A DNA stretch of 29,051 nucleotides from Candidatus Thorarchaeota archaeon. Lineage in GTDB: Archaea > Asgardarchaeota > Thorarchaeia > Thorarchaeales > Thorarchaeaceae. This document shows positions 1-29,051 of this stretch, in pieces. The notes beneath the pieces were generated by a model. The model saw only the letters and a list, made by a program, of their open reading frames with translations. It searched no databases and had not been told where the DNA came from. Made by a program: the position numbers and the translations under genes. The stretch's first letter is position 1, and each line of letters opens with the position of its first letter. The DNA lies in NCBI GenBank assembly GCA_048882045.1, contig JBHLRZ010000035.1, positions 1-29,051 of the forward strand, read 5' to 3'.

Positions 1-1736
1 TACCCCATATCAATAAGACCAGAGCCAGTCTCAGTGGCTGTAAGAGTGACGAGAAGACCCACTCCAGGAACAGGCTCTATGTCCAGCTTGATAACAGGCG
101 GAGTCTTGTCAACCTGATATTGTCGCGTCTTTGTATCCTCCCTGTTCCCTGTAGTGTCTGTCGAGTTGAATGAGATTATTACATTGCCCTCTAGTTCTAC
201 CATGAATGGTCCACTGTACATCATCCAAGGATCATCATTGACCTGGTATGCTGTAGTAGCAGCCTCATTAACTGTGAGAGTAACAGTGACATCAGAAACA
301 TACCAATTGTTCGCTCCCAAGGTACCGGAGAGAGTAATGGTTGTTTCTGGAGAAGTCACATCGATGATTGTAACAGTATCAGATAGTGTACTGGTTTCTT
401 GATCTTGAGGGCCAGTGTCAAAGTCCGCATTCGCAGAGGTCACTGTGATTGTGTGATCTCCTGCAGTTCCAGGAACAGAATAAATCCCTGGTGCAGTCCC
501 CACTGAGATCCCATCGACCTCAACCAAGACTGATTGAATGCCACTCTCCGGGTCATAGACTAATACATCCCAAGTCCCTGGATTGGCATCTGTGGAATCA
601 CCTGTATATGCGATCGAAATGACTGGACCAGTCCGGTCGTCGTCTGGAATGACATCTATCGTCACTGTGGCTATGTTGCTCACATCCTCAGCATCAATCG
701 CTTTGTAGGTGAATGAGTCCATTCCTGCAGTATCTGGATATGGTATATAGTTGAAACTTCCATCAGGGAGAAGAGTGAGAGTTCCGAATGATGGACCAGT
801 TTCCAACACAGCCTCCAGTGGATCGCCTTCAGCATCATAGTCATTTGCCAAGACACCTGGCTGTGACACTGTAAGTGGAGTGTCCTCGTCTGCTGTATAG
901 TAGTCATCCTCAGCGACTGGAGGTGAATTGATCTCGTCTAGATACCCTAAACCGATTAGTCCCTTCGCATAATGATCCTGAATCATGATCAGGTCCAAAG
1001 TATAGTCGTATATTGCAACTTCATCAATCAAACCTATGAGAGGTCCAGGATCTGGATCAAAAAGGTCCTGACCGATGAAAACTTGTCCAGGATTACTGAC
1101 AAATTCAGCTGGGAATGTCTGAGAATCCTCTTGACCATCAATATAGAACCAAACTCTGCTCGCGGACCTACGAAATACAACTGCAACATGATGCCATTGA
1201 TTGGGAGTAACGGTGAATGTCGGAGAAGACAATACCTGTTTGGAGGTTCCAAGTTGTTGTTCAAAGAATAGTTGGCCGTCCTGAACTGCGAAGTGGTATT
1301 GAGTAATGGAAGGACTGTTAGAACGAACAATAATCGTGTGATGGCCAACAGTATTCTGGAGGTTCACCCAAGCTTCAATCGTGAAAATTTCTGGCAAATT
1401 GAGATAAGAACTAGGATCTATGATCTCAATGTATTGACCCGCGAGAAGTTCCAAACAGGTTCCAACTATTCCTGAAGTCCACATGGATCCTCCTAAAGTA
1501 TGACCATTGACCTGAGGTAAGGTGCTATCAAACACATCTACTCCACCTGCTTCATTCATTTGCCAGTACGCGATGGGAAAACGTGTAATGATATTTGCAG
1601 GACTTTCAGAATCAAATATTCGAATGTGCGATGGAGTAGTATCTGGATTGAATTCGGACTGAGAAACAGCGCCAAATAGTATGAAAGCTAGAATCAATGA
1701 TAAGGCATACAGGCTAATTTTTCTGTTTCTCTGCAA
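1..1736 (-). CDS. Secreted/cell-surface protein with LamG-like jellyroll, Big_9 (cadherin-like Ig) and further Ig-like domains; 3' end runs off the window
   Basis: Hand translation from TTG at 1736 is open to base 1: MQRNRKISLYALSLILAFILFGAVSQ (signal peptide), IAYWQMNE...FTIEAWVN...NQWHHVAVVF...FYIDG...GLIDEVAIYD (LamG), NSPPVAEDDYYTADEDTPLTV...GVLANDYDAEGD...DGSFNYIP...DSFTY (Big_9), DVTSPETT...NNWYVSDVTVTL...YSGPF...STDTTGNRE...DKTPP (Ig-like). Absent from the ORF track because it has no stop in the window. Confidence 0.9.
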   Translation of the reverse strand, partial: MQRNRKISLYALSLILAFILFGAVSQSEFNPDTTPSHIRIFDSESPANIITRFPIAYWQMNEAGGVDVFDSTLPQVNGHTLGGSMWTSGIVGTCLELLAGQYIEIIDPSSYLNLPEIFTIEAWVNLQNTVGHHTIIVRSNSPSITQYHFAVQDGQLFFEQQLGTSKQVLSSPTFTVTPNQWHHVAVVFRRSASRVWFYIDGQEDSQTFPAEFVSNPGQVFIGQDLFDPDPGPLIGLIDEVAIYDYTLDLIMIQDHYAKGLIGLGYLDEINSPPVAEDDYYTADEDTPLTVSQPGVLANDYDAEGDPLEAVLETGPSFGTLTLLPDGSFNYIPYPDTAGMDSFTYKAIDAEDVSNIATVTIDVIPDDDRTGPVISIAYTGDSTDANPGTWDVLVYDPESGIQSVLVEVDGISVGTAPGIYSVPGTAGDHTITVTSANADFDTGPQDQETSTLSDTVTIIDVTSPETTITLSGTLGANNWYVSDVTVTLTVNEAATTAYQVNDDPWMMYSGPFMVELEGNVIISFNSTDTTGNREDTKTRQYQVDKTPPVIKLDIEPVPGVGLLVTLTATETGSGLIDMG

Positions 1737-2009
1737 GAATTCTCTCTCTCCCGGTTGTGTCGCTCCCGCAGTAATATCAAAAATATGATTGAAAGAGTCT
1801 TATTAATTCTGGTTTTAAACGGGTTCTTGCCGGTTTTTGCTCGATTTTGTGGAAAAATAGTACAATCTCACCATTTTCGGTATCTAATGAAGATTGTTGG
1901 ATTTTGGACGTCTTCTTGGTGTCTGATGACAAAGACAGGAATTTGAAAAATGCACATTTCTGACATTTCATATATCAAGAGGTCAGTTTACAGTATGTAG
2001 TGAGTTTCG

Positions 2010-2954
2010 ATGCAGACCATAATGTCAGTATTCCCTATCATCGCAACAATAGTTGCAGCACTGTTTGCATTCCTATTATTGAAGCAATGGTTACGAAGGA
2101 GAAGAATCTATCAGCTCGTTTGGTTCATTTCACTCCTCCTTTTTGCATTGGCTGCTGGATTCGAGATGCTTTCAGAATTCGTTGGATGGAGTGTTAGTAT
2201 CTACCGAATCTACGTTGTTTTGTCAGCGTCACTGGTAGCAATCATGGGAGCAGGTGCCTTATACCTGATTCTCCAAAAGAACGTGTTCTCAACAAGAGGA
2301 CTTCTTGCCATTGATGGTATACTACTAGGGATAATGATATTCTTCTCATGGATGATGACACTGAGTTCAATAACTGATTACTCTGCAATGGTTTTCGGAG
2401 CTATGGATTACCCAATCGCAGGAGTGGGAGTATACGTCATTCTAATTCTAGTAGCATTTCTAGTAGGAAGAAATTGGGATGACAAGAGAAGAAAAATGCT
2501 CCACGGACATATTTACCTAATATACGTGGTTGTACTGACCCTCTGGATGGGGATGTACGCAGCAACTGCTGTTGTAACACCTGAAGACTTTGTTGCGGGT
2601 ATTGCAGTCGCAGGTCATGCGATGGCTCAACATGTTCGAAACTTTTCACCTCTACTGACAGTCACAGGATCATTCCTTCTAATTGGTGCAGCATTCTTCT
2701 CATTCTTGAAAACCAGGTTCAGATTCAACCTGTGGATTGCTCTCGGCGGTATAGCAATCGCTATCGCAGGAGCCATTGCTAGGACTGGAGCTGAATATGG
2801 GAATCTTCTCTATTTGGGAGAGGTTCTTGGTGTGATTTTTCTTTACAAGGGATTTGTGGATTCGGACAAGATTATCAAAGCAAGAGAGGAAAAGCTCAGT
2901 GGAGGAAAACAACCATCAACTCTTGAGCCTGATTCGTCTGAAGATAATGAATAG
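2010..2954 (+). CDS. Multi-pass integral membrane protein of unknown function (about 9 TM)
   Basis: 314-aa ORF of alternating hydrophobic helices, RRRR after TM1, GWSVSIYRIY loop, charged C-terminal tail. Confidence 0.8.
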   Translation: MQTIMSVFPIIATIVAALFAFLLLKQWLRRRRIYQLVWFISLLLFALAAGFEMLSEFVGWSVSIYRIYVVLSASLVAIMGAGALYLILQKNVFSTRGLLAIDGILLGIMIFFSWMMTLSSITDYSAMVFGAMDYPIAGVGVYVILILVAFLVGRNWDDKRRKMLHGHIYLIYVVVLTLWMGMYAATAVVTPEDFVAGIAVAGHAMAQHVRNFSPLLTVTGSFLLIGAAFFSFLKTRFRFNLWIALGGIAIAIAGAIARTGAEYGNLLYLGEVLGVIFLYKGFVDSDKIIKAREEKLSGGKQPSTLEPDSSEDNE

Positions 2955-2974
2955 TTAGAATGTAAATTGCAGAA

Positions 2975-3208
2975 TCAGATTGTATTTGTGAGTGCAACCT
3001 TCAAACGTTCTTTGAATCCTGGTCCATCCATCTCCAGTTTCTTACGTACCATCTTCCAAGCAGCTGCGCAGTTTGGATAGTCTACACTGAGCATATCATG
3101 GATCACCTTGTCAATCTCGTCTTGGTTCTCTTTTGTGATCTCTACTTCAATGTCTGCGAAAAGTTCCTTCATTCGTGAATTCTTAAAGTAGCATGTCATT
3201 TGCACCAT
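2975..3208 (-). CDS. Small Cys/His-containing hypothetical protein (paralog A of 6677..6898)
   Basis: MTCYF...IT.EN...DK.IH..L.V.Y.NC...WK pattern shared with 6677..6898; true start may be ATG at 3199. Confidence 0.8.
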   Translation of the reverse strand: MVQMTCYFKNSRMKELFADIEVEITKENQDEIDKVIHDMLSVDYPNCAAAWKMVRKKLEMDGPGFKERLKVALTNTI

Positions 3209-3265
3209 GGCAAGAGTTATGATTATTAATTGTTTTCAACACGTAGACTGCAATCCTTCAGTGGC

Positions 3266-4228
3266 CTAGTTTTCGCTGCAGAAATTCAAAATTACTTCAG
3301 CAAGTTCTTCTCCCTTATCCTCTTGGAGGAAGTGGCCAGCGTTCTTTATGGTGACATGCTCGCGGTTCTGTGCTCCAGGGATCATTTTCTGAAAGTACCT
3401 TTCACCTCCTCTGGTGATCGGGTCCTTGTCACTGAAGGCTGTGAGGAAAGGTTTCTTCCACCTAGTCAGAACATTATCCCAGACTTTTCGATTCTCAGAC
3501 AGCTGGGAGGGCACGAGGTATGGCATGATTCGTGTTCCCGCTTTGAATGATCCATCCGGAAAGGGAGCGTCATAGGCTTTCACAACTTCAGGGGAGAGAT
3601 TCGTTCTGGTTCCTGATTGTACAATGTCACCAATTTGAAGCTCAGGGACTGATTGTGAGTACGCAACCCATGTCATCAGATTTGTGTTCTTTCGGAACTC
3701 TTCTTGTGTGATCCCCCTCAAACGTCTGATTCTGAGCTTGAAGAGAGGGTATCCAATCATTGCTTTAATACCCCTTGCAGAAGGAAGACCAGTATTTGCG
3801 GCTATTATCCTGTCAAACCTCTCTGGATCCTCTCCAACCACACGGAGACCGATTAACCCGCCCCAATCTTGACAGAACAATGTGATGTTCTCGAGTTCCT
3901 GTCGTCGAACAAACTCCAACATTAGGTCAACGTGTTTCTGATGACTATGATCCTTTGTGCTGGATGGCTTGTCAGATTTTCCGAAACCCATGAGATCTGG
4001 AGCAACAACGCGATGCCCAGATTTAGCAAGAGGTGGTATCATCTTTCTGTAAAGATAGCTCCAGGATGGTTCTCCATGCATCAAGAGGACAGGGTTCGCC
4101 TCTTTCGGACCTTCATCGACATAATGAATACGTAGTCCTTTGATATCAACATAATTTGGTTCAAAATCATAATCGGGAAGATTATCAAATCTGTCTTCAG
4201 GAGTTCGGAGTATACCTTCTTTTGGCAT
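3266..4228 (-). CDS. dhmA: Haloalkane dehalogenase (alpha/beta hydrolase, HLD-I/DhmA-like)
   Basis: LRTPEDRF N-terminus, HGEPSWSYLYRKMI, PDLMGFGKSDKP, nucleophile elbow QDWGG, catalytic acid FSDKDP, catalytic base GHFLQED, AYDAPFPD. Confidence 0.9.
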   Translation of the reverse strand: MPKEGILRTPEDRFDNLPDYDFEPNYVDIKGLRIHYVDEGPKEANPVLLMHGEPSWSYLYRKMIPPLAKSGHRVVAPDLMGFGKSDKPSSTKDHSHQKHVDLMLEFVRRQELENITLFCQDWGGLIGLRVVGEDPERFDRIIAANTGLPSARGIKAMIGYPLFKLRIRRLRGITQEEFRKNTNLMTWVAYSQSVPELQIGDIVQSGTRTNLSPEVVKAYDAPFPDGSFKAGTRIMPYLVPSQLSENRKVWDNVLTRWKKPFLTAFSDKDPITRGGERYFQKMIPGAQNREHVTIKNAGHFLQEDKGEELAEVILNFCSEN

Positions 4229-4317
4229 ATCTATTCAATTCTGTCCCCATAAAATTAGTCTTGTGCAATAATGAATTGCCCTCTTCTTGATGAAAATGTA
4301 ATCAGTGCAATTTGATA

Positions 4318-4794
4318 TCATTCATGCCTCAAGAAAAGTCCTTGATCTACTCGGACAGTTTCGACCTCACCTGTTGCGCATTTCAAATCACCTGAGTAAA
4401 GCTCACAAGATACCCTGATTCGTTTCTCACTCATTTCTGTAACTCTAGCCCGAAGTGTTACAGGTTTGTCCATAGGAGTAGGTCGAAGATATTTAACGGA
4501 TATTCCAGCAGTGACATGCAAGAAATGTTCGTTAAAATCTGCAGTCGCCTTGTGAGCTGCTGCATTTGCAGTTCCAGTCCCATGACAATCAATTAGGGTT
4601 GCGATGATGCCACCATTTAGAATACCCGGGAATGCCATATGATACTCTTTTGGTTCCCATAGGGCTACAGTTTCTTCATCTTCCCAATGGCTCTTCAGCT
4701 GAAGACCATGCTCATTGTTTTTCCCACAACCCCAACAGAATGTTCCGCTTTCAGGCCAAAAATCTTGGATGTATTCCTTAGACATGATCATCAT
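4318..4794 (-). CDS. PaaI-family (hotdog fold) thioesterase
   Basis: CWGCGKNNEHGL, PGILNGGIIATLIDC, VTAGISVKYLRPTP. Confidence 0.88.
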   Translation of the reverse strand: MMIMSKEYIQDFWPESGTFCWGCGKNNEHGLQLKSHWEDEETVALWEPKEYHMAFPGILNGGIIATLIDCHGTGTANAAAHKATADFNEHFLHVTAGISVKYLRPTPMDKPVTLRARVTEMSEKRIRVSCELYSGDLKCATGEVETVRVDQGLFLRHE

Positions 4795-4858
4795 CTTTCT
4801 CGAGATACCGACATAGGATGGTATAATCCTAATTTAGTTTTGGAAATAGTTCTCGTCT

Positions 4859-5218
4859 ATGACAAGCCGAATCGTGGCTCCATGTGGTATCGTGTGCACA
4901 GATTGTCCAGCTTATCTAGCAACACAATCAAATGATTTAGAGAAACTACAGGATATTGCGGAAAGGTGGTCCAGCGAGAATCAGCAATATGGTGTAGAAG
5001 ATATTGTCTGTGACGGATGTCCTAGCGACCGTGTGCACACATTTTGTGCGGAATGTAAGGCGAGAGATTGCGCGATGCAAAAGGGACATCCTGTTTGCTC
5101 AGTCTGTTCGATATATCCATGTGACAAGTTGAACGAGGTCTGGATTTCGTTTACTGATACATCAGTCGACGATTGTCGCGCCACACTCGAACAAGAAAGA
5201 GATCGATTACTTTCTTAG
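4859..5218 (+). CDS. DUF3795-type Cys-rich metal-binding protein
   Basis: APCGIVCTDCPAY...CDGC...CAEC..RDC...CSVC..YPC Cys pattern. Confidence 0.85.
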   Translation: MTSRIVAPCGIVCTDCPAYLATQSNDLEKLQDIAERWSSENQQYGVEDIVCDGCPSDRVHTFCAECKARDCAMQKGHPVCSVCSIYPCDKLNEVWISFTDTSVDDCRATLEQERDRLLS

Positions 5219-5239
5219 CACGCACCCAATATTAGAGCA

Positions 5240-6130
5240 CTATTCACTAGTAAACTTGAGAGTAGAGCCAGATTTAATATCCTTGAAACTTTCACCAAAT
5301 GCAAGCATCAAAGCAGCGCGTCCACGGAGTCCAGTGCAGTGACAGGCAGCGAGCGTCTTGATTGAGTATTTGTTTAGACTCTCGATTGTCTTCTCTAGGC
5401 GTTTGTCTGAGGCGTTATGCAGATGTAGACCACCGATGATCCCAATTTTCGATTTTGACCCTGTAAGGTCGAATGCACGTTCTATGGTGTTCACGATACC
5501 AGAGTGACAACACCCTGTCAGAATAAGTAAAGAGTCATCCTTCAAGTGAAAGATAACGGAAAGATCATCCTCAATCAGATCAGGCATTCGTTTGTCATCT
5601 CTTACTGTTATGATTTTTTCAAGCACACCAGTAAGTACTTCAAAGTCATTTCTTCGAGGTGTAACCCCCGTGGTCATAATCCCATCAAATATTAAGTATG
5701 GTTCCACGGTTTCAATGATTTTCGTTCTTGCTGTAAGGGCAGACTTGTTGTAGTTACTGTGAATCCCAATTTCGTGTTCCTTTCCATCATCAGAGGGGTA
5801 TATTTTGTGCAATAGAGCATCAGGATGGCACAAGACCGGAACAGGTCTTCCAAGTTTCTCAATGAGCTTCAAAAGTCCAGCCGAGTGGTCATAATGCCCA
5901 TGACTTAGGATGATCATCTCGATTTGAGAAAGATCTCTTTCCATCACTTTGATGTTGTAGTCCAATGCAGGAGAGCCAGCACCTGAATCATAGAGAAATT
6001 TGAACTCGCTTGAGTCATCATAAGTGACAGTTACTAATGCTGAGAATCCATGTTCTCCGAGGAGATTGCTTTGACCAGCGTTATTGTCTACGAGAACCTG
6101 AATCTCAACCTCTGCAATTGCTCTTGTCAC
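5240..6130 (-). CDS. MBL-fold metallo-hydrolase (COG1237 / MJ0301-like)
   Basis: LVDN, GEHGFS, LYDSG, LSHGHYDH, EDDLS, TGCCHSGI, GGLHL, CHCTG; GTG at 6130 preferred over the ORF-track start at 6172. Confidence 0.88.
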   Translation of the reverse strand: MTRAIAEVEIQVLVDNNAGQSNLLGEHGFSALVTVTYDDSSEFKFLYDSGAGSPALDYNIKVMERDLSQIEMIILSHGHYDHSAGLLKLIEKLGRPVPVLCHPDALLHKIYPSDDGKEHEIGIHSNYNKSALTARTKIIETVEPYLIFDGIMTTGVTPRRNDFEVLTGVLEKIITVRDDKRMPDLIEDDLSVIFHLKDDSLLILTGCCHSGIVNTIERAFDLTGSKSKIGIIGGLHLHNASDKRLEKTIESLNKYSIKTLAACHCTGLRGRAALMLAFGESFKDIKSGSTLKFTSE

Positions 6131-6281
6131 CCTTCTTGCACCTCTTTTCCATTTTATACAGACATCTGACACCTAAATGGGTCATATGAATTTTGTATTG
6201 TCGCAGCTTGTTCTTATTTCTGAGCATTCAGTCGTGGCCTCTTCCGAAGCGGTTTTTATTGTTCATGCATGATAGTTAATC

Positions 6282-6680
6282 ATGAAAAAATCAGAAGAAG
6301 AATGGAAGATGGAACTGAACCCAGAGCAGTTCAAGGTCCTCAGGCAGTGTGGTACTGAAGCACCCTTTACAGGTAAGTATGTATACCACAAAGAGAAGGG
6401 GACCTATGTCTGCGCAGGATGTGGAAACGATCTCTTCAGTTCCGACACGAAATTCGAATCAGGCAGTGGCTGGCCCAGTTTCTGGGACCAGTTGTCAGAA
6501 GATGCTGTAGAGAGAAAGATCGACAATAGCCATGGAATGCACAGAATCGAAGTTGTATGCAAGAACTGTGGAGGACATCTTGGACATGTCTTCGATGATG
6601 GCCCCAATCCAACAGGACTCAGATACTGTATCAACTCATTGTCCCTGGACTTCAAGCCAAAGTCCGATGAGGGTGCCTAG
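6282..6680 (+). CDS. msrB: Peptide-methionine (R)-S-oxide reductase MsrB (Zn-binding, Cys form)
   Basis: [45 protein letters not shown]. Confidence 0.97.
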
Positions 6681-6898
6681 AACTTTCCAAGAACGCCATC
6701 AAGAGATGTCATAAACGCGGACTCATCAGCGTCCTTGCGTTTCTTGATCTCTTTCCAAGTTGCAGAGCAGTTCTTATATTCCACACCAAGAAGCTTGTGA
6801 ATCGCTTTGTCTAAGTCACGTTTGTTGTCAGGTGTAATTACTACACCGAGCTCAGCAAAGATTCCGTTCATATGTCTGAAGTAGCATGTCATGATCAA
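6677..6898 (-). CDS. Small Cys/His-containing hypothetical protein (paralog B of 2975..3208)
   Basis: MTCYFRHM...[29 protein letters not shown]; convergent 4-nt overlap with msrB; true start may be ATG at 6892. Confidence 0.8.
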
Positions 6899-6992
6899 CT
6901 ACCATCCTAAGTAGTTATGAAGACAATCAATATTCCTATACTCTGGAAGTCCGAGTGAGCTTTACTTTACTTGTGGTTCAAGCAGTTTTGAT

Positions 6993-7919
6993 ATGTTGCA
7001 GCAAGCGAATTCGTTGAAAATCGGACGAGTGTCTTTCAGAGATATTATTCACAGAGAATCCTTCATTGAGATGATCAAAGAGCTGAAGCTAACACCGCCG
7101 GTTGTCATCAAACCCAACTGGGGATTTTCAGTTGTCTTTACTGAGGCGGACATTTTGGACTGGACGCTTGAAGCAATTGATGGTGATGCACTTGTGACTG
7201 AGAGCTATGGGTGGGCTCGTTGTCGGGAAGCTGTGGAAGAGAAAAAATACGGTCCCTTCAGTCGAGAAGCATTAAGAGAGTCAGACAAATGGTTCCTCCG
7301 ATATTCCGGTATTGACAGAGTTTTGAAGAAGCATGATGTTGAATATCTTAATGTCACTGAAGAAGTGTGGGCAGACAGAGTAGTGGAAGAAGCAACTATC
7401 AATGGAATCGTAGAAGACGCATACTCTCCCTTGCACCTGACTGAATTAGCATCATGCGTTCCTCAACGTCTGTATGACATGAGTGATGGCACGTTCCTCA
7501 ACCTATCGAAGCTCAAGTTCATGGGAGATGACATAGTCATCTCTTTGACTCTCAAAAACCTCTTCGGAATGATTCCAGGACCTGACAGGGGCAAGTTTCA
7601 TGGAGAGATGAACAAGGCGATGAATCCAAGTATAGTCGACATGAACAAAATCTACCGTTCACTATTCAAAACCAAGGGAGTTGTGGAGGGAGTTTTTACT
7701 GCTTCGAAAGGAATGACTCTTGACCCGCAAGTATTCAAAAATCGTGGACTGCTCTGGACCTGTGAAGACACTCTGGAGCTCGATGCTGTAGTGTCAGCAC
7801 ATGTCGGGATTGATCCAAATGAGGTTGGACATCTGAAACTAGCCGCGCAAAACTTTGGTGAATGGAACGAACACTCTGTTTCACAAGCGGCTGCACATAG
7901 TCTGCGTCATTTCACGTGA
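6993..7919 (+). CDS. DUF362 domain-containing protein
   Basis: VVIKPNW, VTES, NLSKLK, SLTLKNLFG, D.V.....GIDP..V.HL motifs. Confidence 0.8.
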   Translation: MLQQANSLKIGRVSFRDIIHRESFIEMIKELKLTPPVVIKPNWGFSVVFTEADILDWTLEAIDGDALVTESYGWARCREAVEEKKYGPFSREALRESDKWFLRYSGIDRVLKKHDVEYLNVTEEVWADRVVEEATINGIVEDAYSPLHLTELASCVPQRLYDMSDGTFLNLSKLKFMGDDIVISLTLKNLFGMIPGPDRGKFHGEMNKAMNPSIVDMNKIYRSLFKTKGVVEGVFTASKGMTLDPQVFKNRGLLWTCEDTLELDAVVSAHVGIDPNEVGHLKLAAQNFGEWNEHSVSQAAAHSLRHFT

Positions 7920-8646
7920 TGTCTTTCACAAAGCCTACAACAAGAAAGCCAGGTATCTCTCGTTTGTGAAGGAGTAACTGTTCATCCGTGATCGGTCGAC
8001 CTCTTGATACCTCTGTGATAATCTCTCGAAAGGCCACCATCTTAAGACCGACTGAAAAGGTCTTTTCAAAATAATATGAGAGGGGTCGATGATACGCCAC
8101 AACACCAGAGTCCCCGTATTTGTAATGAGGTTCGTCTTGGATTGACATGTAATGGCGCATCTTCAGAAAGTAGCCTTCTTTGTCTTTAAATCGCCGCGCA
8201 AAGAACAGTGGATGTGGAATGGCAAAGACAAGTCTTCCTCCTACTTTCAAGACTCGACCACATTCCTCGATTGTCCGATCTATCTCCTCGATATCATGGA
8301 ATCCAAAGGTAGATACGACGCAGTCAATGGATGTGTCAGAAATCTCAGACATGTCAGCAGAGTTGCAGTGAATATATTTCACACCCAAGGGTTCAGATGC
8401 CTCGGATGCTCGAGCAATCTCAAGCATCTTCTCAGAGATGTCAACACCTATGACCTCTGCGCCTTTCTTTACAAGTATTCTCGAGAGGTATCCCTGACCG
8501 CATGCGAGGTCCAAAATAGATAGACCCCGAACATCTCCAAGGATGTCAAAGATAACTGGGTTGACATATGTCCGATGATATGTGTCGCCTGTATCACCCA
8601 CAGTCTTGTGATAGTCCTCAGCGACCTCATTCCATGATGCTGGCAT
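7912..8646 (-). CDS. Class I SAM-dependent methyltransferase
   Basis: ILDLACGQG (motif I), GVDIS, RVLKVGGRLVFAIPHP, YHRPLS. Confidence 0.92.
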   Translation of the reverse strand: MPASWNEVAEDYHKTVGDTGDTYHRTYVNPVIFDILGDVRGLSILDLACGQGYLSRILVKKGAEVIGVDISEKMLEIARASEASEPLGVKYIHCNSADMSEISDTSIDCVVSTFGFHDIEEIDRTIEECGRVLKVGGRLVFAIPHPLFFARRFKDKEGYFLKMRHYMSIQDEPHYKYGDSGVVAYHRPLSYYFEKTFSVGLKMVAFREIITEVSRGRPITDEQLLLHKREIPGFLVVGFVKDIT

Positions 8647-8760
8647 GTTACTGACTCACCTCTGATAGCATATGTGAGTTCTGCTCAACTAAAGGTATGG
8701 TGCTAATATCTCCATTTTATTAAGGCTTGGAGTGATATATCAGAGTAGGGAGGTTTTCGT

Positions 8761-10341
8761 ATGCGTTTGGTTGCACTTGTAATTTCTGTAATGTTCTTGT
8801 CAGGAATTGCTTGTATTGGACCTGTTCAAGGGAGGTTTTCTGCTCAGACAAGCATAACTCTTGAGGAATGGATTACTGGTGGAGGACTGGAGGTGCAATT
8901 CTGTTCCTATTTTGGCGGTGATGGTGAGGAATGGTCAAACGACATCTTCTGTTTCACTGATGGGTATGTATTGACCGGGATGACTCGTTCATCAGACCTT
9001 TCGGTTGTGAATGCCTACCAAGGGGAATACGGTGGGGGAGGAGATGTATTCATCGTGATGTTGAATTCTGAGTTCCATGTTGAGTTCTACACTTACTTCG
9101 GGGGAAGCGGACTTGAGGAACCGATGGCACTTGTAGTAGATCAATATCATAATGTCATAGTTGCAGGAGGTACGAGTTCGGACGACCTTCCACTCCTGAA
9201 TCCAATACAAGACCAACTGAATGGTTCATCCGATGCATTTCTGGCCATGTTCAATTGGAATGGGACTCTTCTCTTCTCAACATATCTGGGTGGCAGCGGA
9301 TATGATCGAATAGAGGACATCATCATCAATCAATATGGCGAGTATGTGATCGTTGGACCTACCGAGTCACCAGACTTCCCTATAACCGCGGGTGCATATC
9401 AGGAAAGCTTTGGAGGTGGAAACTCTGATATTTTCATCACATCGATCAGTAGTGCAAATCATTCTATCCTCTTCTCAACCTTTTTTGGCAACACAACTGA
9501 CGATGACGCATGGGCCATCAATCTTAGTGAATCAGGTGACTTAGCCATCGTTGGAATGACAAATGGAGCCTCAATAGCAACCGACTCTGCATACCAGCAG
9601 ACATATGGAGGAGGTTCCACAGACTGTTTTGTTGCCAAGTTCAATTCAGATTGTTCGTCCCTTTATTGGTCAACATTGCTTGGAGGGGATGGGTGGGAGT
9701 TTGGGGATCAGGTGGATTTCGATTTCTACAACAACATCTTCGTGTCAGGATACACCGGTTCATCAGACTTTCCACTAGTAGACCAACTCCAGAACGATAC
9801 TCCTGGATATGATGCCTTCGTTGCAAAACTGAACGAAGATGGTGATGATATTCTATGGTCAACCTACCTTGGTGGTAATCTTGAAGACCGTTCATACGCT
9901 ATGGAGGTCCTGGAGAGTGGCGGGATATTGATCACTATGCCTTCAGCATCCACAGATATGCCCACTGTCAATCCGTTTCAAGCCAATAACAGCGGAGGTT
10001 CCGATGGGTATATCGCTTTGATTTCTACTTTCAGCAGAAATGTCACATATGCATCATATTTTGGAGGTAGTTCGAACGACTACGTGCTTGGAATGTCTAT
10101 CAGAGGTAATGGTGACATTGCAGTAATTGGCTATACGAGTTCAGAGGACCTTCCAACACTCAATGCAGTCCAAGACGTTTACGGTGGAGGTATAAGTGAC
10201 ACAATGGTGTGGATTCTTTCTCCTCCACCGATTGCACTCGGGATTTGGGTTCCGTATGACGCTGTGGCTCCTCTTACTCTACTGGCTGTTGTACTAGTCA
10301 TCGTCTATGTTCTGCTTAATGAAGCTGACAAGGGAAAATGA
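8761..10341 (+). CDS. Membrane-anchored SBBP-repeat beta-propeller protein
   Basis: Signal peptide; seven repeats (YFGGDGEE, YFGGSGLE, YLGGSGYD, FFGNTTDD, LLGGDGWE, YLGGNLED, YFGGSSND), most followed by G.T.S.D[FL]P...GG..D.F; C-terminal TM helix. Confidence 0.88.
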   Translation: MRLVALVISVMFLSGIACIGPVQGRFSAQTSITLEEWITGGGLEVQFCSYFGGDGEEWSNDIFCFTDGYVLTGMTRSSDLSVVNAYQGEYGGGGDVFIVMLNSEFHVEFYTYFGGSGLEEPMALVVDQYHNVIVAGGTSSDDLPLLNPIQDQLNGSSDAFLAMFNWNGTLLFSTYLGGSGYDRIEDIIINQYGEYVIVGPTESPDFPITAGAYQESFGGGNSDIFITSISSANHSILFSTFFGNTTDDDAWAINLSESGDLAIVGMTNGASIATDSAYQQTYGGGSTDCFVAKFNSDCSSLYWSTLLGGDGWEFGDQVDFDFYNNIFVSGYTGSSDFPLVDQLQNDTPGYDAFVAKLNEDGDDILWSTYLGGNLEDRSYAMEVLESGGILITMPSASTDMPTVNPFQANNSGGSDGYIALISTFSRNVTYASYFGGSSNDYVLGMSIRGNGDIAVIGYTSSEDLPTLNAVQDVYGGGISDTMVWILSPPPIALGIWVPYDAVAPLTLLAVVLVIVYVLLNEADKGK

Positions 10342-10397
10342 CTGCATCTGAATTCACATATAGATTGATTCTAAAATCAGTGATGGTGAAATAAACA

Positions 10398-10775
10398 ATG
10401 TCAGTGAGAGGAATTGGAGGTGTCTTCTTCAGGTCGAAGGACCCGAAGAAACTCCAGAAATGGTATGAAGATAATCTTGGTCTAAAACCCGATGATGAAG
10501 GTTACATCTACTTCATGTGGAAAGACCTGAAGGCACCAGGCTATACTCTCTGGGGGCCTTTTCCAGAGGATACGAAGTACTTCGGTGACTCTGGGGCTGA
10601 TTCTATGATCAACTTCGTTGTGAGTGATATTGAAGTGTTCTTTGAAGAACTGAAGAAGAAAGGTATCAAGGTAGATGAACGCGGGATTGAGACTACCACA
10701 GAAGGGAAATTCGCTTGGATTTTCGACCCTGAGGGCAACAAGGTCGAGCTCTGGGAACCACGCAAAGATCGATGA
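10398..10775 (+). CDS. VOC/glyoxalase family protein
   Basis: GIGGVFFRSKDP...WY..NLG, MINFVV.D, GKFAWIFDPEGNKVELWEP. Confidence 0.92.
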   Translation: MSVRGIGGVFFRSKDPKKLQKWYEDNLGLKPDDEGYIYFMWKDLKAPGYTLWGPFPEDTKYFGDSGADSMINFVVSDIEVFFEELKKKGIKVDERGIETTTEGKFAWIFDPEGNKVELWEPRKDR

Positions 10776-10780
10776 ACAGT

Positions 10781-11116
10781 CTATTCCTTTTCAGACTGTA
10801 TAGCCTGAAATGCAAGGTGTTTTGCGGCCTCTCTCTTTTTTACAATGTCCTTGGCTTGGGTACGGATTGCTTCGAAATACTCCTTTTTGGCTACTATTGA
10901 TCTCTCAATGAAGCCAGCAACTGCTTCAGATCTGCTCTTGAATATCTCAAGTTCGACAAGTGCATCAAGGATTTCAACGATGTCTACACTAAGACGTGTC
11001 ATAACGGATATCTCACGGTGTTTGAGACCGTGTTTCTCTCTCTCGAATTGACCTAGAAGTTCTTCACGAAGGCTCTTCCCATCAGGAATGTTCTCTTGTT
11101 TTGACGTTCTCAACAC
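10781..11116 (-). CDS. Ribbon-helix-helix (CopG/Arc/MetJ-like) DNA-binding protein
   Basis: SVMTRLSVDIVEILDALVELEIFKSRSEAV followed by a coiled-coil-like tail. Confidence 0.75.
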   Translation of the reverse strand: MLRTSKQENIPDGKSLREELLGQFEREKHGLKHREISVMTRLSVDIVEILDALVELEIFKSRSEAVAGFIERSIVAKKEYFEAIRTQAKDIVKKREAAKHLAFQAIQSEKE

Positions 11117-11195
11117 CTCATCCGAAGTTGAGTGATTAGTGGCTTGTTTATAAGGCTTGACGAAGGGCTATGGGTTCTAGGATTTTTTCCTGAAT

Positions 11196-11918
11196 TCATT
11201 GAAGCTTGTTTCTTTTGTAGTTGATAAAAGGACCATCATGGCCAGGGATGATAAAGTCCGCCCTATCTATTATCCTCTTGAATGATATCACATGTTCATC
11301 GTGAAACTTCTCCACTCGAGCATTGGGAAAGAAGGTTTCAGTGTGATAGTACATCTTGGAAACTATTGAGTCCCCAGCTGCAACAAAGTTCGTCTTCTTG
11401 TATTGAATCACGACTGAATGGTCATGATCAGTATGGCCATGAGTATCAATTATCTCCAGTCCCGAGTGCCACTCATCCCCTTCTTTGATGTTGACAGTAT
11501 CGTTCTCTGCGTCTATTTCTTCGAGCGTCTTCTTGACTAACCTTTCGGGTTGTCCAGCGTAGTAAATCGTTGCTTGTGGAAAGAGGTAGATATTCTCCCA
11601 GTGATCACCATGCCAGTGCGTGATGAATATCTCATCGATTTCAGTAGGCATGACTCCGAAGTAATGAAGTTCCGAAACTAAGCGATTTTCTTCATTAGAT
11701 ACTCGAGAGAAGTAGTCCTTCTGACCTTCCCAGCTGGTGTCGATGAGTATCTTCTTTCTATCAGTTTCTACAAGAGTCACAGTCGCGAGGTTTAGAACTC
11801 CAAGTTCTCGTTCCAGGTCTCTGAGCTTTGGACCTTCGTGCTGAGAGGTCCAGGCTTCTGGGTCTCGAATCGTGCTGCCTGATCGTACAACCTGCAGTCT
11901 ATCAACAGAATCCTTCAT
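11196..11918 (-). CDS. MBL-fold metallo-hydrolase (MBLAC1-like)
   Basis: ILIDT, THWHGDH, THGHTDH, AAGD, IIPGHD metal-ligand motifs. Confidence 0.85.
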   Translation of the reverse strand: MKDSVDRLQVVRSGSTIRDPEAWTSQHEGPKLRDLERELGVLNLATVTLVETDRKKILIDTSWEGQKDYFSRVSNEENRLVSELHYFGVMPTEIDEIFITHWHGDHWENIYLFPQATIYYAGQPERLVKKTLEEIDAENDTVNIKEGDEWHSGLEIIDTHGHTDHDHSVVIQYKKTNFVAAGDSIVSKMYYHTETFFPNARVEKFHDEHVISFKRIIDRADFIIPGHDGPFINYKRNKLQ

Positions 11919-12014
11919 TGTATCTACCGCCTATCAAGCTAATTCACAGAGAGAGTATATCAGTTTCTACAGACGCACCATTTGGAAGGTCCCTGAAAAA
12001 AGAGGAGTAGAAAC

Positions 12015-12743
12015 TTACTCAGAGCTATCTAGACTCTTCTGAATCTCTTCAAGCTCATTGATGAAACGATTAACAGCCTTCTCTAGCTGTTTGGCAGTTT
12101 TGGGTGGAGGATTGTTTTGCAGAATGATGGTTAGACTCGGGAGTGTCCTGAAGAGATTGCGAACATATGGTGGGATATCTGGAAACAATGGAAACAGGGG
12201 CGGTATGAAACCCAAGCCTATCTTGTCTCGTAGCTCACCACTCTTGTCAATTTGTGTTTTGAGAAATCTCTGACCTGCAGAAGTGAGTTCGTATTTTCGA
12301 GTTCTCCCATCCTCCACAGGAACTTCTTGAGTTAATCCATCCTGGAGGAGACTTTTCAGGAGAGGATACATCGACCCAGGTTTTGGTTTCCATCTTCCTC
12401 CCATCTCTTCCTCAATTGCGGCTGTGAGTTCAGACCCAGACATAGGACCCTCCTTGAGTTTTTGCAACACACGAAACCGTAGAAATCCCTTGGGGACCTT
12501 CGCAGTGTGTTTGATCCACTTTCTCAGAGGTTCAAACTCTTTCCGAAATTCCTTCAGACGCTCCTCAGAGAGGTAGTATCTCTGACCCGTCTTCACAATC
12601 GGTGACATGTCAGATAAAAGCGGAGGCCTCATGTGCTCAAGTTCGTCAGGCAATCCAAGCTCCTTCCATGTCAATGCAGTCTCAGGTGTGGTGGCTCCTT
12701 TCTCTCGAAAGACTTCTTCCAACCTCCTGAATGGACGGAACAT
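12015..12743 (-). CDS. PadR-family transcriptional regulator with an extra N-terminal domain
   Basis: PKGFLRFRVL..L...PMSG.EL...WKPKPGSMYPLL..L...GL...RKYELT..G; ATG at 12743 preferred over the ORF-track start at 12842, whose extension lies in AT-rich promoter DNA. Confidence 0.85.
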   Translation of the reverse strand: MFRPFRRLEEVFREKGATTPETALTWKELGLPDELEHMRPPLLSDMSPIVKTGQRYYLSEERLKEFRKEFEPLRKWIKHTAKVPKGFLRFRVLQKLKEGPMSGSELTAAIEEEMGGRWKPKPGSMYPLLKSLLQDGLTQEVPVEDGRTRKYELTSAGQRFLKTQIDKSGELRDKIGLGFIPPLFPLFPDIPPYVRNLFRTLPSLTIILQNNPPPKTAKQLEKAVNRFINELEEIQKSLDSSE

Positions 12744-12784
12744 GATTCCTACTATGTACAGAGGCACCTTTATCTCATTCGAAT

Positions 12785-12800
12785 ATATCACTAATGATAT
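12785..12800. promoter_or_regulatory. Palindrome ATATCA-N4-TGATAT, candidate PadR operator
   Basis: Perfect 6-bp inverted repeat about 40 bp upstream of the PadR ATG in the divergent PadR/AKR intergenic region. Confidence 0.4.
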
Positions 12801-12878
12801 TTCGTCCGGGTATCGGAGCAAAAAGCATAATAGTATTAACAATAGTTAAAATTAATATACTATTTTGGAGATGGTCTA

Positions 12879-13877
12879 TTGAGATATCGAAAGGTTGGAA
12901 AGAGTGGACTGAAAGTAAGCGAGATCTCCCTTGGTTCTTGGCTGACATATGGTGGAACTGTTGACAACGAAACAGCCAAGAAATGCATAGTTCAGGCACT
13001 AGACCTCGGAGTCAACTTCATCGACTCAGCTGAAATCTATGCAGGTGGTAAAGCGGAGGAAGTCATTGCACAGTTCTTCAGGGACGAAAATGTGAGTAGA
13101 AGAAACCTTGTGATCTCAAGTAAGGTGTTCTGGCCCACTAGCAAGGACATCACAGACTGGGGAAACAGTAGAAAGAATATCATGAACGCTATTGATGATA
13201 CGCTGCGACGGTTGAATATGGACTACATTGACATTTACTTCCTTCACAGATATGACCACACAACACCAGTAAAGGAAACAGTACTGGCAATGGACGACCT
13301 GATTAGAGCTGGGAAAGTCAGACATTGGGGCACATCTGTTTGGACAGCCGCACAGCTCGAACGAGCCAACGCTGTTGCGAAAGAGTTCGGCGCTCACAAA
13401 CCAATTGTCGAACAGCCTCTCTACAACATGGTCGCCCGTTTCATTGAGGTCGAGATCATGTCTGTGGCAAAGACTCATGGTATGGGATTGACAGTGTTCA
13501 GTCCCTTGGGGCAGGGACTTCTCACAGGAAAATATAATGATGGTATACCCGAGGGTAGTCGAGGAGCAACATCGACATGGCTGAATAAGTATCTCACTGA
13601 AGAGAATCTGGAGAAGACGAGGAAGCTGAGTGAGCTTGCCTCATCACTGGACATCACTACGGGGCAACTAGCTCTAGCGTGGGTCTTAAGGCGTCCTGAA
13701 GTTTCGTCTGCGATTGTTGGTGCAACGAAGCCAGAGCATGTCATCGACAACGTGGCAGCATCAGATGTCAATCTCTCGAAGGATACACTTGAAGGGATTG
13801 AGGAGATTCTGGACAACACACCCCAATGGCCCTCCAACTACGCACCAAACATCTACTTTGAGGACAAGATGAGATGA
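12879..13877 (+). CDS. Aldo/keto reductase (Kv-beta/AKR6-related prokaryotic clade)
   Basis: YRKVGKSGLKVSEISLGSWLTYG, DSAEIY, ISSKVFW, LHRYD, WGTS.W, EQP.YN, FSPLGQGLLTGKY; Asp/Tyr/Lys/His tetrad present. Confidence 0.93.
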   Translation: MRYRKVGKSGLKVSEISLGSWLTYGGTVDNETAKKCIVQALDLGVNFIDSAEIYAGGKAEEVIAQFFRDENVSRRNLVISSKVFWPTSKDITDWGNSRKNIMNAIDDTLRRLNMDYIDIYFLHRYDHTTPVKETVLAMDDLIRAGKVRHWGTSVWTAAQLERANAVAKEFGAHKPIVEQPLYNMVARFIEVEIMSVAKTHGMGLTVFSPLGQGLLTGKYNDGIPEGSRGATSTWLNKYLTEENLEKTRKLSELASSLDITTGQLALAWVLRRPEVSSAIVGATKPEHVIDNVAASDVNLSKDTLEGIEEILDNTPQWPSNYAPNIYFEDKMR

Positions 13878-13931
13878 CTCACACAAGTAGATTTAGATAA
13901 TTTCTTGCTGATGATTACTCGTGGGCAGAGC

Positions 13932-14396
13932 ATGGCTCTTGAAGGTGAGAGTTCCACTAGAACCAATCGTCAGATTATACTTGTCTTGATACATTTAGTG
14001 AGAGTCGCGATCTTTATCGAGTTTGCAGCACTGATGTGGTATGACTTTCTTACATGGAGTCCGATTCCACCACTTCCTGGAGGCCCACCAGTTGCGCAAT
14101 TTAGACCACTATTGCCGACAATACTAATGACTGCAGTCGTGATCATTCGAATTCTCATTGCTCGTTCTATTTGGTTCCGTGATGGTAGAAATTTGGCCTA
14201 TGCTGCGTCAGCGGATGCAGTAGAGATAGGAATCATAATAGCAGTGTGGGGACTACGCCTTGTTTTGTATGGATTTGATGCAGGGGACCTGCTAATCTTA
14301 ATCATCTTGAGTTTATCCTCCTGTAGTTTGATTCTATGTCTTATTTTCATCTACTGGGAGATGACGATGAAGACATCTCCTGATCAAATTGTTTGA
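13932..14396 (+). CDS. Hypothetical 4-TM membrane protein
   Basis: Four hydrophobic segments with a Pro-rich loop (SPIPPLPGGPP); ATG at 13932 likelier than the ORF-track start at 13905. Confidence 0.65.
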   Translation: MALEGESSTRTNRQIILVLIHLVRVAIFIEFAALMWYDFLTWSPIPPLPGGPPVAQFRPLLPTILMTAVVIIRILIARSIWFRDGRNLAYAASADAVEIGIIIAVWGLRLVLYGFDAGDLLILIILSLSSCSLILCLIFIYWEMTMKTSPDQIV

Positions 14397-14415
14397 ATGG
14401 ACGGAGATGACTCTG

Positions 14416-14464
14416 AAAAATAAGACAGAATGAGCAGAGAGTCTGAAACTCACTGCTATTCTGT
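14416..14464 (-). terminator. Hairpin plus U-tract terminator-like element
   Basis: Imperfect stem ACAGAAT-g-AGCAG-a-GAGT / ACTC-a-CTGCT-ATTCTGT (14425-14464) followed on the minus strand by CTTATTTTT, directly after the stop at 14467. Confidence 0.55.
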
Positions 14465-14466
14465 TC

Positions 14467-14631
14467 TCAAAGCAATATGTATGCAGCTGCTAGTCCAGCG
14501 ATGTAAACCAGGTGGAAGATGACTAAAGCCAACTTTGGCACCTTTAGTTCCAATCGTTTCACTACAGCTCCACTTATTGCACAGAGGATGACTGATAGCA
14601 GGAACAGTAAGAACATCAGTTCAACAGACAT
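14467..14631 (-). CDS. 54-aa two-TM membrane microprotein (paralog 2)
   Basis: MSVELMFLLFLLSVILCAIS...LVIFHLVYIAGLAAAYILL; ATG one base after the upstream TAG, AAGGAGG RBS at 14644-14650. Confidence 0.7.
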   Translation of the reverse strand: MSVELMFLLFLLSVILCAISGAVVKRLELKVPKLALVIFHLVYIAGLAAAYILL

Positions 14632-14632
14632 T

Positions 14633-14812
14633 CTACAATTCAACCTCCTTGTATTGCTTCCACTTCTTGACGAAGTAGTAGGCAAGTCCACTAATGTAGA
14701 GTGCGTGAAAAACTACCCAGAAGACATGACCCAAGATGGTCATACTAGCTGCTAGCGAGTTCATAGCAATTCCACAGATGGCGAGTGATACAATCAAGAC
14801 TGCAAAGAACAT
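14633..14812 (-). CDS. 59-aa two-TM membrane microprotein (paralog 1)
   Basis: MFFAVLIVSLAICGIA...WVVFHALYISGLAYYFVKKWK; GAGGAG RBS at 14823-14828; the ORF track extends it to 14905. Confidence 0.7.
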   Translation of the reverse strand: MFFAVLIVSLAICGIAMNSLAASMTILGHVFWVVFHALYISGLAYYFVKKWKQYKEVEL

Positions 14813-14824
14813 CTTGATTGGACT

Positions 14825-14874
14825 CCTCGGTGTGCCATTAGGGCCAACATAATCTGGCTCTGACACTATCGAGG
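14825..14874 (-). promoter_or_regulatory. Structured 5' leader hairpin overlapping the RBS
   Basis: Minus strand CCTCG ATA GTGTCA GA GCCAG ATTATG TTGGC CCTAA TGGCAC AC CGAGG-AG gives three nested stems, the outer one pairing with most of GAGGAG. Confidence 0.45.
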
Positions 14875-15046
14875 GAATATATCGGGTAACGAAATATTCA
14901 TTCATTGTAGTTCACAAGAAACACAACCACATAGAACTACAAAACAGCATGGCAATTCCTTGATTCAATAAATGCATCTGATTTAAGTCAAGGTTATTTT
15001 TATTGCATCAACTATTGCAAAAAGGGAAATTCCCTGGTGAAGAACA

Positions 15047-15973
15047 TTGGACCTACTCGACAAGGCACTGTTTCAAGAGCTCAGTAACAATTGTCGCGCA
15101 TCATTCACAGATCTCAGTAAAAAGTACGATGTTTCTGTCAACACGATAAAGAATAGAGTCGAGGATATGGTAAAGCATGGAATCATTGTGTCTTTCGATG
15201 TTCAACTCAAACTTAGTCTGTATAATGCCAGTTTTGCACTGGTCATCCTACGCTTGAAACGACTCTTCACTGAACAGGAGCAGGACGAGATTGGAAATCA
15301 CCGGTTTATCACTAGTGTGTCAACCGGAATGCAGCTCGATGGCCAAGTAGTTATTGTCTACAGAAACAATGACGAACTCAATGAGGTGATTGAGAGTCTT
15401 AGATCTAATGACAATGTGGAAGACTTGGAACTTTTTCAGATGATTCCTCCTCCATCCTCAGCAGCGGGGCTCCCTGTTTCAAAAGAGCTTAATTCATTAA
15501 AGAAGATTGATTGGCAGATTCTTCATCAGCTTCGTTGGAATGGTCGTATGCCAATCAAGGACCTGGCAAGGAAGCTAGGCCGCTCAGCACCTACTGTTAG
15601 AAAACGTCTTGAATATATGAGAGAACAGGGATTTCTCTACGAAACTATTCTCACGAATATCGGAGTTGTTGAGCAAGGTTTTGTCATTACGTTTGGACTT
15701 GAATTTCCTGAAATGACAAATGAAACTCAGCTAGAGATAGATAATGAGATGAGGATACATTTCGAGGACAGCTTCGTTGTGAGTTGGAAGGTTGTTGATA
15801 GACCAATCATATTCATGACCTTTCAGGTTGAGAGTGCGGCAGAGGCACAAGAGATACAGGCAAGCCTACTCTCTAGGTTCCCCAAACATCTTACTATCAC
15901 TCAAGCAATCAGTGGGAAGTGGAAATACTATAGGGACTTTAGAGATCAGATACTTGAAGAACGCTCGAAATAG
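15047..15973 (+). CDS. Tandem (double) Lrp/AsnC-family wHTH transcriptional regulator
   Basis: Two HTH units (MDLLDKALFQELSNNCRASFTDLSKKYDVSVNTIKNRV and LKKIDWQILHQLRWNGRMPIKDLARKLGRSAPTVRKRL), each followed by a RAM-like domain; TTG start with GGTGA RBS. Confidence 0.88.
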   Translation: MDLLDKALFQELSNNCRASFTDLSKKYDVSVNTIKNRVEDMVKHGIIVSFDVQLKLSLYNASFALVILRLKRLFTEQEQDEIGNHRFITSVSTGMQLDGQVVIVYRNNDELNEVIESLRSNDNVEDLELFQMIPPPSSAAGLPVSKELNSLKKIDWQILHQLRWNGRMPIKDLARKLGRSAPTVRKRLEYMREQGFLYETILTNIGVVEQGFVITFGLEFPEMTNETQLEIDNEMRIHFEDSFVVSWKVVDRPIIFMTFQVESAAEAQEIQASLLSRFPKHLTITQAISGKWKYYRDFRDQILEERSK

Positions 15974-16082
15974 GCATTGTAGACTTTGGTGTCTGTCTGC
16001 GATGCATAGGAGTCCGCCATCGCCCCATAGGCTTCGTAGGCGATTGATCTGTCGTCCTCCTCCTTCACACAATTTCCCTCAA

Positions 16083-16916
16083 CTAACATTCAATGGTCTG
16101 AAGTGCCTTTTTCCAACATTGAGCTCCAAGCAGAGTCATGATTAGACATAGTATCAGAGGACCTACATACACCACAGAGAAAGTAACAAAGACCATAGCA
16201 ACAACCAAAGTGATGATTTCTGAGGCAAGTACATACTGGCTGTATCTTCTTAGGTACTTCACATCCCTGCTCTCGTTTGGAGGATTCTCATAGGTCTGCA
16301 ATTGACAGTGGAGGGTTCTTGCTTTAGTATTGGCTCTTGAGATCACTGAGTGATACAACTTTTGGAGTGTCAGAACAAAGACGAACATTGACAGGTTGAG
16401 AGCTGTAAAACTGTCAACTGTAAGAGAGGCATCAATAGCAGACATACCTTTCAGAAATAGGTAGGTGCACAATACTACTACTGCACTACCGGTCAAGACT
16501 ACGAAGTTGATTCGACCGAACCATGCCGTGCCTGGACTGAAGATCTTCCTGTCATAGAAGAGGTTGACCTCGGGTTCGAGGATGTTTGTAGTCTTCTTCG
16601 ATATTCGTTCTCGGAGGACATCGATTACCTTCTGATGCCAGACATACCCGGTTCTTTGTGTGACCAATGTTGAGATTGTCCCCTCACTTCCAGCCAGTGC
16701 CACAGCTGCAATTGCTAGAAACAGTGGAAGAGAAACTGAACTCGCAGCCTGTTCAATAGCAAGAGAAACTGCTGAGAACAATAGTGCCATCATAACCATA
16801 TGGATGTTGAAAGCTTGATACGACTTGTCAATTGCATGTCTGAAGTGGCTCCAGTGTTGATTGTACTCATTCTTCAGAGCATCAAGCTCCCAACGTATCA
16901 TGTTTCCTTCGGTCAT
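16083..16916 (-). CDS. Hypothetical multi-TM membrane protein (about 6 TM)
   Basis: 277-aa ORF; N-terminal amphipathic helix LKNEYNQHWSHFRH followed by three TM hairpins. Confidence 0.7.
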   Translation of the reverse strand: MTEGNMIRWELDALKNEYNQHWSHFRHAIDKSYQAFNIHMVMMALLFSAVSLAIEQAASSVSLPLFLAIAAVALAGSEGTISTLVTQRTGYVWHQKVIDVLRERISKKTTNILEPEVNLFYDRKIFSPGTAWFGRINFVVLTGSAVVVLCTYLFLKGMSAIDASLTVDSFTALNLSMFVFVLTLQKLYHSVISRANTKARTLHCQLQTYENPPNESRDVKYLRRYSQYVLASEIITLVVAMVFVTFSVVYVGPLILCLIMTLLGAQCWKKALQTIEC

Positions 16917-17103
16917 TTTGGAATCAACTTAGCCATTCGCTCCTCAAGGACTTATTAACGCACTTGTAGCCATCAAGGTTTGAGATTCTTCTCGACAGGT
17001 CGCAAAAACAAGTTGTCAATCTTTTCGAATTTGAGAGTGAAATTGGGTCCCAAACCCAAGAAGTAAATAATGTAGATGAGCACGAATCTGTCAGTGATAG
17101 ACT

Positions 17104-17559
17104 GTGAGTATGCTGTCAGACCTCAAGAGTTGGTTGTGGATCCCCATTTTCTGGGTTATCCTATATTCTGTTTTTCTCCTTCTAGGAATTGGGATTGGTG
17201 GAGAATTTGGTCCAATGTCTTATTGGGCAGTTACTCTCATTGGTGTACCAATAACGGTGTCGCCAATTACATACAAGAATCTCGTGGGCGGTGGATGTAG
17301 TCTGAAATATCAGATCTGTGCACTGGTCAAAGGCATGTTTGCAGGATTCGTTTTCATGTCACTAACAATGATTGCAGATACGATAGTCTGGGGAAGTCTT
17401 GCACCAACTCTGGGATGGAGCCCGATGAATCTCAACATAGCTGAAGCGATGTACTATGTTTGGTTCTTCGGTGGCATCATTGGAGGATTCGGCGCTCGGA
17501 TTGTAGAAGTTCGTGGATACCAACAGCAGAGAAATATCACAATTGCTGGTTTCGAATAG
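17104..17559 (+). CDS. Hypothetical 4-TM membrane protein
   Basis: Hydrophobic helices, GGGC..KYQIC loop, GGIIGGFG in the last helix. Confidence 0.75.
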   Translation: MSMLSDLKSWLWIPIFWVILYSVFLLLGIGIGGEFGPMSYWAVTLIGVPITVSPITYKNLVGGGCSLKYQICALVKGMFAGFVFMSLTMIADTIVWGSLAPTLGWSPMNLNIAEAMYYVWFFGGIIGGFGARIVEVRGYQQQRNITIAGFE

Positions 17560-17602
17560 TTGAAAGGACACGATTTTTCCCAGTCCAGTTGAGGGGTCAC
17601 CA

Positions 17603-18787
17603 ATGCCAGAAGCCTCAGCTGAGCAATTACACTGGAATCAACTGAGAAAGCAGTTCCTTCTTGACGAAGAGGCTTCAGATTATTACCACGTGGCAAAAAC
17701 ACAGCTGGGTCTACATTCGACTGATTACTGGACGCCCTACCTCTCAGTCTGGGCACGTATTGGAGATTATGACGCAAGGAAGATGTTCGAGGATATCGAC
17801 AATGGCAGACAGCTTGTCCGAACGCACTCCTTCAGAACTACAGTCCATGTAATGCACACAGACAATCTATCACTTATACTGAGTGCTACAGGACCTCCTC
17901 TTTTCAGGGCATTTCGAAATGACAAGTACAGGAAGATGGACCTTAAGAGTGACAAGGAAATCGAGGAAATGCTTGAGCAGGTCAGATCCGCTCTGGAAGA
18001 TGGCCCACTTCGAACTTCCGAATTGAAGAAAGCAGTACCAAAGGTCGGTGAAAACGTCCGTTCTGCCCTCATCCTACTCATGGCTCAAGGTGAGGTCGTA
18101 AGAGCCAAGGCAAAACATGCACGAAGCAATCTCACATCCTATGCCTTACTTGAAAAATGGACACCCAAGTTCAAGCTGGAGATTATTGAGGAAGAGAAGG
18201 CCGTATCAGAACTAGTCAAGAAACACATCGAGCTTTTCGGTCCAGTGTCGGTAGAAGACACAGCCTGGTGGTTCAAGCAAGCAAAGACCGCTGTGAAAGA
18301 AGCAATCCAAGGCCAGGAAGAAGATGTTGTGATGCTTGAGATAGATGGTACTGAAAAGTACCTATCATTAGCAGACTTGGAAATAGCTTCCTCAATCGAC
18401 CCACCATCGGACAGCCCTGTCTGGTTTCTACCCTATGAAGACCACTTTCTAAAAGCGTTCATTGACAGGTCTCGTTTCATATCAGAAAAGATCAGCCCCA
18501 TGATTTCACCACCTGATAGAAGGCACTACTGGCCTTCAAAACTTGATGAACCAAGAGTCATGCCAAGTCCAGGGGTCAGGCAGACTGGCGAGGTGAGACC
18601 CACAATATGGCTGAATGGTGTTGTAGTAGGCAGGTGGGAGATTGATGATGAAGGAGGACAGAAGAGAATAGTCACTGACCTCTACTCAAAAGTGACTAAG
18701 CGATACCTCGAGAGGATAGAGGAGGTCAGACGCAACCTAGAGGACTTCATGAACAATTCACTGCTACCAATATCAGGCGGCAACTGA
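17603..18787 (+). CDS. HTH_42 / AlkZ-YcaQ-family crosslink DNA glycosylase-like protein
   Basis: LGLHSTD...PYLSVWAR, LVRT..FRTTVH, FGPVS.ED..WW, FLPYED, PTIWLNG.VVG.W. Confidence 0.85.
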   Translation: MPEASAEQLHWNQLRKQFLLDEEASDYYHVAKTQLGLHSTDYWTPYLSVWARIGDYDARKMFEDIDNGRQLVRTHSFRTTVHVMHTDNLSLILSATGPPLFRAFRNDKYRKMDLKSDKEIEEMLEQVRSALEDGPLRTSELKKAVPKVGENVRSALILLMAQGEVVRAKAKHARSNLTSYALLEKWTPKFKLEIIEEEKAVSELVKKHIELFGPVSVEDTAWWFKQAKTAVKEAIQGQEEDVVMLEIDGTEKYLSLADLEIASSIDPPSDSPVWFLPYEDHFLKAFIDRSRFISEKISPMISPPDRRHYWPSKLDEPRVMPSPGVRQTGEVRPTIWLNGVVVGRWEIDDEGGQKRIVTDLYSKVTKRYLERIEEVRRNLEDFMNNSLLPISGGN

Positions 18788-18891
18788 TTCTTTCAATTAT
18801 TTATTGTAATATATTCAAAGCTATTAAAAACAGAGACGCATAAATACAGACTCTCTAATGATGCAATACCATTCTTCCGGAGTTAACTCAA

Positions 18892-19104
18892 ATGGGAAAG
18901 GGTTTAGCCTTATTCGGACTTATACTGATCATTGTAGCAATTCTCCCCCTATTCATGCCGATGATCGGCCTTGGTCAGTTTGTAGATTACTTCTACATGC
19001 TTAACATCTATACATTAACCCTAGCAGGGTATGACTTCTCGGAGCTCATGCTAATCCTCCTAGGATTAGGTGTTATCCTACTAATAGTAGGTGCAGTTAG
19101 GTAA
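18892..19104 (+). CDS. Small two-TM membrane protein
   Basis: 70 aa, two hydrophobic helices, GGAG RBS and AT-rich promoter upstream, hairpin downstream. Confidence 0.7.
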   Translation: MGKGLALFGLILIIVAILPLFMPMIGLGQFVDYFYMLNIYTLTLAGYDFSELMLILLGLGVILLIVGAVR

Positions 19105-19130
19105 ATCCACGATTCTGACTAAAAACTCAA

Positions 19131-19163
19131 GGGGAGAGAAATATCTCCCCCCACTTATTTTTT
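19131..19163 (+). terminator. Hairpin plus U-tract terminator-like element between convergent genes
   Basis: GGGGAGA (19131-19137) / TCTCCCC (19144-19150) followed by CCACTTATTTTTT. Confidence 0.55.
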
Positions 19164-19175
19164 CTATACCACTCA

Positions 19176-19535
19176 TTAATCAATTCCAATTCGAGCTGCA
19201 ATCTTGACGATGAGAAATACAACAAATGCCACAATAATGAATGTGATTAGACTGTCTAAAATCGGACCACCTGACAGTACATAATCCACGTCCTCTGGTT
19301 GGATGGCTGGATAAACGATTTCGATGAGCGGCATGATTAAACTGTTAACAAGTGCTTCGACAACCTCACCGATGTAGATACCCAAAATAAACGCAACAGC
19401 CAGACCAAGGACTTTGTAATTTGAGATGAAAGCAATAAACTCGTTTATCAAACCCTTTGGCTCTGGAGGTTTGGGCGGTGGTGTTAGTAGTTTTCGTATT
19501 TCTCGTAGTTCTTCCAACATAGCATCGTTTGACAT
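19176..19535 (-). CDS. mscL: Large-conductance mechanosensitive channel MscL-family protein (119 aa, rearranged)
   Basis: EFIAFI (S1 helix), VLGLAVAFILG...VVEALVNSLIMPLI (TM1), G..LDSLITFIIVAFVVFLIVK (TM2); ATG at 19535 with AGGGGTGA RBS. The 315-aa ORF-track call is an over-extension antisense to the neighbouring gene. Confidence 0.88.
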   Translation of the reverse strand: MSNDAMLEELREIRKLLTPPPKPPEPKGLINEFIAFISNYKVLGLAVAFILGIYIGEVVEALVNSLIMPLIEIVYPAIQPEDVDYVLSGGPILDSLITFIIVAFVVFLIVKIAARIGID

Positions 19536-19632
19536 TCTATCACCCCTAATGAAGTGCCAAGGAAATAGCATCATCTCAAATATGATTCTTTCCAACCTGC
19601 ACGTAGATTGATATCCTCGAATGTAAGTAGGA

Positions 19633-20229
19633 TTGGTGATGAGTTTCTGGTTCATTCTCTCACTTGTGGGCTTGATTGCAGTTGTCCCACTGCATTTTCT
19701 CTCAGTCGAACATGGAAAACTCGATTCGAGATACGGGAAAGAGAGAGGATTCAAGATTGGAGCGACATTAGGCATGGTCTCTGGATGGGGATTCTTTTTG
19801 TTTCTATTTGGACTCTGGATTTCACCCCAACCGACGTTTGTGATAATGATTCTTGGAGTCATCCCACCTGGTCTGTCACTCTTCAACGTGATATTAGCCA
19901 TTGTATTTCTTGCTCCTGGTGCATATCTTGGCGTCAAGGGAGTAACTGAGATGGGACTAAAAGGAGCTGAAACCCATCGAGTAGACAAGGTAATCACCAC
20001 TGGTATATATTCAAGAGTAAGGCATCCCCAATATTTGGGAGCCATACTGTCACATATTGGAGCTTCATTCCTTCTCTCAGCATTATACTCGATACTTGTG
20101 ACTCCACTAGTCATTTTGATCAATTACTTCCTCTGCAGAAAAGAGGAAAAAGAACTCCTGAATGAGTTTGGCGATGAATATCAGAAATATCAAACATCTG
20201 TTCCTATGTTGATTCCACTTCGAAAATGA
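19633..20229 (+). CDS. Isoprenylcysteine carboxyl methyltransferase / PEMT family membrane methyltransferase
   Basis: VITTGIYSRVRHPQYLG, EEKELLNEFGDEYQKYQTSVPMLIP. Confidence 0.9.
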   Translation: MVMSFWFILSLVGLIAVVPLHFLSVEHGKLDSRYGKERGFKIGATLGMVSGWGFFLFLFGLWISPQPTFVIMILGVIPPGLSLFNVILAIVFLAPGAYLGVKGVTEMGLKGAETHRVDKVITTGIYSRVRHPQYLGAILSHIGASFLLSALYSILVTPLVILINYFLCRKEEKELLNEFGDEYQKYQTSVPMLIPLRK

Positions 20230-20294
20230 GACTGGATTCGTGCAAGAATAGTTTATGATAGGAAATATGGCTGTCTTCCCTAGTTGAGGTATGC

Positions 20295-23200
20295 ATGATG
20301 CCGTCTCATCGTCTGTTAGTCACGCTTCTAGTGTTGATATTCTTCTTGGCTCCACTCAGTGGACCATTCGCACAAATAGAGAGTAGTAATGGGGAAACTC
20401 CATCTAGTGTTGAAGAAACAGACGGAGTTTCAGGTCTGCAAACAACAAATAGAAGATCAGTCGTAGCAGCCGACCCGATTAGCGGAGTGCTTGACCCTGT
20501 AGTTGTTGAGCAATACGGCTACGAAGGAACTGGTCTGCTTAATGCTCGAACAGATTCAGCTTCTAATGACCAGAGCAGCATCCCCATTGATAATGCAACT
20601 GGGTGGGTAGGAAGTCAAGCAGAACTAGAGATTTGGAATATGGAAAGACTCTACGCTGAGAACGGAACTTTGGATGATGGCATCCCGGGTACCAATTACC
20701 ATCCAAGTGCCACAAGCGCATACCCCTATGGTTGGGATCTAGACTGGGATGACCCAAGCTCAGGGCTGCAAAATGTATCTACAACTTATGATGAAGACAA
20801 CGGGTATCTTGTTCTAGAAAGCAAAGCTGAATTGGCTACACCAGGTGGCTTGGTGGAATACAGACATTGGGATGGGACATATATCTACTGGAATCAGACT
20901 ATTCATAATGTTCCATATTCGGACAATCTCACTCTGAGTTTCATGTACAATTATGATAGTGGAATAATAGACAATCCGCCCATTGAGGTCGCTGGTTGGT
21001 TGTGGTTGGATGTGCTCATAGATGGTGCTTTCGTTGCATATTCTGATCTCATGACAGAGTGTCCTTCACGCAATACATGGTACGAGTTTGTTGTGCCAAA
21101 TTTGCTGGACCTACCTTCGACATTCAACCTACAAATTGGAATCTCTGTTGAGGCTGTGACTCCTCCCCCAACTGATTATTTTATCACGTACCCTGGTGCA
21201 GACTATGATGAAGATAGTGAGCTGGACTACAGTTTGGCTCAAATAAACAGGGTATTCCTGGACAACATTAGCCTTTTGAGTGTGAATCAGCCAAGTTATG
21301 ACGAGGTCGACCTCACATTCAATGCTGGAGTTTTCAGTACTGCAATTACAGAGTTCTCCAATTATGGTACTGCAGTAATCACAAACCCAAGTTACTGGAC
21401 GGATAATTATCTTGATGTCGGGGTTTCAGCAAATGTGAGCATTTCATTTGACTATGAAGTGAAACTGCTATCACACCACTTTGGTAACTCCCTTTGGACA
21501 TCACAGCCAACGAAGCAAGGTGTAGCGTATACAGTTGATGCAGGTGCAAGTGCAGCGTTATCAGCTTTCACCTATGTAGGAAATGAAGGAGTAGCAATCT
21601 ATGAGAATTTCACGGTTGAAATATCCCTTCCACCGGATTGGGAAAACATCACCATCTTCGATCCATTTCTCAATGATGTGACTGGTCTCTGTACATTTAC
21701 TCCAGGCTTGCTTGAAATACCAACATCAATCCTAGACAGATTGGGATGGTGGCAAGTGACGCTGGAATCGCCAAACTATGCGGAGTCAGTTACTACTCAG
21801 ATTGACGATACGGGATGGACTGATAGTTCAATATTCCGTCCAACGAACAAAACTAGAGTTGTAATTACTCTTGGAACTGCTTCTGATACTCCGCTAGTTT
21901 CGGACCCTGTCAATGTGACCTGGTATGCACCAGATGATAGCACATGGAGCCAAGACTCACCATCCTCAGGAGTTGGAGGTGTAGTGTACTCAGACCAAAG
22001 AACATTAGGAGGGTCTAACACGACAGCTGGTGAATGGAGTGTTGTTGCCGCTTGGACCAATGGGACTGAGGTAGCATATGGAGTAACAACCTATGACATG
22101 TACCACACTGCATCTCTTGATGTTCCTGTAGAGTACCAGACGGTTCAGACCGACATTGGTCTAGTAATTTCAAATTTCGTTTACTACACTGATACTGACA
22201 CATCTGAGTATCTCCTCGATGATTCAGTTACAATAACTGCAAACTGGACAGGATCAATAATACCCTTTACACAGGACCTCGTTAAGAATTGGTGGCGAGG
22301 CGAGTTTGATACTTCAGCACTGGAGGGAGGTCAATACATAGTTGTTGTGACAGCATCGAGACCATACTTTGATGACGTTACTACTCAATTCACAGTGGTT
22401 GCCACACAAGAAATGACTCTTGAAATTCTGAATGCTGGAGCAACACCAATTGAACGGGGACTGAATGAAGTATTCACGGTTCAAATGGACTATGAATTGC
22501 TGAATGGAACAGGAATCTCCGGAGCTATGCTCTATGTAGATTACTCTGGGCCTGGAGGCGGACTATCTTGGTCTAACTTCAATGACAACAATAATGGTCA
22601 TTACTCAGTAGACATTATTTGTGACATCGCAGTGACGTATTCTGTCACAATTACCTTGAACAAGACCTACTATCAAAGTGCTTCTGATTCATTTACTCTA
22701 GTCATAGGTGAAACAGGAACAGAACTTGAGTTGATCAACGGAACATCAGGTGTGGTAAACTATGGAGAGAGCTACAGACTAGTGGTTGAATATCGAAATA
22801 GCACTGGATTTGGACTTCCAGGAGCGGATTTAGACGTTGTATCTATCAACCCTGCGACAGGATTGACTAACACCAGCTTCACGCCCATCAGTGGAGGATT
22901 TTATGAAATCACTTTCACACCGACGACCACAGGAACCTTCTCAATAACCATCAGTGCAAGTCTTTTCAATCATGAAACTAAGTTCACAACTTTTACACTG
23001 ACAGGTGTTGTAATTCCGACAATCCTGACCTCAATTCCTTCAAGTGCAACAGTTGCGGTGAATGAGAGTTACATTGTTCAATTGCTCTTTCAAGATGAAG
23101 GATCCAATCCGATTAATGCAGCAAACATCACGCTGATAGAAACACCATCTGGAATAATCATTTCTGAGGCTATCCCTGTAGGTAACGGTTTGTTCAATAT

Positions 23201-25628
23201 TACACTTCGATCATCAGAGATGGATGTCTACAATCTACTCTTCAGGGCTTCTGCAAACAACTATCAGAGCTCTATTGTTGGATTCACACTTTCAGTGACC
23301 GCACTACAGACCAATCTGGAAATACAGAATCCAGGGACAGTTTTCGAAAATGGTCTCAATGAAGTTTTCACTCTTCAGTTGAGTTACCAACTCTTTAATG
23401 GTACTGGTGTGCCAGGAGCGTCATCTTCAATTATATTCTCAGGCCCGCAAGAAGGCCTTTCTTGGACTAATTTCACTGACTATAACAATGGGTCATACTC
23501 AATGGACATTACATGTAACGTGTCAGCGATATATGGAATATCTGTCACTCTATCAAAGAGTTACTACTACAATGCATCAGATTCTTTCACCCTGATTATT
23601 GGCGAAACAGGTAGTGAACTCCAGATTCTAAATGGTACTGCGGATGTTGTGTTATTTGGTAACAGCTACCTACTAGTTGTCGAGTATAGAAACAGTTCCG
23701 GATCAGGTCTGACTGGTGCCGATTTGCAGGTCGTCCAGATAACTCCAGAAGTTGGACTCAGTCACTCCAACTTTTCTCATATAACTGATGGATTTTATCA
23801 AATAACTCTGACACCCACTGCAGCTGGGTCTTTCTCAGTCGTTATCAGAGCAAGCATCTTGAATCATGTAACACAATATGCAACATTTACTCTGACTGCA
23901 GCAGGGATTCCAACTATTCTCACAGCATTGTCATCAAGTGCGACTATTGCGTTGGACCAGAACATCACTGTGCAATTCAGTTTTCAGGATGAAAGTCTGA
24001 ATCCGATAGACCTCGCAACGGTTGTAGTAGTAAATCCCCCAGCTGGCATCTTGATATCTAATGTTACACCCATTGGTGGCGGGCTCTATAACTTCACACT
24101 CACTCCTCAAGGGATAGGAAGCTATGACTTACTCTTTAGGGCTTCTGCAGACAACTACCAGAGTTCGAGTGCAGCTTTTACACTGTCAGCCACTGAGATA
24201 CCTACGATTCTAGAGTTTGAAGGAGATGTTTCGTCCGCTCAAGCAAAGTTTCAAGATTCATACGAATTGATTGTCTATTACTGCAGAGCTGACACTCCAG
24301 CACTAGAAAATGTTGATGGAGCAAGTCTTACTGTTCTTGTTCAGAGCTCAGGGCTTGTTGTTGACATATCTGAACATGTCGGATACTATGTGATCACAAT
24401 CACAGGCGAAGCAATTGGATCATGGTCTCTCACAATCTCTGCGGAAAAAACTGACCACCGTCTAGCAACCAAGCAGTTCCTATTCCAGGTGGAAGAGATA
24501 CCACTAACAATTGAAGTTCTAGATGGGTTACAGGGACCTGAGGGATTTCCAATCAGTTTCAGAGTAAAACTCACAGAAACTGAGACTGGAGATCCGGTCA
24601 CTGGAGCTACAGTCTACTATGACATTCAATTGTTAGATGGTTTGCCATATGGAAACCGAGAGAGTATGATTGAGTCTTCTTCTGAGCCAGGAGTATACAC
24701 TGCTTCGCTTACTATGCCTTCAGCTGACGAAACTTATTTCATTGTGATCGGATGCAACATTGCCAATTTTGTGTTAGACGACCCCCTCCCTATACAATTG
24801 TTGCCAAGACGAGATATCACCACGATGATCTACATGACAGTCAGGGACAATTCTTACGTCTTTATTGGTCTGGGTGCCATTGGGATTGGTCTTGTCTATA
24901 GGAGAAGTGCAAGAAAACGACGTATTAGACAAAACAAGGTTACACTCGCAGTAAAACGGCGATTTGATGATGTGAGAAACCTTCTCGGGGTAATCGTACT
25001 TCACAAGGACAGTGGTCTACCAATCTATTCTAAGATTCTCAGAGAGGGTTTGGAAGAGGCTGTGATTTCAGCCTTTATCACTGCAATCACAAGTTTCAGA
25101 GGCGAGTTTGATATTGAAACCTCGACTGAAGAATGGGGACTGATTCCAATTTCAGATATCATCAGAGTGATTTCTACTAACCGATTGATCTGCGCTTTCA
25201 TCACAACTGGTAATCCATCCCCCGACCAACGTGAGCGTATGATCAAGTTCGCAAAAACTGTTGGATTCATCTTCGATGACACAATGGAGGAGGTTCCAAT
25301 AGTCGTCCTAGATCGTCACACAACTATGCAGTTTGACTCACTGTTCGATGACCTCCTTGACGGTGCTCTTCTGCGAACCTACAAGCTTGATGACGAGAAG
25401 AAGTTCCCGACATCTACATGTGCTGATGAGAGAATTGCTCGGAAGCATGGAGAAGAGTTCAAACTTGAAGAGTTGGCGTCAGAGATAGCGGGATGTGGAC
25501 TCGAAGAGGGCCGCGTCTATCAGGCTATCATGAAGGCACTCGACAACCACCTCCTCATTTCAACGGAGGAGTCCCCCTTCAAGACAGAGATAATCAGAGC
25601 TCCCGAACCTGTTGAGGAAGAAAGCTAA
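20295..25628 (+). CDS. Giant single-pass surface protein: signal peptide, beta-rich ectodomain with Ig-like repeats, TM, cytoplasmic longin-like domain and wHTH-like tail
   Basis: N-terminal hydrophobic signal; ~100-aa repeats (T.L.......N....V.Y....G....GA......NG.Y.......G.Y...I.A....Y); many N-x-S/T sequons; TM YVFIGLGAIGIGLVY then RRSARKRRIR; LLGVIVLHKDSGLPIYSK...ISAFITAITSF. Confidence 0.85.
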   Translation: MMPSHRLLVTLLVLIFFLAPLSGPFAQIESSNGETPSSVEETDGVSGLQTTNRRSVVAADPISGVLDPVVVEQYGYEGTGLLNARTDSASNDQSSIPIDNATGWVGSQAELEIWNMERLYAENGTLDDGIPGTNYHPSATSAYPYGWDLDWDDPSSGLQNVSTTYDEDNGYLVLESKAELATPGGLVEYRHWDGTYIYWNQTIHNVPYSDNLTLSFMYNYDSGIIDNPPIEVAGWLWLDVLIDGAFVAYSDLMTECPSRNTWYEFVVPNLLDLPSTFNLQIGISVEAVTPPPTDYFITYPGADYDEDSELDYSLAQINRVFLDNISLLSVNQPSYDEVDLTFNAGVFSTAITEFSNYGTAVITNPSYWTDNYLDVGVSANVSISFDYEVKLLSHHFGNSLWTSQPTKQGVAYTVDAGASAALSAFTYVGNEGVAIYENFTVEISLPPDWENITIFDPFLNDVTGLCTFTPGLLEIPTSILDRLGWWQVTLESPNYAESVTTQIDDTGWTDSSIFRPTNKTRVVITLGTASDTPLVSDPVNVTWYAPDDSTWSQDSPSSGVGGVVYSDQRTLGGSNTTAGEWSVVAAWTNGTEVAYGVTTYDMYHTASLDVPVEYQTVQTDIGLVISNFVYYTDTDTSEYLLDDSVTITANWTGSIIPFTQDLVKNWWRGEFDTSALEGGQYIVVVTASRPYFDDVTTQFTVVATQEMTLEILNAGATPIERGLNEVFTVQMDYELLNGTGISGAMLYVDYSGPGGGLSWSNFNDNNNGHYSVDIICDIAVTYSVTITLNKTYYQSASDSFTLVIGETGTELELINGTSGVVNYGESYRLVVEYRNSTGFGLPGADLDVVSINPATGLTNTSFTPISGGFYEITFTPTTTGTFSITISASLFNHETKFTTFTLTGVVIPTILTSIPSSATVAVNESYIVQLLFQDEGSNPINAANITLIETPSGIIISEAIPVGNGLFNITLRSSEMDVYNLLFRASANNYQSSIVGFTLSVTALQTNLEIQNPGTVFENGLNEVFTLQLSYQLFNGTGVPGASSSIIFSGPQEGLSWTNFTDYNNGSYSMDITCNVSAIYGISVTLSKSYYYNASDSFTLIIGETGSELQILNGTADVVLFGNSYLLVVEYRNSSGSGLTGADLQVVQITPEVGLSHSNFSHITDGFYQITLTPTAAGSFSVVIRASILNHVTQYATFTLTAAGIPTILTALSSSATIALDQNITVQFSFQDESLNPIDLATVVVVNPPAGILISNVTPIGGGLYNFTLTPQGIGSYDLLFRASADNYQSSSAAFTLSATEIPTILEFEGDVSSAQAKFQDSYELIVYYCRADTPALENVDGASLTVLVQSSGLVVDISEHVGYYVITITGEAIGSWSLTISAEKTDHRLATKQFLFQVEEIPLTIEVLDGLQGPEGFPISFRVKLTETETGDPVTGATVYYDIQLLDGLPYGNRESMIESSSEPGVYTASLTMPSADETYFIVIGCNIANFVLDDPLPIQLLPRRDITTMIYMTVRDNSYVFIGLGAIGIGLVYRRSARKRRIRQNKVTLAVKRRFDDVRNLLGVIVLHKDSGLPIYSKILREGLEEAVISAFITAITSFRGEFDIETSTEEWGLIPISDIIRVISTNRLICAFITTGNPSPDQRERMIKFAKTVGFIFDDTMEEVPIVVLDRHTTMQFDSLFDDLLDGALLRTYKLDDEKKFPTSTCADERIARKHGEEFKLEELASEIAGCGLEEGRVYQAIMKALDNHLLISTEESPFKTEIIRAPEPVEEES
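22410..24200 (+). repeat. Intragenic tandem duplication of an 894-nt (298-aa, three Ig-like domain) unit
   Basis: GLNEVFT codons start at 22458 and 23352, and GETG codons at 22707 and 23601 (both offsets 894 nt); FRASA[ND]NYQSS ends both copies; boundaries approximate. Confidence 0.85.
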
Positions 25629-25636
25629 AGATTTTG

Positions 25637-25663
25637 TTGGTGAGAGGAAAGACCTCTCACCAA
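25637..25663. terminator. Perfect 11-bp hairpin between convergent genes
   Basis: TTGGTGAGAGG aaaga CCTCTCACCAA between the stops at 25628 and 25671. Confidence 0.65.
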
Positions 25664-25670
25664 ATATTGT

Positions 25671-26474
25671 CTACTCGAGATTCCTGACTAGATAGTAGTC
25701 TACAATCTTTTTCTTCCTGATTAGTGGAACAACGATGATGAGTAAAACTACAATCAATGTCACTAGTATTGCTGTCCAGAAGATTATTGGTATTGCAGGC
25801 CACTTGAACGCTATGCCTGGTGCCGCCCACACAACGACGAGTGCGTAAGCTAAGTCTCTACGAAGCACAAGCATGAGTGAAACAAGTAATAGTGCAACGA
25901 CCAGCACCAGTGCAGTCCAAATGTGTTGAATACCATCTGCAAATGTGAAGTATGTATTCAGAACTGAAGCGGTGTTGGCTATTGTTGCCAATGAAATCCA
26001 ACCCAAGTACACACTCACCGGAAGATGGACTGCAAGCTTCTCCATCCTAGGTACTTCCTTGACTCCGATCTCGAGTCGGACATACGTGATGAGCAGCACA
26101 ATCAGAAGACCTACTATCAATGGTTCAGTCCACACAAGCAGTGGTTCATTTCCAAATGAATAGTGGAATACTAGCAACCATACAACGTTAAAGACTGCAC
26201 CAAGTAGGTACAGATATCCTATCTTACCGAGATATTCTGCTTCAACCTGACTGGATTTGCTTTGATAATAGATGAAAACTATCAGTAGTATGTAGATAAT
26301 CCCCCAGATGCCAAAGACGTAACCTAGGGGAGTAAAGTAGTTCAAGAAGTTATCAGCCACTTCACCAGTTGTAACACCATTGAATGGCAAGATGTTCGCA
26401 AGCATGTTCATGATTATTGTTAATGCTACTGCGACGACGTTTATGATTTGGAATGTCCTGTAATTTGTTGACAT
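25671..26474 (-). CDS. Tryptophan-rich sensory protein (TspO/MBR-related) membrane protein
   Basis: N.LAN.LP.NG.TTGEV.D....FTP.GY.F.IWG.IY, N..W...FHY, SVYLGWIS.AT.AN, D..YALV.VWA; ATG at 26474. Confidence 0.8.
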   Translation of the reverse strand: MSTNYRTFQIINVVAVALTIIMNMLANILPFNGVTTGEVADNFLNYFTPLGYVFGIWGIIYILLIVFIYYQSKSSQVEAEYLGKIGYLYLLGAVFNVVWLLVFHYSFGNEPLLVWTEPLIVGLLIVLLITYVRLEIGVKEVPRMEKLAVHLPVSVYLGWISLATIANTASVLNTYFTFADGIQHIWTALVLVVALLLVSLMLVLRRDLAYALVVVWAAPGIAFKWPAIPIIFWTAILVTLIVVLLIIVVPLIRKKKIVDYYLVRNLE

Positions 26475-26491
26475 GAAAACTCCCAAACAGG

Positions 26492-26514
26492 TTCACTATA
26501 GTGAATTTATAAAT
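26492..26514. promoter_or_regulatory. Perfect 14-bp palindrome TTCACTATAGTGAA abutting a TATA-like ATTTATAAAT
   Basis: Palindrome at 26492-26505 and TATA element at 26505-26514, 18-40 bp upstream of the TspO-like ATG in a divergent promoter. Confidence 0.55.
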
Positions 26515-26597
26515 GTGCCTATTTGGTTCTTTCTTGTCTTTTATGGTATTTTCGCTCTCCAGTATGAATATTAACGTGGGACTGTATCATCTGGGAT

Positions 26598-27353
26598 ATG
26601 GAAGAACTGTCCAAGCTGCTCTTTGAGCTTTCCAATGAGGACCGCTTGAGTATTCTGAGAATCTTAAGTGGGAAACCGACAAAGCTTACGAAGATTTCAT
26701 CTGAGCTTGACCTTACAGTTCAGGAAACATCAAGACATCTGTCAAGGATGTCAAAAGCGGGGCTGATCAGGAAGGGTTCAGATGGAGCGTATTCAACCAC
26801 TCCTTATGGATTTCAGTTACTTGGTGCCCTGCCTTCATTCTCATTCTTCATAGGAAACAAGGACTACTTCATGACTCATACTGTTACGAGCTTGCCCAAG
26901 AAGTTCATCAGTAGGATTGGAGAGCTAGAACATGCTGAATATGTTGAAAATGCAGTTGTCCTTTTTCAACACGTAGACAGTCTCATCTCAAGAGCGAAGA
27001 AGTATGTTTGGATTATGTCGGACCAAGCTCTTTCGAGCACATTCTCCTTACTCGAAGAGAGTTTGGAGAGAGGTGTTGAGTTTAAAGTTATTTTGCCAGC
27101 AGACATTGAAGTACCCAGTATTCCTGAGGACATGCTTCCTGATTTCAGTAAATTTAGAGGAACTCTGATGCAACCTAGGCATCTTGGGAAAGTAAAGCAT
27201 GTTGTGATATTGTCAGATTCTGAAGCTATACTCTCCTTTCCTGATCTTGATGGTCGACTTGACTACATTGGTTTTAGATTGGATGACGACATTGGACATC
27301 AACTATGTAAGGATATGTTTCTATACTATTGGGAAGACGCAGTACCAGTGTAG
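26598..27353 (+). CDS. ArsR-type wHTH transcriptional regulator with DUF1724-like C-terminal domain
   Basis: LFELSNEDRLSIL, LDLTVQETSRHLSRM..AGLI.K..DG.Y..T..G, YF.TH....LP..F..RIGEL, FPDLDGRLDY, C.D.F.YYW. Confidence 0.82.
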   Translation: MEELSKLLFELSNEDRLSILRILSGKPTKLTKISSELDLTVQETSRHLSRMSKAGLIRKGSDGAYSTTPYGFQLLGALPSFSFFIGNKDYFMTHTVTSLPKKFISRIGELEHAEYVENAVVLFQHVDSLISRAKKYVWIMSDQALSSTFSLLEESLERGVEFKVILPADIEVPSIPEDMLPDFSKFRGTLMQPRHLGKVKHVVILSDSEAILSFPDLDGRLDYIGFRLDDDIGHQLCKDMFLYYWEDAVPV

Positions 27354-27365
27354 TTTGAATAATCA

Positions 27366-27869
27366 TCAGGCCGACTTCGTTTTCTCCCAGTCTTTCCTGA
27401 TCGCTGCAAGATGTCCAGTGTGATAGTTCAGATGGGTGAATCCATTCGCTAGCACTTCCCTACAGGACATCCCTACAAAGAACGAGGGTGCTGTCCCCTC
27501 TTCAATCACTCTATCAAAGTCTTCTGGCTTTGCTTTTCGAGCCCATTCAAGCATGTTTGATTCAGTAGCGTCAAAGTATTGTTGAATCTCAGATAATGGG
27601 GTTTCAGCCCAATCCCCAGACGTTCCTGGCCTATACAGCTCGAACATCTGCGGATTCATTGGAGGCCCCTGCCCTATCAACATATTCACTGAGAAGTCAT
27701 AGATAGCCGCTTGGTGAGCAAGAATCCATCCATAAGCAGACATTCCAGATCTTGGACGATATGAGAGGTCACATCCTACTTTAGAGAGAAGCTGAATCTC
27801 CATGTTACGCCACTTTCTTACACTCTTTGCAGCAAGCTCGATATCCTGAATGTTACTCATGATGACCAC
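27366..27869 (-). CDS. DinB-superfamily protein
   Basis: WILAH and HLNYHTGHL His metal triad on a four-helix pattern. Confidence 0.8.
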   Translation of the reverse strand: MVIMSNIQDIELAAKSVRKWRNMEIQLLSKVGCDLSYRPRSGMSAYGWILAHQAAIYDFSVNMLIGQGPPMNPQMFELYRPGTSGDWAETPLSEIQQYFDATESNMLEWARKAKPEDFDRVIEEGTAPSFFVGMSCREVLANGFTHLNYHTGHLAAIRKDWEKTKSA

Positions 27870-27907
27870 ACGGTACTCTGTACTATCATCTTTTTAGAAT
27901 TAGCATC

Positions 27908-27939
27908 AAAGAAAAAGGTGGGAGCGGTGAACCGCTCCC
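27908..27939 (-). terminator. GC-rich hairpin plus U-tract terminator-like element
   Basis: GGGAGCGGT (27920-27928) / ACCGCTCCC (27931-27939), followed on the minus strand by ACCTTTTTCTTT, 8 nt after the stop at 27948. Confidence 0.7.
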
Positions 27940-27947
27940 GGTTTCAA

Positions 27948-29051
27948 TTACTTCACTTTCCTCTCATTATTTATTCTCACACATACAACTGAGATCGCGA
28001 CCACACCAAGAACACCAACAACAACTGAAGAACCAATTAGACCGAATATGTAGGCGCTTGCAGAAAATGGTGTAGTCATCGGAAATACTGAGAAGATTGG
28101 GTCGTGAGTGATTGAGTAGCCATCCCAGTTTGCATAGCACGACGCGTAGTAGGAGGTTGGCCAGAATGCATAGTCACTGACTGCAGATGTCAGTTCATTT
28201 GCAGTCGTACGTACTCCACCATAGTAGGCATAGAAGTACATAGGCATGAAGATAGTTCCAACATCGTAGGTACCTCCATCCTTACCCCAGACATAGGTCC
28301 CTCCAAACTCTACAGTCGAACGAAGAGTCTGCTGCTCAGAGAACCGGATGAATCCATCGACGACCTCGGTTGTTTCAAGGGCATCAGTGGGGGCAGCAGT
28401 GAAATCCACTGGTTCTGTTGAGTCGGTGGTGGGCGGCATTTCTTCGTATCCTGTTCCATTGATACCAATTGGGTCGGTCGGGTCTCCAGGCACAGGTTCA
28501 ATAGGCACCTCAGGAACAATCGTGAAAATGGAGAATGAACTCCAATAGTTCAGAGTAAGTCCAAGACCTTCCAGCTCTTCAGGGATGAGGCCAGTAACAG
28601 GATCAATAAAGTCTCCAACAAACTGGTCAATTTTGATGACCGCAGCAGTATTTGTAGTTTCAAACCTGAATGTGAATTCGACAGCTTCTATGTTTACGGG
28701 AACAGAGTCTTGGTCAACAGGGTCAATAGGTGGCCAGATATCGTAGAAGCAGATATTGACTGGATAGTATTCCACAAGAGTCCCATCGATGTCAACTATT
28801 TCAACACTCCACTCAATCTGGTTGTTCTCATTGATATAGGGTGTGACGACATCTCCAACTCTTGCGTTATCAGCATAGAAATCATAGACGAGTTCAGATG
28901 CTGTCCGATTCAGTTCTGTACTAACCCAATCGACAACACCGTCCCCGTTCCAGTCATATTCAACCTCATCGTATACCAGATCCATTATTCCATTGTCATT
29001 CTTGTCATTGAACACGCTGAGACCAGAGAAGTAGTGTTGCATCCACTCTTC
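27948..29051 (-). CDS. Membrane-anchored acidic surface protein (5'-truncated by the window edge)
   Basis: Frame open to the window end (EEWMQHYF...); DKNDNGIMD and DWNGDGVVD Ca-loop-like motifs, Pro/Thr-rich linker, ITHDPIFSVF, C-terminal TM plus basic tail. Confidence 0.8.
   Translation of the reverse strand, partial: EEWMQHYFSGLSVFNDKNDNGIMDLVYDEVEYDWNGDGVVDWVSTELNRTASELVYDFYADNARVGDVVTPYINENNQIEWSVEIVDIDGTLVEYYPVNICFYDIWPPIDPVDQDSVPVNIEAVEFTFRFETTNTAAVIKIDQFVGDFIDPVTGLIPEELEGLGLTLNYWSSFSIFTIVPEVPIEPVPGDPTDPIGINGTGYEEMPPTTDSTEPVDFTAAPTDALETTEVVDGFIRFSEQQTLRSTVEFGGTYVWGKDGGTYDVGTIFMPMYFYAYYGGVRTTANELTSAVSDYAFWPTSYYASCYANWDGYSITHDPIFSVFPMTTPFSASAYIFGLIGSSVVVGVLGVVAISVVCVRINNERKVK

Follow-up and report, generated by a model that had tools for sequence, protein, structure and literature searches.

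Canonical MscL proteins consist of an S1 helix (EFxxF), TM1, TM2, a charged cluster, a Pro-rich linker and a C-terminal helix (LLxEIRDLL) that forms a pentameric cytoplasmic bundle. Their N- and C-termini are both cytoplasmic, and S1 lies on the membrane surface. Bacterial members (E. coli; M. tuberculosis, 2OAR; PF01741, TIGR00220, TC 1.A.22) have the same S1-TM1-loop-TM2 core as the archaeal protein described here and, like it, a short, conserved helix on the cytoplasmic side that contains an L..IR.LL core; in the bacterial channel this helix forms a five-helix bundle (PMC5722894). The bundle does not come apart during gating, and a role as a sieve and as a stabilizer of the pentamer is ascribed to it (PMC5722894). 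The bacterial helix follows TM2, the charged cluster and a linker, whereas in the archaeal protein the helix lies before S1 and the linker comes after the helix.

The best match of known structure is MscL from Methanosarcina acetivorans (MaMscL; 4Y7K closed, 4Y7J expanded), which aligns to query residues 27-111 with an E-value of 1.8e-11. The two proteins share a short archaeal core, a Phe at the gate position (LAIAF in MaMscL, LAVAF here) and the lack of a C-terminal helical domain. The N-terminal helix and proline tether of the protein studied here are absent from MaMscL, whose alignment begins only at query residue 27. MaMscL was crystallized as a fusion to riboflavin synthase. Because it is missing the whole C-terminal domain, this domain is dispensable (PMC6167328). 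No description of an MscL with an N-terminal helix of the kind reported below was found in the full texts searched, which come mostly from non-subscription journals.

The window analyzed here is a stretch of 29,051 nucleotides from a Candidatus Thorarchaeota archaeon. According to its ORF translation, the minus strand at 19176-19535 encodes a 119-amino-acid protein of the MscL family, with the following features.

19131..19152, both strands: G+C-rich hairpin followed by T runs, terminator-like (sequence scan).
19176..19535, minus strand: mscL-family coding sequence, 119 codons plus a TAA stop (ORF; Pfam, NCBIfam and PDB matches).
19179..19190, minus strand: residues 116-119 (IGID), the entire C-terminal tail, with no C-terminal helix (translation, alignments).
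19191..19268, minus strand: residues 90-115, TM2 (AlphaFold2, Pfam).
19269..19313, minus strand: residues 75-89, short periplasmic loop (AlphaFold2; variable in alignments).
19314..19451, minus strand: residues 29-74, S1 amphipathic helix (LINEFIAFI) continuous with the pore helix TM1 (GLAVAFILG) (Pfam and PDB alignments, AlphaFold2).
19452..19484, minus strand: residues 18-28, proline-rich linker TPPPKPPEPKG from the N-helix to S1 (AlphaFold2 coil).
19485..19529, minus strand: residues 3-17, conserved two-heptad amphipathic N-terminal helix NDAMLEELREIRKLL (AlphaFold2, conservation, synonymous and non-synonymous changes).
19539..19546, minus strand: Shine-Dalgarno-like GGGGTGAT, 3 nt upstream of the ATG (read from the sequence; putative function).

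This is the single MscL gene in a Thorarchaeota-type genome of 3.6 Mb that is 93% complete. The Shine-Dalgarno-like sequence lies upstream of mscL in a divergent intergenic region of 97 nt. Past the mscL stop, the terminator-like hairpin sits between mscL and a convergent 70-amino-acid ORF; five terminator-like sites are observed where 1.0 is expected. Some gene callers place the mscL start at M6, a choice that retains the helix. In a related locus (L029:3001-3357), the MscL frame has an in-frame stop at codon 4 (MSN*NEMLEEL), and translation there probably starts at the Met corresponding to M6. The mscL of the window is best explained as an intact, expressed-looking gene for an MscL-family mechanosensitive channel of the short archaeal type.

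The neighbors of mscL are unrelated to it and comprise an AlkZ-like glycosylase, a PEMT/ICMT-like methyltransferase and a large Ig-repeat surface protein. The last of these (20295-25628, plus strand) is 1777 amino acids long and contains Ig-like domains (Filamin/Big_1/Invasin_D3) in repeats; a transmembrane segment lies near residue 1530, and the cytoplasmic C-terminal domain, of about 230 amino acids, has no Pfam match. A neighborhood survey around mscL genes encoding the N-terminal helix found no partner gene conserved across phyla. One apparent neighbor family, present at 27 loci, is an antisense ORF that overlies mscL itself.

Membership of the protein in the MscL family is supported by several comparisons. 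The Pfam MscL model (PF01741) scores 54 bits against a cut-off of 27.4, with residues 29-113 matching profile positions 1-95 of 123. Since the alignment stops at position 95, the part of the profile that describes the C-terminal helix has no counterpart in this protein. The NCBIfam MscL equivalog models match too, but with scores below their cut-offs (43.8 versus 71 bits and 44.3 versus 197 bits for TIGR00220 and PRK models), and public records call relatives 'MscL family protein'. Within the S1 motif N31-E32-F33..F36, position 32 is acidic and position 33 is hydrophobic in 99% each of 86 sequences, and S1 aligns to the corresponding helices of MaMscL and SaMscL. The TM1 gate motif (LAxxxIxG) is also present, with GLAVAFILG aligning to PLAIAFIMG of MaMscL.

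AlphaFold2 was used to fold a single chain from an alignment of the 86 sequences, which extend down to 30% identity. The resulting monomer, with a mean pLDDT of 87.7, has helices at residues 3-17, 29-74 and 90-115 and a coil at residues 18-28. This arrangement agrees with the initial annotation, made from the DNA letters, that a cytoplasmic-type helix and Pro linker are joined to S1. The same annotation described the protein as ending in KIAARIGID, nine residues past TM2, with no C-terminal helix. The canonical cytoplasmic helix after TM2 is indeed absent, and in the model four residues lie past TM2. In an alignment survey, none of the forms with the N-terminal helix carries a C-terminal extension. 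A Foldseek comparison of the monomer model with the PDB returns 4Y7K first, at an E-value of 0.79; a lone helical hairpin is uninformative in such a search.

Homologues in Thorarchaeota-type, Hodarchaeota, Odinarchaeota and other Asgard genomes align over 100% of the query. Residues L7, E9, L10, I13, R14, L16, L17, P19 and P21 are invariant in 22 homologues. Across the 86 more diverse sequences, I13 remains invariant, making it one of only three such columns in the whole protein, and L7, E9, L10 and L17 are conserved in at least 90%. When codons 6-19 are compared with those of seven related loci, there are 6-9 synonymous and only 0-3 non-synonymous differences. Residue and codon comparisons alike indicate that the N-terminal helix is translated and is under strong purifying selection. 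The initial annotation had allowed that the true start might lie downstream of the helix. This is not so, because synonymous changes dominate the helix codons and the helix is conserved across several archaeal phyla. Furthermore, the stretch from M6 to S1 contains no other in-frame ATG, and M1 has a Shine-Dalgarno-like site ahead of it. General start-codon uncertainty in metagenome-assembled genomes, and nothing further, speaks for an annotation artefact in which the helix is never made, and the chance of this is negligible.

The N-helix can be assigned a heptad register of d6, e7, g9, a10, d13, e14, g16 and a17. Positions d6, e7, a10, d13, g16 and a17 are hydrophobic in 97-100% of the 86 sequences, with d6, a10, d13 and a17 reaching 99-100%. 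Glu occupies g9 in 91% of them and Arg or Lys occupies e14 in 95%, and the i/i+5 spacing of these two positions is that of interhelical g-e' pairs in parallel coiled coils. The b, c and f positions are polar, an acidic N-cap occupies positions 3-5, and Pro19 caps the C-terminal end. Hydrophobic a/d and charged e/g positions, by which coiled coils are recognized in sequence, are thus both found, and the pattern is consistent with a short parallel bundle whose hydrophobic face is broad. Counting against a bundle is the length of the helix, which at about 15 residues spans only about two heptads. All six rows with V9 (P0001 numbering), which come from Bathyarchaeia and Methanomethylicia, have K14, compared with five of the 78 rows with Glu9; this covariation probably represents one or two events only.

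By one length measure, the linker has 11 residues in 123 of 137 homologues, mostly from close Thorarchaeota, and 13-16 residues in most of the others. Proline makes up a fraction of 0.5-0.9 at positions 19, 21 and 23-26. A few forms have long acidic linkers.

The N-helix layout is widespread in archaea. An exhaustive HMMER search of 1.8 billion representatives yielded 748 matches, and many of the 50%-identity clusters align from query residue 3. In a pattern search of one genome per species, relatives are encoded at 523 of the first 600 matches. The initial annotation had suggested a survey of archaeal MscLs for the same order of elements. The best 80 loci place it in Asgard archaea (Thorarchaeota, Hodarchaeota, Hermodarchaeota, Promethearchaeota and Sigynarchaeota), Bathyarchaeia, Nitrososphaeria, Methanomethylicia and Thermoplasmatales. 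The helix is present in 77 of these loci; one of the other three is cut by a contig end and two have no helix. An archaeal N-helix MscL is also found in a sequence labelled Candidatus Acidiferrales bacterium (Acidobacteriota; L063:3001-3378), which could reflect mis-binning or horizontal transfer.

A maximum-likelihood tree of the MscL core was built from 174 rows and 98 columns, too few for the root and the deep branching order to be resolved. In this tree, 114 N-helix rows and four helix-less rows form one clade with an SH-aLRT value of 96. A constraint that puts all N-helix rows in a single clade is not rejected (p-AU 0.51). The sister group of the N-helix clade, with weak support of 38, is mainly helix-less, and the non-helix relatives that score highest in phmmer are short forms that lack a helix. 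Helix-less MscLs within the clade include those of a Hermodarchaeota genome (L073:3001-3291) and of Hodarchaeum mangrovi (L079:3001-3303). In each of these two genomes the helix-less form is the sole MscL, so a channel can be kept without the helix.

Several relatives carry other elements on the MscL core. Natural fusions (P0131, P0139, P0141 and P0271-P0281) consist of two DUF1508 (PF07411) domains followed by a linker, the helix, the proline linker and MscL. Since these proteins carry the helix internally, it does not require a free N-terminus. In P0154 the core is preceded by a P-loop-like GFPGSGKT segment in place of the helix, and this may be a chimeric gene call. A CxxC...CxxC zinc-ribbon-like C-terminal tail replaces the helix in P0208, P0237, P0251 and P0270. 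These variants resemble the N-helix MscLs in that another small cytoplasmic element replaces the C-terminal helix on the same core, but their appendage stays C-terminal and is a four-Cys ribbon rather than a helix.

The initial annotation viewed the layout as an apparent circular permutation of MscL. The positional swap is real, but the permutation is only partly supported, and HMM, PDB and Pfam searches do not link the N-helix to the MscL C-helix. A profile alignment of the N-segment with MscL C-termini, which the annotation had also proposed, gives a weak signal that lies above shuffled controls. With hhalign, the N-segment profile matches 123 canonical C-extensions at 60% probability, with a score of 18.2 over 12 columns. 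Column shuffles of the C-extension profile (n=200) score 8.3 +/- 2.2 with a maximum of 15.9, and the reversed profile scores 12.6. The two helices share L..IR.LL in the same register, such that L, I, R, L and L fall at a, d, e, g and a.

Searches with single models give no such signal. An HMM of the bacterial C-helix ranks the N-helix 1854th among 7645 matches in the six-frame ORFs of its own genome. In the reverse search with an HMM of the N-helix, the canonical C-helices have a median rank of 1466 of 10397, and the best of them comes 28th. Among PDB matches to the N-helix profile at E <= 10 there is no MscL chain. The best of these matches, a Cas4 protein (E 0.021), is taken as chance, and a match to a water-soluble phospholamban pentamer (E 2.5) is not significant. 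Pfam MscL matches neither residues 1-28 nor residues 1-23 nor any of 38 N-segments. For residues 1-28, phmmer finds nothing among PDB sequences and an ESM Atlas look-up gives no usable match. The order of elements, helix-linker-S1, is not a rotation of the parent, since a rotated TM2-linker-helix would keep the linker after TM2. DUF1508 fusions are the only fusions among the longer proteins, which include no MscL-MscL fusion, and no same-strand tandem mscL genes occur in the 80 loci. Common descent of the N- and C-helices is, from these sequence comparisons, neither shown nor excluded.

A closer counterpart of the N-helix is found in a different protein family. The pattern [ILVM]L..L[RK].I[RK].[LVI]L has four matches among the 17110 ORFs of the genome, compared with 0.1 in shuffles. 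They are the MscL N-helix and the extreme C-termini of three tandem paralogues on one contig (C1), which are two-TM proteins of the bPH_2 family (PF03703). This region (G000:C1:229900-233200; L082:1414-4742) contains four tandem bPH_2 paralogues, three of which end in DDEILxxLR[ED]IRxxL. Homologues in other Asgard genomes have tails such as KILNELRKIRKLLEK and EILHELKEIRKLLE, and DDEILLVLREIRDLL is a further example among Asgard bPH_2 tails. These YdbS/YdbT-like proteins thus carry nearly the same helix at a cytoplasmic terminus after a flexible linker. They differ from the N-helix MscLs in that they belong to an unrelated family, their helix is C-terminal, and it has no proline tether.

When the MscL N-helix profile is aligned to Asgard bPH_2 tails, hhalign reports 93% probability (E 2.6e-7, 19 columns, score 33.4). 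Shuffled controls average 7.5 +/- 1.8 and reach at most 12.6; the reversed profile scores 8.0. Canonical MscL C-helices match the same tails at 69%. The similarity was found post hoc, from a proteome-wide look, and the N-helix HMM ranks the tails of its own genome only 12th-13th. Three genomes with an N-helix MscL, one each from Bathyarchaeota, Nitrososphaerota and Thermoplasmatales, yielded no bPH_2 gene. What appears to be new here is this match between the N-helix and Asgard bPH_2 tail helices, and it suggests a reusable terminal helix module. The bPH_2 tails match with higher probability and over more columns than the MscL C-helices do, and the module reading is preferred over circular permutation.

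The explanation we favor, which as a whole we hold to be somewhat more probable than not, is that the pentamer's five N-helices come together along the cytoplasmic axis in a parallel coiled-coil bundle. Such a bundle would correspond in function to the C-terminal bundle of bacteria, acting as an oligomer stabilizer and a pre-filter. It would be tied to the tension-coupling S1 helices by rigid proline-rich tethers of about 11-14 residues (11 to 13-16 as measured), and these tethers could restrain or tune the movement of S1 during opening. The helix itself would be a reusable terminal module that is found also on Asgard bPH_2 C-termini and, in a weaker form, as the bacterial MscL C-helix. True permutation would instead derive the N-helix from a canonical C-helix: an mscL with a C-helix would have been duplicated in tandem or fused, and then trimmed at both ends. 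The common core and register of the two helices, the hhalign score above all 200 shuffles and the reversed profile, the mutually exclusive occurrence of N- and C-helices and the cytoplasmic location of both MscL termini would all be accounted for by this route. We nevertheless consider it unlikely, as neither direction of HMM search raises the other helix above proteome noise, the PDB and Pfam searches give no link to MscL, and a simple rotation would have put the proline linker on the other side of the helix. The fused or tandem intermediates sought in the longer proteins and in the 80 loci are missing, the closest non-helix relatives by score and most of the weakly supported sister group have no helix, and the N-helix is far closer to bPH_2 tails than to MscL C-helices.

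Two further possibilities dispense with the homo-bundle. The helix could be a docking motif that binds a shared cytoplasmic partner or hetero-associates, in which case the bPH_2 motif would mark clients of one factor. The same genomes encode two unrelated two-TM families with near-identical motifs at their cytoplasmic ends, as would be expected from such an arrangement, and the exposed residues E9 and R14 are more highly conserved than a simple packing helix might need. However, no neighbor gene is conserved around N-helix mscL across phyla, the three genomes noted above combine an N-helix MscL with no bPH_2 gene that could be found, and no candidate partner emerged, leaving docking improbable. 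An ESCRT MIT-interacting motif was rejected by inspection, as the spacing does not fit the MIM1 consensus. Alternatively, an amphipathic helix might lie in the plane of the membrane beside S1 and sense lipid packing or curvature. The amphipathic pattern is clear, and the helix is tethered to S1, which is itself on the membrane surface. Against this, the helix is net acidic (consensus DDEMLEELKKIRELL, with the acidic N-cap at positions 3-5), has no aromatic or interfacial basic residues, is spaced from S1 by a rigid proline linker of 11 residues, and recurs at the ends of soluble PH-domain tails. Membrane binding is accordingly a very unlikely role.

A more general and more speculative form of the bundle proposal is that phi-L-x-E-L-x-x-I-R-x-L-L is a portable oligomerization module, attached to either end of small multimeric membrane proteins. 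It may occur at the bacterial MscL C-terminus, at the archaeal MscL N-terminus and at the C-termini of the tandem Thorarchaeota bPH_2 proteins. In archaeal MscL, the module would form a five-helix bundle leashed to S1 by polyproline rods of fixed length, and the channel could then open only by stretching the leashes or unzipping the bundle. This generalization is tentative and rather doubtful. If true, it would represent a leash/bundle mechanism of gating tuning that is absent from all studied MscLs.

The roles of the cytoplasmic bundle and of S1 are still debated in MscL, the best-studied mechanosensitive channel. Here, a clade that extends over several archaeal phyla ties a bundle-like helix to S1 and not to TM2. 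Its N-helix, helix-less and fusion members provide a ready-made comparative experiment on tethering versus assembly, threshold and sieving. The bPH_2 match suggests, in addition, that a small terminal helix module has been reused between unrelated membrane complexes.

Follow-up and report, generated by a model that had tools for sequence, protein, structure and literature searches.

A Thorarchaeota surface glycoprotein family with a predicted cytoplasmic tail of longin fold and a winged-helix-like end

The window, which is the whole stretch of 29,051 nucleotides analysed here from a Candidatus Thorarchaeota archaeon (contig JBHLRZ010000035.1), carries at positions 20295–25628 of the forward strand a single intact open reading frame that starts with ATG and encodes a protein of 1777 amino acids. 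The protein is composed, in this order, of a signal peptide, an ectodomain of about 1490 residues, a transmembrane (TM) helix, a basic helix and a cytoplasmic tail of 240 residues (Table 1). The motifs quoted for this gene by a first-pass annotation, which had been made from the letters alone, were all found at the coordinates assigned to them, with LLGVIVLH beginning at nucleotide 24981 and QFDSLFDDLL ending at nucleotide 25358. Other Thorarchaeota, as well as this genome itself, encode full-length homologues, and we regard the layout of a surface glycoprotein with a single TM helix and a tail of longin fold as close to certain. A short form of 267 residues in the closed genome G242 was set aside as an artefact, as masked bases lie upstream of it. 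Among the sequencing runs listed as carrying the gene, there was no RNA run, and the DNA runs belonged to two sediment/metagenome studies, some of them possibly derived from the source sample.

Table 1. Position of the gene and its predicted parts in the window, with the evidence for each.
Feature	Residues	Nucleotides	Strand	Evidence
Whole gene, type I surface glycoprotein with cytoplasmic longin and winged-helix tail	1–1777	20295..25628	+	Single open frame
Signal peptide, MMPSHRLLVTLLVLIFFLAPLSGPFAQ	1–27	20295..20375	+	Hydrophobic stretch; putative cleavage site
N-terminal non-repeat part of the ectodomain, Trp-rich, family-conserved	28–679	20376..22331	+	Conserved columns in 29-protein alignment
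Stalk, about eight Ig-like repeats of about 100 residues	680–1510	22332..24824	+	Pfam, self-matches, family profile
Tandem duplication, block of about 308 residues with three repeats	702–1009 and 1001–1307	22398..24215	+	BLASTP within the protein
TM helix, YVFIGLGAIGIGLVY	1521–1535	24855..24899	+	Hydrophobic 15-mer, Kyte-Doolittle mean 2.03
Basic juxtamembrane helix, ending in R-F-x-D-x-x-N	1536–1562	24900..24980	+	AF2 and conservation
Cytoplasmic longin-fold domain, beta-beta-alpha-beta-beta-beta-alpha-alpha	1563–1693	24981..25373	+	AF2, structural superposition
Small winged-helix-like domain, acidic third helix	1694–1757	25374..25565	+	AF2, superposition
Acidic C-terminal end and stop codon	1758–1777	25566..25628	+	Low confidence in the model

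The N-terminal hydrophobic stretch covers residues 1–29, with a Kyte-Doolittle mean of up to 2.35, and nearly all of the 96 family members have an equivalent TM segment immediately ahead of the tail. The tail was placed in the cytoplasm, in accordance with the positive-inside rule, because RRSARKRRIRQNK directly follows the TM helix; seven of the 13 residues just after the helix are Lys or Arg. The ectodomain holds 33 N-x-S/T sequons, all of them within residues 100–1266, compared with 17.5 expected from its composition, and the tail holds none, compared with 0.6 expected. The type I topology with one TM helix that had been proposed for the protein agrees with the signal peptide, the basic flank and the confinement of the sequons to the outside, and the sequence thus has the features of a type I single-pass surface glycoprotein, of which the topology and the glycosylation are predicted.

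The first-pass annotation had also described an ectodomain of about 1500 residues that is rich in sequons and Ig-like repeats, and this description was upheld by the sequon excess, Pfam matches, internal periodicity and a tandem duplication. The stalk is periodic at about 100 residues over residues ~680–1510, with self-matches at offsets of about 100, 200 and 300 residues, and a BLASTP comparison of segments with the whole protein indicated that two neighbouring blocks of 308 residues, each consisting of three repeats, are 55% identical (E 3e-108). A Pfam Filamin match at residues 822–887 was above the cut-off at 35.1 bits, and there were weaker ectodomain matches to Invasin_D3 (residues 1221–1285), YtkA (residues 1424–1476), Big_1 and MG2. 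These Pfam families of the stalk recur in 9–15 of the 29 members of the family, the profile of which matches filamin and the Ig domains of the intimin-like adhesin 4e9l (E 8e-7). The N-terminal region of about 650 residues belongs to no recognised family, its sole Pfam match being the weak one to MG2 at residues 508–587; in the 29-protein family alignment, near-invariant W, G, N and D columns were found at residues 409–687. Across the 29 members, the ectodomain is one homologous and conserved family, as expected of a structural surface protein, instead of an assortment of interchangeable sensor modules; a structural surface protein fits this pattern as well as a receptor does.

The structure of the tail was predicted by AF2 from an alignment of 96 tail sequences, resulting in a model with a pLDDT of 89.1 and a pTM of 0.85, whose numbering is converted to that of the protein by adding 1539; the prediction from the single sequence had a pLDDT of only 31.8 and was not used. 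The basic juxtamembrane helix reported in the first-pass annotation appears in the model as a helix at tail residues 2–23 with a pLDDT of about 95, and the helix has a median pI of 10.8 across the family, with R1556, F1557, D1559 and N1562 kept in 84–99% of the members. It is followed by strands at residues 24–31 and 37–42, a helix at 49–65, a short strand at 78–79, strands at 84–88 and 92–98, and helices at 104–121 and 135–154, so that the beta-beta-alpha-beta-beta-beta-alpha-alpha order that had been read from the letters, which in longins goes with a five-stranded antiparallel sheet, was reproduced in the model. When the model was superposed on solved structures by VIA-align, the best matches were longins over the whole domain (residues 23–150), with TRAPPC2 (7b6d_H) at Z 10.7 over 124 residues with an rmsd of 3.0 (model residues 24–149), sedlin (2j3w_A) at Z 10.3, VAMP7 (4afi_B) at Z 9.9, Fuzzy (7q3d_C) at Z 9.9 and a Lokiarchaeota longin (8yqg_B) at Z 9.0. 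AP sigma, AP mu, Sec22 and SRX also matched model residues 23–150, within the range of Z 9–10.7, and the GATOR1 chain 8fw5_C was aligned to the longin part alone at Z 7.9. Foldseek matches of the model included zeta-COP, MglB and Asgard Roadblock3. The tail domain, therefore, is of longin fold by high-confidence prediction, and the alternative of a PAS or GAF fold was not borne out, as solved longins match best. In a prediction for two copies of the tail (residues 1–222), the score was 0.01 against a mark of 0.42, which speaks neither for nor against dimerisation.

In terms of sequence, the tail has four invariant residues (G1574, F1594, A1597 and F1601) and about 35 strongly conserved positions among the 96 members. 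Together with P1576, S1579 and P1618-D1621, the invariant residues are assigned to a conserved surface, the candidate interface with a partner. It had no match in Pfam and NCBIfam, and a search against PDB sequences gave nothing by phmmer and only noise at E 0.4–1 by profile. For the 96 tails at E<=1, the families Longin, Sedlin_N, Sybindin, Clat_adaptor_s, Fuz_longin_1 and Intu_longin_1 were absent among the matches listed, which cover 25 of 36 families. The tail profile does match soluble longin-wHTH proteins encoded elsewhere in this genome, with hhalign probabilities of 87.5% and 94.6%. These in-genome relatives match Fuz_longin_1 and Intu_longin_1 and not Robl_LC7; one of them (C37:16175-17221) passes the Fuz_longin_1 cut-off of 26.1 with 26.9 bits, and two carry Fuz_longin_1 together with TrmB or HTH_47 matches. 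A search by shape yielded HTH_47-bearing soluble Asgard proteins that span both domains of the tail (TM 0.54, residues 23–203) and also a longin-fused Thorarchaeota Arf/Ras GTPase. The resemblance to Mon1 and Fuzzy that had been suggested for the tail is thus retained indirectly, through the soluble paralogue, whereas the tail itself matches no curated longin family; Mon1 and Fuzzy, like the other tri-longin GEF subunits Ccz1, Inturned, HPS1 and HPS4, possess three longin domains, whereas the tail consists of one longin domain and a winged-helix-like unit of about 65 residues in place of three longins in tandem.

In the AF2 model, the winged-helix-like unit comprises a strand at residues 156–159, a helix at 170–176, a bridge at 183–184, helices at 185–193 and 199–211 and a strand at 215–217. 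These elements are compatible with the alpha1-beta1-alpha2-alpha3-beta2(-beta3) fold of DNA-binding wHTH domains, in which the recognition helix is basic or polar. It was superposed on MibB (5ehk_B) at Z 7.6 over 65 residues with an rmsd of 2.0 and on NisB (4wd9_A) at Z 7.4, both values falling under 8, the level treated as safe for VIA-align; we take the matched segments of MibB and NisB to be wHTH-type leader-binding elements. No Pfam HTH family was found for the protein, nor for the 96 tails among the matches listed, and a comparison of this part with the wHTH of ten soluble paralogues revealed no sequence relative (hhalign probability <=1%). Of the wHTH-like end claimed for the tail, the order of elements and the structural matches therefore stand, whereas kinship in sequence does not, and a winged-helix-like end is plausible on the basis of the model. 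The last 20 residues were modelled with a pLDDT of 58–69 and have a median pI of 4.05 across the family.

Longin and winged-helix parts also follow each other in the NPRL2-like proteins of Asgard archaea and in the soluble longin-wHTH paralogues of the present genome, the longin part of which is related in sequence to that of the tail. These soluble longin-wHTH proteins are 300–430 residues long and usually contain two wHTH units of the TrmB/HTH_47 type, whereas the tail is tethered to the membrane and has one small acidic winged helix that is unrelated in sequence to theirs. The longin type of Asgard NPRL2-like proteins has been described as fused to two-component signalling domains, in an account whose main text does not contain the words transmembrane, receptor, membrane-anchored or Ig-like (Liu et al., bioRxiv 10.1101/2020.10.19.343400).

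With a threshold of E<=1e-3 the tail family numbers 139 clusters, of which 86 reach E<=1e-30, and in almost all of them the tail is located C-terminally in proteins of 1000–2300 residues with a TM segment directly upstream. Matches were found in 160 of 301 Asgard genomes, including 65 of the 76 genomes of the same taxonomic family, and matches to the full module in large open frames extend to at least four further Asgard families. There are one to six copies per genome, often in tandem, and the present genome has six paralogues spread over four contigs. Between close orthologues, the tail is 80–84% identical compared with 43–51% for the ectodomain, and this far stronger conservation of the tail points to a constrained cytoplasmic interaction. 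As candidate partners, the genome encodes at least 32 Ras-family and at least 15 roadblock matches, and none of the matches listed shares a contig with any of the six paralogues. No neighbouring gene is common to the paralogous loci. Recurrence of neighbours reflects synteny within orthologous loci: the present locus has MscL, AlkZ, a PEMT/ICMT-type methyltransferase, an ORF of 151 aa and a membrane protein of 271 aa, and the C4 locus has DNA ligase, PTPS and FolE2. The methyltransferase gene, which starts the same-strand neighbourhood at a distance of 65 nt upstream, was weighed as a possible connection with prenylated GTPases but was set aside because its orientation relative to the glycoprotein gene varies among the orthologous loci and its approximately 14 paralogues adjoin no other gene of this family.

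Longin and roadblock domains serve as docking platforms in TRAPP, Mon1-Ccz1, Fuzzy-Inturned, SRX-SRbeta and MglB; platforms of this class bind a small GTPase, usually as dimers, and act as GEF, GAP or scaffold. By analogy, the tail may form a platform close to the membrane on which a cytoplasmic protein docks, and this partner would most likely be among the many small GTPases or the soluble longin/roadblock proteins of the genome. The winged helix would then contact proteins through a second surface, in the manner of NPRL2/NPRL3, rather than bind DNA, and the protein would connect a patch of the surface coat, or a contact that it makes, with the cytoplasmic machinery. We hold a surface glycoprotein with a docking platform in its tail to be the best explanation overall, with a confidence that is about even; the docking function of the tail taken by itself, above all with a GTPase as partner, is an analogy to which we give somewhat less than even credence. 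It is rather unlikely, again by analogy, that the protein is a true transmembrane receptor, in which a contact or ligand of the Ig-like repeats would act through a rigid TM and juxtamembrane helix on the longin domain, which would recruit or activate a small GTPase.

A possible, if doubtful, alternative is that the protein is a structural component of the surface coat, S-layer-like or of a glycocalyx, whose tail anchors, sorts or spaces it without signalling and could, with the same doubt, self-associate or attach to the cytoskeleton or membrane. This would accord with the single-family ectodomain, its Ig-like stalk and heavy sequon enrichment, with the number and frequent tandem arrangement of the paralogues, with a fast-evolving ectodomain next to a conserved tail, which is typical of exposed envelope proteins, and with the lack of a linked signalling gene at the loci studied. 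However, what usually follows the TM helix in surface glycoproteins of archaea is a short cytoplasmic stub or a lipid anchor, and a two-domain tail of 240 residues with so many conserved positions is unlike the usual stub; in addition, the longin fold in known systems is a protein-docking module and not an anchor. We consider it improbable that the domain is functionally a roadblock of the MglB type with the juxtamembrane helix as its alpha-1, in which case the protein would serve an MglA-like GTPase as a GAP or polarity factor at the membrane. Roadblock folds do equal the longins in Z (Asgard Roadblock3, 9jue_D, 10.0; MglB, 3t1r_A, 8.9), both proteins are among the top Foldseek matches, the alignment of 3lgo_A spans model residues 1–123 and so takes in the N-terminal helix, and there are weak matches to MAPKK1_Int in 3 of the 96 tails and to Robl_LC7 in 1 of the 96 (E 0.033). 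Nevertheless, the roadblock alignments cover only the shared core (residues ~19–124), most of them ending at about residue 124 and skipping the roadblock's own alpha-1 (chain ranges from ~24), whereas the longin alignments extend to residue ~150 and include the two C-terminal helices. In roadblocks, the alpha-1 helix lies against the sheet at the position that alpha-3 takes in longins; the helices after the sheet in the tail are alpha-alpha, as in longins; the Fuzzy- and Inturned-type matches of the in-genome relatives also argue against a roadblock. Finally, a membrane-tethered transcription regulator, whose winged helix binds DNA either from the membrane, like ToxR and CadC, or once proteolysis has released the tail, would explain the winged-helix-like fold at the C-terminus and the TrmB- or HTH_47-type wHTH of the soluble relatives of the longin part. 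It is, in our estimation, highly improbable: the presumed recognition helix, the third of the unit, is acidic throughout the 96 members, with a median pI of 4.4, a median net charge of −2 and E1738, its best-conserved residue, in 93% of them, and DNA binding by the winged helix is therefore unlikely; the unit also shows no sequence similarity to the wHTH of the soluble paralogues or, among the matches listed, to a Pfam HTH family, as described above.

Among known systems, the tail shares its predicted fold and order of elements with eukaryotic longins that make up small-GTPase platforms or adaptor cores (TRAPPC2/sedlin, TRAPPC1/C4, Fuzzy-Inturned, Mon1-Ccz1, SRX of SRP receptor alpha, the N-terminal domains of AP sigma/mu, zeta-COP and VAMP7/Sec22), of which 112–126 residues superpose on the model at Z 9–10.7, and in both cases the domain is placed at the cytoplasmic face of a membrane. 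Eukaryotic longin SNAREs, however, are tail-anchored with the longin domain at the N-terminus, whereas the longin domain of the Asgard protein lies behind the TM segment of a giant extracellular glycoprotein. Roadblock/LC7 proteins (MglB, Asgard Roadblock 1–3 and LAMTOR2/3) share the alpha/beta core with the tail over ~95–100 residues at Z 8–10 and are members of the same superfamily of platforms that dock GTPases, but the C-terminal helices of the tail are arranged as in longins; structures of Asgard Roadblock 1–3 are available as PDB 9jue, 9jq8, 7yh1 and 7f8m (Tran et al. 2024, PMC10933270). On the extracellular side, the protein resembles the bacterial Ig-repeat adhesins of the intimin/invasin/FdeC type and the C-terminally anchored surface glycoproteins of archaea in its stalk, built from Ig domains of the Big_1, Invasin_D3 and filamin-like kinds, and in its signal peptide, numerous sequons and TM anchor near the C-terminus. 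Unlike the Asgard protein, neither the bacterial adhesins nor the archaeal surface glycoproteins are known to have a conserved folded cytoplasmic domain. In the literature on Asgard longin/roadblock and winged-helix proteins, we did not find this architecture described, the accounts found covering soluble forms, and the family is apparently a major class of Asgard envelope glycoproteins that has been undescribed so far.

Longin and roadblock proteins and small GTPases are among the best-known eukaryote-like proteins of Asgard archaea, and their targets in the cells are barely known. The present family, which occurs in one to six copies per genome in most Thorarchaeota, physically couples a longin domain to the cell surface. 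Should the tail dock no partner, the family would still mark a major class of Asgard envelope glycoproteins. If the receptor reading were true, the protein would be a prokaryotic forerunner of the receptor-to-GTPase or cargo-to-adaptor coupling of eukaryotes that operates without kinases. More generally, were a GTPase or a longin/roadblock protein to dock on the tail, the family would offer a defined and testable entry into the membrane and surface organisation of Asgard archaea and would bear on the origin of receptor-adaptor coupling.

The receptor gene is a single uninterrupted ORF encoding the 1777-aa protein P0001, on a contig that is represented in full by the window and belongs to an Asgard MAG of 3.63 Mb (93 contigs, 93% complete). 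All of the motifs quoted in the first-pass annotation were found in place within this ORF. The stretch RRSARKRRIRQNK lies directly C-terminal to the TM, so that the last 240 residues, which make up the tail, should be cytoplasmic as judged from sequence. The ectodomain contains 33 N-x-S/T sequons versus 17.5 predicted from its composition, and the tail contains none. The Ig-like repeats, also proposed earlier, were borne out by Pfam (Filamin above the cut-off, with weaker Invasin_D3, YtkA, Big_1 and MG2), by a period of about 100 aa over aa ~680-1510 in self-comparison, by a tandem duplication, and by a profile of 29 full-length relatives, which matched the Ig domains of the intimin-like adhesin 4e9l (E 8e-7) and those of filamin. 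Family members vary widely in length (1170-2340 aa), and differences in repeat number may account for this.

Features of P0001, of the window and of contig C13 of the same genome
Feature	Location	Strand	Basis or remark
Receptor gene (P0001)	20295-25628	+	
Signal peptide	P0001 1-27		hydrophobic
Tandem duplication, ~308-aa block of three Ig-like repeats	P0001 702-1009 vs 1001-1307; window 22398-24215	+	55% identity
TM	P0001 1521-1535; nt 24855-24899		sole other strongly hydrophobic stretch besides signal peptide
Juxtamembrane helix, 22 residues	N-terminal part of tail model		AF2
beta-beta-alpha-beta-beta-beta-alpha-alpha domain	tail 24-154; P0001 1563-1693		AF2
beta-alpha-alpha-alpha-beta unit	tail 156-217		AF2
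Acidic end	C-terminus of tail		low confidence in AF2 model
PEMT/ICMT-family membrane methyltransferase, 198 aa	19633-20229	+	PF04191 44.9 bits; PF04140 31.1 bits
ORF, 315 aa	19176-20123	-	over-long call; only last ~120 aa are MscL channel (Pfam aa 225-309; MscL orthologues 120-166 aa); 5' half is antisense shadow of PEMT/ICMT gene
Surface-type protein	3-1736	-	cut by contig end; Laminin_G_3 (ConA-like lectin) and cadherin-like/Big_9 domains
Protein, 308 aa	15047-15973	+	two tandem AsnC/Lrp-type HTH units (two HTH_24 / HTH_AsnC-type stretches)
ORF, 526 aa	8761-10341	+	no Pfam match at thresholds used
ORF, 314 aa	2010-2954	+	no Pfam match at thresholds used
ORF, 364 aa	27948-29042	-	no Pfam match at thresholds used
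ORF, 2547 aa (outside window)	C13:31976-39619	+	related Ig-like repeats; directly upstream of divergent receptor paralogue C13:39816-44318

The tail itself matched nothing in Pfam, NCBIfam or PDB sequences. An exhaustive HMMER search with aa 1540-1777 against 1.84 billion representatives retrieved 139 clusters at E<=1e-3, 86 of which also passed E<=1e-30. In almost all of them, the module forms the extreme C-terminal end of its protein (at most 2342 aa long), and a hydrophobic TM directly precedes it in practically all of the 96 full-coverage members. In the alignment of these 96 sequences (A1), four positions are invariant (G1574, F1594, A1597 and F1601) and about 35 more are kept in at least 80% of the members. 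They cluster in the beta1-beta2 hairpin (G-L-P-I-Y-S) and helix alpha-1 (S-A-F-I-T-A-I-T-x-F-R-x-E), and further in strand beta-3 (P-I-S-D) and where the juxtamembrane helix ends (R-F-x-D-x-x-N). A1 was required for a usable AF2 model (pLDDT 89.1, pTM 0.85), as single-sequence AF2 failed.

A search of this model against structure representatives returned longin domains as top matches, aligned over the full domain (model 23-150), with Z scores of 10.7 for TRAPPC2, 10.3 for sedlin, 9.9 for VAMP7 and Fuzzy, and 8.4-9.6 for AP sigma and mu, Sec22, SRX, BLOC-3, Mon1 and a Lokiarchaeota longin. Roadblock proteins equalled them in Z (Asgard Roadblock3, 10.0; MglB, 8.9), and Foldseek gave a mix of zeta-COP, MglB and Roadblock3, whereas the roadblock alignments covered only residues ~19-124 and left out the roadblock's own N-terminal helix, with the exception of 3lgo_A, which takes in the juxtamembrane helix. 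Therefore, the modelled topology is of the longin type inside the shared longin/roadblock superfold, in agreement with the fold first assigned and not with PAS, GAF or another non-longin fold. The suggested likeness to Mon1/Fuzzy has indirect support. The tail profile also found about 10 soluble in-genome proteins of 200-680 aa, matched in their longin part only, and two of these, an adjacent pair on contig C37, both contain Pfam Fuz_longin_1 (26.9 bits for one of them; cut-off 26.1) together with Intu_longin_1 and TrmB or HTH_47 winged helices. hhalign also related A1 to two soluble paralogues (probability 87.5% and 94.6% over ~85-95 longin residues). On these sequence links, the tail longin belongs to the group of NPRL2-like or Fuz/Mon1-like longins that Liu et al. 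reported from Asgard archaea (bioRxiv 10.1101/2020.10.19.343400). However, none of the 96 tails matched a curated longin family among the Pfam families listed, so the tail is not assigned as a member of one.

For the C-terminal unit, annotated earlier as wHTH-like, the element order in the AF2 model fits a winged helix, and a shape match spanning both tail domains (TM 0.54) was obtained to HTH_47-bearing soluble Asgard proteins. In sequence, the unit bears no resemblance to the winged helices found in the soluble paralogues. Chains of MibB (Z 7.6) and NisB (Z 7.4) also matched, both below the tool's safe level, in segments that we take to be wHTH-type leader-peptide-binding elements. The structural evidence for a predicted winged helix is moderate.

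The tail profile identified six receptor-type paralogues in the window's own genome: the P0001 gene on C35, three in tandem on contig C4, one on C23 and a divergent one on C13. Close orthologues of the tail (78-87% identity) come from MAGs of Candidatus Thorarchaeota, SMTZ1-45 and AB_25 among them, which marks the organism as an archaeon of Thorarchaeota type. At E<=1e-15, A1 matched in 160 of 301 sampled Asgard-phylum genomes, comprising 65 of 76 in the window's own family (1-6 copies, open frames of 1000-2260 aa) and members of other families such as f9 (60/68), f12 (18/19) and f24 (7/7), with no match in twenty of the Asgard families searched. In five genomes from four of these other families, most matches spanned the whole module (within open frames of 740-1960 aa). 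The 29 full-length members can be aligned with P0001 over their entire length (19-41% identity); Trp, Gly and Asn are nearly invariant at many columns of the ectodomain, and all members share the same Ig-type Pfam families. In this census, for which the first-pass annotation had called, the ectodomains therefore form one family rather than many sensors on a common tail. Close orthologues share 80-84% identity in the tail and 43-51% in the ectodomain.

No partner-suggesting gene was found among the window neighbours, which include an aldo-keto reductase, transcription regulators, an AlkZ-like glycosylase, MscL, the PEMT/ICMT-type methyltransferase, a DinB-family protein and other unrelated genes. 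Across 24 loci in 16 genomes, recurring neighbour families were confined to orthologous loci, indicating synteny, and none was common to paralogous groups. The methyltransferase gene precedes the receptor gene by 65 nt in the same orientation, and three further genomes also have it close to their orthologous receptor, but with its orientation varying; since none of its ~14 paralogues adjoins another receptor paralogue, this proximity is probably synteny as well.

The first-pass annotation envisaged signalling to small GTPases, and by analogy it is possible, at somewhat less than an even chance, that the tail acts as a docking platform through which the surface protein is coupled to a small GTPase or to a partner of the longin/roadblock kind. 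Ras-family matches number at least 32 in the genome and roadblock matches at least 15; among the matches listed, none lies on the contigs with receptor paralogues (C35, C4, C23 and C13). This agrees with a remark on the Asgard archaeon MK-D1, in which small GTPase genes as a rule do not share operons with genes for roadblock or longin proteins (Tran et al, 2024, PMC10933270), so that the missing linkage is weak evidence either way. Only slightly less probable is a role confined to structure, as coat or anchor. A roadblock-type GAP is a minor alternative. So is a tethered transcription factor: the third helix of the winged-helix unit is acidic family-wide (median pI 4.4), its best-conserved residue being the glutamate E1738, and the unit is read as protein-binding rather than as a DNA reader.

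The architecture of P0001 itself is well supported and real, and no description of an Ig-repeat/TM/longin architecture was found in the literature on Asgard longin and roadblock proteins. Longin-domain proteins being already known, the novelty of P0001 lies in the placing of a longin domain in a new, membrane-spanning architecture.
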